64,000 nucleotides of DNA from an uncultured Pseudomonadota bacterium (GTDB lineage: Bacteria > Pseudomonadota > Alphaproteobacteria > JACZXZ01), in assembly GCA_963749075.1 (NCBI GenBank), contig CAVVLJ010000020.1, positions 128,001 to 192,000 on the forward strand, in the 5' to 3' direction. Shown here in pieces: positions 1-64,000 of the stretch. The notes below the pieces were generated by a model, which saw nothing but the letters and a program-made list of their open reading frames with translations, was not told the origin of the DNA and made no database searches. Both the position numbers and the translations under genes were made by a program. Position 1 is the stretch's first letter; the number at the start of each line of letters is the position of its first letter.

Positions 1-196
1 GTCACAGGCGCATGGCGGAGAGCCTCCTAACATAATCCATGCGAGGGGGCAAAGCGCCCAACGCTCGGCGCCGCGCGGTCCGGCCGGGTCCCACGCTCCA
101 TGCCGCCGCGGCGGCCGGCTTTTTCCTTTTGACAGGGCCGAGGGAACGTGGCAATTGGCACCCCTTCGCCGATGAGGCCAGCGAGGAGTGTTGCCG

Positions 197-541
197 GTGA
201 CGAAGCCGGAATGGGGAACCAAGCGAATCTGTCAAAGTTGCGGCACGCGGTTCTACGATCTGCGCCGCCGCCCGATCGAATGCCCGAAGTGCGGCACGAT
301 CTTTGACCCCGAAACCTTGATCAAGGCGAGGCGCCCGCGCCAGGCGCCTCAGCCGGTGCCCGCCGTGGTCGAGGAGGTGGTGGCCGTCGAGCCCGAGCTC
401 GTCGAGGAGGAGGCTGCTGCCCCCCAGGTCAGCGAGAGCGAGGAGGAGGAGGTCATCGAGGACGCCTCCGAGCTCGGCGAGGACGAGGACGACGTGGCCG
501 AGGTGATCGAGAACGTCGAGGAGGAAGAGGGCGAGCGCTGA
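197..541 (+). CDS. TIGR02300 family (FYDLN-acid) protein
   Basis: KPEWGTKRICQSCGTRFYDL..CPKCG zinc ribbon with acidic tail; GTG 197 follows SD GAGGAG. Confidence 0.9.
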   Translation: MTKPEWGTKRICQSCGTRFYDLRRRPIECPKCGTIFDPETLIKARRPRQAPQPVPAVVEEVVAVEPELVEEEAAAPQVSESEEEEVIEDASELGEDEDDVAEVIENVEEEEGER

Positions 542-678
542 CGGCGCTACGCCGGCGCTCCGGCGCCAACGTATCGCGTTCGGCGGCGGCAAGTTTTCTT
601 GTCGGTACGACCGCGGGGGCAAGGCCTCCTCGACCGGTCCGGCTGCCAGCCGTACATTGGCCGCATATCTCGGGCCGC

Positions 679-780
679 ATGTCTCGGATGAAAGCAATGA
701 CGGATCGCACGGCCGCACGCAAGCCGGCGCCGCGGCTCAAGGCGGCGGCACGCCGCTATATCGAGACTTTGGGCCGTTGA
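679..780 (+). pseudogene. C-terminal remnant of a DUF1778-type antitoxin
   Basis: 33-codon ORF ending KPAPRLKAAARRYIETLGR*; its TGA overlaps the TTG of the GNAT gene; no N-terminal RHH part. Confidence 0.5.
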
Positions 781-1106
781 CGGATGCGGCGCTGCCGCCG
801 TTGCGCATCGAGCCGCTTGACGATCGGCATGAGCGAAGCGCGTTCGCAAGCAATGTCGAGCCCCTGGATCGCTATTTCAGGACGCAAGCGAGCCAGGACG
901 TGCGCCGGCGGGTCGCGTCCTCTTTCGTCCTGATCGCGGAGCGGCAAGAGAGGCCGCTCGGCTTCTACACCCTGGCCGCGGTTTCCATTGCGCTGGCGGA
1001 TTTGCCCGCGGAGATCGCCAAGCGGCTTCCGCGCTATCCATCGATAGCCGCAACGCTCATGGGCCGGCCGGCGGCCAAGTTTTCCCTTGCCTCGATGACG
1101 GCCTAA
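777..1106 (+). pseudogene. Truncated GNAT acetyltransferase toxin (AtaT/TacT-like)
   Basis: IEPL..H.RSAF..LDRYFRTQASQDVRR..GFYTL..LPRYP..LMGR, then stops before the acetyl-CoA (QGxG) motif. Confidence 0.75.
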
Positions 1107-1155
1107 CTCATACTTTGCGCACCCGCCGCTGCCCAGCGGCGGCTCTCCCCCCAAT

Positions 1156-1231
<76 letters not shown>

Positions 1232-1296
1232 ATGAAGGCAATGGGCCAGGCAGGCGCTGCTTGGCCCATTGTCGTTGGCGGGAGGTGCGCGCGATC

Positions 1297-2250
1297 CTAA
1301 AGGCGCGCTACGACCTCGTCGCGGAAGTGCCGCATGTTGGCAATCGTCGCCTCGGCGCTCTCGCCTTCGAAGCCGAAGTCGACCGCGGAGAAGCCGAGCT
1401 TGCCGAGCGCCCGCAGGTCTGCGGCCATCTCGGCCGCGTCGCCGGAGAGGAGGTGCCGCTCGCCCTCGTCGGTCGTGCGCGGTGCGGCGGCCCCATGCTT
1501 TTGGCAGCGGTAGGCAAGGGCGATGGACGCGGGTTCGCGGCCGCTCTCCGCCGCGAGGAGGCGCAGCCTGCCGAGCGCCGCACTGCAGCGCGCGATAGTA
1601 TCGAGCGGCGCCTTCGGGTTCGTGCCGATGGGATACCAGCCGTCGCCGAGACGCGCGGTGCGGCGCATGGCGGCAAGCCCTTCGCCGCCGATCCACAGCG
1701 GCGGGTGCGGCTTCTGCGCGGGCTTGGGCGCGAAGACGATGTCGGCGAAGCGCACGTAGCGTCCCTCGAAGCGCGGCTCGGCCTCGGTCCAGAGGGCGCG
1801 GAAGACCTTGAGATACTCGTCGGTGACGGCACCGCGCTCGGCAAAGGGCGGCGTGCCCAGTGCGGCGAACTCCTCCTCGAGCCAGCCGGCGCCGACGCCG
1901 ACGATGAGCCGCCCGCGGGACAGCACGTCGATGGTCGCCAGCATCTTGGCGGCGAGCACGGCCGGGCGATGGGGCACCACCATGACCGAGGTGAGGAGGC
2001 GGAGCCGCGAGGTGCGGCCGGCGAGGAAGGCGGCCGTGGTCAGCTGCTCCTGGCGGTCGCCCTGCGAGCCCGCCGGGAACTCGCCCGAGCTCGAATAGGG
2101 ATAGCGCGACTGGATGTCGGCCGGGAAGACCACGTGGTCGCTGATGGTGACATAGTCGAAGCCGATGGCCTCGCCCGCGTCGACCACGCGCGTCAAGTTG
2201 TCCGCCGATGAGAGCGGGCCGCGGGTCGGTGCGCTGAAGCCGATCTGCAT
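1297..2250 (-). CDS. LLM-class (luciferase-like, probably F420-dependent) oxidoreductase
   Basis: GFDYVTISDH, LAAKMLATIDVLSRGRL, GAGWLEEEF, PKPAQKPHPPLWIGG. Confidence 0.88.
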   Translation of the reverse strand: MQIGFSAPTRGPLSSADNLTRVVDAGEAIGFDYVTISDHVVFPADIQSRYPYSSSGEFPAGSQGDRQEQLTTAAFLAGRTSRLRLLTSVMVVPHRPAVLAAKMLATIDVLSRGRLIVGVGAGWLEEEFAALGTPPFAERGAVTDEYLKVFRALWTEAEPRFEGRYVRFADIVFAPKPAQKPHPPLWIGGEGLAAMRRTARLGDGWYPIGTNPKAPLDTIARCSAALGRLRLLAAESGREPASIALAYRCQKHGAAAPRTTDEGERHLLSGDAAEMAADLRALGKLGFSAVDFGFEGESAEATIANMRHFRDEVVARL

Positions 2251-2307
2251 GCGCGCCACTCTACGTGCATGGGTGGGCGGCGTCGAGTCCCGCGGGAGCG
2301 CCGCGGC

Positions 2308-3066
2308 TCAGCGGTTGAGCACGACGCTGATGAAGGCGCGCGTGCGGGCCTCGCGCGGGTTCTCGAGGATGCGCTCGGGCACGTCCTCCTCGACGATCAA
2401 GCCGTGATCCATGAAGATGACGCGGTCGGCGACCTGGCGCGCGAAATTCATCTCGTGCGTCACGATGATCATGGTCATGCCGTCGGCGCTCAGCTGGCGC
2501 ATGACCTCGAGCACTTCGTGCACCAGCTCGGGATCGAGCGCCGAGGTCGGCTCGTCGAACAGCATGGCCATCGGATCCATGGCAAGCGCCCGGGCGATCG
2601 CCGTGCGCTGGCGCTGGCCGCCCGAGAGCTGCTCGGGATAGCTTTGCGCCTTGTCCTCGAGGCCGACGCGGCGGAGGAGCTCCATCGCCTTCGCGGTGGC
2701 GCTCGCCCGGTCGAGGCCGAGCACGTGCATGGGCGCCTCGATGATGTTCTTGAGCACGCTCAAATGCGGGAAGAGGTTGAAGTCCTGGAAGACCATGCCG
2801 AGCTTGGCGCGCACGCGCGCGATGCGCTTGGCCGAGTGCGGCACCCGCTTGCCGCCGACGACGTCGTAATAGGCCGCCTCGCCGTTGATCCTGATGGAGC
2901 CGCGCTCGGGCGGCTCGAGCATATTGAGGCAGCGCAGCAGGGTCGACTTGCCGCTCCCCGAGGGGCCGATGACGCAGACCACCTCGCTCGGCGCCACCTT
3001 GAGCGAGATGCCGCGCAGCACCTCGAGGCTGCCGAAGCGCTTGTGCAGATCCTCGACCTCGATCAT
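2308..3066 (-). CDS. Polar amino acid ABC transporter ATP-binding protein
   Basis: [33 protein letters not shown]. Confidence 0.95.
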
Positions 3067-3072
3067 GCCGGC

Positions 3073-3741
3073 TCAGCGGTGACTGTAGCCCCGAGAGGTG
3101 ATCCTCTCGAGGTAGCGCACGAAGAGCGCCGCGGGGTAGCCGACTGCGAAATAGAGAATCATGGTGAGGGTGTAGATGGAGAAATACTGGTAGGTGCGGG
3201 CGGAGATGATCTCGCCGGTGAACATCAGCTCCTGCACGGTCATGACGGAGGTGAGCGCCGTGTCCTTGAAGATCGAGATGAAATAGTTGCCGAGCGCCGG
3301 CGTGACGATGCGCAGCGCCTGCGGCAGGATGATGCGGCGGAAGGCGAGGAGCCGGGTCATGCCGAGCGCCGCCGCGGCGTTATGCTGGCCGCGGGGCACG
3401 GCTAGGATGCCGCCCCTGTACACCTCGCCCAGATAGGCGCTGTAGTGGAGCGTGAGCCCGATGATGCTGGCACTCAAGGGATCGAGCCTGATGCCGGCGC
3501 CGGGCAGCACGTAGTAGATGTAGATGAGCTGCAGGAGGAGCGGCGTCGCGCGCATGAGCTCGACGTAGGCGTCGATCGGGATGCGCACCAGCGGCGAGCG
3601 CGACATGCGCAGAACCGCCACTGGAACCGCCAGAACGACCGAGAGAAGGAGAACGACGAGGGCGATCAGGACGGTGAGCTCGAGGCCCTGGAGCAGGACG
3701 CCGATGTAATCGCGCGCGAACGAAAGGTTGAGGAGCTGCAT
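3073..3741 (-). CDS. Amino acid ABC transporter permease
   Basis: RATPLLLQL, EVYRGGI, ILPQALR, KDTAL motifs. Confidence 0.93.
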   Translation of the reverse strand: MQLLNLSFARDYIGVLLQGLELTVLIALVVLLLSVVLAVPVAVLRMSRSPLVRIPIDAYVELMRATPLLLQLIYIYYVLPGAGIRLDPLSASIIGLTLHYSAYLGEVYRGGILAVPRGQHNAAAALGMTRLLAFRRIILPQALRIVTPALGNYFISIFKDTALTSVMTVQELMFTGEIISARTYQYFSIYTLTMILYFAVGYPAALFVRYLERITSRGYSHR

Positions 3742-3807
3742 GCCACGCCTCCCTCGTGGCGGCGGCGCGGCCGGAGGACCGCGCCGCCGCCGATCGTCTG
3801 CCGTTCG

Positions 3808-4677
3808 TCAGTTGGTCGGGAAGAAGAACAGATTGCGGTTGCCGAGGCCGTTCTTCTTGAGGATGGCCGAGACGATGCCGTTGCCGCGGATCTCGGCGAG
3901 CGCCCGCGAGTAGGCGGCGCGCAAGCTGCAGTCCTCCTTGCGCAGCGCATAACGCGCGTAGCCGTAGCCGTATTTGAAGATGAGCTCCTGCGGCACGGTC
4001 ACGTTGGGCACGAGCTCGAGGGGCTCGCTCGGGTTCGCCTTCATATAGGCGAGGAACTTCACGTCGTCGTCCATCACCACCGAGACGCGGCCCTCGGCGA
4101 GGGCGGCGAAATGCTCGGGGTTGGTGCGGAACGGCACCACCGTGGCGCCGACGTGGCGCAGGTACTCGTTGGCCGCCGTGCCGATCATGGCGCCCACCTC
4201 CTTGCCCTTGAGCTCGTCGAAGGAATGGAGGCCGGTCGGATTGCCCTTCTTGACGATGATGCCGGGGCCGTACCACCACGCCGGCCCGGTGAAGGAGATC
4301 ACTTTGACGCGCGCGGGCGTGTAGTGGATGTTGGTGGCGATCACGTCGACGCGCTTGGAGAGCAGTGCCGCGACCAGCTCGGAGAAGGGCATGATCTCGT
4401 AGCGGACCTTGGTGATTTCCAACCACTTCAGCGCATTCTGGTTGATCTCCACGTCGAGGCCGTAGGCCTGCTTGCTCTGCGGGTCGATGCCGCTATAGAG
4501 CGGGCTCGGCGAGATGCCGAGCGTAATCCCGTCCTTCACCGCGCGGTCGTAGGAGCCGTCGCCGCAGTTCTCGAAGAGCGGCGTCGCTTCGAACGTGAAG
4601 TCCTCGGCGAGCGCGGTGCGAGCGGCACCGGCAATGACAAGGCCGAGGGCTGCGATCAAGATACCCATCCGTGTCAT
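3808..4677 (-). CDS. Amino acid ABC transporter substrate-binding protein (family 3)
   Basis: Signal peptide from ATG 4677, GLDVEI, LLSKRVDVI, IIVKKGNP; operonic with permease and ATPase. Confidence 0.88.
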   Translation of the reverse strand: MTRMGILIAALGLVIAGAARTALAEDFTFEATPLFENCGDGSYDRAVKDGITLGISPSPLYSGIDPQSKQAYGLDVEINQNALKWLEITKVRYEIMPFSELVAALLSKRVDVIATNIHYTPARVKVISFTGPAWWYGPGIIVKKGNPTGLHSFDELKGKEVGAMIGTAANEYLRHVGATVVPFRTNPEHFAALAEGRVSVVMDDDVKFLAYMKANPSEPLELVPNVTVPQELIFKYGYGYARYALRKEDCSLRAAYSRALAEIRGNGIVSAILKKNGLGNRNLFFFPTN

Positions 4678-4714
4678 GACAGCCTCCGAAGTTTTTTGCC
4701 TTCTGGCGCGCTTG

Positions 4715-4738
4715 TGCTGTATAATATATAAGACAGCA
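4715..4738. promoter_or_regulatory. Putative GntR/HutC-type operator palindrome
   Basis: TGCTGT-ATAATATATAAG-ACAGCA, AT-rich inverted repeat between the divergent SBP and GntR genes. Confidence 0.6.
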
Positions 4739-4875
4739 GAGTGCGGCGGGCCGTCAATGGATTTTTGCCGCCGGGCGGCAGCGCGGCGGGGAGGCGCGAG
4801 CATGGGGTGGCACCCTCGCCCGCGGGCGATGGCGCCGCGGCCGCTCGCGCGGGCGGACGAGGCAGGGAGGCGGGA

Positions 4876-5640
4876 TTGGCGCCAGTCGGAAGCCGGGCCA
4901 AGCGGGAGGAGGCGGGCGAGCGGGTGCTCGATTTCCAGCCGCTCTACCTGCAGGTCAAGGAGCTCATCATCCGCCGCATCGTGAGCGGCGTGTGGCGGCC
5001 GGGCGGCGCGGTGCCGAGCGAAATGCGGCTCGCCGCCGAGCTCGGCGTCAGCCAGGGCACGGTGCGCAAGGCGATCGAGGAGCTGGCGGCGCAGAACCTC
5101 GTGACGCGCCAGCAGGGGCGCGGCACCTTCGTCGCCTCGCATAGCCATCAGCGCGCGCAGTTCCACTTCATGCGCATCATCCCGGAGGACGGCCAGAAGG
5201 AGCTGCCGACCGGCCGGCTTCTGGCGCTCGCCAAGGAGCGCGCCGACAGCGCCCAGGCGGAGCATTTGCGCCTGCGCGCGGGTGCGCCGGTCTATGCGCT
5301 CCTCCGCCTGCGCAGCATCGGCGGCAAGCCGGTCATGCTCGAGCGCATCTTTCTGCCTGCCGCGCTCTTTCCCGACCTCAGCCTGCCGCTCCATGTCGAG
5401 CTGCCGGACGAGCTCTACGGGCACTACGAGCGCAATTTCGGCATGACCGTGGTGCGCGCCGAGGACCGCCTCAGGGCCGTCGCGGCGGATGCGCTTGCCG
5501 CGACACACCTCGGCGTGGCGCCGGGCGCGCCGCTCCTCGAGGTCGAGCGCACGGCGCTCGGCCTCGACGGCACGGTAATCGAATGGCGCTTCAGCCATTG
5601 CAATACGCAGCACCATCACTACGGCAGCGGCATCGAATGA
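4876..5640 (+). CDS. GntR family regulator (HutC/UTRA subtype)
   Basis: PLYLQVK..PSEMRLAAELGVSQGTVRKAI..QGRGTFV plus UTRA domain; TTG 4876 after GGAGG. Confidence 0.92.
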   Translation: MAPVGSRAKREEAGERVLDFQPLYLQVKELIIRRIVSGVWRPGGAVPSEMRLAAELGVSQGTVRKAIEELAAQNLVTRQQGRGTFVASHSHQRAQFHFMRIIPEDGQKELPTGRLLALAKERADSAQAEHLRLRAGAPVYALLRLRSIGGKPVMLERIFLPAALFPDLSLPLHVELPDELYGHYERNFGMTVVRAEDRLRAVAADALAATHLGVAPGAPLLEVERTALGLDGTVIEWRFSHCNTQHHHYGSGIE

Positions 5641-6407
5641 GCGCTGCCGCAGAGAGGAACGGGAGCACGCGCATGAGCGACGCACTCCGTGAGGCCCGCA
5701 TCGACCTCGCAGCGGCGCTGAGGCTCGCCGTGAGATTCGAGATGCAGGAAGGAATCTGCAATCATTTCAGCTACATGGTGCCGGGCCGGGACGATTGCTT
5801 CCTGGTCAATCCGCAGGGCTTCCACTGGTCCGAGGTCCGCGCGAGCGATCTCCTGCTGGTCGGCCGGGAGGGGCAATTGCTCGAGGGCAAGGCGCCGCCC
5901 GAGCCGACCGCCTTCTACATCCACTGGCGCATCCACCGCGGCTTGCCCCACGCCCGCGCGGTCCTCCACACGCACATGCCCTACGCCACGGCGATCACCT
6001 CGCTTGCCGACGGCCGGCTCGAGCCGATCAACCAGAAGGCGGTCGGCCGCTTCGGCGAGCGCGTCGCCTATGACGATCAATTCAACGGCTTCGCCCTCGA
6101 CGAGGCGGAGGGCGACCGCATGATGCGCGCGCTCGGCAACAAGAGCGTGCTCTTCCTTGCCAACCACGGGGTCGTCGTCACCGGGCCCAGCATGGACATA
6201 GCCTTCGACGATCTCTACTACCTCGAGCGCACGGCCCAGAACCAATGGCTTGCCATGGCGACCGGGCAGCCGCTCCGCATGATCGCGAGCGAGGTGGCGG
6301 CGAAGACCGCGCGGCAATATCTCGAGCTCGGCAATTACCAGGCCAAGCCGCATTTCGCCGCCCTGAAGCGCATCCTCGACCGCGAGGAGCCCGACTACAA
6401 GGATTGA
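5637..6407 (+). CDS. Class II aldolase/adducin family protein
   Basis: EGICNHFS, VLHTHMPYA, LANHG metal motifs; ATGA overlap with GntR. Confidence 0.9.
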   Translation: MSAAAERNGSTRMSDALREARIDLAAALRLAVRFEMQEGICNHFSYMVPGRDDCFLVNPQGFHWSEVRASDLLLVGREGQLLEGKAPPEPTAFYIHWRIHRGLPHARAVLHTHMPYATAITSLADGRLEPINQKAVGRFGERVAYDDQFNGFALDEAEGDRMMRALGNKSVLFLANHGVVVTGPSMDIAFDDLYYLERTAQNQWLAMATGQPLRMIASEVAAKTARQYLELGNYQAKPHFAALKRILDREEPDYKD

Positions 6408-6651
6408 CGAAGGCCCGTGCCGGCGAGGCGGAGCGGCAGGCCGGCAGCTTTCCGCGGGCGGCAGCACCCGCCGGCCCTCCCTCCCTGTGGCGTATAATAG
6501 GCAGCCGGGCACCTCTCCGCTGGGGCGGCTCAGCGGGCGTGTCCCTTAGCAACGGAGGCCCCGGGAGCATCCGCGCCACTCGACAGGAGAACGCAATGCC
6601 CCCATTTTGGTGCCTGAGCGGGGCATCCGACAGGGCATCGGCGAGGCTTGA

Positions 6652-7536
6652 GTGAGCACCTCCGTTGAGACCATTGCCGAGCGGGCGGCGCCGCACCGCG
6701 ACCTCGGCGTCCCGCCCTCGCGCGACGCCGCGGGTCGGCGGCCGCGCGCCGCCGGCCTCGCCGCGGCGATCCTGCTGCATGGCGCGGTCATCGCCCTCGT
6801 GCTCGTCAAGCTGCCGGCGGCGGAGCCGGCGAGGGAGCCGCCCGCCATCCCGGTCGAGCTCGTGGTCGTACCCGAGGCGAAACCGAAGCCGAAGCCGGTC
6901 CCCGTCGAGCAGCCGAAGCCGCCGGCGCAAGCCCAGCCCTTCCGCGAATCGGGAGGCGATCCCGATAAGACGCCAGGGCACGTGGCGGAGGCGGAGGCGC
7001 CCAAGAAGGCGGAGCCCGTGCCGCCGCCCGCCGAGGCGCCGGCGCCGCAGCAGGCGGCCCCGGCCCTCGAGGGCGAGCTGCCGCCGCCGCCCCTGCCGGT
7101 GCCGCCGCCGCCGCAGCCGCCCCAGCCGCAGAGGGCGAAGCCGCTCCTCGCGGCACTGCCGCCGCTTCACCGTCCGTCCGCGGAGAGTGCAACGCCACGG
7201 CCGCCGAGCGAGAGCAGCCTCACCGGCGAGGGCGGCGGCGACCGCTATCTCAACAAGGTGCGGGATATCATCATCAGCAATCTGATCTACCCGGGTGCCG
7301 CGCGCGCCGGCGACATTGCCGGCGTCGCCAGGTTCGAGCTGGTCATCGACCGCCAGGGCCACCTGCTCGAGCTTCGCCTCGCGCGCTCGTCGGGCGCCGA
7401 GGTCCTCGACCGCGCCGGACGCGAGGCCGTCGAGCTCTCGGCGCCCTTCGGGCCGCCGCCGCCCGACGTGATCGGCGATCAGATCGGTCTCTTGCTGACG
7501 CTCTATATCGGACCCGACGCGCCGGGGACGCGGTGA
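6652..7536 (+). CDS. TonB family energy transducer (TM anchor, Pro-rich spacer, TonB C-terminal domain)
   Basis: ILLHG anchor, proline-rich linker, YP..AR..G..SSG..LDRA. Confidence 0.8.
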   Translation: MSTSVETIAERAAPHRDLGVPPSRDAAGRRPRAAGLAAAILLHGAVIALVLVKLPAAEPAREPPAIPVELVVVPEAKPKPKPVPVEQPKPPAQAQPFRESGGDPDKTPGHVAEAEAPKKAEPVPPPAEAPAPQQAAPALEGELPPPPLPVPPPPQPPQPQRAKPLLAALPPLHRPSAESATPRPPSESSLTGEGGGDRYLNKVRDIIISNLIYPGAARAGDIAGVARFELVIDRQGHLLELRLARSSGAEVLDRAGREAVELSAPFGPPPPDVIGDQIGLLLTLYIGPDAPGTR

Positions 7537-7551
7537 GCCGCCGCCGAGCCG

Positions 7552-8769
7552 TCAGTTGACGGTCTCGCGCGAGTGGTCCCGGCTGTTGATCCAGTCGAGC
7601 GTTTGCTCGAGCGGCATCGGGCGCGCGAAATAATAGCCCTGGAGCGAGGGCACGCCGAGCGTTCCCAGCACGCGGGCGAGCACCGCCGTCTCGACGCCTT
7701 CCGCCACGCTCTCGAGGCCGAGGTTGCGCGCGAGCTCGATGACCGATTTGACGATCGCGTAGGCGTCCTGGGAGTCGGCGAGGTCGAGGACGAAGGACTT
7801 GTCGATCTTGAGCTCGGAGAAGGGCATCTCGCGCAGCGTCTTGAGCGAGGAATAGCCGGTCCCGAAGTCGTCGATGGCGAGCCGGAAGCCCTTGAGGCGC
7901 AAGCGCGTCAGGATGTCGGCGGTGGCGTTCGGGTCCTTCATGGCCACCGTCTCGGTCACCTCGAAGGAGATCGAGGCGGCCTGGGAGCCGCTCTCGATGA
8001 CGAGGGTGGCGACCCGGTCGGGGAAGTCGAGCCGGCGCAGATTGGCGTGCGAGATGTTGATCGCGATGGGCAGCCCGGCATGGCCGTTGTGGAAGTGGCT
8101 CTGATGGGAGATGGCCTCGCGCACCACCCACATGGTGAGCTGGTCGATGACCTCGTCATCGCGCTCGGCGAGCGGGATGAAGCGCTCGGGCAGCAGCATG
8201 CCGAACTCCGGATGCGGCCAGCGGATCAAGGCCTCGAACTTGGTCACGTCGCCGGTTCCCGCGGTGACGACCGGCTGCAGGAAGAGCCTCATCTCGCCTT
8301 CGCTGAGCGCCCGCTCGACGTCGGCCGAGGAGAGGGGACGCTGAGGGGATGCGGCTCGGCTGAAGGGCTCGCCGGCGCTCACCGCGACCGTCTCGCTCTT
8401 GACCGCGTCGCGCAGGTAGGCGCGCACTTCCGAGGCGCGCGCGGGCTTCTCGAGCACGCCGGCGATGGCGAGGCCGAGCGAGGTGCCGAGCTGCTCGGTC
8501 GCCGTGAGCACGCGGCGGTCGAAGCCGCTCACCAGCACGATGTCGCCGCGGAACTCCTCGCGCTGCAGGAAGCGCAGCTGCTCGACGCCGTCGGAGTGGC
8601 CGAGCTGGAGGTCGAGCATGACGAGATCGGGGAGCGTGGCGCGGAACATCGCCTGGAACGACGTCTCCTCCATCGCCGCCTCGGCGCTCCAGCCGGCACC
8701 CCGCGCCACCGCGACGATGAAAGAGGCGATGCGCTCCTCGTCGTCGAGCACAAGCAAATGCATGGTCAT
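7552..8769 (-). CDS. Response regulator with EAL phosphodiesterase domain (REC-EAL)
   Basis: LVLDDE, DLVMLDL, EALIRW, FEVTE, DDFGTGYSSL, ELKIDKSF, EGVE, QGY. Confidence 0.92.
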   Translation of the reverse strand: MTMHLLVLDDEERIASFIVAVARGAGWSAEAAMEETSFQAMFRATLPDLVMLDLQLGHSDGVEQLRFLQREEFRGDIVLVSGFDRRVLTATEQLGTSLGLAIAGVLEKPARASEVRAYLRDAVKSETVAVSAGEPFSRAASPQRPLSSADVERALSEGEMRLFLQPVVTAGTGDVTKFEALIRWPHPEFGMLLPERFIPLAERDDEVIDQLTMWVVREAISHQSHFHNGHAGLPIAINISHANLRRLDFPDRVATLVIESGSQAASISFEVTETVAMKDPNATADILTRLRLKGFRLAIDDFGTGYSSLKTLREMPFSELKIDKSFVLDLADSQDAYAIVKSVIELARNLGLESVAEGVETAVLARVLGTLGVPSLQGYYFARPMPLEQTLDWINSRDHSRETVN

Positions 8770-8780
8770 TCTCCCCGCGC

Positions 8781-11457
8781 CTATGTTCCGTCCAATATCC
8801 GCCGCAGCGTCCGCGCCAGCTCGTTCCTGCGATAGGGTTTGGTGATGAGATGCGCGCCGAGAGCCGCGAGCTTGTCGCGCGACACGGTCGGGCTGGCGAA
8901 GCCGGTGGTGAACAGTATCTTGATCCTCGGGTTGCGCTCGCGCAGCTCGCGCCCGAGGGCAGCACCATTGAGCCGGCCGGGCATGACGATGTCGCTGAAG
9001 AGGAGATCGTAGCCGCTGTCGCGCGCGAAGAGCTCGAGTGCTGCGTCGGCGTTGGCGGCGGCGGTCACCTTGTAGCCGAGCTTCCTCAGCATCGCCTCGC
9101 CCATCTTGCGGATCTGCGGGTTGTCCTCGACGTAGAGCACGCGCTCGCTGCCGGTCGGATCGGACGAGCGCGCGTCCTCCTGCGGCTCGGCCGCGTCGCC
9201 GTCGTCGATCGCGCGCGGCAGATAGAGCCGGACGGTGGTCCCCTTGCCCTGCTCGCTGTAGAGCCGCACGGTTCCCCCCGTCTGCTTGGCGTAGCCGAAG
9301 ACCATGCTGAGGCCGAGGCCGGTCCCCGCACCCTGTGCCTTGGTCGTGAAGAACGGCTCGAAGGCGTGCGCCATGACTTCCGGCGTCATTCCGGTGCCGC
9401 TGTCGGTCACCGCGACGACGACGTAGTCTCCGGCATCGAGCTCGTCGTTCTGGCGCGCCTGGTCCTCCTCGACGGTGGCGTTGCGGCAGTCGATCCTCAC
9501 GGTGCCGCCGTAGGGCATGGCGTCGCGCGCGTTGACCGCGAGGTTGAGCACGGCGCTCTCGAGCTGCACCGCGTCGGTCATCACCGGCCACACGTCGCTC
9601 GCGATGCTGCTCTCGATGCGCACCTGCTCGCCGAGCGTGCGCTTGAGGAGCGGCAGGAAATCGTGGATGGCGCTGCGCAAGTCGGTGCGTGCCGGCTTGA
9701 GCGGCTGGCGGCGCGAGAAGGCGAGCAGGCGCTTGACGAGCTCGGCGCCGGCGAGTGCCGCATCGAGGGACGCGCGCGCGAAGCCGGCCGCGGTCTTGTC
9801 GTGCACCAGGCGCTCCTCGAGGAGATCGAGATTGCCGATCACGGCGCCGAGGATGTTGTTGAAGTCGTGCGCGAGACCGCCGGTGAGCTGTCCCACGCTC
9901 TCCATCTTCTGCGCCTGGGTGAGGCGCTCCTCGACGCGTTTGCGCTCGGTCACGTCCTCGAGCTCGAAGATGACGCCGTGGAGCGCGCCGCCGTCGCCGT
10001 AGACCGCGGCACCCGAGAACAGCACGTCGATCATGGTACCGTCCTTGCGCAGGTGGAGCATCTCGATGCCCTGCTGCAGGTCGCCGGCGAGTGCGCGCAT
10101 GAAAAGGCGGTCGAACGCCTCCTGCTCGTCGGGCGGCACGAGCGGATAGGGCCGCCCGATCGTCTCCTCGGCGCTGTAGCCGAAGATGCGCTCGGCGGCG
10201 CGGTTCCAGATGACGATGCGGCGGTTGGGCGCCAGGCAGACGATCGCCATCGGCGAGGCCTCGACGACGCGCTCGAGCATGATGCTGGCGCGCGCCAGCT
10301 CCGTCTCGGCGGTCTCGCACTCCTGCTTGGCGCGCACCAGCGCCTCGCTCGAGCGCGAGAGCTCGCTGTCGCGCGCCGCCGCCTCGCTCTCCGCCTGATG
10401 CCTGCGCCGGCCGTCGGTGAGGAGGTAGGCGACGAGAAGGAGGGTGAGCAGCAGGCCTGCCGCCGGAAGCGCCAGCGTGAGGGGGGAGTGCAGCCCGGCC
10501 ACGCTCGCGGCGGGGAATTCGAGCGTGAGCGTCCACGGCTGGCCGAACTCCCGGAAGGACTTGACGACGATCTCGCTGTTCGCGGCCGCGGCCGCGGCGT
10601 CGCTCGAGCCCGCGACGAAGCGCCTGAGCGAGGGGAGATAGAGGACGACGGGCGGCTCGTTCATGGACGGTGCTGCGTGCCGGCCCATGTAGACGCGCAG
10701 CGTGTCGTCCGCGAGCGGCGCATCGGCGGTCGCGGCATCGAGGGACGAGGCAAAGCGCAGCGAGGCCGCGACGAAGCCGGCCAATCTGGCGCGGCGCTCG
10801 CCCACGCTCGTCGGCGTGATGCCGCCCCGGTAGACCGGCAGGAAGACGACGTAGCTCGGCTGGGGATCGCTGCGCGAGCCGAGCATCAGGGGCTCGCTGC
10901 TCACCGCCTCGCCGGCGTTCGGCCGCCTGCATCATGGCGTCGCGGCGCGCCGGATCGGATGCGGCGTCGAGCCCGCGCTCGCTCACCGTGCCGTCGAAGG
11001 CGGCGTCGTAGAGCACGGGGAAATACTCGGAGCGCTCGTCGGCCGGCACGAGGTCGTCGCCCTTGCGCTCGACGACGCGGAAATCGGCGGCGCCCGCCGC
11101 GCGCTGAGCCGCCTCGAACTTCGCCAGCTCCTCGCGCGGCACGCGCGGCAGCCAGGCGAGCCGGTTGATCGGCGGATCCTCCTGGCGGGCGCGCAGGGCA
11201 AAGCGCTGGAAGTCGTCGCGCGCGATGTCGTGCCGGTTGTCGAGGAGGACGGCAAGCTGGTCGAGCGGCTTCACCAGGCTGCCGATGCGCTGCTGGATGT
11301 CGCGCGCGCGCAAATCCGCGCGCAGATCGAGCACCGTCCGCACGCGGCCGTCGTCGGCGCGGCGCAGCTGGTCGAAGGCGAGCCCCGACAACAGAATGCC
11401 GAGCGCCGCAATGATCCAGGGCGCGCCCCTCAGCGACAGAATCCTCGCCCGCCGCAA
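8781..11457 (-). CDS. CHASE-PAS hybrid sensor histidine kinase; +1 frameshift near 10918 (likely sequencing error)
   Basis: CHASE N-terminus (LAWLPRV, EYFPV) in one frame continues in another frame with PAS, AHDFNN, NARDAM, GTGLGL and a receiver domain. Confidence 0.85.
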
Positions 11458-11788
11458 AATCTGCCCCCTTTGCTCAAGCCGAGCCGGGTTTTGTTGGCCG
11501 CACTCGGCGCATTGTAGAGGAGATTACGGCTTTATCAACAATAACAAGTAGTTCTACCTGAAAATTGAGACTCCTCATGAGCCGAGTCCCAACCTCGTCC
11601 GGGCGGCCCCGCCCGGGCGCCCGAGTCGCGGGGCGGTTGGCGGCCAATTCCGGCGCTCCGGCAGGCAAATGCCGTCCGGGAAGGCGGCCCAAGCAGTGCC
11701 CCGGCCGGCGTTCGGCGCGCCGATCCGGCGGCGGGCCGCGACTCGGGGGCGGCCGGCCGCTCGCGACTCGGGCGGCTCCGGCGGCGCC

Positions 11789-12298
11789 TCAGGCTTCCGG
11801 ATAGGCGATCGTGGTGATGGTGAGTGCCGTCTCGCCGGCCGGCCGCCGCCAGGTCACCGTGTCGCCCGCGCGATGGCCGAGGAGAGCTTCGGCGAGCGGC
11901 GACTTGACGTTGATGAGGCCGCGCTTGGGATCGGCCTCGGTCGAGCCCACCAGCGTATAGCTCTGCGCGTTGCCGTCCTCGTCCTCGACGGTGACGCGGG
12001 CGCCGAAGGCAACGGTATCGGCATGCCCGCCGTGCTGCTGAGGGGCTACGACCACGGCGGCGCTGCGCCGCAGCTCGAGGATGCGCATCGTGCGCATGGC
12101 ACGCGCGAGGGCCAGCTTGTCCTCGGGCGAGGTGGCGCCGCGCAGCCGCGTGACCTCGGCGTGGGCGCCCGCGAGCGCTACCTTGAGGCGCTCGAAGCCG
12201 CCGGGGGTGAGCAGTACCTGACCCTCGATCTGGGGCAGGTTGAGCTCCTCGTCGGTCAGCTTGTCCTCGTCATCCTCTTTAACGAAGGCGCGGCTCAC
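11789..12298 (-). CDS. GreA/GreB family elongation factor (MSRAFVKE type)
   Basis: VAFGARV..YTLVG..EADP..SPLAEALLG..GD C-terminal Gre domain. Confidence 0.85.
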   Translation of the reverse strand: MSRAFVKEDDEDKLTDEELNLPQIEGQVLLTPGGFERLKVALAGAHAEVTRLRGATSPEDKLALARAMRTMRILELRRSAAVVVAPQQHGGHADTVAFGARVTVEDEDGNAQSYTLVGSTEADPKRGLINVKSPLAEALLGHRAGDTVTWRRPAGETALTITTIAYPEA

Positions 12299-12406
12299 GG
12301 CACCCCTCCCTCCCGAGGCAGGCTGCCGCCGGGGCAGCCTCGGCTTCGGCCCTAGCTTCCACCCGCGGTGGTGGCGGCGTCAACGGCGCTAAACCTGCGG
12401 TACGGG

Positions 12407-12463
12407 TGCGGCCCAGGGACTGTGGCCCAGGGATTGCGGCCCAGAGACTGCGGCCCTAGGGAC
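12407..12463. repeat. 14-bp imperfect tandem repeat x4 (TGCGGCCCAGGGAC)
   Basis: Units at 12407, 12421, 12435, 12449 in a divergent intergenic region. Confidence 0.85.
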
Positions 12464-12559
12464 CGCGAACCCGGCCGCGGCTTCCGGCGTCCGGGGCATT
12501 CATGGTAGCGTCCACGCCACGCGAGCTCGCTGCCGCGGCGGGGCTAAGGAGGATCACGG

Positions 12560-14290
12560 GTGAGGGGCACGGAGCGCACGGCGCCGACGGCGGCGGAGGC
12601 CTATGTGCGCGGCCTCGCCGAGCGCGGCATCGATTATCTCTTCGCCAATGCGGGCACCGATTTTCCGCCCATCATCGAGGCGCTGCAGCGCGCCGCCGAG
12701 GAGGCGACGCCGACGCCCAAGGCGCTCGCCATCCCGCATGAGAACCTGGCGATCGCCATGGCCTACGGCCATACCATGGTGTCGGGCCGGCCCCAGGCCG
12801 TGATGCTGCATGTCAACGTCGGCACCGCGAACGGCATCTGCGGGCTCCTCAATGCCGCGCGCGAGCGCATCCCGATGCTGGTGTCGGCCGGGCGCACGCC
12901 CTATAGCGAGACGGGGCACCCGGGCTCGCGCAGCCTCTTCATCCATTGGGCCCAGGAGATGTTCGACCAGGGCGCCATGCTGCGCGAGATCGTCAAGTGG
13001 GACTACGAGCTCAGGCTGCCCGACCAGGTGGCCCCGGCGCTCGACCGCGCGCTGGCGCTTGCCATGAGCGAGCCGCGCGGCCCGGTCTATATGACGCTGC
13101 CGCGCGAGGTGCTCGCCGCCGCGGCGCCGGCGAACGGTGCCGCCGTCCGGCTCTCGGCCGCCACGCGGGCGCCGGCACCTGCCGCCGCCGCCATCGCCGA
13201 GGCGGCGGCCCAGCTCGCGCGCGCCGAGCGGCCGCTCATCATCACCTCGAGCCTCGGCCGCGACACTGCTGCGGTGGCGGCGCTCGCGGCACTCGCCGAT
13301 GCCTGGGCCTTCCCGGTGGTGAGCCACATCGCCAAATCCCTCTGCCTGCCGAGCGACCACCCCATGCATCTCGGCTACGACCCGACGGCCCTCCTCAAGG
13401 AGGCGGACGCCGTGCTCGTCCTCGAGTGCGACGTGCCGTGGATTCCCGATCGCATGGCGCCGCCGGCGCAAGCCAAGGTGATCCATCTCGCGGTCGATCC
13501 CCTCTTCGTCCGCTATCCGATGCGCGGCTTTCCCTGCGACCTCGCGCTCGCCGGCGATCCCGCGAGCGGGCTCCGCATGCTGGGCGAGGCGCTCGCGGGC
13601 GAGGTGCCGCGCATGGCGGGCAGAATAGCAGCCCGCCGCGCGCGCCTGGGCGCCTTGCGCGCGGCAGCGGCAAGCGCCCTCGCGGCACTCCACGAGCGGG
13701 TGCGCCACGAGCGGCCGCTCCATCCCCTCCTCGTCTCGGCAGCGCTCGACCGGGCGAAGGGCGAGGACGCCATCGTGGTCAACGAGCTCGGTGCGGCCAT
13801 CGAGACGATGAGCTTCACGCGGCCCGGCAGCTATTTCGCGGCGAGCCCCGCGGGCGGGCTCGGCTGGGGCCTGGGGGCGGCACTCGGCGCCAAGCTCGCG
13901 GCACCCGAGCGCCTGGTCATCGCCACCATCGGCGACGGCTCCTACATGTTCGGCAATCCGACGCCGGCCCATTACGTGGCGCGCGCCTACGATCTCCCCG
14001 TGCTCTTCGTCGTCTTCAACAACGCGGGCTGGGCGGCGGTGCGCAAGGCGACCGAGGCAATGTATCCGGACGGGCTGAGCCGCCGCGCCAACCGCATGCC
14101 GCTCGCCACCCTCGAGCCCTCGCCCGCCTTCGAGAAGGTGATCGCGGCCTCGGACGGCTACGGCGAGCGCGTCGAGACGGCAGACGAGCTGGCACCCGCC
14201 TTTGCGCGGGCGCTCCACGCCGTCACGGTCGAGAAGCGCCAGGCCCTCCTCAACGTGATCTGCGGCATTCCCGCCGTGCGCCATTTCTGA
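12560..14290 (+). CDS. Thiamine pyrophosphate-requiring enzyme (acetolactate synthase-like)
   Basis: FANAGTDF, PHE, PRGPVY, GDGSY..NN TPP-binding motif. Confidence 0.9.
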   Translation: MRGTERTAPTAAEAYVRGLAERGIDYLFANAGTDFPPIIEALQRAAEEATPTPKALAIPHENLAIAMAYGHTMVSGRPQAVMLHVNVGTANGICGLLNAARERIPMLVSAGRTPYSETGHPGSRSLFIHWAQEMFDQGAMLREIVKWDYELRLPDQVAPALDRALALAMSEPRGPVYMTLPREVLAAAAPANGAAVRLSAATRAPAPAAAAIAEAAAQLARAERPLIITSSLGRDTAAVAALAALADAWAFPVVSHIAKSLCLPSDHPMHLGYDPTALLKEADAVLVLECDVPWIPDRMAPPAQAKVIHLAVDPLFVRYPMRGFPCDLALAGDPASGLRMLGEALAGEVPRMAGRIAARRARLGALRAAAASALAALHERVRHERPLHPLLVSAALDRAKGEDAIVVNELGAAIETMSFTRPGSYFAASPAGGLGWGLGAALGAKLAAPERLVIATIGDGSYMFGNPTPAHYVARAYDLPVLFVVFNNAGWAAVRKATEAMYPDGLSRRANRMPLATLEPSPAFEKVIAASDGYGERVETADELAPAFARALHAVTVEKRQALLNVICGIPAVRHF

Positions 14291-14342
14291 GGCACCGCCC
14301 TTTTCCGGGCAAGCTATTGGCGCAGCACGCGTTTCTGAGCCA

Positions 14343-14370
14343 CTTGATCGCCCTTCCAGGCGTTCTAAAT
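14343..14370 (+). promoter_or_regulatory. Putative RpoH (sigma32) promoter
   Basis: CTTG-N18-CTAAAT upstream of hsp20. Confidence 0.55.
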
Positions 14371-14435
14371 AATCATTCGTGGCAGTGCCCGCCGGGGCTG
14401 CCGCAGGACCGGGTGCCGGAAACGGACCCAAGCGG

Positions 14436-14469
14436 GCGACTCGCTCGTCAAAGAGGAGGTTGCTGGATG
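14436..14469 (+). ncRNA. ROSE-like RNA thermometer (3' hairpin)
   Basis: GCGAC-TCGCTC pairs with GAGGAGG-TTGC, occluding the SD; contains the U(U/C)GCU motif before a small heat shock gene. Confidence 0.65.
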
Positions 14470-14958
14470 TCGCGGCTCACGCTCTTCAACAGTCCGCTTA
14501 TGCTCGGCTTCGATCACTTCGAGCAGGCGCTCGAGCGGGTCTCCAAGGCGGCCGCCGACGGCTATCCGCCGTACAACATCGAGCAGACCGGCGACGACGG
14601 GCTCAGGATCACGCTCGCGGTCGCGGGCTTCGCCGAGTGCGAGCTCGCCATCCAGCTCGAGGACAACCAGCTCGTCATCCGCGGCAAGCAGAGCGAGGAG
14701 GAGGGCGAGCGCGTCTACCTCCACCGCGGCATCGCTGCGCGCCAGTTCCAGCGCAGCTTCGTCCTCGCCGACGGCATCGAGGTGGTACGCGCCCATCTCG
14801 AGAGCGGCCTCCTCCACGTCGAGCTGCGCCGCCCGCCCGCGGCGTGCCGCGTGCGCCAGATCAAGATCGAGGCGGGCAAGATCGAGGCGGCGGCCAAGCG
14901 CGCCGCGCGAAACAAGGCGGAAGCGATCGAGCTCGTGCCCGCCAAGAGCGAGTCCTAG
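14467..14958 (+). CDS. Hsp20 small heat shock protein
   Basis: GFD, YPPYNIE, LAVAGF, YLHRGIAARQFQRSF, GLLHVEL. Confidence 0.93.
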   Translation: MSRLTLFNSPLMLGFDHFEQALERVSKAAADGYPPYNIEQTGDDGLRITLAVAGFAECELAIQLEDNQLVIRGKQSEEEGERVYLHRGIAARQFQRSFVLADGIEVVRAHLESGLLHVELRRPPAACRVRQIKIEAGKIEAAAKRAARNKAEAIELVPAKSES

Positions 14959-15006
14959 GAGAGCCGGCCTAAGGAGGCGGCCTTCGGGACGGAAGGAGCA
15001 AGTGTG

Positions 15007-15225
15007 ATGTCCGATGCGTTCGTCAATCCCCGCACGATCACGCCCCAGGAGCTCTATGTCCTGGGCGTGCAGCACCTCGCCTATGTCAAGCAGGTCTCCG
15101 AGGACGGTATGGAGGGCTACGCCGCCTTTGCCGCCGACGGCACCAAGCTCGGCGTCATGGCCTCGCGCGAGCTCGCCTTCGCCGCCCTGCGCCAGCACGA
15201 CCTCGAGCCCGTGAGCGTGCACTGA
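15007..15225 (+). CDS. DUF1150 family protein
   Basis: LG..LAYVK..AADG..A..QHDLEPVSVH; usual position after hsp20. Confidence 0.85.
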   Translation: MSDAFVNPRTITPQELYVLGVQHLAYVKQVSEDGMEGYAAFAADGTKLGVMASRELAFAALRQHDLEPVSVH

Positions 15226-15231
15226 GGAGAT

Positions 15232-15270
15232 CCCTCTCCTCCTTCAGGAGGAGGGCAGGGTGAGGAGGCC
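15232..15270. repeat. CCCTCTCC/GGAGAGGG-family REP-like palindrome
   Basis: CCCTCTCCTCCTTCAGGAGGAGGGCAGGGTGAGG, near-identical to the 43963 copy. Confidence 0.7.
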
Positions 15271-15397
15271 CTCGCTCCAAAAACCGGCCAGCTGGAGAGG
15301 GGCCTACGCCGCGCGGCTCTCATCTCCCCGTTGCAATCGCGGGCGCGCGAGCGCACCTTGAACGCGCGTCTCGGCCGTGCGTCAGGGGGAGCGGGGA

Positions 15398-18300
15398 GTG
15401 GCCTCGGCCTTCGCGACCTACCTTGAGGAGATGGGCGCCATCAGGCGCCACGGCGCCTCGCCCGAGACCTCCTACTACACGCCGCTCCAGAACCTCATCA
15501 ACGAGCTCGGCCGGCAGCTCAAGCCCAAAGTGCTCTGCGTCGGGCAAATCCCCGGTGCCGGCGCCGGGACGCCCGACTTCGGTCTCTACACGCTCTCCCA
15601 GCTCGGCCGTGGCAAGCCGCACGGCCGCGATCTCAGCCCCACGCTGCCGCCCGACCGCGGCGTCATCGAGGCGAAGCCGCCCGAGCGCGATTTCGACGGC
15701 ATCGTGCGGAGCGAGCAGGTGCGGCGCTATTGGGAGCGCTACGGCCTCGTGCTCGTCACCAACTACCGGTGCTTCCTTCTCGTCGGCCGCGACGAGGCCG
15801 GGCGCGACGTCGAGCTCGAGCACATCGAGGTGGCGCCCGACGCCGAGGCCTTCTGGGAGCTTTGCGCCCATCCCGGCCGCGCGCGCAAGGACATCGCACG
15901 GCGCGTCGAGGAGTTCGTCCGCCGCGTACTGCTCCATCGCGCCGTGCTGACGCAGCCCAAGGACGTGGCGTGGTTTCTCGCGTCCTATGCGCGCGACGCG
16001 CTGGCGCGCGTTGAGGCGGAGCCCGATCTCCCGGCTTTCCTCCAGCTCAAGGAGGCGCTCGAGGAGGCGCTCGGCATGGCCTTCGACGACAAGCGGGGCG
16101 CCCACTTCTTCCACTCGACGCTCGTCCAGACGCTTTTCTACGGCGTGTTCTCGGCCTGGATCCTGTGGTGCAAGACGGACGCGGACCCCGCCAAGCGCCA
16201 GCCCTTCAACGACAGGACCGCCGCCTGGCACCTCCGTCTCCCGGTGCTGCAGCAGCTCTTCCACGCCGTCAACGATCCGTTTCTCTTGGGCCGGCTCAAG
16301 CTCCAGGAGCTCGTCGAATGGGCCGCGATGACCTTGCGGCGCGTCGACGAGAAGGCGTTCTTCGCGCGCTTCCAGGACGAGCACGCGGTGCAATACTTCT
16401 ACGAACCCTTCCTCGAGGCCTTCGACAGCGAGCTCCGCAAGAGCCTCGGTGTCTGGTACACGCCGCCCGAAGTCGTCGACTATATGGTCGAGCGGGTGGA
16501 CAGCGTGCTGCGCGAAGAGCTCGCCATCGCCGACGGCCTTGCGGACAACCGCGTCTTCGTGCTCGACCCCTGCTGCGGCACCGGCTCCTATCTCGTCGCG
16601 GTCTTGAGGCGCATCGAACGCACGCTGCGCGCCAAGGGCGAGGATGCCCTCGTGGCGGCGGAGCTCAAGCGCGCCGCGATGGAGCGCGTCTTCGGCTTCG
16701 AACTCCTCCCCGCTCCCTTCGTGGTGGCGCACTTCCAGCTCTCCCTTCTCCTCGAGCAGCTCGGCGCCCCGCTCGGCCGCCACCTCCACCACGGCACCGA
16801 GATGGCCGAGCGCGCCGCGGTTTATCTGACCAACGCGCTCACCGGCTGGGGTCCGCCGCCCGCAGGCGCGCACCAGCTCCATCTCCTGGCGGGCCTCCAG
16901 GAGGAGGCCGATTACGCGCGCGAGGTGAAGCGCGAAAAGCCCATCATCGTCGTGCTCGGCAATCCGCCCTATAACGGGTTTGCCGGGGTCGCCGTCGCGG
17001 AGGAGCGCCAGCTGAGCGCCGTCTACCGGAGCGTCAAGCGCGTGCGACCGCCCGAGGGCCAGGGCCTCAACGACCTCTACGTGCGCTTCTTTCGTATGGC
17101 CGAGCGGCGCATCGTGGAGCAGTCCCAACGCGGCATCGTCTGCTTCATCTCGAACTATTCCTGGCTCGACGGACTCTCCTTCACCGGCATGCGCGAGCGC
17201 TACCTCGAGGTTTTCGATAAGATATGGATCGACAATCTCCATGGTGACCGGATTATCTCGGAGGTTGCACCGGATGGACGCGCAAGTGAAACCGTCTTTG
17301 CGATCGGAGGTAAGTCTCCCGGTATCAAGGTCGGGACCTCGGTCAGTTTGTTCGTTCGCAAAGAACGTGCGTCGCCCGTGGAGGGCATGCTCTATTATCG
17401 CGACCTACACCAATCACACGCTGCCGAGCGACGTGTGGCGCTGTTGAAGTCTGCGCACGAGACTCCGGATAATGCGTACCGGCCGCTTCGACCGGCACCC
17501 GAACTTGGCCTGCCCTTCAAGATACGACACATCGCCGGCTCCTACTTGGAGTGGCCGCATGTGTTTGCACTTTTCCCTGTGTCATTTCCCGGCATCAAGA
17601 CAAGCCGAGACGAAGCCCTCGTGGACATCGATCATTGGCGCCTGATGCGGCGCATGGAGCGTTATTTCGACGACCAAGTCTCCAACGAGAGCATCGCGCA
17701 AGCAGACCCAGGCTTGATGAGAGATACGGGCGCGTTCGACGCTAAAGCCACGCGAGAGATCTTGATAGCTCGCGGCTTTCTCGAGGAGAACGTCGTCCGA
17801 TATTATTACCGCCCTTTCGATGTCCGATGGCTCTATTGGGAGTCCGAAACCAAGCTTCTCGACCGCAATCGCGCCGACTACTTCTCGCAGATACGCGAGG
17901 GTAATCTTTGGCTGAGCGCAGGCAACCGGAACCGCAGGGACGTGTTCTATAGGCCGCAGGTTACGGCGCGGCCAGCCGATCATCACGTCGTCGAATCGAA
18001 CGTCGCGATGTTCCCGCTCTATGAGCGCGGGCACGTGGCGGGGAACGGCCTTTCCCATGGCAAAGCATCGGAGTGGAAGCCGAACGTTCCCTCATCAGTG
18101 CAAGCCGTGCTCGATGGATTCGGGGCCGACGCGTCTGACCTCTTCATGCACGTGATCGCGATCCTACATGCCTCAGCCTACGAGTCCGACAATATAGGTC
18201 CCCTCCGCCAAGATTGGCCACGCATACCGCTGCCGGCGAAGCGCGAGGCGCTCCTCCTCGCCTCGGCGACGCTCGGACGCCAGGTCGCGGCCTTGCTCGA

Positions 18301-18844
18301 TCCCGAGACGCCTGTCGACGGCGTTACGGCCGGCAATCTCAGGGCCGAGCTCGTGCCGATTGGGCTGGTCAGCCATCGCGACAGGGGCAGCCTCGGTGCG
18401 CGCGAGCTCGAGCTCGACGCCGGCTGGGGCCATGCCGGCCAGGGCGGGGTCACCATGCCCGGCCGCGGCATCATCGAGGCGCGCCCCTACATCGCCGAGG
18501 AGCGGCGCGCCATCGCCAAGGGTGCCGAGGCGCTCGGCCTGAGCTTCGAGGAGGCGCTCGCCTGCCTCGGCAGCGAGACCTGCGACGTTTATTTGAACCG
18601 CGTGGCGTACTGGCGCTCCATCCCCCGGCGCGTCTGGGACTACACGCTCGGCGGCTACCAGGTGATCAAGAAGTGGCTCTCCTACCGGGAGCATGCCCTC
18701 CTCGGCCGCGCGCTCACCCTTGACGAGGCCCGCCATGTGACCGCCATGGCTCGGCGCATCGCCGCCCTCCTCCTCCTCGAGCCCAGGCTCGACGCCAACT
18801 ACCGCGCCACGGCGGCGGACGCGTATCCATGGCCGAAGGCGTGA
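15398..18844 (+). CDS. Single-chain restriction-modification enzyme (Type IIG-like: nuclease, N6-adenine MTase, Type ISP-like C-terminus)
   Basis: PDFG..IEAK nuclease-like motif, YEPFL..GVWYTP, LDPCCGTG motif I, GNPPY motif IV, C-terminal WDYTLGGYQVIKKWLSYR; no helicase motifs. Confidence 0.88.
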   Translation: MASAFATYLEEMGAIRRHGASPETSYYTPLQNLINELGRQLKPKVLCVGQIPGAGAGTPDFGLYTLSQLGRGKPHGRDLSPTLPPDRGVIEAKPPERDFDGIVRSEQVRRYWERYGLVLVTNYRCFLLVGRDEAGRDVELEHIEVAPDAEAFWELCAHPGRARKDIARRVEEFVRRVLLHRAVLTQPKDVAWFLASYARDALARVEAEPDLPAFLQLKEALEEALGMAFDDKRGAHFFHSTLVQTLFYGVFSAWILWCKTDADPAKRQPFNDRTAAWHLRLPVLQQLFHAVNDPFLLGRLKLQELVEWAAMTLRRVDEKAFFARFQDEHAVQYFYEPFLEAFDSELRKSLGVWYTPPEVVDYMVERVDSVLREELAIADGLADNRVFVLDPCCGTGSYLVAVLRRIERTLRAKGEDALVAAELKRAAMERVFGFELLPAPFVVAHFQLSLLLEQLGAPLGRHLHHGTEMAERAAVYLTNALTGWGPPPAGAHQLHLLAGLQEEADYAREVKREKPIIVVLGNPPYNGFAGVAVAEERQLSAVYRSVKRVRPPEGQGLNDLYVRFFRMAERRIVEQSQRGIVCFISNYSWLDGLSFTGMRERYLEVFDKIWIDNLHGDRIISEVAPDGRASETVFAIGGKSPGIKVGTSVSLFVRKERASPVEGMLYYRDLHQSHAAERRVALLKSAHETPDNAYRPLRPAPELGLPFKIRHIAGSYLEWPHVFALFPVSFPGIKTSRDEALVDIDHWRLMRRMERYFDDQVSNESIAQADPGLMRDTGAFDAKATREILIARGFLEENVVRYYYRPFDVRWLYWESETKLLDRNRADYFSQIREGNLWLSAGNRNRRDVFYRPQVTARPADHHVVESNVAMFPLYERGHVAGNGLSHGKASEWKPNVPSSVQAVLDGFGADASDLFMHVIAILHASAYESDNIGPLRQDWPRIPLPAKREALLLASATLGRQVAALLDPETPVDGVTAGNLRAELVPIGLVSHRDRGSLGARELELDAGWGHAGQGGVTMPGRGIIEARPYIAEERRAIAKGAEALGLSFEEALACLGSETCDVYLNRVAYWRSIPRRVWDYTLGGYQVIKKWLSYREHALLGRALTLDEARHVTAMARRIAALLLLEPRLDANYRATAADAYPWPKA

Positions 18845-19087
18845 TTGCTCAGAGGATCAGTACTCGATTTGGCGCCGGCCGCACGCTACCTGACTCAAGG
18901 TTCTGATACAGCTGCATTTTTTGATTCTGGCTGATAGCCTCTCTACAGGGCGCCCAATAGCCTTTTTACAGCGCCACGCGAATGCCTCGCCGGACGGTTG
19001 CTCGCGGTATCAACACAGTCGCTTTGGGCCCGGGCGAGCCGCGCCTGAGCCGGCGCGACCCTCAATCGGAAGGCGTCGGTGCCATTG

Positions 19088-19504
19088 TCACGGTGCCTCG
19101 TCCTCGTCGATAGGCACGCCGATCTCGGCTGCAATGGCGGCGACGAATTCCGCGATTTCGCGGAGCGCATCGTTCATCTCGGACCGCCAGCGTGCCGGAT
19201 CGATCGGCTTGTTGGGCGTCTCATCGTGCATCCGATCGTATTCGAGCCAAAACAACCTCGAGAGCAAGCGATCGGCGGCGCTGCCGGCCGCGTCGCCTGC
19301 CAGATCGCGATACCTATTCCGGATCGCGCCAGAGCCGCCCCGCTCCTCAACGTTCCGCGCCAACAGCCACGCATCGATGGCCCAGAGGACGGCGCCGCTC
19401 GCTCTGTTGACGATACGGAGGATGTGATCGGGGTAGTAGCTCAGGAGGTGGCGGGCGTCGGCGGCCCACTGGACGCTGGTCTCCATGGCAAATTGAGCAT
19501 CCAT
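19088..19504 (-). CDS. Hypothetical protein
   Basis: Plausible helical ORF with atypical codon usage, convergent with the R-M gene; start uncertain. Confidence 0.5.
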   Translation of the reverse strand: MDAQFAMETSVQWAADARHLLSYYPDHILRIVNRASGAVLWAIDAWLLARNVEERGGSGAIRNRYRDLAGDAAGSAADRLLSRLFWLEYDRMHDETPNKPIDPARWRSEMNDALREIAEFVAAIAAEIGVPIDEDEAP

Positions 19505-19591
19505 GGGATCATCCTGGTGGCGTGCAAGGGTCGATCGCAAGGCCCGGCCGACATGGAATGTCGGCGGACGGCCAGAAGGGCGCCGCGCGAT

Positions 19592-19652
19592 CTCTCACCC
19601 TCCCACGGCCTTCGGCCGCGGGCCCCTCCCTCTCCCGCAAGCGGGAGAGGGG
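19592..19652. repeat. CCCTCTCCC/GGGAGAGGG-family REP-like palindrome
   Basis: CTCACCCTCCCACGGCCTTCGGCCGCGGGCCCCTCCCTCTCCCGCAAGCGGGAGAGGG; close match to 36388. Confidence 0.8.
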
Positions 19653-19663
19653 AGCGGGGGCAT

Positions 19664-20128
19664 TTACGCCGCGCGGCTCGCCGTTGCGTCGGTGAGAAGC
19701 GCGTAGAGCGCCTCGGCGGTGTCCGAGCCGCGCAGCTTCTCGCACACCGAGCGGTCGCGCAACAGGCGCGAGATGCGCGCCAGCGCCTTCAAGTGGTCGG
19801 CGCCGGCCTTCTCGGGGGCGAGGAGGAGGAAGATGAGGTCGACCGGCTGATCGTCGATGGCCTCGAAGTTGACCGGCGTCTCCAGGCGGGCGAAGACGCC
19901 GTAGAGGCGCTGAAGGTTGGGCAGCTTGCCGTGCGGGATGGCGATGCCGTTGCCGACGCCCGTGGTGCCGAGCCGCTCGCGCTCGAAGAGCACCTCGTAG
20001 ATCTGCCGGTCGGAGAGGCCGGTGAGCTCGGCGGCGCGCTTGGCCAGCTCCTGCAGCGCCTGCTTCTTGCTCGTCACCCGCAGGTGGGGAATCACGCTTT
20101 CGAGCGCGATCAGCTCTGCCATTTCCAT
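19664..20128 (-). CDS. ptsN: PTS IIA-like nitrogen regulatory protein
   Basis: RERLGTTGVGNGIAIPHG, GADHLKALA. Confidence 0.96.
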   Translation of the reverse strand: MEMAELIALESVIPHLRVTSKKQALQELAKRAAELTGLSDRQIYEVLFERERLGTTGVGNGIAIPHGKLPNLQRLYGVFARLETPVNFEAIDDQPVDLIFLLLAPEKAGADHLKALARISRLLRDRSVCEKLRGSDTAEALYALLTDATASRAA

Positions 20129-20160
20129 CCTTGTTCCCCCGACGCCCAGGCCGTCCAAGT

Positions 20161-20742
20161 CTATGATTTGCCGTTGCCCGGGTCCACCCAGCCGATATTG
20201 CCGTCCGGCCGGCGGTAGACCATGTTGAGCTCGCCGTGGGCGCTGTTGCGGAACATCATGGCGGGAAGCTCGGCGAGATCGAGGCGCATGACGGCCTCGC
20301 CCACCGTCATGGTGTCGACCGCGGTGGTGAGCTCGGCCACGATCACCGGCTGCTCGGCGCCGGGCGGCTCCTCCTCGGCGTCCTCGCGGCCGGCGGCGAG
20401 CACGTATTGCCGGGCGTTGAGCGCCGCCGCCTGCCCGCTCTGCTGCCGGTGATGGGCGCGCAAGCGCCGCTTGTAGCGGCGCAGGCGCTTGCCGATGCGC
20501 TCGGCCGCCGCGTCGAAGGCGGGGTAGGGCGCGTCGGCCTCGGCGTGGCCCTGCACCAGGATGTTGCGCCCGACGTGCACGGCCAGGTCGGCGCGGAAGA
20601 GGTGCGCCTCGCGCGACAGCACGACGTGGCCGTCGAGCGCGTTGCCGAAGTATTTGTCGACCACGGCGAGCAACGTCGACTCGACGTGGCTGCGCAGGGC
20701 GTCTCCCACGTCGAGGTGCTTGCCTGAAACGGAAACCTTCAT
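20161..20742 (-). CDS. hpf: Ribosome hibernation promoting factor
   Basis: SGKHLDVGDALR, KRLRRYKRRL, VYRRPDGNIGW. Confidence 0.93.
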   Translation of the reverse strand: MKVSVSGKHLDVGDALRSHVESTLLAVVDKYFGNALDGHVVLSREAHLFRADLAVHVGRNILVQGHAEADAPYPAFDAAAERIGKRLRRYKRRLRAHHRQQSGQAAALNARQYVLAAGREDAEEEPPGAEQPVIVAELTTAVDTMTVGEAVMRLDLAELPAMMFRNSAHGELNMVYRRPDGNIGWVDPGNGKS

Positions 20743-20943
20743 CGTCGCTCTATCTGCCGCCGCCGACCGCGCCGCGCCGCGTCGCCCGCCCGGGGCCGCC
20801 GAGGGGGCCGGCGCCAGGTGGCGGGGCCGGCCATGGAGGGGCGGGAACATAGTGAGCCCACCAGCTTGAGTCAAGCGCACCGCCACCGTCAAATGTGATG
20901 GCGGCAGCGGCCCCCCGCAAGCCCTGCCTCATGCGGCCCCCGG

Positions 20944-22530
20944 TCATCCGGCAGCCTTCAGCCGCCGGCGCTGCACCGAGGAGGGGATGCGCAGGGCCTC
21001 GCGGTACTTGGCGACGGTGCGCCGCGCGATGTCGACGCCCTCCTTGTTGAGGATCTCGACGATGCGGTCGTCGGAGAGCACGTCGCTCACCGCCTCCGCC
21101 TCGACGAGCGCCTTGATGCGGTGGCGCACCGACTCGGCCGAATGCGCCTCGCCGCCCTCGGAGCTGGCGATCGAGGAGGTGAAGAAGTACTTGAGCTCGA
21201 ACATGCCGCGCGGCGTCGCCATGTATTTGTTGGTGGTGACGCGGCTCACCGTGCTCTCGTGCATGTCGATCGCCGCCGCGATGTCGCGCAGCACGAGCGG
21301 CCGCAGATGCTGCACGCCGTAGGCGAAGAAGGCGTCCTGCTGGCGCACGATCTCGCTCGCCACCTTGAGGATGGTGGTGGCGCGCTGGTGCAGCGACTTG
21401 ACGAGCCAGTTGGCGGACTGGTAGCGCTCCGAGAGATACTCGCGCTCGACCTTGCCCTTCACCTCGCGGCTCACGCGCGCGTAATACTGGGTGTTCACCA
21501 GCACGCGCGGCAGCGTCTCGCTGTTGAGCTCGATCTGCCAGCCGCCGTCGGGATGCGGGCGCATCATCACGTCGGGCGTGATGGGCTGTGCGATGCTGCG
21601 GTCGAAGGCGAGGCCGGGCTTGGGGTTGAGCGCCCTGATCTCGGCCATCATGTCGAGGAGGTCCTCCTGGCTCGCCTCGCAGAGCTTGCGCAGGGCTGCG
21701 AAGTCGCGCTTGGCGAGGAGGTCCAGGCGCTCGAGCAGGCGCGCGATGCAGGGGTCGAGGCGGCCGCGGTCGCGCAGCTGGAGCGAGAGGCACTCCTTGA
21801 GGTCGCGCGCGAAGACGCCCGGCGGATCGAGCTGCTGCAGCTTGAGAAGCGCCGCCTCGACGCGCGCCACCTCGCAGCCGAGCTGGCGCGCGGCCTGGGC
21901 GAGATCGGCCGGCAGATAGCCCGCGTCGTCGAGGAGGTCGACGAGATGCACGCCGATCATGCGGTCGACCGGGTCCGCGAGGTCCATGTTGAGCTGCTCG
22001 ACCAGATGCTCGCGCAATGTCGCCGGCTCGGAGAGCGTGTCGGCAAAGTCGAAGCTGCGCTCCTCGAAGCTGCCGCCGCGGCCCTGGCCCCAGCTCGCCG
22101 GCGCATCGGCGGGACCCGGCTGCGCCGGCGCACCCTCGGCGGCGTCCCACAGGTTCTCGTACTCGGTGTCGAGCGGCGCCTCAGCCGCCGCAGGCATGGA
22201 GGGATCGGCCGTCAGCTCGGCGGTGTCGCGCTCGTCGCCGTCCCCTACCTCGCCGCTGCCGTCGCCCTCCGCGCCGTCGTTCTCGCTGGCCTCCGACTCC
22301 TCAGCACTGCCGTCCGCCTCGCCGCCCTCCGCCTCGACGCCGTCCGGCGCCGCGCCCTCGGGCTCGATGCCGTCCGGCCGCTCGAGGAGCGGGTTCTGCT
22401 CGAGCTCCTGCTCGACAAAGGCGGCGAGCTCGAGGTTCGACATCTGCAAGAGCTTGATCGCCTGCTGCAGCTGAGGCGTCATCACCAGCGTCTGGGTCTG
22501 GCGCAGATCGAGGCGGGTGGTGATCGCCAT
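20944..22530 (-). CDS. rpoN: RNA polymerase sigma-54 factor
   Basis: MTPQLQQAIKLLQ, HESTVSR, ARRTVAKYRE RpoN box. Confidence 0.98.
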   Translation of the reverse strand: MAITTRLDLRQTQTLVMTPQLQQAIKLLQMSNLELAAFVEQELEQNPLLERPDGIEPEGAAPDGVEAEGGEADGSAEESEASENDGAEGDGSGEVGDGDERDTAELTADPSMPAAAEAPLDTEYENLWDAAEGAPAQPGPADAPASWGQGRGGSFEERSFDFADTLSEPATLREHLVEQLNMDLADPVDRMIGVHLVDLLDDAGYLPADLAQAARQLGCEVARVEAALLKLQQLDPPGVFARDLKECLSLQLRDRGRLDPCIARLLERLDLLAKRDFAALRKLCEASQEDLLDMMAEIRALNPKPGLAFDRSIAQPITPDVMMRPHPDGGWQIELNSETLPRVLVNTQYYARVSREVKGKVEREYLSERYQSANWLVKSLHQRATTILKVASEIVRQQDAFFAYGVQHLRPLVLRDIAAAIDMHESTVSRVTTNKYMATPRGMFELKYFFTSSIASSEGGEAHSAESVRHRIKALVEAEAVSDVLSDDRIVEILNKEGVDIARRTVAKYREALRIPSSVQRRRLKAAG

Positions 22531-22550
22531 GGCGCGGACGAGCCTCTGGC

Positions 22551-23351
22551 CTACAGGCTGAAGCGCTCGCCGAGATAGACCCGGCGCACGTCCTCGTGGG
22601 CGACGATCTCGTCCGGCTTGCCCTCCATCAGCACCTGGCCCTGGTGGATGATGTAGGCCCGGTCGACGATGTCGAGCGTCTCGCGCACGTTATGGTCGGT
22701 GATGAGCACGCCGATGCCGCGGTCCTTGAGGTGGGAGACGAGGTCGCGGATGTCGCTCAAGGCGATGGGATCGATGCCGGCGAGCGGCTCGTCGAGCAGC
22801 ATGAAATGCGGCTGCGAGGCGAGTGCCCTCGAGATCTCGACGCGGCGGCGCTCGCCGCCGGAGAGCGCCAGCGCCGGAGCGCGGCGCAGATGCGTGATCG
22901 AGAACTCGGCGAGGAGGTCGTCGAGCATCTGCTCGCGGCGGTCGCGCTCGGGCTCGACCACCTCGAGGACGGCGCGGATGTTCTGCTCGACCGTCATGCC
23001 GCGGAAGATCGAGGGCTCCTGGGGCAGATAGCCGATGCCGAGCCGCGCGCGGCGGTACATCGGCAGGTCGGTGATCTCGACGTTGTCGAGGAGGATGCTG
23101 CCGTAGTCCGCCGAGATGAGGCCGGTGATGATGTAGAAGCAGGTCGTCTTGCCGGCCCCGTTGGGCCCGAGCAGGCCAACCGCCTCGCCGCGCTCGACCG
23201 AGATGCTGACGTTGCGCAGGACCGGGCGCTTCTTGAAGCGCTTGCCGAGGTTGCGCGCGAAGAGGCCGGCATTGTCGGCGACGAGACGGGGCCCCGGCGC
23301 CTCCGGCGCCGGCGCGCGCGCCGTTCCGCTGTCGTCGCGCCGCTCGCTCAC
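22551..23351 (-). CDS. lptB: LPS export ABC transporter ATP-binding protein
   Basis: GPNGAGKTT, YLPQE, LSGGERRR, ITDHNVRETL, VYLGERF. Confidence 0.96.
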   Translation of the reverse strand: MSERRDDSGTARAPAPEAPGPRLVADNAGLFARNLGKRFKKRPVLRNVSISVERGEAVGLLGPNGAGKTTCFYIITGLISADYGSILLDNVEITDLPMYRRARLGIGYLPQEPSIFRGMTVEQNIRAVLEVVEPERDRREQMLDDLLAEFSITHLRRAPALALSGGERRRVEISRALASQPHFMLLDEPLAGIDPIALSDIRDLVSHLKDRGIGVLITDHNVRETLDIVDRAYIIHQGQVLMEGKPDEIVAHEDVRRVYLGERFSL

Positions 23352-23379
23352 CACCGCGCACCCCTCATCGTTCCATGCC

Positions 23380-24420
23380 TCACTTCTTCGCCGGGGCGTC
23401 GCCCGGCTTGGCCGGCTGCGCGCCGCCCGGCGTCTCGCCCTGCTTCGGCACCAGGAGGCCGCGCACGCGGTCGTCCTTGGCGCAGGCATAGAGGCGGCTG
23501 ATGCCGGTCTTCATGTTCATGACGGCGCACTCGCCGTCGAGCTGGTCCTGGCCGCGCGTGATCTTGACCGAGCCCTTGAGGTCGGCCACGTCGCGGTCGA
23601 GATCGTAGTTTCCGTAAAGCGCGCGCGCGGTCGAGGTCGCGGTGCTGACGACCACGTTGTTGAACGCTTCGATGAAGCTCATGACGAGCTGGCCCTTCTC
23701 GTCGGGCTTGAAATGGGCCTCCAGCACGTCTGCAGTCACCGTCCTGTCCTCGCGCACCGCCTTGGCATCGCCGCGCGCCACCGCGTACTGCTTCAGCTTC
23801 CAGTACTCGAGCGAGTCGCGCGCGGTGACCACCCCCTTCGGCGTATCGAGCTCGAGCTTCTTGCCGGTCAGCACGAAGACGCCATTGTCGACGTCGTAGA
23901 CCGCCTTGTCGCCGAACGCGGTGTCGCTGGACGTCGTGATCTTGACCTGGTCGTCGGCGTCCAAGCGCCAGATGTCCGAGCCGCCCGATGGCGTCTTGCG
24001 ATAATAGGCCGTCAGCACCTGGCCGTAAACCGTAACGTCGCCGCGCACCGCCTTGGCATTGCCGCGCGCGATGTAGAGCTGCTTCTCCTGCTGCCATTCG
24101 ATGCCCTGATCGGCCTCGACCGTCACGGGCATGCCGTTTTCCTGGCCGGGAATCCCGAGCATGTTCTCGCCCGCGGGCGCCCCCTGCCCGGGCGCCGCCG
24201 GACTGGCCGTGCCGGTGGCCTGGCCTGCCGTCGCGGGCGCCTTGCCCCCGGCGGCCGGCGGCGCTTGCGGCGGCCGCGGCGGCGCCGGTGGAGCCGGTGC
24301 GGCGCTTCCGCCTGCCGCACTATCCTGCGCCTGCGCGGAGGGCGAAGGCGCTGCGGCGGCGAGCGCCAGCAGTGCCGCCACGGCCGCGGCGCGCGTGGCG
24401 CCTCCGGCGAGCCGCCTCAT
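23380..24420 (-). CDS. lptA: LptA/OstA family protein
   Basis: Signal peptide, Pro/Ala linker, tandem OstA beta-jellyroll repeats; between lptC and lptB. Confidence 0.85.
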   Translation of the reverse strand: MRRLAGGATRAAAVAALLALAAAAPSPSAQAQDSAAGGSAAPAPPAPPRPPQAPPAAGGKAPATAGQATGTASPAAPGQGAPAGENMLGIPGQENGMPVTVEADQGIEWQQEKQLYIARGNAKAVRGDVTVYGQVLTAYYRKTPSGGSDIWRLDADDQVKITTSSDTAFGDKAVYDVDNGVFVLTGKKLELDTPKGVVTARDSLEYWKLKQYAVARGDAKAVREDRTVTADVLEAHFKPDEKGQLVMSFIEAFNNVVVSTATSTARALYGNYDLDRDVADLKGSVKITRGQDQLDGECAVMNMKTGISRLYACAKDDRVRGLLVPKQGETPGGAQPAKPGDAPAKK

Positions 24421-25166
24421 CCGTGCCCCTTGTCCGCCGGTGCGCTCTCCTTTGGGCCGCCGCCGGGCAGCGTCTCGGGGGCGCCGCCCTCCTCGCGCGA
24501 GCGCAGGACGAGATGCGCCTTGCCGGTGAAGAGGATGCTCTGGCCCTTGTCGAGGACGCGGAAGCCCTCGGAGTGGATGTCGCCGGCGGGGCCCTGGCCA
24601 TGCACCGGGTCGTCGCCGTCGGCGGTGTTGTCGGCCAGGTTCACGTGGGCGGCGAGGGTCTCGAACTCGTAGCCGTCGTCCTGGTAGAGCTGCACGTTGC
24701 CGATCAGGTCGAGCTGCTGATCCTGCTCGCGATAGACGCCGGAATCGCCCTTGAGCGCCACCCAGTTGCCGCGGTTGAGCATGATGTCGGCCATGGGATG
24801 ATCGAGCTCGACGACGTCGGACTGCGGGTTCTTCTTGATCGCGGTCTTGGCCGTCACGGTGAAGGGCTCGCCGCGCTTGTCCATGCCCTGATAGCGCGGA
24901 TTCAGCATGCGGAGATTCTGCACGTCCTCCTGGGTGATGTTGGCGAGGCCGACGCGGAAACCCTCGTCGTGCGCCCTGAATTGCGGCCAGACGACGACGA
25001 GCAGGACGATGGCGGTGGCGACCGCCGGCAACACGATCTTCATGACGCCGACGAAGGAGGTATGGCCCCGGCCTGCCAGCGCGCTGAGCGGGCGCGGCCG
25101 CGGCATCGCGAAGTGCAGGCGCGCGCGGCCCTCGCCCGGCGGCCTTTCCTTGGTGAGCTCGCCCAT
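24417..25166 (-). CDS. lptC: LPS export periplasmic protein LptC
   Basis: TM helix, MLNPRYQG, GPAGDI..GF; operon position. Confidence 0.85.
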   Translation of the reverse strand: MGELTKERPPGEGRARLHFAMPRPRPLSALAGRGHTSFVGVMKIVLPAVATAIVLLVVVWPQFRAHDEGFRVGLANITQEDVQNLRMLNPRYQGMDKRGEPFTVTAKTAIKKNPQSDVVELDHPMADIMLNRGNWVALKGDSGVYREQDQQLDLIGNVQLYQDDGYEFETLAAHVNLADNTADGDDPVHGQGPAGDIHSEGFRVLDKGQSILFTGKAHLVLRSREEGGAPETLPGGGPKESAPADKGHG

Positions 25167-25180
25167 CGGCAGTCCCGCGC

Positions 25181-26203
25181 TCAGCTCACGCCTGCGCGCA
25201 GGCAGTCATGGATGTTGAGGATGCCAACGGGACGGCCGTCCTCGACCGCGAAGAGGCAGCCGATGCCGCGATTGTCGATGCCGCGCGTGTTCATGAGGTT
25301 GAGCGCCTCCGCGGCGAGCGCCTTGGGCCTGATCGTCTGGGGCTCGCGCGTCATCACCTCGCCGACCGTCATGGCGAGGATCGCCGCTCCCATGTGCCGG
25401 CGCAAATCTCCGTCGGTGACGATGCCGATGAGGAGGCCCGACCCGTCGACCACGCCGACGCAGCCGAAGTGCTTGGCGGTCATCACCAGGATCGCCTCCG
25501 ACATGGGCGTCTCGGGGCGCGCGAGCGGCATCTCCTCGCCGCCGTGCATGAGGTCGGCCACGCGCAGCAGGCGGCGACCGATAGCGCCTCCGGGATGGAG
25601 GAGCTGGAACTCGTCGACGGAGAAGTCCCGGCGCTCGAGGAGTGCTATGGCGAGCGCGTCGCCCAGGGCCAGCATCATCGCGGTCGAGGTGGTGGGCGCC
25701 AGGCCGAGCGGGCAGGCCTCGGGTGCCGCGGGGAGGAGGAGAGCCGCGTCCGCCGCCTCGGCGAGCGAGCTTCCCGCACCGCCCGTGATGACGACAAGCG
25801 GGATGGCGAAGCGTCGCGTATAGGCGACGAGATCGGCGAGCTCGTTGGTCTCGCCGGAGTTGGAGAGTGCCAGGACCGCGTCCTCGCGGATGATCATGCC
25901 GAGATCGCCGTGGCTCGCCTCGGCCGGATGCACGAAGAGCGCCGGCGTGCCGGTCGAGGCGAGCGTCGCCGCGATCTTGCGCGCGATGTGGCCGCTCTTG
26001 CCCATGCCGCTCACCACGACGCGGCCGCGCACGCGATGCAGGCGCTCGACCGCCGCGACGAAGTTGGCGCCGAGCGTCTTGGCGAGGCTCGCGATGGCCG
26101 CCGCCTCGGCGTCGAGCACGCGCGCCGCCGCCGCCAGGTCGCGGCTCCCTGGCGCGCTCTCGCCCGTCGCCTCGCGGGTCATGAGGGGACTTACCCGCTC
26201 CAT
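25181..26203 (-). CDS. kdsD: Arabinose-5-phosphate isomerase (KpsF/GutQ family)
   Basis: GMGKSGHI, HPAEASHGDLG, APTTST, HPGG, CBS domains. Confidence 0.93.
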   Translation of the reverse strand: MERVSPLMTREATGESAPGSRDLAAAARVLDAEAAAIASLAKTLGANFVAAVERLHRVRGRVVVSGMGKSGHIARKIAATLASTGTPALFVHPAEASHGDLGMIIREDAVLALSNSGETNELADLVAYTRRFAIPLVVITGGAGSSLAEAADAALLLPAAPEACPLGLAPTTSTAMMLALGDALAIALLERRDFSVDEFQLLHPGGAIGRRLLRVADLMHGGEEMPLARPETPMSEAILVMTAKHFGCVGVVDGSGLLIGIVTDGDLRRHMGAAILAMTVGEVMTREPQTIRPKALAAEALNLMNTRGIDNRGIGCLFAVEDGRPVGILNIHDCLRAGVS

Positions 26204-26296
26204 CGCATTTCCTTGTAATATCTCAATGAATCACGCTGCGCCCAGTATGCGCCGGGGGCACCGCACGGTCAACGAATAGCACCCCTCGGGCTTGCG

Positions 26297-26923
26297 TCAA
26301 TGGGCGAAGACGTCGGGCTCGTCCCAGCCGCCGAGGTCGAGCTCGGCGCGCGCCGGCAGGAAGGCGAAGCAGGCCTGGGCGAGCGCCTGCCGCCCCTCGC
26401 GCTCGAGCAGCGCCTCGAGCTTGTCGCGCAGCGCGTGCAGGTAGAGCACGTCGGTGGCGGCGTAGGTGAGCTGCTCCGGGCTGAGCTGCTCCGTGCCCCA
26501 GTCGGAAAGTTGTTGCTGCTTGCTGAGGTCGACGCCGAGGAGCTCGCGGCAGAGGTCCTTCAAGCTGTGGCGGTCCGTGAAGGTGCGCGCGAGCTTGGAG
26601 GCGATCTTTGTGCAATAGACCGGGCGGCAGGCGACGCCGAGGTAGCAGCGCAGCGCCGCGAGATCGAAGCGCGCGAAATGGAAGAGCTTGACGACCGCGG
26701 GGTCGGTGAGGAGCGACTTCAAGTTGGGCGCCTCGTAGCGGCCGCGCGCGAACTGCACGACGTGGCAGACGCCGTCGCCGGCCGAGAGCTGCACGAGGCA
26801 GAGCCGGTCGCGGCGCGGCAGCAGCCCCATGGTCTCGGTGTCGATCGCGACGATCGGGCCGAGCGAGAGGCCGCCGGGAAGGTCGCCCTGATGCAGTCTG
26901 GTCTGCGGCTGGGAGCTGCTCAT
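26297..26923 (-). CDS. rnd: Ribonuclease D (3'-5' exonuclease)
   Basis: AIDTETMGL, FHFARFD, CTKIAS, SDW, YAATDV. Confidence 0.9.
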   Translation of the reverse strand: MSSSQPQTRLHQGDLPGGLSLGPIVAIDTETMGLLPRRDRLCLVQLSAGDGVCHVVQFARGRYEAPNLKSLLTDPAVVKLFHFARFDLAALRCYLGVACRPVYCTKIASKLARTFTDRHSLKDLCRELLGVDLSKQQQLSDWGTEQLSPEQLTYAATDVLYLHALRDKLEALLEREGRQALAQACFAFLPARAELDLGGWDEPDVFAH

Positions 26924-26955
26924 CGGCGAGGCACCGTCCGGTCCGTGCAAATGAA

Positions 26956-27042
26956 TGGTGCCCAGGAGAAGACTCGAACTTCCACGACCTTGCGGCCACA
27001 GGTACCTGAAACCTGCGCGTCTGCCAATTCCGCCACCTGGGC
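26956..27042 (-). tRNA. tRNA-Leu(CAG)
   Basis: GCCCAGGTGGCGGAATTGGCAGACGCG..TTCAGGT..long variable arm..TTCGAG..CCA. Confidence 0.96.
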
Positions 27043-27071
27043 AGAGCTCATGTCGATTTTTCGGCCCGCAC

Positions 27072-27100
27072 TGCCTAGCCCGACCCTCCGGCGATGTCAA
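27072..27100 (-). promoter_or_regulatory. Sigma70-type promoter for tRNA-Leu
   Basis: TTGACA-N17-TAGGCA on the minus strand. Confidence 0.55.
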
Positions 27101-27101
27101 T

Positions 27102-27197
27102 TGGCAAATCCCCGCGGTGGCAAATCCCCGCGGTGGCAAATCCCCGCGGTGGCAAATCCCCGCGGTGGCAAATCCCCGCGGTGGCAAATCCCCGCGG
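27102..27197. repeat. Perfect 16-bp tandem repeat x6 (TGGCAAATCCCCGCGG)
   Basis: Six exact consecutive copies with no spacers. Confidence 0.97.
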
Positions 27198-27210
27198 TCG
27201 AGGGCAAACC

Positions 27211-27301
27211 CATTTGGCGCGGCACGAATTTCCTCATCCTTCGAGACGGGCCTGCGGCCCTCCTCAGGAAGAGGAAATCCGCCGAACGTGGGGGCCACCT
27301 C
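27211..27301. repeat. CTTCGAGACG/CTCCTCAGG-family REP-like element (about 90 bp)
   Basis: Near-identical inverted copy at 61841-61930. Confidence 0.85.
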
Positions 27302-27440
27302 GCTGAGATCGAGGCGGCCATAGGCGATCCCCCTGCCTACGGCCCGGGTGCGCGACTGCCTCAGCCGGCGCCCGCCGAGGCAGCGGCTTGCGGCGCGGCG
27401 CAAGACCGGATAAGAAGCGGCGAGCGATGGGAGACGACGA

Positions 27441-28454
27441 ATGGCCACTCGCCGCGTCACGATTTTCGGCGGATCGGGCTTTCTCGGGCGCCACCTGGTG
27501 CGGCGGCTCGCCGCGCGCGGCAACGTCCTGCGCATCGCCACGCGCGATCCGGCCGCGGCGCATTTCCTCAAGCCGATGGGCGACGTGGGCCAGGTGGTGC
27601 CGCTCAAGGTCGACGTGCGCGACGAGGCCGCGGTCGCCGCCGCCACGGCGGGCGCCGACGCGGTCGTCAATCTGGTCGGCATCCTCTTCGAGCGGGGCAA
27701 GCAGCGCTTCGCCGAGATTCACCAGGCGGCGGCCTGGCGCATCGCCCGCCAAGCGGCGGCCGCGGGCGCCAAGCATCTGACGCACGTCTCGGCACTCGGT
27801 GCCGACCCTCAGGCGCCGGCGCTTTACGCGCGGAGCAAGGCGGCCGGCGAGGAGGCCGTGCGCAAGGCGTTTCCCTCAGCCGCCATCCTGCGCCCGAGCG
27901 TGGTATTCGGCCCCGAGGACGACTTCTTCAACCGCTTCGCGGCCCTCGCGCGCATGCTCCCGGCGCTGCCCGTGTTCGGTGCCGCCCCGCGGTTCGAGCG
28001 CCGTGCCGACGGCGGTGCCGCGCTCAACTGCTTCGGCGGCGGCGGCGTGCGCTTCCAGCCGGTCTATGTGGGCGACGTGGCGGAGGCGATCGTGCGCACG
28101 CTCGAGGAGCGCGCCGCCAGGGGGCGGACCTACGAGCTCGGCGGCCCGCGCATCTACAGCTTCAAGGAGCTCATGGAGCTCGTGCTGCGCGAGACCGGGC
28201 GCAAGCGCCTTCTCCTTCCCCTGCCGCTGCCCATCGCCGAGATCGAGGGTGCGCTCCTCGGCCTCGTGCCGCTGCTCCCGCCGCTTCTCACGCGCGACCA
28301 GGTGCTGCTCATGCGGCGCGACAATGTGGTGAGCGCGGGCGCCCTCGGGTTGGCCGAGCTCGGCGTGGCGCCGACGCCGGCGGAGAGCGTGCTGCCGACT
28401 TACATGGACATCTACCGGCGCGGCGGGCGCCGGCGCGGCCTTGGTCTTGCCTGA
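27441..28454 (+). CDS. Complex I NDUFA9-family NAD(P)-binding protein
   Basis: FGGSGFLG, KPMGDVGQ, YARSK, RPSVVFGPED, QPVYVGDV. Confidence 0.92.
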   Translation: MATRRVTIFGGSGFLGRHLVRRLAARGNVLRIATRDPAAAHFLKPMGDVGQVVPLKVDVRDEAAVAAATAGADAVVNLVGILFERGKQRFAEIHQAAAWRIARQAAAAGAKHLTHVSALGADPQAPALYARSKAAGEEAVRKAFPSAAILRPSVVFGPEDDFFNRFAALARMLPALPVFGAAPRFERRADGGAALNCFGGGGVRFQPVYVGDVAEAIVRTLEERAARGRTYELGGPRIYSFKELMELVLRETGRKRLLLPLPLPIAEIEGALLGLVPLLPPLLTRDQVLLMRRDNVVSAGALGLAELGVAPTPAESVLPTYMDIYRRGGRRRGLGLA

Positions 28455-28461
28455 CGCCCCG

Positions 28462-29304
28462 TCAGGGGCGCAACAAATGGTACAAGTGGCGCAAGATGAA
28501 GGGGAACATGGCGAGCGCTGCCGCCGAGGCTATGAAGCGGTAGACGAGGAAGGGCGTCATGCTGTGGCGCTCGAGCCAGCCGAGGAAGACGGCGGCGGCG
28601 AAGAGCCCGCCCAAGGCTGACACCAAGACGGTGAGCGCCAGGCTCGCCTCGGGCACGGCGGCGAGCGAGCCCGCGAGATAGAACCGGGCGCCGCTCAGCA
28701 GCACCTCCCCGCCAAAGGCAAAGAGCGCCAAGAGATAGGCGATGCGCGCCGCATCGGGGCGCTCGAAGCCGAGCACGCGCGCCACCGTCATGGCGAGCGG
28801 TATCAGCCCCACCCCCGGCATGAAGGCGGCGAGCTGGGCAATCCCGAGCACGACCGCGTCGACCGCCGATAAGTGCTCGATGCGGCGGATGGCTAGGCTG
28901 TAGCGGTCGGCGAGCAGCATGACGAGGGCCATCGCCATGCCGGTCAAGGCAAGGTAATCGATGCGTCCGAAGCCGAAGCGGCTCACATAGTCCGCGAAGC
29001 CCGCCACCCTCAGCGCGCCGATCGGCAGCAGGGCGATGACGAGATTGACCGAAAGCCGCGCCTCAGGCCGCCAGCGCCCGCGCAAGAGCTGCCAGCCGCC
29101 GCGCAAGCTCTGACCGACCTCGCCGCGGAGCACGATCAGGAGTGCCAGCACCGTGCCAAGATGGCAGGCGATATGCTGCACGGGGGAAAACCCCGGCCAG
29201 CCGAAGAGACGCGGCACCACCGCCATGTGCAGGTTCTCGCCAAGCGGCATGAGCAAGCTCAGCCCATGCACGAAGGCAAGACAAACGACGGGCAGGTAGG
29301 GCAA
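28462..29304 (-). CDS. Divergent UppP/BacA-like membrane protein lacking the catalytic motifs
   Basis: HLGTVLA, LGIAQLAAFMPG, GFERPDAAR, PFLVYR scaffold retained; E..P.SS and PGxSRS motifs replaced. Confidence 0.7.
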   Translation of the reverse strand: MPYLPVVCLAFVHGLSLLMPLGENLHMAVVPRLFGWPGFSPVQHIACHLGTVLALLIVLRGEVGQSLRGGWQLLRGRWRPEARLSVNLVIALLPIGALRVAGFADYVSRFGFGRIDYLALTGMAMALVMLLADRYSLAIRRIEHLSAVDAVVLGIAQLAAFMPGVGLIPLAMTVARVLGFERPDAARIAYLLALFAFGGEVLLSGARFYLAGSLAAVPEASLALTVLVSALGGLFAAAVFLGWLERHSMTPFLVYRFIASAAALAMFPFILRHLYHLLRP

Positions 29305-29599
29305 GGCGACCTCGGAGCGCTGCGCCGCCGCTTATATCACGGCGCAGAATCCATTCCTAGAGACCTAGACCCGCTCGGTTTTGATGTGTAGTACCGTATT
29401 GGTACCATCTGACCTTGCCTTTTGCGAGTGCGAAGTATAATCAAAAGAGCCTCTCGGGTCGCGCCAAGAAAATACGTCAGCTATACTGACTTATCGATTT
29501 GACCTCGCCGGACGAGCGGGCCGAACGCCCCAGGACGGTGCCGGGCGGCTGAGGGCGGCGGGCAAAAACAGCCCGGTCAGACAACCCTGGGATGGGAAG

Positions 29600-31045
29600 A
29601 TGCCGCGCAATCTCCTGAAATTCGTCAATACCGAGATGCGCATGCCGGACAAGCGCGAGCCCGGCACGCGGAGCCACGACTTCCGGGAAATCTACGCGGA
29701 TTTCGACGAGGGGCGCGCCAAGGAGCAGGCCGGGCGCTGCTCGCAATGCGGCGTGCCGTTCTGCCAGGTGCATTGCCCGCTGCACAACAACATCCCCGAC
29801 TGGCTGATGCTGACCGCCGAGGGCCGCATCGAGGAGGCCTATGAGATCGCCTCCGCCACGAACAACATGCCCGAGGTGTGCGGACGCATCTGTCCCCAGG
29901 ACCGCCTCTGCGAGGGCAACTGCGTCATCGAGAAGGGCTTCCACTCGGTCACCATCGGCTCGGTCGAGAAATTCATCACGGAGACGGCCTTCCGCAAGGG
30001 CTGGGTCAAGCCGCCGCGGCCGCCCCATGAGCTCGCGCAATCGGTCGGCATCATCGGCGCCGGGCCGGGCGGCTTGGCCGCGGCGGAGCAGCTGCGCCGG
30101 CGCGGCTACCAGCTCCACGTCTACGACCGCTATGACCGGGTCGGCGGGCTGCTGCTTTACGGCATTCCCAATTTCAAGCTCGAGAAGACGCTGGTCGGGC
30201 GGCGCTCGGCGCTGCTCGAGGAGGGCGGCATCCGCTTCCACCTCGACTGCGAGGTCGGCCGCGACGTGTCGCTCGCCGAGCTGCGCCGGCGCCACGACGC
30301 GGTGCTCATCGCGAGCGGCGTCTACCAGGCGCGCGACATCGCCGCACCCGGCGCCGGGCTCGGCAACATCGTGCAGGCGCTCGACTACCTCACGGCGAGC
30401 AACCGCAAGGGCCTCGGCGACATAGTACCGCGCTTCGACGACGGTACGCTCGACGCCGCGGGCAAGGACGTCGTGGTGATCGGCGGCGGCGACACGGCGA
30501 TGGATTGCGTGCGCACGGCCGTGCGCCAGGGTGCGGTCTCGGTCAAGTGCCTCTACCGCCGCAACCGCAGCAACATGCCGGGCTCCCAGCGCGAGGTGCT
30601 GCACGCCGAGGAGGAGGGCGTCGAGTTCGTCTGGCTCTCGGCACCCGAGGCCTTTCTCGGCGATCGCCAGGTGGCCGGCGTGCGCACCGTGCGCATGCGC
30701 CTGGGCGTCGCCGATTCGAGCGGCCGCCAGGTGCCGCAGGTGATCGAGGGCTCCCACTTCACCATCGACGCCGGCCTCGTGATCAAGGCGCTCGGCTTCG
30801 ATCCCGACGACGTGCCGGCGCTTTTCGCGGCGCCCGAGCTCGCGGTCACGCGCTGGGGCACCCTCAAGATCGACTACAAGACGATGATGACGAGCCTGGA
30901 CGGCGTCTTCGCGGCGGGCGACATCGTGCGCGGCGCCTCGCTCGTCGTGTGGGCGATCCGCGACGGCCGCGACGCGGCGGAGAGCATGCACAAGTACCTC
31001 AAAGCCAAGGCCGCGGCGCAAGCGGCGGCGGCGGCGGCGGACTAA
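29600..31045 (+). CDS. gltD: Glutamate synthase small subunit
   Basis: RCSQCGVPFCQVHCP, GRICPQDRLCE, GGGDTAMDC, GDIVRGASLVV. Confidence 0.95.
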   Translation: MPRNLLKFVNTEMRMPDKREPGTRSHDFREIYADFDEGRAKEQAGRCSQCGVPFCQVHCPLHNNIPDWLMLTAEGRIEEAYEIASATNNMPEVCGRICPQDRLCEGNCVIEKGFHSVTIGSVEKFITETAFRKGWVKPPRPPHELAQSVGIIGAGPGGLAAAEQLRRRGYQLHVYDRYDRVGGLLLYGIPNFKLEKTLVGRRSALLEEGGIRFHLDCEVGRDVSLAELRRRHDAVLIASGVYQARDIAAPGAGLGNIVQALDYLTASNRKGLGDIVPRFDDGTLDAAGKDVVVIGGGDTAMDCVRTAVRQGAVSVKCLYRRNRSNMPGSQREVLHAEEEGVEFVWLSAPEAFLGDRQVAGVRTVRMRLGVADSSGRQVPQVIEGSHFTIDAGLVIKALGFDPDDVPALFAAPELAVTRWGTLKIDYKTMMTSLDGVFAAGDIVRGASLVVWAIRDGRDAAESMHKYLKAKAAAQAAAAAAD

Positions 31046-31050
31046 CGGCG

Positions 31051-31686
31051 ATGCTGCGCCTTTACGACAACATGTCCTCGGGCAACGGCTACAAGGCGCG
31101 ACTGATGCTGAGCCTGCTCGATATTCCGTTCGAGCGCGTCGAGCTCGACATCGACCGCAACGAGACGCGCGCGCCCGCCTTCCTCGCCAAGAACGCCAAC
31201 GGCCGCATTCCGGCGCTCGAGCTCGCCCCGGGCGACGTCCTCGCCGAATCGAACGCCATCCTCTGGTACCTGGCCGAGGGAACCCCCTATCTGCCCGACG
31301 AGCGCCGCGCGCGCGCCGCCGCGCTGCAGTGGCTCTTCTTCGAGCAATACAGCCACGAGCCCAACATCGCGACCTTGCGCTACTGGATCACCCACAAGGT
31401 GATGACGCCGGCGCGCGAGGCGATGGTGGCGGAGAAGCGCCGGCTCGGCTACGCGGCGCTCGATGTCATGGAGCGCCATCTCGGCGGCCGCCGCTTCTTC
31501 GTGGGCGAGCGCGCGGGCGTGGCCGATCTCGCCCTCTACGCCTACACCCACGTGGCGCACGAGGGCGGCTTCGAGCTCGAGCCCTATCCCGCGATCCGCG
31601 GCTGGCTCGCGCGCATGGCCGAAATTCCCGGCTACATCCCGATCAGCCATCCCGCGGGCCGCGAAGTCCGCGTGGCCTGGCATTGA
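31051..31686 (+). CDS. Glutathione S-transferase family protein
   Basis: SGNGYK, NANGRIP, ESNAIL, ADLALYAYTH. Confidence 0.9.
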   Translation: MLRLYDNMSSGNGYKARLMLSLLDIPFERVELDIDRNETRAPAFLAKNANGRIPALELAPGDVLAESNAILWYLAEGTPYLPDERRARAAALQWLFFEQYSHEPNIATLRYWITHKVMTPAREAMVAEKRRLGYAALDVMERHLGGRRFFVGERAGVADLALYAYTHVAHEGGFELEPYPAIRGWLARMAEIPGYIPISHPAGREVRVAWH

Positions 31687-31702
31687 GGCGAGGAGGCCTG
31701 TC

Positions 31703-34700
31703 ATGAGCGGCCACCACCAGGACGAGGGGCAGAAGTTCGTCGAGGAGTATCGCAGGAACGCCGAGCACCTCGCGCGCGAGGGGCTCTACGACCCGAGAGA
31801 TGAGCACGACTCCTGCGGCGTCGGCCTCGTCGCCGCGATCGACGGCAAGCCGCGGCGCGCGGTGGTGACGGCCGGCATCGCGGCACTCAAGGTGCTGTGG
31901 CACCGCGGCGCGGTCGACGCCGACGGCAAGACCGGCGACGGCGCCGGCATCCACGTGCAGATCCCGCAGAACTTCTTCAAGGAGCACATCCGCGACCAGG
32001 GCCACGAGCCGGCCGAGGGCCGGCTTGCGGTCGGCATGGTCTTCCTGCCGCGCACCGACTTCGCCGCGCAGGAGCGCTGCCGCTGCATCGTCGAGGCGGA
32101 GATTCTCGCCATGGGCTACGGCATCTACGGCTGGCGCCAGGTGCCGATCGACATCTCGGTGATCGGCGAGAAGGCGAACGCCACGCGGCCGGAGATCGAG
32201 CAGATCCTCGTCGCCAACGCCAAGGCCACGGGGGCGCGGCAGTTCGAGATCGATCTCTTCATCATCCGCCGGCGCATCGAGAAGCAGGTGCTGGCCGAGA
32301 GCATCCGCGACTTCTACATCTGCTCGCTCTCGTGCCGTTCGGTCATCTACAAGGGCATGTTCTTGGCCGAGCAGCTCACCGCCTTCTATCCGGACCTCGC
32401 GGACGAGCGCTTCGTCTCGAACTTCGCCATCTACCACCAGCGCTACTCGACCAACACCTTCCCGAGCTGGTGGCTGGCCCAGCCCTTCCGCATGCTGGCG
32501 CACAACGGCGAGATCAACACGCTGCTCGGCAACATCAACTGGATGAAGGCGCACGAGCCGCGCATGGCGCACGAGTGGTTCGGCGCCCATATGGCCGACC
32601 TCCTGCCGATCATCCAGCCCGGCAGCTCCGATTCGATGGCGCTCGATGCGGTGTTCGAGGTCATGGTGCGCGCCAACCGCAGCGTGCCCATGGTGAAGAC
32701 CATCCTGGTGCCCGAGGCGTGGGCCAACCAGCCGAGCCTGGCGCAGGAGACCCAGGACCTCTACTCCTATTGCAACGCCATCGTCGAGCCGTGGGACGGC
32801 CCGGCGGCGATCTGCGCCTACGGCGGGCAATGGGCGGTCGCCTTCGTGGACCGCAACGGCCTGCGTCCCATGCGCTACACCATCACGGACGACGGCCTCA
32901 TCGTGGTGGGCTCCGAGACCGGCATGGTGCGCCTCGACGAGACGAAGGTTGTCGAGAAGGGCCGCGTCGGCCCGGGCGCCATGATCGCCGTCGATTTGCG
33001 CGAGGGCAGGCTCTACCACGACGCCGAGGCCAAGGCGATGCTGGCGCGCTCGCGGCCCTTCGGCCAATGGGTGAAGCAGATCAAGAAGCTCGACGGCCTC
33101 ATCAAGACCGGCGCCGACGAGCGCATGGAATTCGCCCGCAACGAGCTGCGCCGCCGCCAGCTCGCCGTCGGCTGGACGCTCGAGGAGCTCGAGATGGTGC
33201 TGCATCCCATGGGCGAGGAGGGCAAGGAGCCGCTCTTCTCCATGGGCGACGACACGCCGCTCGCCGTGCTCTCCGAGCAGCACCGCGGCCTGCACCATTA
33301 TTTCCGCCAGAACTTCAGCCAGGTGACCAACCCGCCGATCGACTCGCTGCGCGAGACGCGGGTGATGTCGCTGGTGACGCGGCTTGGCAATCTCGGCAAC
33401 ATCCTCGACGAGGACGAGTCCCAGTGCCGCCTCCTGCAGCTGAACTCGCCCGTGCTCTCGAACGGCGAGTTCGAGGCCATGCGCGCCTATATGGACGCCA
33501 CGGCGGCCGACATCGACTGCAGCTTCGAGGCCGCCAAGGGCGACGGCGCGCTCCGCGAGGCGATCGCCCGCATCCGCCAGGAGGCGGAGGACGCGGTGCG
33601 CGGCGGCGCCCAGCACGTCGTGCTCACCGACAAGGGCTCGGGGGCGGCGCGGGCACCCATTCCCATGATCCTCGCAGCGGGCGCCGTGCATTCGCATCTC
33701 GTGCGCAAGAAGCTGCGCACCTTCTGCTCGCTCATCGTGCGCAGCGCCGAGTGCATGGACGTGCACTACTTCGCGGTGCTGATCGGCGTCGGCGCCACCA
33801 CGGTCAACGCCTATCTCGCCCAGGAGAGCCTCGCCGACCGCCACCGCCGCGGCCTCTTCGGCGCCCTCTCCTTCGAGGAGGTGGTGCGCCGCTACAAGCA
33901 GGCCGTCGACCAGGGCCTCCTCAAGATCATGTCCAAGATGGGCATCTCGGTGATCAGCTCCTACCGCGGCGGCTATAATTTCGAGGCCTTGGGCCTCTCC
34001 CGCGCGCTCGTCGCCGAGTTCTATCCGGGCATGCCGTCGCGCATCTCGGGCATCGGCTTGAACGGCATCGAGCGCAAGCTGCGCGAGCTCCACGCCCGCG
34101 CCTATGCCGAGGACTTCACCGCACTTCCGGTCGGCGGCTTCTACAGGTACCGCCGCGGCGGCGAGAGCCACGCCTACCAGGGCGCCCTCATCCACACGCT
34201 GCAGACCGCGGTCTCGACCGACTCCTACTCGACCTACAAGAAGTACAGCGAGGGCGTGCGCCGCCAGCCGCCGATCGCCATCCGCGACCTCCTCGAGCTC
34301 ACGCCCAAGGGCCAGCCGGTCTCCCTCGACGAGGTCGAGTCGATCACCGAGATCCGCAAGCGCTTCGTGACGCCCGGCATGTCGCTCGGCGCGCTTGGCC
34401 CCGAGGCGCACGAGACCCTGAATATCGCCATGAACCGCATCGGCGCCAAGGCCGACAGCGGCGAGGGCGGCGAGGACCCGGCGCACTACAAGCCGAAGGC
34501 GAACGGCGACAACCCGAACTCGGCGATCAAGCAGGTCGCCTCGGGCCGCTTCGGCGTCACCGCCGAGTACCTCAACAACTGCCGCGAGCTCGAGATCAAG
34601 ATCGCGCAAGGGTCGAAGCCGGGCGAGGGCGGCCAGCTGCCCGGCTTCAAGGTGACCGAGATGATCGCCAAGCTGCGCCTCTCGACGCCGGGCGTCACCC

Positions 34701-36250
34701 TCATCTCGCCGCCGCCGCACCACGACATCTACTCGATCGAGGACCTGGCGCAGCTCATCTACGACCTGAAGCAGATCAGCCCGGACGCCAAGGTGTGCGT
34801 GAAGCTCGTCTCGCGCTCGGGCATCGGCACGGTCGCGGCCGGGGTCGCCAAGGCGAAGGCGGACGTGATCCTCATCTCGGGCCACGTCGGCGGCACCGGC
34901 GCCTCGCCCATGTCGAGCATCAAGTTCGCCGGCACGCCGTGGGAGATGGGGCTCTCCGAGGTCCACCAGGTGCTGACCCTGAACCGCCTGCGCCACCGCG
35001 TGAAGCTGCGCACCGACGGCGGCATCAAGACCGGGCGCGACGTGGTGATCGCGGCGATGCTGGGTGCCGAGGAATACGGCGTCGGCACCGCGGCACTCGT
35101 CGCCATGGGCTGCATCCTGGTGCGCCAGTGCCACTCGAACACCTGCCCGGTCGGCGTCTGCACCCAGGACCCCAAGCTCAGGGCCAAGTTCGAGGGCACG
35201 CCCGAGCGCGTGGTCAACCTCTTCACCTTCATCGCCGAGGAGGTGCGCGAGATCCTCGCTTCGCTCGGCGCCCGCTCGCTCAACGACATCATCGGGCGCA
35301 CCGACCTCCTATTCCAGATGAGCCGCGGCAGCCCGCACCTCGACGACCTCGACCTCAACCAGATCCTCGCCAAGGCCGATCCGGGCGACTATCCGCGCTA
35401 CTCGACCCTCGAGGGCCGCAACGAGGTGCCCGACACGCTCGACGCGCAGATCCTGAAGGACGCCAAGGCGCTCCTCGAGGACGGCGAGAAGATGCAGCTC
35501 GCCTACACCATCCGCAACACCTACCGCGCCATCGGCACGCGCCTCTCCTCGGCGATCACGCGCAAATACGGCATGACCGGCCTGCCGGCCGGCCACGTCA
35601 CCGTGCGCCTGCGCGGCTCGGCCGGCCAGTCGCTCGGCGCCTTCGCGGTGCGCGGCCTCAAGCTCGAGGTGTTCGGCGACGCCAACGACTATGTGGGGAA
35701 GGGGCTCTCCGGCGGCACCATCGTGCTGCGGCCGATGACGGCGGCACTCTATGCCAGCCAGGAGAACACCATCATAGGCAACACGGTGCTCTATGGTGCT
35801 ACCGCCGGCCGGCTCTTCGCCGCCGGCCAGGCGGGCGAGCGCTTCGCCGTGCGCAACTCGGGCGCCGAGGCGGTGATCGAGGGCTGCGGCTCGAACGGCT
35901 GCGAGTACATGACCGGAGGGGCCGTCGTCATCCTCGGCCCCGTCGGCGACAACTTCGCGGCCGGCATGACCGGCGGCAGCGCCTTCGTCTACGACCCGGA
36001 GGAAGAGCTCGAGAAGCGCATCAACCCCGAATCGGTGATCTGGCAGCGCATCGAGATGCCCTACTGGGAGAACCTCTGCCGCCAGCTCGTCGAGGCGCAC
36101 GTCGAGAACACCCAGTCGCGCTGGGCCGCGGGCCTGCTCAACGACTGGGATCGCGAACTCGCTAAATTCTGGCAGATCGTCCCTAAGGAGATGATCGGCC
36201 GCCTGTCCCAGCCCACCACCCGCGAGCCTCCCTCGGAAGCGCGCGCGTGA
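31703..36250 (+). CDS. gltB: Glutamate synthase large subunit
   Basis: HDSCGVG, HQRYSTNT, AHNGEINT, KPGEGGQL, SPPPHHDIYSIEDL, CH.NTCPVG. Confidence 0.98.
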   Translation: MSGHHQDEGQKFVEEYRRNAEHLAREGLYDPRDEHDSCGVGLVAAIDGKPRRAVVTAGIAALKVLWHRGAVDADGKTGDGAGIHVQIPQNFFKEHIRDQGHEPAEGRLAVGMVFLPRTDFAAQERCRCIVEAEILAMGYGIYGWRQVPIDISVIGEKANATRPEIEQILVANAKATGARQFEIDLFIIRRRIEKQVLAESIRDFYICSLSCRSVIYKGMFLAEQLTAFYPDLADERFVSNFAIYHQRYSTNTFPSWWLAQPFRMLAHNGEINTLLGNINWMKAHEPRMAHEWFGAHMADLLPIIQPGSSDSMALDAVFEVMVRANRSVPMVKTILVPEAWANQPSLAQETQDLYSYCNAIVEPWDGPAAICAYGGQWAVAFVDRNGLRPMRYTITDDGLIVVGSETGMVRLDETKVVEKGRVGPGAMIAVDLREGRLYHDAEAKAMLARSRPFGQWVKQIKKLDGLIKTGADERMEFARNELRRRQLAVGWTLEELEMVLHPMGEEGKEPLFSMGDDTPLAVLSEQHRGLHHYFRQNFSQVTNPPIDSLRETRVMSLVTRLGNLGNILDEDESQCRLLQLNSPVLSNGEFEAMRAYMDATAADIDCSFEAAKGDGALREAIARIRQEAEDAVRGGAQHVVLTDKGSGAARAPIPMILAAGAVHSHLVRKKLRTFCSLIVRSAECMDVHYFAVLIGVGATTVNAYLAQESLADRHRRGLFGALSFEEVVRRYKQAVDQGLLKIMSKMGISVISSYRGGYNFEALGLSRALVAEFYPGMPSRISGIGLNGIERKLRELHARAYAEDFTALPVGGFYRYRRGGESHAYQGALIHTLQTAVSTDSYSTYKKYSEGVRRQPPIAIRDLLELTPKGQPVSLDEVESITEIRKRFVTPGMSLGALGPEAHETLNIAMNRIGAKADSGEGGEDPAHYKPKANGDNPNSAIKQVASGRFGVTAEYLNNCRELEIKIAQGSKPGEGGQLPGFKVTEMIAKLRLSTPGVTLISPPPHHDIYSIEDLAQLIYDLKQISPDAKVCVKLVSRSGIGTVAAGVAKAKADVILISGHVGGTGASPMSSIKFAGTPWEMGLSEVHQVLTLNRLRHRVKLRTDGGIKTGRDVVIAAMLGAEEYGVGTAALVAMGCILVRQCHSNTCPVGVCTQDPKLRAKFEGTPERVVNLFTFIAEEVREILASLGARSLNDIIGRTDLLFQMSRGSPHLDDLDLNQILAKADPGDYPRYSTLEGRNEVPDTLDAQILKDAKALLEDGEKMQLAYTIRNTYRAIGTRLSSAITRKYGMTGLPAGHVTVRLRGSAGQSLGAFAVRGLKLEVFGDANDYVGKGLSGGTIVLRPMTAALYASQENTIIGNTVLYGATAGRLFAAGQAGERFAVRNSGAEAVIEGCGSNGCEYMTGGAVVILGPVGDNFAAGMTGGSAFVYDPEEELEKRINPESVIWQRIEMPYWENLCRQLVEAHVENTQSRWAAGLLNDWDRELAKFWQIVPKEMIGRLSQPTTREPPSEARA

Positions 36251-36262
36251 GCGCTCCGAACA

Positions 36263-36450
36263 ACCCTCTCCCCAACGTGGGAGAGGGTGCGCGCGCAGCG
36301 CGCGGGTGAGGTAGCCCTCTCCCGCTTGCGGGAGAGGGTGCGAGCGCAGCGCGCGGGTGAGGGATAGTGGTACGGCATGACAAATATCCCTCACCTTCCC
36401 GCGGCCTTGCGGCCGTGGGCCCCTCCCTCTCCCGCGAGCGGGAGAGGGAG
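36263..36450. repeat. Cluster of CCCTCTCCC/GGGAGAGGG REP-like palindromes (two direct, one inverted)
   Basis: CCCTCTCCC-loop-GGGAGAGGGTGCG.GCGCAGCGCGCGGGTGAGG twice, then an inverted copy at 36388-36450. Confidence 0.85.
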
Positions 36451-37348
36451 AGCCGGGCGGCGCGCGCTCATTCTCCTGGCGCTCGCGGTGCTCTGCTTCG
36501 GGACCGCCTGGCCGGTGACCAAGGTGGCCCTCAGCGAGGCCACGCCCATCTGGTTCGCCGCGGCGCGTGCCGGCCTCGGCGTCGTCTCGTCCTTCACCCT
36601 CCTCGCCCTTCTCGGCCGCCTCCGTCTCCCCGCGCGCGGCGACCTGCCGATCGTGCTCTCGATCGGCGTCCTCCAGCTCACTGCTTTCTTCGCCCTCAGC
36701 AATCTCGGCCTCAGCCACGTGGCGGCAGCGCGCTCGGTGGTGCTCGCCTATACCACGACGATCTGGCTCGTGCCCCTGGCCCTCCTCGCGGGCGAGCGCA
36801 TCGGGCGCTGGCGCGCCGTGGGCGTCGGCTTAGGCCTCGCCGGCGTGGCGCTCCTCTGCAACCCGTTTGTGATCGACTGGACGAGCGGCGAGGTGCTGGC
36901 GGGGAACGCAGCACTCCTCATGGCGGCCCTCGCCTGGGCGCTCGCCATCCTTCACGCGCGGCGGCACCGCTGGCGCGGCTCGCCGCTCGATCTCCTGCCC
37001 TGGCAGTTCCTCGTGGCGGGGGTGCTGCTGACGCTCCTCGCTGCAGCCTTCGAGCCCGCGGGCGGCATCGGCCGCGGCGGCGCGGCCATCGCGGCACTCC
37101 TCTACGTCGGCATCGTCGCGGGTCCCTTCGCCACCTGGGCCGCTACCTCGGTCGCGCGCGCGCTGCCGACGCTCGTCACCTCGCTCGGCTTCCTCTTCGT
37201 GCCCGTGCTCGGCATGCTGCTCTCGACCCTCTGGCTTGGCGAGGCCGTCACGCCGGCGCTCGCGGGAGGTGCTGCCCTCATCCTCCTCGGCCTCGCCCTC
37301 ATCGCCTTGGGCGGCGCGCGCGGGCGGCCTAGGGCCGGGTCGTTCTGA
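36377..37348 (+). CDS. DMT (EamA) family transporter
   Basis: FGTAWPVTK, about 10 hydrophobic helices, LGE motif. Confidence 0.88.
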   Translation: MTNIPHLPAALRPWAPPSPASGRGRAGRRALILLALAVLCFGTAWPVTKVALSEATPIWFAAARAGLGVVSSFTLLALLGRLRLPARGDLPIVLSIGVLQLTAFFALSNLGLSHVAAARSVVLAYTTTIWLVPLALLAGERIGRWRAVGVGLGLAGVALLCNPFVIDWTSGEVLAGNAALLMAALAWALAILHARRHRWRGSPLDLLPWQFLVAGVLLTLLAAAFEPAGGIGRGGAAIAALLYVGIVAGPFATWAATSVARALPTLVTSLGFLFVPVLGMLLSTLWLGEAVTPALAGGAALILLGLALIALGGARGRPRAGSF

Positions 37349-38285
37349 CCGCAGGCCTCGGCGCCTTCTCCGCGGCCTGCTCGATCGCCTCGGCGACGGT
37401 TTCGGCCGCCTCTTCCTCCGCCAGCCCGAGGCGGTCGCCGAGGCGCACCATCTCCTCGACGCCGGCAGCACCCAGCCCGCCGGCGGCAAGCCGGTCCTCG
37501 ATCAGCCGCTGGTATTGCTCGCGCCGGCGCCTTAGCTGATCCATGAAGCCCACGGTGACGAGGCCGGAGAAGATCGCGAGGGTCATGATCCCGACGATCG
37601 AAATGACGCCGCCGAGAATCCGGCCGGTGACGGTGACCGGCACCATGTCGCCGTAACCGACGGTGGTGAGGGTCTCGATCGCCCACCACATGGCGGCTGG
37701 GATCGAGCTGAAGACCTCGGGCTGCGCCTCGCCCTCGACCATGTACATCAGCGAGCCGCTCAAGGTCAGCACGAGGCAAAGGATGAAGAGGACCGCGCCG
37801 AGCGGCCCGCCTTCTTCGCGAAACACCGCCCAAATCAGGCTGAAGATGGTCGAGTGGCGGGTGAGCTTGAGCATGCGCAGCAGGCGGATGAGGCGCAGCA
37901 CGCGAAGATCGCTGGCTCCCAGCATCCCGAGCACCGCCGGGAGGACGGCGACGAGGTCGATGAGCGCGAAGAATCCGCGCATATAGTTGAGGCGCCCCCA
38001 GAGCGGATGACGGAACGCCCCGCTGCGGCGGTCCACGGCCGTCCAGACCCGCAGCGCATATTCGATGACGAATGCCGCGGTCGACACCTGCTCGATCGCC
38101 CAGAAGGCGTCCGGGTGGCGGGCGCGCAGGGGTTCCACCGATTCGAGGATCACCGCGCTGACATTCACCACGATCAACAGCGCGAGCGAGACGTTGAAGA
38201 GCCGGACCGCCAGGCTTTGCGGCGCGTCGTCATCGAAGAGCGGGTTGAGCTTGCGGCGGAGCGCAACCAGCCGGCGCCAACTCAT
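37329..38285 (-). CDS. Voltage-gated K+ channel-type ion transporter
   Basis: S4 LRVLRLIRLLRMLKL, SIPAAMWW, TTVGYGD filter. Confidence 0.92.
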   Translation of the reverse strand: MSWRRLVALRRKLNPLFDDDAPQSLAVRLFNVSLALLIVVNVSAVILESVEPLRARHPDAFWAIEQVSTAAFVIEYALRVWTAVDRRSGAFRHPLWGRLNYMRGFFALIDLVAVLPAVLGMLGASDLRVLRLIRLLRMLKLTRHSTIFSLIWAVFREEGGPLGAVLFILCLVLTLSGSLMYMVEGEAQPEVFSSIPAAMWWAIETLTTVGYGDMVPVTVTGRILGGVISIVGIMTLAIFSGLVTVGFMDQLRRRREQYQRLIEDRLAAGGLGAAGVEEMVRLGDRLGLAEEEAAETVAEAIEQAAEKAPRPAVRTTRP

Positions 38286-38470
38286 CGTGAACCTTCCCCG
38301 GTTGGAAAAGCCGCGACTTTAGACCGTGCCAATGAACTTTTTTGGTCGCACCGCGCCGCTCGCGGTCGGCGGCCATCCTGCCCGCCGTCCTCGGCGTTGA
38401 TCCGCGCCGGAAAAGGCGCCGGTCCTTTGCCCCTACACGGGCGCTTCTCGATCCACTAAAATCCCGCGCC

Positions 38471-39139
38471 ATGCGCACGCTCTACCACCTCTGGCTCTCC
38501 GCCTACTCGCGCAAGGTGCGCGTCGTTCTCAAGGAGAAGAAGCTCGAGTTCGACATGCAGGCCGAGAACGTGTGGGAGCGGCGGCGCGATTTCCTGGCGC
38601 TCAATCCCGCGGGCCAGGTGCCGGTGCTCGTCGACGAGGACGGCACCGTGGTCGCCGACAGCCAGACGATCTGCGAGTATCTCGAGGAGCTGCATCCCGA
38701 GCCGGCACTCATCCAGGGTGCCCCCCGCGAGCGCGCCGAGGTGCGCCGCCTCGTCGCCTGGTTCGATCTCAAGTTCGGCCCCGAGGTGACGCGCAACCTG
38801 GTGGGCGAGAAGATCATGAAGCGCGTGCTCGGCAACGGCCAGCCCAACTCGGCGGCCATCCGCGCCGGCCACCAGAACATCCACTACCACCTCGACTACA
38901 TCGGCTATCTCGCCGACCGGCGCAATTGGCTCGCGGGCGACGCCTTCTCGCTCGCCGACATCGCGGCGGGCACCCAGCTCTCCTCCGTCGACTACATCGG
39001 CGACGTCCCGTGGGACGAGCATCCGCGGGCGCGCGAATGGTACGCGCGCCTCAAATCGCGCCCGAGCTTCCGGCCGCTTCTCGCCGACCACATCCCGGGC
39101 GTCCCGCCCTCCGCCCATTACGCGGACCTGGATTTCTGA
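38471..39139 (+). CDS. GST family protein, FzlA-like
   Basis: LYHLWLS..SRKVR, WERR..FL.LNPAG, WY..KSRPSFRPLL, HYADLDF. Confidence 0.85.
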   Translation: MRTLYHLWLSAYSRKVRVVLKEKKLEFDMQAENVWERRRDFLALNPAGQVPVLVDEDGTVVADSQTICEYLEELHPEPALIQGAPRERAEVRRLVAWFDLKFGPEVTRNLVGEKIMKRVLGNGQPNSAAIRAGHQNIHYHLDYIGYLADRRNWLAGDAFSLADIAAGTQLSSVDYIGDVPWDEHPRAREWYARLKSRPSFRPLLADHIPGVPPSAHYADLDF

Positions 39140-39165
39140 AACTCGGAATCATCGATGCGCAGCCC

Positions 39166-39262
39166 ACCCCCCTCCCTAACCCTCCCCCTCAAGGGGGGAG
39201 GGGATCTGCGCGACAAGACAGCAAACTTCCCCCTCCCCCTTGAAGAGGGAGGGTGGCGACGG
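39166..39262. repeat. CCCTCCCC/GGGGAGGG REP-like palindromes
   Basis: CCCCCTCCCTAACCCTCCCCCTCAAGGGGGGAGGG; inverted match at the 3' end of the 57039-57138 doublet. Confidence 0.75.
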
Positions 39263-39298
39263 GGTGGCACACGCTTCAACGATCGTGAGCACTAGCCG

Positions 39299-40243
39299 GT
39301 GCGCACGTCGCCCCCCACGCCGCCGCAGCGCAGGCTCTTCTGCTTCGGCCTCGGCTTTTCCGCGGGCGTGCTTGCGGATCGCCTCCTAAGAGAGGGCTGG
39401 CGCGTTGCCGGGACCACGCGCAGTGCGGCCAAGGCGGCGGCACTCGCGGCGCGCGGCATCGAGGCCTTCCTCTTCGACCGTGGACGGCCCCTCGCAGAGG
39501 CGAGTGCCGTGCTCGCCGGCACCAGCCATCTCCTCTCCTCGGTGCCGCCCGACGAGGCGGGCGACCCGGTGCTCGACCATCACGGCGGCGACATCGCGGC
39601 ACTCGCGGGTGTGGCCTGGCTCGGCTATCTCTCGACCACCGGGGTCTACGGCGACCATGGCGGCGCCCTCGTCGACGAGGGCACGCCGCTCGCACCCGTG
39701 AGCGCCCGCGCGCGCCGGCGCGCAGCCGCCGAGGCGGCGTGGCTCGGGCTCCTGCGCGAGCACGGGCTGCCGGTCCACGTCTTCCGCCTTGCCGGCATCT
39801 ACGGGCCCGGGCGCAGCGCCTTCGAGTCCTTGCGCGCCGGCACCGCCAGGCGCATCGACAAGCCCGGCCAGCTCTTCTCGCGCATCCACGTCGAGGACAT
39901 CGCCGCGGTGCTCACGGCCTCGATGGCGCGGCCCGATCCGGGTGCCGTCTATAATCTCTGCGACGACCGTCCGGCGGCGAGCGCCGACGTCGTCGCCCAT
40001 GCGGCAGCGCTCCTCGGCATGCCGCCGCCGCCCCTCATCCCCTTCGCGGCGGCGGAGCTTTCGCCCATGGCGGCGAGCTTCTACGGCGAAGCGCGCCGCG
40101 TGAGCAACGGCCGCATCAAGCGCGAGCTCGGCGTGCGCCTCAAATATCCCGATTACGAGAGCGGCTTAGCTGCCATCCTCGCGGCCGAGGGCGGCGGGCG
40201 CTCAGGCGAGCTGGTCGCAAAGGGCAGCCACGATCCGGCATAG
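39299..40243 (+). CDS. SDR/NAD-dependent epimerase family protein
   Basis: FGLGFSA, YLSTTGVYGD, RLAGIYGPGR, RIHVEDI. Confidence 0.88.
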   Translation: MRTSPPTPPQRRLFCFGLGFSAGVLADRLLREGWRVAGTTRSAAKAAALAARGIEAFLFDRGRPLAEASAVLAGTSHLLSSVPPDEAGDPVLDHHGGDIAALAGVAWLGYLSTTGVYGDHGGALVDEGTPLAPVSARARRRAAAEAAWLGLLREHGLPVHVFRLAGIYGPGRSAFESLRAGTARRIDKPGQLFSRIHVEDIAAVLTASMARPDPGAVYNLCDDRPAASADVVAHAAALLGMPPPPLIPFAAAELSPMAASFYGEARRVSNGRIKRELGVRLKYPDYESGLAAILAAEGGGRSGELVAKGSHDPA

Positions 40244-40982
40244 GCGCAAGAGGTCGTGGGGCTCGGAGAGGCGGTGCCCGCCGCCCTTGACGAGCGTCAG
40301 CTCGAACGTCGCTCGAGGCGAGCCGCATGGCGATGCGGAACGACGTCTCGAACGGCACGTCCGGGTCGGCGAGCCCGTGGATGAGGCGAACTGGCCCCGC
40401 GAAGGCGATGGGGCCGCAGAGCACGAGGTGCTTGCGGCCGTCCTCGATGAGGGCGCCGGTGATCGCCATCGGCTCCTCGTCGTATTGCGAGGGGAGCCGC
40501 AGCACGCCTACCGCCGCGAGGCGCGCGCGCTGGTCGGGCGAGAAGTGCTTCCACATGAGCTCCTCGGTGAAGTCCGCGGCGGCGGCGATGCCGACGAGGC
40601 CCTTGACGCGCTCGCGTCGCGCCAAGGCCGCGAGCAGCATGAGCCAGCCGCCCAGGCTCGAGCCGACGAGGACGAGGGGACCCTCGGTGAGCCTGTCGAG
40701 CGCCAGGAGCGCGTCGTCGAGCCAGTCGCCGATCACCGTCTCCTCGAAACGTCCGCTCGATTGGCCGTGGCCGCGGTAGTCGAAGCGGAGGAAGCCCTGG
40801 CCGCGCGCCCGCGCGAGCGCCTCGAGCGCCAGCGCCTTGCCGCCCGTCATGTCGGAGCGGAGGCCGGTCAGGAAGACGACCGTCGGGCTGCGGCCGTGGC
40901 ACCTCTGGTAGGCGATGGCGCCGCCCTCGGGCCGTGCTAATCTCGCGGCCGGCTGGGCTTCAGGGGATGCGGTGGCGGTCAT
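40202..40982 (-). CDS. Alpha/beta hydrolase; +1 frameshift near 40305 (likely error)
   Basis: GSSLGG nucleophile, HG..D.DVP; the catalytic His motif GGHRLS appears only after removing one base. Confidence 0.85.
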
Positions 40983-41068
40983 GGAGCCTGTCCCAAGCTG
41001 TCGGAGTGGGAGCGTTGCGAGCCACAGGAGCTAGGGGCGAATTTAGCATCGGTCCGGCAGTCCGCCCA

Positions 41069-41128
41069 GGAGGGCACTTGGCGGGAGGACACTTGGCGGG
41101 AGGACACTTGGCGGGCGGGCACACGGAG
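41069..41128 (+). repeat. 15-bp tandem repeat x3 plus a degenerate fourth unit (GGAGGACACTTGGCG)
   Basis: Units at 41069, 41084, 41099, degenerate at 41114. Confidence 0.85.
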
Positions 41129-42283
41129 GGCGGCCGGCCGGTGGTGCTGCAAGTGCTGCCGGCGCTCGGCCAGGGCGGTGCCGAGCGCGGCTGCGTCGAC
41201 GTGGCGGCGGCGATCGCCGAGGCGGGTGGGGAGGCGCTCGTCGCCTCTGCCGGCGGGCCGCTCGAGCGCGAGCTGCAGCGCGCCGGCGTGCGGCATGTCA
41301 CGCTGCCGCTCGACAGCAAGAACCCCTTCGTGATGCGCGCCAACGTGGGCCGCCTCGTCTCGCTCATCGAGCGCGCCCACGTCGACATCGTGCATGCGCG
41401 GAGCCGGGCGCCCGCCTGGAGCGCCCTCGCCGCGGCCCGTCGCACGGGCCGCACCTTCCTCACCACCTTTCACGGCACCTACAACGAGCATGGCTACTTG
41501 AAGCACCTCTATAATTCGGTGATGGCCAAGGGCGACCTGGTGATCGCCATCTCCCGGCACATCGCCGAGCTCATCCCGCAGCGTTACGGCATCGACCCGG
41601 CGCGCGTGCGCCTCATCCCGCGCGGCATCGATCTCGCCCTCTTCGATCCCGCCAGCATCTCGCCCTCGCGCCTCGTGCAGTTGACCGAGGCCTGGCGCCT
41701 CGTCGACGGCATGCCGGTCGTCATGCTGCCCGGGCGGCTCACGCGCTGGAAGGGCCAGACCGTGCTCATCGAGGCGCTGGCACGGCTCGGGCGCAGGGAC
41801 ATCCGCTGCCTCGTCGTGGGCTCCGACGAGGGCCGCCGCGGCTACCGGCGCGAGCTCGAGGCGCTGATCGCGGCGCGCGGGCTCGGCGGCATCGTGCAGA
41901 TCGTCGAGCACTGCCGCGACATGCCGGCCGCCTACATGCTGGCGGACGTGGTGGTGTCGGCCTCGACCGATCCCGAGGCCTTCGGCCGCGTCGCGGTCGA
42001 GGCCCAGGCCATGGGCCGGCCGGTGATCGCGAGCGATCACGGCGGCAGCAGCGAGACCGTGCTCGAGGGCGGCACCGGCTGGCTGGTGCCGCCGGGCGAC
42101 CCGGCGACCCTTGCCGCGGCTCTCGACGAGGCCCTCGCCCTCGACGCCGAGGCCCGCGAGGCGCTCGCCGCCGCCGCGATGGCGCATGCGCGCGCCAACT
42201 TCTCCAAGGACGCCATGTGCGCGCGCACGCTCGCGGTCTACGACGAGCTCATGGCGCTTGCCGCCGGCCAAGTCGCGGCGTGA
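41078..42283 (+). CDS. Glycosyltransferase family 4
   Basis: QVLPAL..GGAERG, HARSRAPAW, GRLTRWKG, EAFGRVAVEAQAMG; start uncertain. Confidence 0.9.
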   Translation: MAGGHLAGGHLAGGHTEGGRPVVLQVLPALGQGGAERGCVDVAAAIAEAGGEALVASAGGPLERELQRAGVRHVTLPLDSKNPFVMRANVGRLVSLIERAHVDIVHARSRAPAWSALAAARRTGRTFLTTFHGTYNEHGYLKHLYNSVMAKGDLVIAISRHIAELIPQRYGIDPARVRLIPRGIDLALFDPASISPSRLVQLTEAWRLVDGMPVVMLPGRLTRWKGQTVLIEALARLGRRDIRCLVVGSDEGRRGYRRELEALIAARGLGGIVQIVEHCRDMPAAYMLADVVVSASTDPEAFGRVAVEAQAMGRPVIASDHGGSSETVLEGGTGWLVPPGDPATLAAALDEALALDAEAREALAAAAMAHARANFSKDAMCARTLAVYDELMALAAGQVAA

Positions 42284-43224
42284 GCGGCGCCGAGGCACCC
42301 ATCCTCGTCATCAAGCTCGGCGCGCTCGGCGACTTCGTCCAGGCGCTGGGACCGATGGCCGCGATCCGGCGCCACCATGCCGGCGCCCGCATCGTGCTGA
42401 TCACGACCGCACCCTTCGACGAGCTGGCGCGCGCCTCGCCTTACGTCGACGAGGTCTGGCTCGACGAGCGGCCGCCGCTTTTTGCGCTCGGCCGCTGGCT
42501 CAAGCTGAGGCGGCGCCTGCGCGCCGAGCGCTTCGCGCGGGTCTACGATCTGCAGACCTCGGACCGCTCGGGCTGGTACTTCCGCCTCTTCTGGCCGGGG
42601 CCGCGGCCGGAGTGGTCGGGCATCGCCCGCGGCGCCTCCCATCCCCACGACAACCCGGCGCGCGACCGCATGCACACCATCGAGCGCCAGGCCGAGCAGC
42701 TCCATGCGGCCGGCATCGCCCAAGTGCCGCTCCCCGACGTCTCGTGGGCAAAGGCCGATCTTGGCCGCTTCACTCTGCCGCCAAGGACCGCGCTCCTCGT
42801 CCCCGGCGGCGCGGCGCACCGCCCGGCCAAGCGCTGGCCGCTCGAACGCTATGCCGAGCTCGCCGAGGCGCTCGTCGTGCGCGGCCTGGTACCGGTGATC
42901 CTCGGCACGGGTGCCGAGGCGCTCCTCGCCCACGCCATCCGCTCGCTCGCTCCCGCGGCACTCGACTTGAGCGGCAAGACGAGCCTCCTCGAGCTCGCGG
43001 CACTGGCGCGGCGCGCCTCTCTCGCGGTCGGCAACGACACCGGGCCGATGCATCTCATTGCCGCCGCGGGCTGCCCCTCGGTCGTGCTCTTCTCGCGCGA
43101 TTCAGACCCCGCCCTCTGCGCACCGCGGGGGCGGAGCGTCGCGGTCCTGCGGCGCGCCGAGCTCGAGGACCTCGCGGTCGAGGAGGTGCTCGCGGCCCTC
43201 CCCGAGACGGCGGGGCCGGCTTGA
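42280..43224 (+). CDS. Glycosyltransferase family 9 (heptosyltransferase-like)
   Basis: ILVIKLGALGDF, KRWP, GNDTGPMH. Confidence 0.9.
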   Translation: MSGAEAPILVIKLGALGDFVQALGPMAAIRRHHAGARIVLITTAPFDELARASPYVDEVWLDERPPLFALGRWLKLRRRLRAERFARVYDLQTSDRSGWYFRLFWPGPRPEWSGIARGASHPHDNPARDRMHTIERQAEQLHAAGIAQVPLPDVSWAKADLGRFTLPPRTALLVPGGAAHRPAKRWPLERYAELAEALVVRGLVPVILGTGAEALLAHAIRSLAPAALDLSGKTSLLELAALARRASLAVGNDTGPMHLIAAAGCPSVVLFSRDSDPALCAPRGRSVAVLRRAELEDLAVEEVLAALPETAGPA

Positions 43225-43414
43225 GCCCCCCAGGGAACGAGAGGGGGAACGATCGAGGGAGCGAAAGAAAACCTTGCGCGGCGCCGCCCCATCACTAGAC
43301 TTAAGGCGGCTGTGGTTCCGGCAGCCGATCGTAACCTCGCGGCACTCACCGGGACGGCGGCCCGCAGAAACGCGGGCGCCGCGAAGTGCCGCGGCCTTTT
43401 TATGGAGAGCCTAG

Positions 43415-43951
43415 ATAGCCAGACCACCCTCCGAACTGGCGCCGTCCCGCGACGGGCCGGCGATCAACGAGCAGATCAGGGCGCCCACCGTGCGCCTCAT
43501 CGATGAAAAGGGCGAGAACATCGGCGTCGTGCCGGTCGCCCAAGCGCTCGGACGGGCCGAGCAGGCCGGCCTCGATCTCGTCGAGATCGCCCCCCTGGCC
43601 GAGCCGCCCGTCGTCAAGATCCTCGATTTCGGCAAGTACAAATACGAGGAGCAGAAGCGCAAGAACGAGGCGCGCAAGAAGCAGAAGGTCATCGAGATCA
43701 AGGAGATCAAGATGCGCCCCTCGATCGACAACCACGACTACGAGATCAAGATGCGCTCGGTCGTCAAGTTCCTCGCCGAGGGCGACAAGGTGAAGGTCAC
43801 CTTGCGCTTCCGCGGCCGCGAGCTCGTGCATCAGGAGATCGGCGTCAAGGTGCTCGAGCGCGTGCGCGGCGACCTCACCGAGCGCGGCAAGGTCGAGCAG
43901 TTCCCCCGCATGGAAGGCCGCCAGATGACCATGGTGATCGCGCCGAAGTAG
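43415..43951 (+). CDS. infC: Translation initiation factor IF-3 (ATA start)
   Basis: [23 protein letters not shown]; in-frame ATA 5 nt after GGAGAG, immediately after an in-frame TAG. Confidence 0.95.
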
Positions 43952-43962
43952 GGGGGCGGTCT

Positions 43963-44110
43963 CCCTCTCCTCCTTTAGGAGGAGAGGGCTGGGGTGAGGA
44001 GGCAGCCTCGCTTGGCACGCCGTCGGCCGTAGCAGCGCGCAAGCGCTGGGCCTCCTCACCTTCCCATCGCTTCGCGATGGGCCCCTCCTCTCCTCCTGAA
44101 GGAGGAGAGG
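43963..44110. repeat. Inverted doublet of CCCTCTCC REP-like palindromes
   Basis: CCCTCTCCTCCTTTAGGAGGAGAGGG..GGTGAGGAGG / CCTCCTCACC..CCTCTCCTCCTGAAGGAGGAGAGG. Confidence 0.8.
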
Positions 44111-44171
44111 AATAGCGCCTCAACTTGTCTTGCCGGATTTGAAGCCGCGACACCGCCAGCCCGCCGCGCCC

Positions 44172-44198
44172 CTTGCTTTCCGCCCTTGGTCTCTATAT
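44172..44198 (+). promoter_or_regulatory. Putative promoter of rpmI-rplT
   Basis: CTTG-N17-CTATAT. Confidence 0.45.
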
Positions 44199-44286
44199 AA
44201 GCCAGCGCTCGATTGCGAGCGGCACGGCTTGACGGGCATGCCTACCCGCTCCCGAAGCGTTCATTCCAGGTCCAAGGACACGCAAA

Positions 44287-44490
44287 ATGCCCAAGCTCAA
44301 GACCAAGTCGGGGGCGAAGAAGCGCTTCTCCCGCACCGCCTCCGGCAAGATCAAGGCCGCCTTCGGCCTCAAGCGCCACGGCTTGCGCAAACGCAGCAAG
44401 AAGATGAAGCGCAAGGCGCGCGGCAGCTTCGTGCTGACCAAGGGCGACGCCAACCTCGTCAAGGGCTACATGCCCTATCTGAGGGGCTGA
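44287..44490 (+). CDS. rpmI: 50S ribosomal protein L35
   Basis: MPKLKTKSGAKKRF..TASGK. Confidence 0.97.
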   Translation: MPKLKTKSGAKKRFSRTASGKIKAAFGLKRHGLRKRSKKMKRKARGSFVLTKGDANLVKGYMPYLRG

Positions 44491-44493
44491 GCC

Positions 44494-44860
44494 ATGGCGC
44501 GCGCAACCTCGTCGCCGGCCCGCCACGCCAAGCGCAAGAAGCTCTTGAAGCTTGCCAAGGGCTACCGCGGGCGCGGCAAGAACAACTACCGCATCGCCCT
44601 CGAGAAGGTCGAGAAGGGGCTGCAATACGCCTACCGCGACCGGCGCAACCGCAAGCGCGACTTCCGCGGCCTGTGGATCCAGCGCATCAACGCCGGCGCG
44701 CGCGACGCGGGCCTCACCTACGGCAAGTTCATGCACGGCCTCAAGAACGCCGGCATCGAGCTCGACCGCAAGGTGCTCGCCGATCTCGCGGTGCGCGACC
44801 CCGAACTCGTTCAGGGCCTTGGTCGCCGAGGCCCAGAAGGCGCTCGCCAAGGCTGCTTGA
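44494..44860 (+). CDS. rplT: 50S ribosomal protein L20; +1 frameshift near 44800 (likely error)
   Basis: [32 protein letters not shown]; the [13 protein letters not shown] tail lies in the next frame. Confidence 0.95.
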
Positions 44861-44886
44861 TCGCAACAGCCGGCGTCGGTAAGCCG

Positions 44887-44916
44887 AAGGGGCCTTGAGC
44901 GATCAGGCCCCTTTTG
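44887..44916 (+). terminator. Intrinsic terminator-like hairpin after rplT
   Basis: AAGGGGCCT..AGGCCCC-TTTT. Confidence 0.55.
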
Positions 44917-44942
44917 CTTATGCGCGGGCGGGAGGAACGGGC

Positions 44943-46019
44943 ATGGAGAACCTGGAAGCGCTCAAGAGCGAGCTCCTTAGCGAGATCGCGGCGGCAGGGA
45001 GTCTTGCGGCGCTCGAGGAGCTGCGCGTCACTACGCTCGGGCGCAAGGGCCGCGTGACCGAGCTCATGAAGGGCCTCTCCGCCCTCGGCGGCGAGGCGCG
45101 CAAGGAGGCGGGGCGCAGCCTCAATCTCCTCAAGGAGGCGCTCGCCGCCGCCATCGAGGCGCGCAAGGCAGTGCTTGCCGAGGGCGAGCTCGACGCGCGG
45201 CTCAAGGAGGAGCGCCTCGACGTGACCCTGCCGGCGCGCCCCGAGAGCCGCGGGCGCATCCATCCCATCAGCCAGACCATCGACGAGCTCAGTGCCATCT
45301 TCGGCGAGATGGGCTTCGCCGTCGCCGAGGGACCCGACATCGAGGACGACTTCCACAACTTCACCGCCCTCAACATCCCGCCCGAGCACCCGGCGCGGCA
45401 GATGATGGACACCTTCTATCTCAAGGAGAAGCCCGACGGCAGCCGCATGGTGCTGCGCACCCACACCTCGCCAGTGCAGGTGCGCACGATGCAGCGGACC
45501 AAGCCGCCCATCCGCGTCATCGCCCCCGGCCGCACCTACCGCTGCGACAGCGACATGACCCATACGCCCATGTTCCATCAGGTCGAGGGCCTGGTGGTCG
45601 ACAAGACGACCCACATGGGACACCTCAAGGGCTGCCTCATCGAGTTCTGCCGCGCCTTCTTCGAGGTGCCCGACGTGCCGGTGCGCTTCCGCCCGAGCCA
45701 CTTCCCCTTCACCGAGCCCTCGGCCGAGGTCGACATCGGCTGCAGCCGCGCCGGCGGCGAGCTCAGGATCGGCGCCGGCGACGATTGGCTCGAGATCCTC
45801 GGCTGCGGCATGGTGCATCCCAAGGTGCTCGAGATGTGCGGCATCAATTCGGCCGTCTATCAAGGCTTCGCCTTCGGCATGGGGATCGAGCGCATCGCCA
45901 TGCTGAAGTACGGCATCCCCGACCTGCGCACCTTCTTCGATGCGGACCTGCGCTGGCTCAGCCACTACGGCTTCGCGGCGCTCGACGTGCCGAGCCTCAC
46001 GGGAGGCCTCAGCCGATGA
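44943..46019 (+). CDS. pheS: Phenylalanine-tRNA ligase alpha subunit
   Basis: HPAR..DTF, LRTHTS, FPFTEPS, GFAFGMG. Confidence 0.98.
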
Positions 46020-48418
46020 AGCTGACCCTCGCCTGGCTCAGGGACCATCTCGAGACCGCGGCCCCGCTCGAGCGCATCGCCGAGACGCTGGTCTCCCTCG
46101 GCCTCGAGGTCGAGGGCATCCACGACCGCGCGCAGGCGCTTCTGCCGTTCACCATCGCCCATGTGGTCGAGGCGAAGCCGCACCCGAACGCCGACCGCCT
46201 CAAGGTCTGCATCGTCGATACCGGGCGCGAGCGCGTGCAGGTCGTCTGCGGCGCGCCCAACGCGCGCACCGGCATGATGGGCGTCTTCGCGCCCGCCGGC
46301 AGCCACATCCCCGGCAGCGGCCTCGACCTTGAGAAGAGCGTCATCCGCGGCGTCGCCTCGAACGGCATGCTCTGCTCGGAGCGCGAGATGGGCCTCTCGG
46401 ACGAGCATGCCGGCATCATCGAGCTGCCCGCCGGTGCGCCGCTCGGGGAGTCTTTCGCCAGCTATCTCGGCCTCGATGATCCGGTGATCGACGTGGCCGT
46501 GACGCCCAACCGCGCCGACTGCCTGGGCGTGCGCGGCATCGCGCGCGACTTGGCCGCCGCGGGGCTCGGCACGCTCAAGCCCGCGCCGCGGCTCAGCGCA
46601 GTGGCCGGCAGCTTCGCGAGCCCGCTCTCCTGGCGCATCGACTTGCCGCCCGAGGCGGCGGGCGCCTGTCCCTTTGTGGTCGGGCGCTTCTTCCGCAACG
46701 TCACGAACCGGCCGAGCCCGCGCTGGCTGCAGGACCGCCTGCGCGCGATCGGGCTCAGGCCGATCTCGGCCCTCGTCGACATCACCAACTACGTGACGAT
46801 CGATCTCGGCCGGCCGCTTCACGTCTTCGACGCCGACAAGCTCGCGGGCGACCCCGTCATGCGCCTGGCACGGGCAGGCGAGACGCTGGCGGCGCTCAAC
46901 GGCAAGAGCTATGAGCTCGAGGACGGCATGACGGTGATCGCGGATCGGCAGGGCGTGCTCGCTATCGGCGGCATCATGGGCGGCGAGGGGAGCGGCTGCA
47001 GCGAGGCGACGACGAACGTCTTCCTCGAGGTTGCCCTCTTCGACCCCATCCGCACCGCCGTCACCGGGCGCAAGCTCGCCATCGAATCCGACGCGCGCTA
47101 CCGCTTCGAGCGCGGCCTCGATCCCACCTCGGCGCTCTGGGGCGCCGAGGTCGCGGCTCACCTCATCGGCGAGTTCTGCGGCGGCGAGGCGAGCGAGGTG
47201 GTCAGCGCCGGCGCCCTGCCTGAGTGGCGGCGCGAGGTGTCCTTGCGGCTCGATCGCGCGCGAACCTTCGGCGGCGTCGATATCGCAGCGTCCGAGCAGC
47301 GCCGCATCCTCGAGGCACTCGGTTACGAGGTCGAGGAGGGCGAAGGCGCCCTCGCCACAGTGCCGCCGCCCTGGCGCAACGACGTGACGCGCGAGCCCGA
47401 TCTCATCGAGGACATCCTGCGCGTCCACGGCTACGACCGCATCGAGCCGGTGCCGCTTGCGCTGGAGGGGGCGCTGCCGCGCCTGGCCCTCACCCAAGGC
47501 CAGCGGCGCGCGCGCGCGGTCAAGCGCGGGCTCGCGGCGCGCGGCCTGATCGAGGCGGTCACCTGGTCCTTCGCCAGCTCGCGGCACGCGGCACTCTTCG
47601 GCGGCGGCAACCCGGCGCTCGAGCTCGCCAATCCGATCTCGAGCGATCTCGACGCGATGCGGCCCTCGATCCTGCCCAACCTGGTGGCGGCGTCCGGACG
47701 CAATGCCGACCGCGGCAGCGGCGATCTCGCCCTCTTCGAGGTCGGCCCGCAATATGCCGACGATACGCCCAAGGGCCAGTCGCTCATGGCATCGGGCGTG
47801 CGCGCCGGGCTTGCCGTGCCGCGCCATTGGGCCGTTGCGGCGCGCGCGGTCGACGCCTTCGATGCCAAGGCGGACGCGCTCGCCGTGATCGCCGAGGCAG
47901 GCGGGCCCGCCGAGCCGCAGACGACTGCGGACGCCCCCGGCTGGTACCATCCCGGCCGCTCCGGCACGCTCCGCCTCGGCGCCAACGTGCTCGCCTGGTT
48001 CGGCGAGGTGCACCCGCGCGTGCTGAGGAGCATGGAGGTGAAGGGGCCGCTCGTCGCTTTCGAGGTCTTCCTCGAGCGCATCCCCGAGCCGCGCGCGAAG
48101 GCGGGGAAGATGCGGCCGCTCCTCAAGGCCTCGCCGTTCCAGCCCGTCGAGCGCGATTTCGCCTTCGTGGTCGATGTGGGGATCGAGGCGGAGCGCCTCG
48201 TGCGCGCGGCCAAGGGGGTGGACAAGGCGCTCATCGCCGAGGTGTCCGTCTTCAACGTCTATGCCGGCGCCAACCTGCCGCCGGGCAAGAAATCGCTGGC
48301 GCTCGGCGTGCGCCTGCAGCCGCTCGAGCGCACGCTCACCGAGGAGGAGATCGACGCCGTCGGCCAGCGCATCGTCGCCGCCGTGGCCAAGGCGACGGGC
48401 GCGGTCTTGCGCACGTAA
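46016..48418 (+). CDS. pheT: Phenylalanine-tRNA ligase beta subunit
   Basis: HPNADRL, VCGAPN, TPNRAD, RFERG, HPGRS, RDFAF. Confidence 0.98.
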
Positions 48419-48425
48419 GTCATTT

Positions 48426-48552
48426 CACCACGGAGGCACGGAGAGCGCGGGGAAGAAAGAAAGCCGTTGGAACCGCAAAGACACAAAGGCACGAAGAAGG
48501 GCTCTTGCGCGAAGCGCGATAATCCCTTCGTGTCTTTGTGTCTTTGTGGTTC
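48426..48552. repeat. 9-mer-periodic inverted repeat element (CACAAAGAC / CACGGAGG type)
   Basis: AACCGCAAAGACACAAAGGCACGAAG..CTTCGTGTCTTTGTGTCTTTGTGGTT, preceded by CACCACGGAGGCACGGAG. Confidence 0.75.
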
Positions 48553-48615
48553 CCCTAACTTCTTGGCTCCGGCAAGGCCCTTCCGTCGCGGCGCACGCCG
48601 CACCATCTTAGGCAC

Positions 48616-50415
<1,800 letters not shown>

Positions 50416-50418
50416 GCC

Positions 50419-50494
50419 GGACGACGGACGACGGACGACGGAGGACAGACGACGGAACAGGCGCGGCCTTCCGTCGTCTGTCCTCTGTCATCTG
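50419..50494. repeat. 7-mer repeat inverted element (GACGACG/GACAGAC)
   Basis: GGACGAC x3..GAGGACAGACGACGGAA / TTCCGTCGTCTGTCCTCTGTCATCTG. Confidence 0.75.
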
Positions 50495-50808
50495 GATGTC
50501 AGCGTCCGCCTGCGCCGGCGGCGCTTCCGGCGCAGCGCCAAGATGGCGATGCCCGGTGCCGCGAGGAGGAGCCAGGCGGGCAGGCTGAGGAGAGGCCCCA
50601 GCACATCGTCCCACACCGCCGCCGCGATATAGCGTTTCACCGCGGCCTGCAGGAGGCGGAGGCTGCCCGGGCTCACGTGGGACCAGAGCTCGCTCGCTGC
50701 AGTGATGTGGTAGCTGCCCTTGTCGAGCCACTCGTACGTCTCGCCGAGAACGACGATTACGGCTGCGGCGATGAGCAGCCAGGCGATGAGGATAGAGGTG
50801 CGTCGCAT
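50488..50808 (-). CDS. Small membrane hypothetical protein
   Basis: Two hydrophobic helices, W..SP.SL..LQ..V.RY..WD..P..P pattern, basic tail. Confidence 0.7.
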   Translation of the reverse strand: MRRTSILIAWLLIAAAVIVVLGETYEWLDKGSYHITAASELWSHVSPGSLRLLQAAVKRYIAAAVWDDVLGPLLSLPAWLLLAAPGIAILALRRKRRRRRRTLTSR

Positions 50809-50989
50809 CCGCACGCCGCATGTCTCTGCGAGAGGGGCCGCCCTCCGAGGCGGACGGCCCATAATCTGGCCCCTGCCGCGGGTAGTGGCAATCGGATTTC
50901 CGTCGGCCGCAACGCCGCCCGACCGACCCGCGCCCGCGGCGGTGTTCCTTGGCCGGCCGGGTTCCCGCTGATATGGTAACGCCCTTTTT

Positions 50990-51079
50990 GGAGGGATGGC
51001 CGAGTGGCTTAAGGCGCACGCTTGGAAAGCGTGTTTAGGGGAAACCCTAACGTGGGTTCGAATCCCACTCCCTCCGCCA
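50990..51079 (+). tRNA. tRNA-Ser(GGA)
   Basis: GGAGGGATGGCCGAGTGG..CACGC TTGGAAA GCGTG..long arm..GGTTCGAATCC..GCCA, 90 nt. Confidence 0.97.
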
Positions 51080-51170
51080 CCCTTCGCCCTTCGGGCTACG
51101 GGTGGCAGGCCATTGTGAGATCGGTGGGGCGAAGGGTGTCTCCCGAAGCTCCGCAGGAGCGTAGGGAGAC
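51076..51170 (+). repeat. Structured palindrome doublet between tRNA-Ser and the GIY-YIG gene
   Basis: GCCACCC-TTC-GCCCTTCGGGC-TAC-GGGTGGC and GTCTCCC-GAA-GCTCCGCAGGAGC-GTA-GGGAGAC. Confidence 0.7.
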
Positions 51171-51179
51171 TGCTGCCGC

Positions 51180-51455
51180 GTGTGGTACGTGTATTTCCTT
51201 GAACTGAGAAACGGCGACACCTACGTCGGATCAACGAACGATCTTCGCCGACGCTTCAACTCTCACCAGAGCGGGCACGTCGATTCGACCCGCAATTACC
51301 TGCCAATAATTCTGAGGTCGTATATAGCGGTCACTGAGGAAGGGACAGCACGGAGGCTGGAACGTTACTTCAAGACCGGTTCCGGCAAAGCCTTTGCGAA
51401 AAAGCGACTTCTGGAGCAGCACTCACGACTCGCCATGGCTTCCGGGACAAAATGA
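51180..51455 (+). CDS. Small GIY-YIG nuclease family protein
   Basis: WYVYFL..YVGSTNDL.RR..H..A..LE.YFK.GSG. Confidence 0.9.
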   Translation: MWYVYFLELRNGDTYVGSTNDLRRRFNSHQSGHVDSTRNYLPIILRSYIAVTEEGTARRLERYFKTGSGKAFAKKRLLEQHSRLAMASGTK

Positions 51456-51534
51456 GCATTAGTTCAAGCTGCACCCGGTGATTGGTCACCTTCGGTCTGA
51501 TCCAGCCTCGCTCGCCAAGTGGTGGGAGCCGCCT

Positions 51535-52185
51535 CTACCGCGCGATGCGCAGCCTGCGCTCGAGCGCGCGCGAGCACGACGTCAAGGGATAGCACATCGC
51601 GAAATAGATGAGGGCGACGAGGCCGTAGACGCGGAACGGCTGGAAGGTGGCGTTGGTCAGGATCTCGCCGGTCTTGGTCAGCTCGTCGAAGCCGACGATC
51701 GAGGTCAAGGCGGTGCTCTTCACGAGCTGCACGAGAAAGCCGACGGTGGGGGGAACCGCGATGCGCAGGGCCTGCGGCAGGATGACGTAGCGCATCTGGT
51801 GGACGTAGCGGAGGCCCAGGCTGGCGCCCGCCTGCCATTGGCCGCGCGGAATGGCGTCGACGCAGCCGCGCCAGATCTCGGTGAGATAGGCGCTGGCGTA
51901 GAGCGTCAGGCCGACCGCCGATGCCAGCATGGCCGAGACGTTGATGCCGAGGAGCGGCAGGCCGAAGAACACCAGGAAAAGCTGCATGAGCAGCGGCGTG
52001 CCCTGCACCAGCTCGACGTAGACCTGCACCGCTCTCGCCGCCGGGCCGGAGACCCGGTAGCGCACGGCGAGCAACGCCAGGCCGAGGAGGCCGCCGCCCG
52101 CGAAGGCAAGGGCCGAGAGAAGCAGCGTCCAGCGCGCCGCGAGCCCGAGGTTGCGCAAGAGATCCCAGAGCGTGAAGCTGATCAC
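51535..52185 (-). CDS. Amino acid ABC transporter permease
   Basis: QGTPLLMQL, EIWRG, ILPQALR, KSTAL. Confidence 0.92.
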   Translation of the reverse strand: MISFTLWDLLRNLGLAARWTLLLSALAFAGGGLLGLALLAVRYRVSGPAARAVQVYVELVQGTPLLMQLFLVFFGLPLLGINVSAMLASAVGLTLYASAYLTEIWRGCVDAIPRGQWQAGASLGLRYVHQMRYVILPQALRIAVPPTVGFLVQLVKSTALTSIVGFDELTKTGEILTNATFQPFRVYGLVALIYFAMCYPLTSCSRALERRLRIAR

Positions 52186-52850
52186 GGCGCGCGCCCCGCG
52201 TAGAGGCCGCGGCCGCAGCGGGCGAAGAGGCGGCGCAGCAGGACCGTCATGACGAGATAGATCGCGGTGACGGTGAAATAGGTCTCGAAGGGCCGGAAGT
52301 TGCGCGACTGGATGAAATCGGCCACATGCGTGAGATCGGTCACCGCAATCTGCGACACGACGGCGGATTCCAGCATGGTGATGATGATCTGGCTGACCAG
52401 CGCCGGATAGACGTTCGCCAGCGCCTGCGGCAGGATGACGAAGGCGAAGACGAGCGGCGGCCGCACGCCGAGCGCCAGGCCCGCCTCGCGCTGGCCGCGC
52501 GGCACGGCTTCGATGCCCGCGCGGACGATCTCGATGGCATAGGCCGTGAGATTGATGGTCATCGCGAGGACCGCCGCCCACATGGCGGTCATGCGCAGGC
52601 CCAGGCTCGGCAGGCCGAAGAACACGAAGAACATCTGCACGATGAACGGGGTGTTGCGGATGAGCTCGACATAGGCGGCGACGAGCGCCCGCGCCCAGGC
52701 GAGCTTGCTGCCGAGCGTGGCGGCGCCGCCGATGCTGAGGGCGATGCCGAGGGCGGCGGCGGCGGCGGTGAGGCCGAGCGTTACCGCCGCACCCTCGAGA
52801 AACAACGTCGAATACTGGGCGAGCGCCGAGAAATCGAGCTGATAGCCCAT
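52182..52850 (-). CDS. Amino acid ABC transporter permease
   Basis: RNTPFIVQ, EIVRAGI..GQREA, ILPQA. Confidence 0.92.
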   Translation of the reverse strand: MGYQLDFSALAQYSTLFLEGAAVTLGLTAAAAALGIALSIGGAATLGSKLAWARALVAAYVELIRNTPFIVQMFFVFFGLPSLGLRMTAMWAAVLAMTINLTAYAIEIVRAGIEAVPRGQREAGLALGVRPPLVFAFVILPQALANVYPALVSQIIITMLESAVVSQIAVTDLTHVADFIQSRNFRPFETYFTVTAIYLVMTVLLRRLFARCGRGLYAGRAP

Positions 52851-52857
52851 CGCGCGA

Positions 52858-53658
52858 TCAGAAATCGGCGGGCAGCGGCTGCATCAGCCATTTCTCCGAG
52901 AGCGCGTTCAGGCTGCCGTCCTTGCGCATCCCCGCGATCACCTCGTTGATTTTCTGCTTGAGGCGCGGCTCGTTCTTATTCAGGCCGATATGATCCGGCG
53001 AGCTCATGAGCTGGAACTTCTGCTCCGGCTCGATCGCCGGATGCTTGGCGAGGATCGTGGCGCCGACGTCGTTGCCGACGACCATGAGCTGGGCCTGGCC
53101 CGAGAGGAACGCGGAAATGACGCCGTTGTAGTTGTCATAGCGCTGAATGTCGGTGCCCGCCGGCGCCGCCGCGGTGAGCGAGGTGTCCTCGAGCGTTCCG
53201 CGGTTGACGGCGACCGTCTTGCCCTTGAGGTCGGCCGGCCCCTTCACGGCAAGCGATCGCGGACCCATCACCGCGATGTAATAGGGCGCGTAGGCATCCG
53301 TGAAGTCGATGATCTTGGCGCGCTCGGCGCTCTCGCCGACGCTGAGGAGGAGATCGACCTTGTGCTCGGTGAGATAGGGAATGCGGTTCTGACCGGTGAT
53401 GCCCACGAGGTCCACCTTGACGCCCATGGCCTTGGCCAGCCTGTCGGCGATCTCGATGTCGTAGCCTTGGAGCTTGAGATCGGCGCCTGCGGAGGAGAAG
53501 GGCGGGAAATCCTCGAAGATACCCACCCGCAAGACCCCCGCCTTGGTGATGGTGTCGATGGCATCGGCGCGCGCCGAAGCGGCACCCGCCAGCAGCATTG
53601 CAAGTGCGGCCATGAGCGCTTTGACAGGCAATGACGGCCGCGACGGCACTGGATTCAT
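52858..53658 (-). CDS. Amino acid ABC transporter substrate-binding protein
   Basis: Signal peptide, DFPPF, GYDIE, NRIPYL..KVDL. Confidence 0.9.
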   Translation of the reverse strand: MNPVPSRPSLPVKALMAALAMLLAGAASARADAIDTITKAGVLRVGIFEDFPPFSSAGADLKLQGYDIEIADRLAKAMGVKVDLVGITGQNRIPYLTEHKVDLLLSVGESAERAKIIDFTDAYAPYYIAVMGPRSLAVKGPADLKGKTVAVNRGTLEDTSLTAAAPAGTDIQRYDNYNGVISAFLSGQAQLMVVGNDVGATILAKHPAIEPEQKFQLMSSPDHIGLNKNEPRLKQKINEVIAGMRKDGSLNALSEKWLMQPLPADF

Positions 53659-54030
53659 GGTGGCCCCCCTTCAAGGATGTGCGTGATACCCCGTTGTCGT
53701 GGAGACGCGGTCATGGGCTGGTTTTGCAATCCCCGTGCCGCCTGCGTCGGCCGCCTAGGCGCGGCGCCCTCCCGACCGGGGCGCCTCGAACGCTGGATTG
53801 GAAGATCTTGAGCGGACGCCTCAATGATGACCGGCTCCCGATCCGCATCATGCGCGCTTTGGGCTCTGCCAGCAAGGCCGGGGCGGGCGGCGCACCGGCG
53901 CCTCTTGCGCCGCCAGCGGGCATGGCCCCATCATTCTGCCCGCTCGGTTCGTGGGACGGATTGTGGTTGACGGCGGCCGCGCGGTGCAGACCCTCAAGAA
54001 ATCGGCGACCATTGCCGGGAAGGCGGTGCC

Positions 54031-54915
54031 ATGATCCCCGAGTGCCACGCCGCCGCTTATCTCGCCGCACTCCTCGAGCGCTGCTCGCTCGAGGTCTCGG
54101 CGCGCGATGCCACGGTTGCAGGCCGTCTCCGCGGCCGCCTCGACCCGGGAAGCCGGGTCTTCATCAGCTTTCCGCCGGGCGAGACCCATCACCGCATCGT
54201 GGCGACCGCGGCGGCGCTCAAGCGCTGCGGCTTCGATCCGGTGCCCCACGTGGCCGCGCGCAACCTCGCGAGCTACACGCAGCTCGACGACTATCTGCGC
54301 CGCGCCGCGGGCGACGCCGGTGTCAAGAGCGCCCTCGTCATTGCCGGCGACGCGGCGCAGCCGATCGGCCCCTTCGCCTCCAGCATCGACGCCATCGAGA
54401 CCGGCCTCTTCGAGCGCCACGGCATCCGCTCGCTCGGCATCGCCGGCCATCCCGAGGGGGCGCCGCGGGTGACGCCCCAGACGCTCGAGGCAGCACTCGC
54501 CGCCAAGCTCGAGCTCGCCCGGCGGCATGGGCTCGATCTGTGGATCGCCACGCAATTCTGCTTCGAGGCAGCCCCCATCGTCGCCTGGATCGCGGCCGTC
54601 CGTGCGCACGGCATCGCGCTCCCGGTGCGCATCGGGCTTGCCGGTCCGGCGGGCGTGGCGACGCTCCTCAAGTTTGCACTCCGCTGCGGCATCGGTAATT
54701 CGCTGCGCGCGCTCCACGCCCACGCGGACTCGCTCACCCGGCTCTTGGGCGAGGGTGCCCCCGACGAGCTCGTGCGTGCGCTGGCCGATGCCTTCCACAA
54801 CGACCCCGGCCGCGGCCTCTTGGGCCTTCACTTCTTCACCTTCGGCGGTGTTATGCGCACGCTCGACTGGCTCGCCGGCTTGCGCGCCGCTGAGGGCGCG
54901 CGGCCGCCGCCCTAG
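54031..54915 (+). CDS. Methylenetetrahydrofolate reductase-like protein
   Basis: PVPHVAAR, AGD, AGHPEG, TQFCF, HFFTFGG. Confidence 0.85.
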   Translation: MIPECHAAAYLAALLERCSLEVSARDATVAGRLRGRLDPGSRVFISFPPGETHHRIVATAAALKRCGFDPVPHVAARNLASYTQLDDYLRRAAGDAGVKSALVIAGDAAQPIGPFASSIDAIETGLFERHGIRSLGIAGHPEGAPRVTPQTLEAALAAKLELARRHGLDLWIATQFCFEAAPIVAWIAAVRAHGIALPVRIGLAGPAGVATLLKFALRCGIGNSLRALHAHADSLTRLLGEGAPDELVRALADAFHNDPGRGLLGLHFFTFGGVMRTLDWLAGLRAAEGARPPP

Positions 54916-54920
54916 GCGCG

Positions 54921-55769
54921 CTAACTCCGCGCCAGCGCCGCGTAGTCCTCCGGCGAGAGTTGGAGCTCGGCCGCGGCCAGGTTCTCCTCGAAATGCTCGA
55001 GCGACGAGGTGCCGGGGATGGGCAGCATGACGGGCGAGCGCTGCAGGAGCCAGGCGAGTGCGATCTGGGAGGGCGAGGCGCTGTGACGCTTGGCGATCTC
55101 GGCGAGCTTGCTCCGCGGTCCGGCGAGCGCACCCGCGGCGAGGGGGAACCAGGGGATGAAGGCGATGCCGTCCTTGGCGCAGGCGTCGATCACGCGGTCG
55201 GAGCCGCGGTCGCTCAGGTTGTAGCGGTTCTGCACCGAGACGATCTCCGCCGCCTTGCGCGCCCGTGCCAACTGCTGCACCGTCACGTTGGAGACGCCGA
55301 TGTGGCGGATCTTGCCCGCCTTCTGGAGATCGACGAGGGCGCCGAGCGAATCCTCGAGCGGCACGCGGCTGTCGACCGTGTGGAGCTGGTAGAGGTCGAT
55401 GCGCGCGAGCTTGAGCCGCTTCAAGCTGCCCTCGCAGGCCTCGCGCAGATGGGCCGGTCGGCAATCGGCGTCCCAGCGGCCCGCACTCGGGCGCACGAGG
55501 CCGCCCTTGGTGGCGATGACCAGGCCCTTGGGATAGGGATGGAGCGCCTCGGCGATGAGCCGCTCGCTGACATCGGGACCGTAGGAGTCCGCCGTGTCGA
55601 TGAAATCGACGCCGCGCTCGACCACGCGGCGGAGGAGGGCGAGCGCCGCCGCGCGGTCGGGCGGCTCGCCCCACACGCCGCGGCCCGTCACGCGCATGGC
55701 GCCGAAGCCGAGCCGCTTGACCTTGAGGTCGCGGCCGATGGCGAGCGTCGCCGGCATGCTTGCCGCCAT
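54921..55769 (-). CDS. Aldo/keto reductase
   Basis: LGFGAM, DTADSYG, IDLYQLH, QNRYN, PIPGT. Confidence 0.92.
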   Translation of the reverse strand: MAASMPATLAIGRDLKVKRLGFGAMRVTGRGVWGEPPDRAAALALLRRVVERGVDFIDTADSYGPDVSERLIAEALHPYPKGLVIATKGGLVRPSAGRWDADCRPAHLREACEGSLKRLKLARIDLYQLHTVDSRVPLEDSLGALVDLQKAGKIRHIGVSNVTVQQLARARKAAEIVSVQNRYNLSDRGSDRVIDACAKDGIAFIPWFPLAAGALAGPRSKLAEIAKRHSASPSQIALAWLLQRSPVMLPIPGTSSLEHFEENLAAAELQLSPEDYAALARS

Positions 55770-55904
55770 TGTCCACCTCTCTCTTCCCGGCTACCCTCTC
55801 CCGAGCGAGGGCGCGCCGCGCAAGCGTTACGCGATAGGGCGGCGGGAGGCAACCCTCGGCAATGAGGTCCGCATGGCCAAGCTCAAGACCCGCGGCCTCC
55901 GCTC

Positions 55905-56375
55905 ATGACGGCAGGCGGCGGCGCCGAGGATACTTCCGAGCCGCTTCCCGCGAGCGCCATCCGCATCACCGACGACATCGTCCTCGCCGGCAACGAGATC
56001 GAGGAGAGCTTCGTCCGCGCTTCCGGGCCGGGCGGGCAGAACGTCAACAAGCTCTCGACCGCCGTCAAGCTCCGCTTCGACGTGCGCCGCTCGCCCTCGC
56101 TGCCCGCGGCCGTGCGCGCGCGGCTCGAGCGCCTCGCCGGCCGCCGGCTCAGCAAGGAGGGCGTGCTCGTCATCACGGCCCAGCGCCACCGCACGCAAGC
56201 GCAGAACCGCCGCGACGCCCTCGAGCGCCTGATCGAGCTCATCCGCGAGGCCGCCCGGCCGCCCACGCCGAGGAAGCCGACGCGGCCGAGTGCCGGCGAG
56301 CGCCGCCGCCGGCGCGAGACGAAAGCGCGCCGCGCGGCCGTGAAGCGCCTGCGCGCCCAGCCGGGGGAGGAGTGA
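55905..56375 (+). CDS. arfB: Alternative ribosome rescue peptidyl-tRNA hydrolase
   Basis: RASGPGGQNVNK, R.Q..NR..A, basic C-terminal tail. Confidence 0.92.
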   Translation: MTAGGGAEDTSEPLPASAIRITDDIVLAGNEIEESFVRASGPGGQNVNKLSTAVKLRFDVRRSPSLPAAVRARLERLAGRRLSKEGVLVITAQRHRTQAQNRRDALERLIELIREAARPPTPRKPTRPSAGERRRRRETKARRAAVKRLRAQPGEE

Positions 56376-56383
56376 CGCCGCCC

Positions 56384-56980
56384 TCAATAGCGCGCGTAGC
56401 TATTGACGAGGTCGAGGGCGTCGGCGGCAGCGCCGAAGGGTGCGAGATCGAGGGCGTCGCTCGGGTAAGGCGCCCTCGCTTCGATGAAGGCGAGGAAATC
56501 GCGCTTGTCTGCGCTCCCCGCTGAGAAGAGGCGGAATTGCACCGTCTCGGGGCGCGCGGCGAAATTCGCCTCGAGCCCGGCAAGGAGGGCAGGCTCGGCC
56601 GAGGCCCCGAGGGCGCGGAAGCGCAGCAGGGTCGCCCGGCCCGCCGTGCTGCTGCTCGAGGTGCTGCCGGGGTAGAGCTGGGCGCCGCTCGCCCGGTAGT
56701 TGCCGCGCACGCTCGCTAGCACGCGCTTGGTCCAGGGGCTCGAATTCTCGCCGGCCACGCGGAGATAGGCGGGGGTCTGCGTCACCTCGGGGCTCGCGAG
56801 ATCGTAGAAGGCGAGATAGCGCGGCCAGCCCGCAAGGCAGACGAAGCGCACGGCCGTCTCGAAGCCGGGCACGGCGAGGCGCTCGGCCAGGTGCTCGGTG
56901 TCGTACCAGGCATTGAACTCCTCCTCGAGCGCCGGCGGCGGCTCCATCATCGCGAGGAGGAAGCCCTTCTGCTGCGCCAT
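56384..56980 (-). CDS. DUF4286/EthD-like hypothetical protein
   Basis: EEEFNAWYDTEH..ERL.VPGF..YLA.Y. Confidence 0.65.
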   Translation of the reverse strand: MAQQKGFLLAMMEPPPALEEEFNAWYDTEHLAERLAVPGFETAVRFVCLAGWPRYLAFYDLASPEVTQTPAYLRVAGENSSPWTKRVLASVRGNYRASGAQLYPGSTSSSSTAGRATLLRFRALGASAEPALLAGLEANFAARPETVQFRLFSAGSADKRDFLAFIEARAPYPSDALDLAPFGAAADALDLVNSYARY

Positions 56981-57038
56981 TGGTCAGCTCCGATTCAGTG
57001 TGGCGAAGCAGTACTTGGAATCGTTGTCGCGCGGTAGA

Positions 57039-57138
57039 CCCCCCTCCCCAACCCTCCCCCTCATGGGGGGAGGGGGCTACGCGCTGAGCATGCTCTAAAT
57101 TTCCCTTCCCCCCTTGAGGGGGAGGGTAGGGAGGGGGG
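57039..57138. repeat. Inverted doublet of CCCTCCCC REP-like palindromes
   Basis: CCCCCTCCCCAACCCTCCCCCTCATGGGGGGAGGG / CCCCCTTGAGGGGGAGGGTAGGGAGGGGG. Confidence 0.8.
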
Positions 57139-57161
57139 TATGTCCGCAACAATGGCGAGCC

Positions 57162-58142
57162 CTATGGCAATAGGATGCTGCTCCCCATCGTGCGCCGGGC
57201 TTGCAGGTCGGCATGCGCGCGCGCGGCTTCGGCGAGGGGGTAGCGGCGGCCGACCTCGACCTTGACGATGCCGGCGGCGAGAGCTGCGAAGAGCTGACGC
57301 GCGCGCTCGAGGAGCTCGCCCCGCTCCGTCGTATGGCTGACGAAGGCAGGGCTCGTCACATAGAGCGAGCCGAGCCCGTTGAGCCGGAAGAGATCGAAGG
57401 GCGGGATCGGCCCCGAGGCCGTGCCGAAGGAGACGAGGAGGCCGCGCGGCGCCAGCGACCGGAGCGAGCCCTCGAAGCTGTCCAGGCCCACCGAATCATA
57501 GACGACCGCGACACCCTTGCCGCCGGTCAAGCGCCTGACGGCCGCGGCAAAGTCCTCCTTGGCGTAGAGGATCGTCGCGTCGCAGCCGTGCCGGCGGGCC
57601 GCCGCCGCCTTCTCCTCGCTCCCCACCGTGCCGATGACGCGCGCGCCGAGATGCTTCGCCCATTGGCAGAGGATGCTGCCGACCCCGCCCGCCGCGGCAT
57701 GGACGAGGATGGTGTCGCCCGGCTTCACTTCATAGGTGGTGAAGAGGAGGTAGTGGGCGGTAAGCCCCTTCGTCATCAGAGCTGCGGCGAGCTCCTCGGA
57801 GATGCCTGCGGGAAGCGGCACCAGTCGCTCCGCGGGCATGGTGCGGAGATCGGCGTAGGCGCCCACGGGGAGGGACGAGTAGGCCACGCGGTTGCCGGGC
57901 GAGAGCTCCGCGACCTCGGCGCCCACCGCCTCGACGACGCCGGCCGCCTCGGTGCCGATGGGCGACGGGTAGGCGGGCAAGGGATAACGGCCGCTCCTGT
58001 GCTGGATGTCGATGTAGTTGAGGCCGACCGCGGTCTGCCGGATGAGCACCTCGCCTGAGCCCGGCGCTGGCGCCTCGCAAGGCTGGTAGCGCAGGACCTC
58101 GGGCCCTCCCGGCCGCGCAATGGTCACCCGATTGGCGCGCAT
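57162..58142 (-). CDS. NADPH:quinone oxidoreductase (zeta-crystallin type)
   Basis: GGPEVL, GLNYID, HAAAGGVG, VVYDSVG. Confidence 0.92.
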   Translation of the reverse strand: MRANRVTIARPGGPEVLRYQPCEAPAPGSGEVLIRQTAVGLNYIDIQHRSGRYPLPAYPSPIGTEAAGVVEAVGAEVAELSPGNRVAYSSLPVGAYADLRTMPAERLVPLPAGISEELAAALMTKGLTAHYLLFTTYEVKPGDTILVHAAAGGVGSILCQWAKHLGARVIGTVGSEEKAAAARRHGCDATILYAKEDFAAAVRRLTGGKGVAVVYDSVGLDSFEGSLRSLAPRGLLVSFGTASGPIPPFDLFRLNGLGSLYVTSPAFVSHTTERGELLERARQLFAALAAGIVKVEVGRRYPLAEAARAHADLQARRTMGSSILLP

Positions 58143-58229
58143 GGCTCGTCCTCTGAAGCGGCGCCGCACTTGCAGCCGCCGAAGCATGTGGTACTCTTTG
58201 CCGACAATGGATGCGAGAGGGGAAAAGCA

Positions 58230-59009
58230 ATGAACGTCGTCGCACCGATGGCCTCGAGCCGCCTGCCCAATGCCGCCGAATGGCTGGCGCGCGTCGACCT
58301 CGCGGCGGCGCACCGCCTGGCCGTCATGCACGGCTTCAACGAGGGCATCTTCAACCATCTGACCCTCGCGGTGCCGGGGCGCAACGACCGCTTCCTCCTC
58401 AACCCCTTCGGCCTCCATTGGTCGGAGGTGACGGCGAGCTGCTTCATGGAGGTCGGCTACGACGGCAGCCTCTTGAGCGGCGAAGGCGAGATCGAGCGCT
58501 CGGCCTTCTGCATCCACGCGCCGATCCACCGCCTCAACCCGGACGCCGCCTGCGTGCTCCACACCCACATGCCCTACGCGAGTGCTTTGACCAGGCTCAA
58601 GGATCCGCGCATCGAGGCGATCGGCCAGACCGAGATCGGCTTCCTCCGCATCGTCGCCTATGACGAGAGCTATACCGGCCTCGCCTACGATCCGGCGGAG
58701 GGCGAGCGTCTCGCCGGCGTGCTCGGCGACAGGAAGATACTCTTCATGGCCAATCACGGCGTGCTCTCGGTCGGCAAGACCGTGGCCGAAGCCTACGACC
58801 ATCTCTACTACCTCGAGCGCGCCTGCCAGGTGCAGCTCCTCGCCATGTCGAGCGGCAAGAAGCTCAAGCACGTCCCCGACGCCGTGGTCAAGCGCACCCA
58901 GGAGCAGTACGACGAGTCGCCGGTCTACGGCGGCAAGCCCGCCTGCGAGCACCATTTCGCGGCCCTCAAGCGCATCCTCGACCGCCACGAGGCGGACTAC
59001 CGCGAATAA
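58230..59009 (+). CDS. Class II aldolase/adducin family protein
   Basis: EGIFNH, LHTHMPYA, MANHG. Confidence 0.9.
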   Translation: MNVVAPMASSRLPNAAEWLARVDLAAAHRLAVMHGFNEGIFNHLTLAVPGRNDRFLLNPFGLHWSEVTASCFMEVGYDGSLLSGEGEIERSAFCIHAPIHRLNPDAACVLHTHMPYASALTRLKDPRIEAIGQTEIGFLRIVAYDESYTGLAYDPAEGERLAGVLGDRKILFMANHGVLSVGKTVAEAYDHLYYLERACQVQLLAMSSGKKLKHVPDAVVKRTQEQYDESPVYGGKPACEHHFAALKRILDRHEADYRE

Positions 59010-59033
59010 GGCGCCGTCGCCGCGGGGGGCGTC

Positions 59034-60281
59034 ATGGACGCGGGGCGGCAGGCGCTCCTTGAGGCGATCGAGCGCGATCGCGGCAGCATCCTCGATTTCT
59101 ACCGCGGCTTCATCCGCGCCAGGAGCCCGAACCCGCCGGGCGACACGCGCGCGGCGGCAGGGCATATCGCAAAACGTCTCGCGGCCGAGGGCATAGCCTT
59201 CCGCACCATAGCCCCGCAGGAGACGATGCCCAACATCGTCGCGAGCTTCGAGTGCGGCTCGCCGGGCCGCCACCTCGTGCTCAACGGCCACATCAACGTC
59301 TTCCCGGTGGGCGACGGCGCCGGCTGGACGCACGACCCCTGGGGCGCCGAGCTGGTGGACGGCAAGATCTACGGCCGCGGCGCCTGCGACATGAAGGCGG
59401 GCACCACCGCCTCCATCTTCACCTTCCTCTATCTCAACCGCATGCGCGATGCGCTCAAGGGCAAGCTCACGCTCACCTGCGTCTCGGACGAGGAGACCTT
59501 CGGACCCTGGGGTGCGCGCTACCTCATCGAGCATCATCCCGAGCTTCACGGCGACTGCCTCTTGAACGGCGAGCCGAGCGGCCTCAACACCATCCGCTTC
59601 GGCGAGAAGGGGCCGCTGTGGCTCGCCTTCACCGTGCGCACGCCGGGGGCGCACGGCGCCTACACGCACTGGAGCGCGAGCGCCACCAAGATCGCCGGCA
59701 AGCTCATCGCCGAGCTCGAGGCGGTCTCGCGCCTCGCCTCGCGCGCACCCGACAACGTGGTGCGCGCGCTCGACGCCGCCGCACCGGCCGTCGACGCCGC
59801 CATGGGGAAGGGGGCTGCCGGCATCGTGCAGCAGGTGACGCTCAACGTCGGCGTGATCGCGGGCGGCCTCAAGGTCAACATGGTGCCGGGCCAGTGCCGC
59901 TTCGAGGCGGACATCCGCCTGCCGCTCGGCGTCGAGAAGGAGGCGGTGATGCGCGAGGTGCGTCGCATCCTCGCAGCCTTCCCCGAGGCCGCGGTCGAGG
60001 AGATCAACTACAGCCCGCCCTCGTGGTGCGATCCCTATGGCGAGATGGTGGAGATCCTGCGCTTGAACGCGCACGCCGTCTCCGGCCTCGAGCCGGTGCC
60101 CATCGTGAGCCTCGGCGGCACCGACGCGCGGCTCTGGCGCTATAAGGGCGTGCCCGCCTACGTCTATGGCCCGCCGCCGCGCGGCATGGGCTCCCACGAC
60201 GAGCACGTCGCGGTCGAGGACTTCTTCCGCGTGCTCACCACCCACGTCCTCTCCGCCTACGATTATCTGAGCCGGGCCTGA
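59034..60281 (+). CDS. M20 family metallopeptidase/deacylase (ArgE/DapE-like)
   Basis: NGH, YGRGACDMK, DEE, GEP, GGTD, HDE. Confidence 0.9.
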   Translation: MDAGRQALLEAIERDRGSILDFYRGFIRARSPNPPGDTRAAAGHIAKRLAAEGIAFRTIAPQETMPNIVASFECGSPGRHLVLNGHINVFPVGDGAGWTHDPWGAELVDGKIYGRGACDMKAGTTASIFTFLYLNRMRDALKGKLTLTCVSDEETFGPWGARYLIEHHPELHGDCLLNGEPSGLNTIRFGEKGPLWLAFTVRTPGAHGAYTHWSASATKIAGKLIAELEAVSRLASRAPDNVVRALDAAAPAVDAAMGKGAAGIVQQVTLNVGVIAGGLKVNMVPGQCRFEADIRLPLGVEKEAVMREVRRILAAFPEAAVEEINYSPPSWCDPYGEMVEILRLNAHAVSGLEPVPIVSLGGTDARLWRYKGVPAYVYGPPPRGMGSHDEHVAVEDFFRVLTTHVLSAYDYLSRA

Positions 60282-60311
60282 TATTGCTGTCGCTCGCATC
60301 GGCGTGGGAGG

Positions 60312-60424
60312 TCCTTCGAGACGCAACCCTGTCGGGTTGCTCCTCAGGATGAGGTGGATTTGTGCGTGGCAGAAAGACTTTTCCTCGTCCTGAGGAGCGA
60401 GCGCAGCGAGCGTCTCGAAGGACC
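60312..60424. repeat. Inverted doublet of CTTCGAGACG/CTCCTCAGGATGAG REP-like elements
   Basis: TCCTTCGAGACGC..GCTCCTCAGGATGAGG and CCTCGTCCTGAGGAGC..GCGTCTCGAAGGA. Confidence 0.85.
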
Positions 60425-60540
60425 CGCCGTCCGTGGTCCGAGGCGTCTTTGCGCAGGCTCGTCCGCGTTTTTGTGTTGCGGAATTCGCGGCATCGCGCGC
60501 ACTCTTGAGGCGGGAGAGCAATCACGAAAAGGGGGTCAAA

Positions 60541-61665
60541 ATGCGCGAACCTCAATCGTTCCAGGCCGATTGCATCGAGCTGGCGGTGCGCCGCTTCCGC
60601 CGCGGCGAGGTCGATCGCCGCAGCTTCCTTGCCGGCTTAGCTGCGCTCGGAGCGCTCCCGGCGCTCGCCGCCGGCGGCCGGGCCTTTGCCGCGGATGCCA
60701 AGGAGCTGGTCATCGCCAACTGGGGCGGCATCGCCAACGAGGCCATGGGCCGCTACTACGGCCAGCCCTTCGAGGGTGAGCACGCGGGCGTCAAGGTGAC
60801 GACCGACAGCGGCGGGCCGTCCGGCGGCAAGATCCGCGCCATGGTCGAGAGCGGCCACGTGACCTGGGACATCTGCGACAGCTCGGCGAGCAGCTCGATC
60901 TGGCTCGGCGGCCTCGGGCTCCTGGAGCCGATCGACTATAAGGTCGTCGACAAGGCGAACGTGCCGCCCGTCGGCTTCGCCTATCCCAATGGCGTCGCAC
61001 CCTATTCCTTCAGCACCGTGCTCGCCTACGACAAGGCGAAGGTGGGCGGCGAGCCGCCCAAGAATTGGGCAGATTTCTGGGATATCAAGAAATTTCCGGG
61101 ACGGCGCGTCTTGCGCCACGACGCGCTCGGCACGCTCGAGCTCGCCGTGATGGCCGCAGGCGTGCCCATCGACAAGGTCTATCCCATCGACGTGAAGCTG
61201 GCGCTCGACAAGATCAAGGAGATCAAGGAGCACTGCATCTACTGGAACTCCGGCTCCGAGTCCGAGCAGATCATCCGCACGGGCGAGGCGGTGATGGGCG
61301 GCATCTGGCATACCCGCGCCACGGTGCTGTCGCGCGAGTCGAACGACCGCATGAGCTGGACCTGGAACCAGGGCGTGCTGCAGGCCGGCATCTTCGTGGT
61401 GCCCAAGGGCAATCCCGGGGGTGCCCTGGCACAGCAGTTGCTAGCCTCGATGACGTCGAAGCCCGAGCCGCAGATCGGTCTCCTCGGCATGCTCGGCAAC
61501 GGGCCGACCAACCCGAAGGCGATCGCCATGGTGCCGCCCGAGCTCAAGCGCTACAACCCGAGCGACCCGGAGAATGCCAAGGTCCAGGTGGTGAACAGCG
61601 GCGAATGGTGGGGCGCCAACTACCCCGACGCCAACGCCAAGTACGTGGACGCCGTCGCCTCCTGA
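60541..61665 (+). CDS. PotD-like ABC substrate-binding protein (Tat signal)
   Basis: DRRSFL twin-arginine signal, NWGG, W.DFWD.KKFPG.R. Confidence 0.88.
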   Translation: MREPQSFQADCIELAVRRFRRGEVDRRSFLAGLAALGALPALAAGGRAFAADAKELVIANWGGIANEAMGRYYGQPFEGEHAGVKVTTDSGGPSGGKIRAMVESGHVTWDICDSSASSSIWLGGLGLLEPIDYKVVDKANVPPVGFAYPNGVAPYSFSTVLAYDKAKVGGEPPKNWADFWDIKKFPGRRVLRHDALGTLELAVMAAGVPIDKVYPIDVKLALDKIKEIKEHCIYWNSGSESEQIIRTGEAVMGGIWHTRATVLSRESNDRMSWTWNQGVLQAGIFVVPKGNPGGALAQQLLASMTSKPEPQIGLLGMLGNGPTNPKAIAMVPPELKRYNPSDPENAKVQVVNSGEWWGANYPDANAKYVDAVAS

Positions 61666-61696
61666 AGTTCCAGGGGCATCGCTTATGGCCGCCTCG

Positions 61697-61930
61697 CCCT
61701 TCGAGACGCGCGCCCGGCGCGCAGGCGCGCCTCTTTTGCATCATGCAAGAGAGCGGGCCTTCGGCCCGCAGCGCGCAGGCGCGCCTCTTTTGCATCATGC
61801 AAGAGAGCGGGCCTTCGGCCCGCGGCGCGCTCCTCAGGGTGAGGCGGCCCCCACGTTTGGCGGATTTCCTCATCCTGAGGAGGGCCGCAGGCCCGTCTCG
61901 AAGGATGAGGAAATCCGAGACGCACCAAAT
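61697..61930. repeat. Compound REP array with an internal 54-bp tandem duplication
   Basis: CCTTCGAGACG..[GCGCGCAGGCGCGCCTCTTTTGCATCATGCAAGAGAGCGGGCCTTCGGCCCGC]x2..CTCCTCAGG, followed by an inverted copy. Confidence 0.85.
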
Positions 61931-62010
61931 GCGATTGCGCTGCTTGAGGAGCGGGCCTCCCGAGGGGCTGGTGTGTCGTGCGGCATCCCTCCTCGAGCGA
62001 GCCCGCGGCG

Positions 62011-63105
<1,095 letters not shown>

Positions 63106-63124
63106 CGGCCGCCGGCGCCTCGCC

Positions 63125-64000
63125 ATGAGCCGCCCGCCCGCCGCGGCGGCGAGCACGGCCGAGCGGCCCCCGCGGCTCGGCGCGAATGCGGTCTATTGGC
63201 TGCTCACGGCGCCGGCGGTCATCCTCCTCGCGGCCTTCTACCTCTATCCCCTCGCGAGCGTGCTCTGGATCAGCGTGAGCGAGCCCAAGCCCGGCCTCGG
63301 CAATTACGCGCTCCTCTGGAGCTCGGGCGCCGTGCAGCACGTGCTGCTGACGACCGCGCGCATCTCCGCGCTCACCACGGCGATCGCCGTCCTCCTCGGC
63401 TATGCCGTCGCCTATGCGCTCGTGCATGCCTCGCCGCGGGCGCGGCGCTGGCTCTTCGCCGGCGTGCTGCTGCCGCTCTGGATCTCGGTCCTGGCGCGCG
63501 CCTTCGCCTGGGTGACACTCTTGGGCAGCCAGGGCCTGATCAACCAGCTCCTTATGGCCCTCGACCTCATCCGCCAGCCGCTCCCGCTCATGTGGAACGA
63601 GCTCGGCATCGTCATCGGCATGGTGCACTACATGCTGCCCTACGCCATCCTGCCGCTCTACGCGAATATGCGGCAGATCGACGCGCGCCTCCTGGCGGCC
63701 GCGCGCGGGCTCGGTGCCACGCGGCTCGAGAGCTTCTTCCGCGTTTTCCTGCCCTTGAGCCTGCCGGGCATCGTCGGCGCCGGCGTGCTCGTCTTCATCT
63801 TCTCCTTGGGCTTCTTCGTGACGCCGGCGATCCTCGGCGGCAACCGCATCCTGATGATCGCGCAATACATCAGCATCCAGATCCTCGACGTGGTGCGCTG
63901 GGGCCTCGGCGCCATGCTGGCGACGGTGCTGATGGCGACCGTCTTGGGCCTGATGGCGCTCCTCGCGCGCATCCTCGATTTCCGCCGCCTCTTCGGAGCC
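63125..64000 (+). CDS. PotB-like ABC permease (runs off window end)
   Basis: LPLWISVLAR, HYMLPY.ILPLY, AARGLGA, TPAILGG. Confidence 0.9.
   Translation, partial: MSRPPAAAASTAERPPRLGANAVYWLLTAPAVILLAAFYLYPLASVLWISVSEPKPGLGNYALLWSSGAVQHVLLTTARISALTTAIAVLLGYAVAYALVHASPRARRWLFAGVLLPLWISVLARAFAWVTLLGSQGLINQLLMALDLIRQPLPLMWNELGIVIGMVHYMLPYAILPLYANMRQIDARLLAAARGLGATRLESFFRVFLPLSLPGIVGAGVLVFIFSLGFFVTPAILGGNRILMIAQYISIQILDVVRWGLGAMLATVLMATVLGLMALLARILDFRRLFGA

Follow-up and report, generated by a model that had tools for sequence, protein, structure and literature searches.

A minimal GIY-YIG nuclease gene with a conserved palindromic leader located at the 3′ ends of tRNA genes

Islands and phages that bear integrases classically land at the 3′ ends of tRNA genes. 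Elements of the IS200/IS605 type carry sub-terminal hairpins without inverted repeats, produce no target duplication, and insert 3′ of a short fixed target, which then acts in the left end. In the available portions of the REPIN-RAYT literature, a palindromic unit occurs as inverted pairs, which form a long hairpin, and the associated nuclease-type gene is single-copy, vertically inherited, and under selection. Free-standing GIY-YIG homing genes (T4 Seg and I-TevI-type) are compact and selfish-looking, and they lie in intergenic regions beside conserved genes; SegB is connected with tRNA loci in the accessible text of one report (PMC13096335). Stand-alone Slx1-like GIY-YIG domains are called the minimal form of the fold in the part of PMC1564403 available to us, which also describes prokaryotic Slx1-like domains fused to a TrmH-like tRNA methyltransferase or recurrently adjacent to COG4123 methyltransferases, and suggests a link to RNA metabolism. 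The theta (HDV-like) ribozymes of gut phages have their 5′ end at a tRNA 3′ end and are proposed to participate in its 3′ maturation, as far as the accessible text of PMC10879173 goes. Here, we describe a bacterial locus that we compare with all of these systems, and its arrangement suggests a small element, hitherto undescribed, that is directed at the ends of tRNA genes. No description of tRNA-end docking or of a palindromic leader for such GIY-YIG proteins was found in the literature searched or in Rfam.

The locus is located on the forward strand of the window, which is the whole 64-kb (64,000-nucleotide) stretch of DNA analyzed. An intact tRNA-Ser(GGA) gene with an encoded CCA occupies positions 50990–51079 (ARAGORN; 60.9 bits with the Rfam tRNA model). 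The cassette proper starts at 51080, the first base past the tRNA, and its leader and nuclease gene comprise 376 bases in total. A four-arm palindrome (51076–51138) follows directly from the tRNA CCA, and G73–A76 of the tRNA (51076–51079) are part of its first arm. An inverted-repeat search identified arm A1 (GCCA followed by CCCTTCGCCC; 51076–51089) as the left arm of hairpin 1, starting at G73, and arm A2 (GGGCTACGGGTGGC; 51093–51106) as the right arm; the two 14-nt arms are 86% complementary. From 51078, arm A1 is also the 5′ strand of a 12-bp long-range helix. Its partner, arm A4 (GGGCGAAGGGTG; 51127–51138), is 100% complementary to 51078–51089 over 12 nt, as the original prediction had stated for an alternative pairing, and closes the long hairpin, with C75 and A76 of the tRNA at its base. 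The palindrome centre and arm A3 (51107–51126) were placed from folds and alignment. Arm A3 is the partner of arm A2 in most relatives, as judged from alignment and covariation; it is degenerate in the window, where the predicted fold keeps only a 5-bp apical stem. Hairpin 2 (51138–51170; arms 51138–51152 and 51156–51170, 87% complementary) consists of an outer stem of 6–7 bp, a 3 × 3 internal loop (GAA/GTA), an inner stem of 5 bp, and a 3-nt loop. Its 3′ arm contains GGGAGA (51164–51169), 10 nt ahead of the GTG start codon of the GIY-YIG nuclease gene (51180–51455, 91 aa; assigned with Pfam). The motifs CTTCGGG (51089–51095) and CCCGAAG (51141–51147) were read directly, and all of the sequence features listed in the original prediction are present.

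Hairpin 2 occurs once in the 64-kb window at up to three mismatches, against an expectation of zero. The 12-mer arm has four matches at up to one mismatch, against 0.62 expected (none of 100 shuffles reached four), and its two exact matches are the two long-range arms themselves. The neighbors of the cassette are LepA, one unassigned ORF, and an amino-acid ABC transporter. The other two tRNA genes of the window are empty, with no cassette behind them. As predicted, inspection of the neighboring genes revealed no integrase in or beside the cassette, and the 23-nt tRNA 3′ end occurs only once in the window at up to three mismatches, with no direct repeat. Therefore, a remnant of an integrase island was rejected as an explanation. 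The cassette shares the landmark of the tRNA gene 3′ end with the islands and prophages that are integrated by tyrosine integrases. Unlike them, it has neither an integrase nor a direct repeat, it measures 0.35 kb instead of many kb, and its junction lies after the CCA and not within the tRNA.

The window protein matches the Pfam GIY-YIG family (PF01541) over residues 1–70 with an E value of 7.4e-12 and 45.8 bits (cutoff, 22.6). A second Pfam match, T5orf172, is sub-threshold, and the NCBIfam model for group I intron endonucleases (TIGR01453) gave 22 bits against a cutoff of 56. Homology to relatives stops near residue 80 of 91, a typical relative has 82 residues, and no C-terminal DNA-binding domain was found in the 91-residue window protein or in the typical protein of ~82 residues. 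An alignment of 18 proteins contains 38 invariant columns, including Y5, Y15, G17, R24, and E61; Y5, Y15-V16-G17, R23–R25, and E61 are invariant or nearly so, and H29 is nearly invariant. We take Y5 and Y15 to be the GIY- and YIG-type tyrosines, the conserved arginine to be catalytic, and E61 to be the metal-binding glutamate. From its sequence, the protein is a stand-alone minimal GIY-YIG domain of the UPF0213/prokaryotic Slx1-like kind. Its relation to the UPF0213 structures is weak but specific: PDB 1zg2 (BH0048) was matched with E = 6.1e-4 by the single sequence and 7.9e-6 by a profile, and PDB 1ywl (EF2693) with E = 0.16 by the profile. These two proteins, also stand-alone catalytic domains of ~80–100 aa, are the closest solved relatives by sequence, though the similarity is weak; in contrast to the cassette protein, neither tRNA-end docking nor a palindromic leader is described for proteins of this type in the literature found.

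The best 120 homologues have 77–138 residues, in keeping with a catalytic domain that lacks an auxiliary domain. A search for longer proteins returned 22 matches; 17 of them (169–211 aa) contain PF01541 only, and five are recorded in the result table with a second Pfam domain (48–68% identity). In a separate search, at least 14 of 26 representatives had an N-terminal extension that is translated from the tRNA or the leader. The window protein has no Pfam match to a Y1/HUH tyrosine transposase, and the PADLOC defence-system models gave no family at E ≤ 0.01. PHROGs gave one weak match, to a GIY-YIG homing endonuclease family (E = 4e-4), and a stored homologue retrieved only GIY-YIG clusters from the ESM Atlas, some of them from Bacteroidota and similar in size. 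The stand-alone bacterial GIY-YIG family as a whole comprises 5,018 clusters at E ≤ 0.001. The dN/dS ratio was 0.106 over 253 Mesorhizobium pairs and 0.093 in the clade of the window protein; the GIY-YIG protein is under purifying selection (dN/dS of ~0.1).

A homologue scan of a collection of 185,579 species genomes yielded 205 confirmed stretches, and the best 80 of these were compared. A same-strand tRNA gene is located just upstream in 60 of the 80 loci, against just four additional tRNA genes in ~500 kb of flanks. Ser tRNAs account for 48 of these 60 partners (Ser-gct 32, Ser-cga 9, Ser-gga 4, and Ser-tga 3), and the others are Arg-cct, Asp-gtc, Ala-cgc, and Val-tac (two each) and Val-cac, Val-gac, Glu-ttc, and Met-cat (one each). 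Among the best 80 of the 205 stretches, cassettes therefore sit behind 12 anticodon species. The acceptor stems of the Val, Ala, Asp, Glu, Arg, and Met partners are intact and native. In 59 of the 60 tRNA-bearing loci, the first base of the leader directly follows the CCA, and the junction reads CCA followed by (C/T)CCT(A/T/G)CGC. Twelve of the 20 other loci keep the CCA-leader junction behind a cut, masked, or damaged tRNA or a 3′ fragment of 6–15 nt, and the remaining eight are too short or rearranged to judge. The proposed association of a compact nuclease and a structured nucleic acid with tRNA 3′ ends is accordingly a property of a family.

The standard cassette of this family has ~350 bp and consists of a palindromic leader of ~90–130 nt and a gene for a GIY-YIG nuclease of ~82 aa. 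The distance from the tRNA end to the start codon is 66–209 nt in the loci with a tRNA, except in locus L001, where a tandem leader array extends it to 790 nt. Flanking genes vary from locus to locus. A P4-type integrase adjoins the tRNA fragment in L012 and L073, and prophage genes are found in L027; such islands have inserted into the same tRNAs upstream of the cassette, and the integrases at tRNA-less loci belong to these other elements. Gene callers often extend the cassette ORFs through the leader and the tRNA, and assemblies often break at cassettes; both help to explain how the arrangement could have been overlooked.

The 96-nt leader of the window folds with a free energy of −55.9 kcal/mol (z = −4.65), and none of 200 shuffles folded as well. 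Its minimum-energy fold consists of the 12-bp long-range pairing and hairpin 2, and hairpin 1 is absent. The leader contains the same palindromic unit three times, twice in forward and once in reversed orientation. The original prediction of a palindrome doublet was correct in that the palindrome is conserved, but three unit copies are present, and arm 1 pairs with arm 4 instead of forming hairpin 1 alone. In 26 of 29 non-redundant leaders, base pairing of the long hairpin starts with A76 of the tRNA, and the long helix, A76 included, spans 19–30 bp in the predicted folds. In the alignment fitted to a covariance model, 92.5% of the cells are paired, against 46–52% when the partners are slid; compensatory two-sided changes occur in 13 of 33 base pairs, and none of 500 shuffles reached any of the five measures. 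An alignment by MAFFT retained two-sided changes in nine of the 33 pairs. Conservation and covariation, which had been foreseen for the doublet, are thus found among the homologue leaders. The middle pair of the A1/A4 helix is AU in 34, UA in 15, and GC in three sequences, and one inner-stem pair of hairpin 2 is CG in 33, AU in 19, GC in six, and UA in one. The internal loop of hairpin 2 (GAA/G-N-A) is kept across the relatives while its stems covary. Within the stems, G-U and A-C mismatches, counted to distinguish the RNA from the DNA strand, number 70 and 50, respectively.

The covariance model scored 107 bits at the leader of the window, and its further matches there reached at most 18 bits; one of them, when read, was a different element. 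The window matches at 26621 and 57045–57167 were rejected as chance or a different element. Over 602,364 bases, the model detected one solo copy beyond cassette leaders, arrays, and remnants; the leader is found almost only ahead of the GIY-YIG gene. A genome-wide REP-like repeat was excluded because no dispersed copies exist in the window or the flanks. The leader resembles the REPIN-RAYT systems in its palindromic units, which occur in inverted pairs and fold into a long hairpin, and in its single-copy, vertically inherited nuclease-type gene under selection, as far as those systems are described in the sources available. However, the enzyme is a GIY-YIG protein and not a Y1/HUH transposase, and the palindromes are found only upstream of the gene and at tRNA ends, unlike the tens to hundreds of dispersed REPIN copies. 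In Rfam 15 (E ≤ 10), only tRNA reached its gathering score at the window locus, and four other matches, on or just before the tRNA, were far below theirs. The leader is like the theta ribozymes in that its 5′ end is located at a tRNA 3′ end; unlike them, it matches no ribozyme family, forms plain hairpins, precedes a protein gene, and resides on a bacterial chromosome.

Consensus scans detected neither a sigma-70-like promoter nor an intrinsic terminator between the tRNA and the ORF. Hairpin 2 had been predicted to sequester the Shine-Dalgarno sequence. GGGAGA is indeed positioned 10 nt from the start codon in the window, but the spacing is suitable (5–12 nt) in only 37 of 75 loci, and it is 2 nt in 22 and at least 13 nt in 16. 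This range of 2–95 nt rules out sequestration as a general rule, and the hairpin 2 arm may be usable as a Shine-Dalgarno sequence in some loci only. The original prediction also proposed a hypothetical switch of nuclease translation by tRNA processing.

In the gene tree, which is poorly resolved (four of 75 inner branches starred), a Mesorhizobium clade of 23 rows has a support of 99 and a common downstream gene. The cassette is carried by Mesorhizobium and Bradyrhizobium, among others, and is inherited vertically within Mesorhizobium. The original prediction had named vertical inheritance, together with a missing or non-covarying doublet, as evidence against itself; vertical descent was found in this genus, but the doublet covaries and the family occupies 12 tRNA species. 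The tRNA partners differ across the family and also within a single genome. The sequence common to two paralogues of one genome (L012 and L019) begins in the tRNA T-arm and extends only as far as the stop codon. In L052, an additional leader without an ORF starts at the CCA of the neighboring tRNA-Val. In comparisons of non-isogenic genomes, tRNA-Val is empty in L039, followed by a solo leader in L052, and followed by a full cassette in L079; L039 and L052 have an occupied tRNA-Asp, and that of L079 is empty. Because the loci compared include no isogenic empty/occupied pair, we infer movement of the cassette only from the differing tRNA partners. L001 contains 8.9 tandem copies of an 83-nt leader unit, and leader arrays or remnants are present in L049, L056, L067, L071, L075, and L080, among which L049 retains the ATGTGG of a deleted ORF. 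Remnants of hairpin 1 downstream of the gene were found in five loci only; those in L002, L027, and L039 are old, have an initial CCCT, and lie 4–14 nt past the stop codon. A right-end repeat or target duplication is generally absent, and the homology of the paralogues ends at the stop codon. The protein had no match in 72,556 plasmids or 50,697 phage records. A search of the plasmids with the leader DNA matched the tRNA part only; one such match, to a chromid of Azospirillum, represents an ordinary tRNA-Ser(GCT) trailer that lacks the leader.

We consider it an even call that the locus is a promoter-less, nuclease-encoding selfish cassette docked at the 3′ ends of tRNA genes, which relies on the tRNA promoter for its transcription and has a leader that serves processing or insulation. 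The cassette, lacking its own promoter, would be read through from the tRNA promoter. The long hairpin from A76 and hairpin 2 would part tRNA maturation from the mRNA and damp translation of a potentially harmful nuclease. The nuclease, whose targeting of tRNA ends is suggested only by its position, may place or keep the cassette there: in tRNA genes that are still unoccupied, it would cut the DNA at the 3′ boundary of the tRNA or close to it, and repair of the break from the occupied copy would produce a homing-like spread between alleles. Rare jumps to other tRNA genes may also occur, most easily between Ser tRNAs because they have acceptor and T-arm sequences in common. The GIY-YIG catalytic domain, the compact intergenic gene beside a conserved gene, the lower GC content of the gene than the host (0.536 against 0.693 in the flanks of the window; lower than the flanks in 76 of 76 loci), and the occasional decayed copies (broken ORFs in three of 80 loci) are features in common with free-standing homing genes. 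In contrast to the T4 Seg and I-TevI-type genes, the cassette is chromosomal in Alphaproteobacteria, has no phage or plasmid copy among the records searched, bears a conserved structured leader fused to the tRNA CCA, and has long been inherited vertically under purifying selection; its protein has only 82–91 aa. All characterized GIY-YIG homing endonucleases possess, to our knowledge, a DNA-binding domain; its absence here leaves sequence-specific recognition of a tRNA gene unexplained. Homing requires homologous sequence on both flanks; at a new tRNA, the right side of the cassette offers none. The long vertical residence in Mesorhizobium (dS 0.56, dN/dS 0.1) is not a classic invasion-decay cycle, the gene GC follows that of the host (r = 0.66), which points to long residence, and the missing plasmid and phage copies leave no known vehicle for transfer. 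These observations argue against the selfish-cassette reading.

The same features could be explained by a hairpin-guided single-stranded DNA element, which we regard as unlikely. Here, the palindromic leader would be the mobile substrate and the GIY-YIG protein its dedicated structure-specific nuclease, with a logic like that of IS200/IS605 and REPIN-RAYT but a different enzyme. Insertion would always take place 3′ of a short NCCA target that a heavily transcribed tRNA gene exposes on its folded sense strand, and the GCCA of the target would then complete the left hairpin. The left palindrome arm is in fact complete only with the tRNA's own GCCA, and arm A3 bears an internal GCCACCC even behind A73 tRNAs. 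The ORF-less leader at the second tRNA in L052 and the amplified units of L001 and the six further loci are consistent with this explanation, and the post-stop remnants of L002, L027, and L039 would be expected if repeated insertion at the CCA pushed older copies downstream. Single-copy vertical inheritance under purifying selection is also described for RAYT in the accessible literature. The cassette is like IS200/IS605 in its hairpins, lack of target duplication, and fixed position 3′ of a target that forms the left end. However, it has no TnpA and as a rule no right-end hairpin, its target is the tRNA 3′ end instead of a tetra- or pentanucleotide anywhere, and the mechanism is likened by analogy. 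Moreover, GIY-YIG enzymes hydrolyze DNA and we know of none that joins strands, which leaves the element without a ligation step. A motif as common as NCCA could not by itself account for tRNA specificity, the leader occurs only at cassettes in ~600 kb, and the other two tRNAs of the window are empty. Deletion or unequal crossing-over is another possible source of solo leaders and arrays (L049 retains the ATGTGG of a deleted ORF), and the strand test (70 G-U against 50 A-C) points clearly to neither strand. A bolder formulation, in which the locus represents a new class of minimal mobile element, is improbable in our view. A triple-palindrome module would be recognized and mobilized by a catalytic-domain-only GIY-YIG nuclease, insert specifically after the tRNA CCA with GCCA completing the left hairpin, and live off the tRNA promoter, as a GIY-YIG counterpart of IS200/IS605 and REPIN-RAYT.

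Two further explanations were weighed. An ordinary small DNA-repair nuclease gene (COG2827/UvrC-N-like) may be linked to tRNA-Ser by chance and carried passively to other tRNAs by tRNA-gene duplication, inter-tRNA recombination, or integrase-driven rearrangement; we consider this quite unlikely. It agrees with the vertical inheritance in Mesorhizobium, the GC content partly adjusted to the host, the integrases and prophage genes at these very tRNAs, and the predominance of Ser tRNAs with common acceptor and T-arm sequences. However, passive rearrangement would carry large flanks, whereas the unit in common extends no further than the stop codon, begins with the first base behind the CCA even in the Val, Ala, Asp, Glu, Arg, and Met tRNAs, and lies between differing flanking genes; nor does a repair gene have an evident need for a conserved triple palindrome. 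A precedent is provided by Caulobacter, where one of three small COG2827 genes has an SOS box, according to the available text of PMC1839093. Less probable still is a domesticated or host-neutral RNA-processing module, in which the GIY-YIG protein or a host RNase (e.g., RNase III) would cut the tRNA-leader-mRNA precursor at the hairpin and free the tRNA 3′ end, as proposed for theta ribozymes, the true substrate being RNA or tRNA. The leader starts exactly at the mature 3′ end, its helix takes in A76 although the essential tRNA must mature, and hairpin 2 combines a conserved internal loop with covarying stems. Nevertheless, we know of no GIY-YIG enzyme that cuts RNA, the leader matches no known ribozyme, and G-U pairs are not clearly favored over A-C; the 12 tRNA partners and the absence of the cassette from most genomes also remain unexplained. 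The suggested connection of Slx1-like domains with RNA metabolism (PMC1564403) and the structured RNAs docked at tRNA 3′ ends for maturation (PMC10879173) are supportive precedents within the available text of these sources.

If the selfish-cassette reading is true, a 0.35-kb element uses the same tRNA landmark as the integrase-bearing islands with only an 82-aa nuclease domain and a folded leader. Recognition of tRNA-gene ends or of the folded leader by the nuclease, if real, would reveal how specificity can be acquired by a GIY-YIG domain that lacks a DNA-binding domain, and the protein might serve as a very small nuclease that is programmable or guided by structure. The arrangement also raises the question of how an essential tRNA matures when a helix of 19–30 bp starts at its last base. 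Under the same condition of recognition by the nuclease, part of the large, uncharacterized stand-alone bacterial GIY-YIG family would gain a function.

The GIY-YIG ORF of the window (51180-51455; 91 aa, GTG start; Pfam GIY-YIG E = 7.4e-12, 45.8 bits against a cutoff of 22.6) follows, after a palindromic leader, tRNA-Ser(gga) (50990-51079, plus strand; Rfam tRNA 60.9 bits), one of three tRNA genes called in the window by ARAGORN. The encoded CCA ends at 51079; the other two tRNAs have ordinary trailers. Hairpin 1 (arms 51076-51089 and 51093-51106) reads GCCACCC-TTC-GCCC-TTC-GGGC-TAC-GGGTGGC from G73 (51076), which confirms the original prediction that it borrows the GCCA end of the tRNA as its left arm. 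The predicted 12-bp pairing exclusive of hairpin 1 is also present: GGGCGAAGGGTG (51127-51138) is the perfect complement of CACCCTTCGCCC (51078-51089). Hairpin 2 (51138-51170; GTCTCCC-GAA-GCTCC-GCA-GGAGC-GTA-GGGAGAC) directly adjoins the GGGCGAAGGGTG arm. In the minimum-energy fold, arm 1 is paired with arm 4 and hairpin 2 is separate. The 12-mer has four matches at ≤1 mismatch in the window against 0.62 expected, hairpin 2 is unique within it, and the folding energy of the 96-nt leader (−55.9 kcal/mol, z = −4.65) was equalled by none of 200 shuffles; these features are beyond chance.

The cassette is flanked by LepA upstream (an arrangement with tRNA-Ser(gga) that the window has in common with L038, a related locus), an unassigned ORF and, in convergent orientation, an amino-acid ABC transporter. 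As had been claimed, there is no integrase among these neighbours and no repeat of the tRNA 3′ end within the window. Consensus scans between the tRNA and the ORF found neither a sigma-70-like promoter nor a terminator. The GC content of the gene is 0.536, versus 0.693 in the flanks.

The leader was dissected using 80 upstream regions and an alignment of 28 non-redundant leaders. It has four arms, A1 complementary to A4 and A2 to A3; alternatively, A1-A2 and A3-A4 pair, each hairpin with a 3x3 internal loop. Therefore, hairpin 1 is a reversed copy of the unit [CCC-GAA-GC...GC-GNA-GGG], of which the A3/A4 pair and hairpin 2 are forward copies. At one locus (L011), all four arms together fold into a perfect hairpin of 29 bp (z = −12). 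In predicted folds, the long helix begins at tRNA A76 in 26 of 29 non-redundant leaders. Under the two pairing schemes, 87.6% and 92.8% of the cells of a MAFFT alignment are paired, compared with 39-53% when slid. For 65 distinct model-aligned leaders, the value is 92.5% versus 46-52%, a figure favoured by an alignment fitted to the structure. The covariance check proposed for the leaders of homologues thus found the doublet conserved, with double-sided changes at 13 of 33 pairs, and five measures were reached by 0 of 500 shuffles, all in this structure-fitted alignment. Covariation is clearest in the middle of A1:A4 (AU 34, UA 15, GC 3) and at one inner pair of hairpin 2 (CG 33, AU 19, GC 6, UA 1). 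G-U (70) is not clearly more frequent than A-C (50), so that the form under selection may be either RNA or DNA. The placement of a Shine-Dalgarno sequence (GGGAGA) in hairpin 2 stands for the window but not as a general rule, because GGGAGA lies 5-12 nt from the start codon in just 37 of 75 loci; the distance is 2 nt in 22 loci, all from Mesorhizobium, and at least 13 nt in 16.

The loci examined are the best 80 of 205 confirmed stretches from a genome-collection search and are therefore skewed to close relatives, mostly Alphaproteobacteria. Enrichment at tRNA ends, which the original prediction had proposed to test, is evident: ARAGORN called a same-strand tRNA gene upstream in 60 of the 80 loci, and CCA is followed immediately by (C/T)CCT(A/T/G)CGC in 59 of these 60 (the exception is L047). 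Since all flanks contain just four further tRNA genes, this adjacency is far beyond chance. The tRNA end is 66-209 nt from the start codon, except in L001 (790 nt). The partners are tRNA-Ser (gct 32, cga 9, gga 4, tga 3), Arg-cct, Asp-gtc, Ala-cgc and Val-tac (2 each), and Val-cac, Val-gac, Glu-ttc and Met-cat (1 each). The association also reaches more distant family members. The predicted ORFs of database proteins P0150-P0267 often begin far upstream, so that their N-termini are translated tRNA or leader (SPEAP, GWQA, LPKL and MAEWLKAHAWKAC are examples); among 26 N-terminal extensions, 12 contain leader motifs and two more a translated tRNA. These calls are an annotation artefact that masks the tRNA-leader-gene layout.

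Of the 20 loci in which no tRNA was called, five have a T-arm and acceptor end that is contig-cut, N-masked or damaged, four retain a 14-15 nt tRNA 3′ fragment, three retain ...GCCA alone, and eight are rearranged or have too little upstream sequence. Foreign mobile-element genes lie upstream in four of the six tRNA-less loci that have 4 kb of upstream sequence. They encode P4-type tyrosine integrases (L012:2447-3751 and L073:2507-3715, both minus strand), prophage capsid and ClpP (L027:240-2443, minus strand) and a DDE transposase (L005:876-2216, plus strand), each directly upstream of a cassette with only a tRNA 3′-end fragment; the tRNA was evidently split through later insertion of another element. 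Many contigs break off within the leader or tRNA or shortly ahead of them, and one IS-like terminal sequence, shared by two unrelated contigs (L035:1-100 and L064:1-60), lies against or within the first leader arms. In L003, a tRNA-SeC(tca) called by ARAGORN (3001-3088) precedes the cassette-bearing tRNA-Ser(gct) by about 700 nt. In Azospirillum brasilense (NZ_CP032340.1; L081:620-760), the trailer of tRNA-Ser(gct) is ordinary (CCA followed by CCCTCTCCGTTC...), with neither leader nor GIY-YIG gene; this tRNA exemplifies an unoccupied site in a further alphaproteobacterium.

The window's match to the covariance model scored 107 bits. Across 602,364 bases, strong plus-strand matches were confined to cassettes, tandem arrays, truncated second copies and one solo leader; minus-strand matches are the same palindromes in reverse reading. 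The solo leader (L052:3701-3812) begins at the CCA of tRNA-Val(tac) and lacks an ORF; 28 nt past it lies a tRNA-Asp that carries a leader and gene of its own, and the two leaders have unusual variants in common. In L039 this tRNA-Val is followed by a plain trailer, and in L079 by a full cassette. In L001, an 83-nt leader unit (A2, centre, A4, hairpin 2) is repeated 8.9 times in tandem (3254-3993, 96% matches) in the interval from tRNA-Ser(gct) to the GIY-YIG gene. Hairpin-1 remnants with a CCCT start occur 4-14 nt past the stop codon in L002, L027 and L039, and longer repeats lie 3′ of the gene in L053 and L055. Searches of plasmid and phage collections recovered neither the cassette protein nor the leader. 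Two intergenic hairpins made of C runs and G runs (CCCTCCCCC...GGGGGAGGG type) at 57040-57145 of the window matched the model weakly (18 bits, E = 0.017) and were rejected as leader copies; they are a different palindromic element.

A word-indexed protein search yielded 1,406 relatives, of which the best 120 have 77-138 aa (mostly 82) and 68-85% identity. An 18-sequence alignment, in which similarity stops near residue 80, has 38 invariant columns, including Y5, Y15, G17, R23-R25 and E61, which presumably correspond to the fold's GIY, YIG, Arg and Glu positions. Among relatives of solved structure, the nearest are two UPF0213 proteins, BH0048 (1zg2, profile E = 7.9e-6) and EF2693 (1ywl, E = 0.16). 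The window protein gave a single weak PHROGs match, to a GIY-YIG homing endonuclease family, scored 22 bits with the NCBIfam group I intron endonuclease model (cutoff 56), and had zero matches in PADLOC. A HMMER search against 1.84 billion representatives gave 5,018 clusters at E ≤0.001, 690 at 1e-10 and 27 at 1e-30. Among the 22 matches tabulated for longer proteins, 17 (169-211 aa) contain GIY-YIG only and five (identity 48-68%) have a second Pfam domain. In the ESM Atlas, GIY-YIG clusters of 82-87 aa near the family protein P0058 are commonest in Bacteroidota, and one has 750 members.

The gene is under purifying constraint, with dN/dS of 0.106 (253 Mesorhizobium pairs), 0.093 (the clade of the window) and 0.111 (1,075 unsaturated pairs). 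The ORF is broken in 3 of 80 loci, L045 (gene start 4001), L050 (4001) and L062 (2035), after 6, 37 and 7 codons, respectively; with their recognisable leaders, these look like decaying copies. In 76 of 76 loci, gene GC (mean 0.527) is lower than that of the flanks (mean 0.617), but it tracks host GC (r = 0.66). A DNA tree of 78 rows, excluding the three broken genes, lacks support on most branches. Vertical inheritance, which the original prediction had set against itself, holds within Mesorhizobium, whose 23 rows form a clade (support 99); across the family, however, the partners belong to 12 tRNA species. Rows of this clade with a visible partner and downstream region have tRNA-Ser(gct) or its fragment and the same downstream gene, which indicates vertical descent; L019, within the clade, lies behind tRNA-Ser(cga) and then has differing downstream sequence. 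L019 and L012 are two copies in one genome behind different Ser tRNAs, and their similarity spans the tRNA T-arm through the stop codon and ends there. The tRNA label requires 27 changes on the tree, against a logical minimum of 11.

The chances are about even that the cassette is a homing-like selfish cassette. Counting against this reading, an isogenic empty site is absent from the comparison, the nuclease has no DNA-binding domain, and the right-hand join is unexplained. A mechanism in which the hairpins guide the nuclease on single strands seems unlikely. PMC1839093 describes three small COG2827 genes in Caulobacter, one with an SOS box; that the cassette is a repair gene moved passively is improbable. 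According to PMC1564403, stand-alone prokaryotic Slx1-like domains are the minimal form of the GIY-YIG fold, and such domains are fused to or neighbour tRNA-type methyltransferases; a role in RNA processing is improbable.

Searches of open-access article text found no published account of a small GIY-YIG gene, or of a palindromic leader, docked at the 3′ end of a bacterial tRNA. The leader and the nuclease gene form a conserved, compact, apparently promoter-less unit that abuts the final base of many different tRNA genes, is held functional by selection and is without the machinery of known tRNA-targeting elements. The cassette would be transcribed by read-through from the tRNA promoter, the leader may serve in processing or insulating as well as in translation damping, and placement at tRNA ends would depend on the nuclease.
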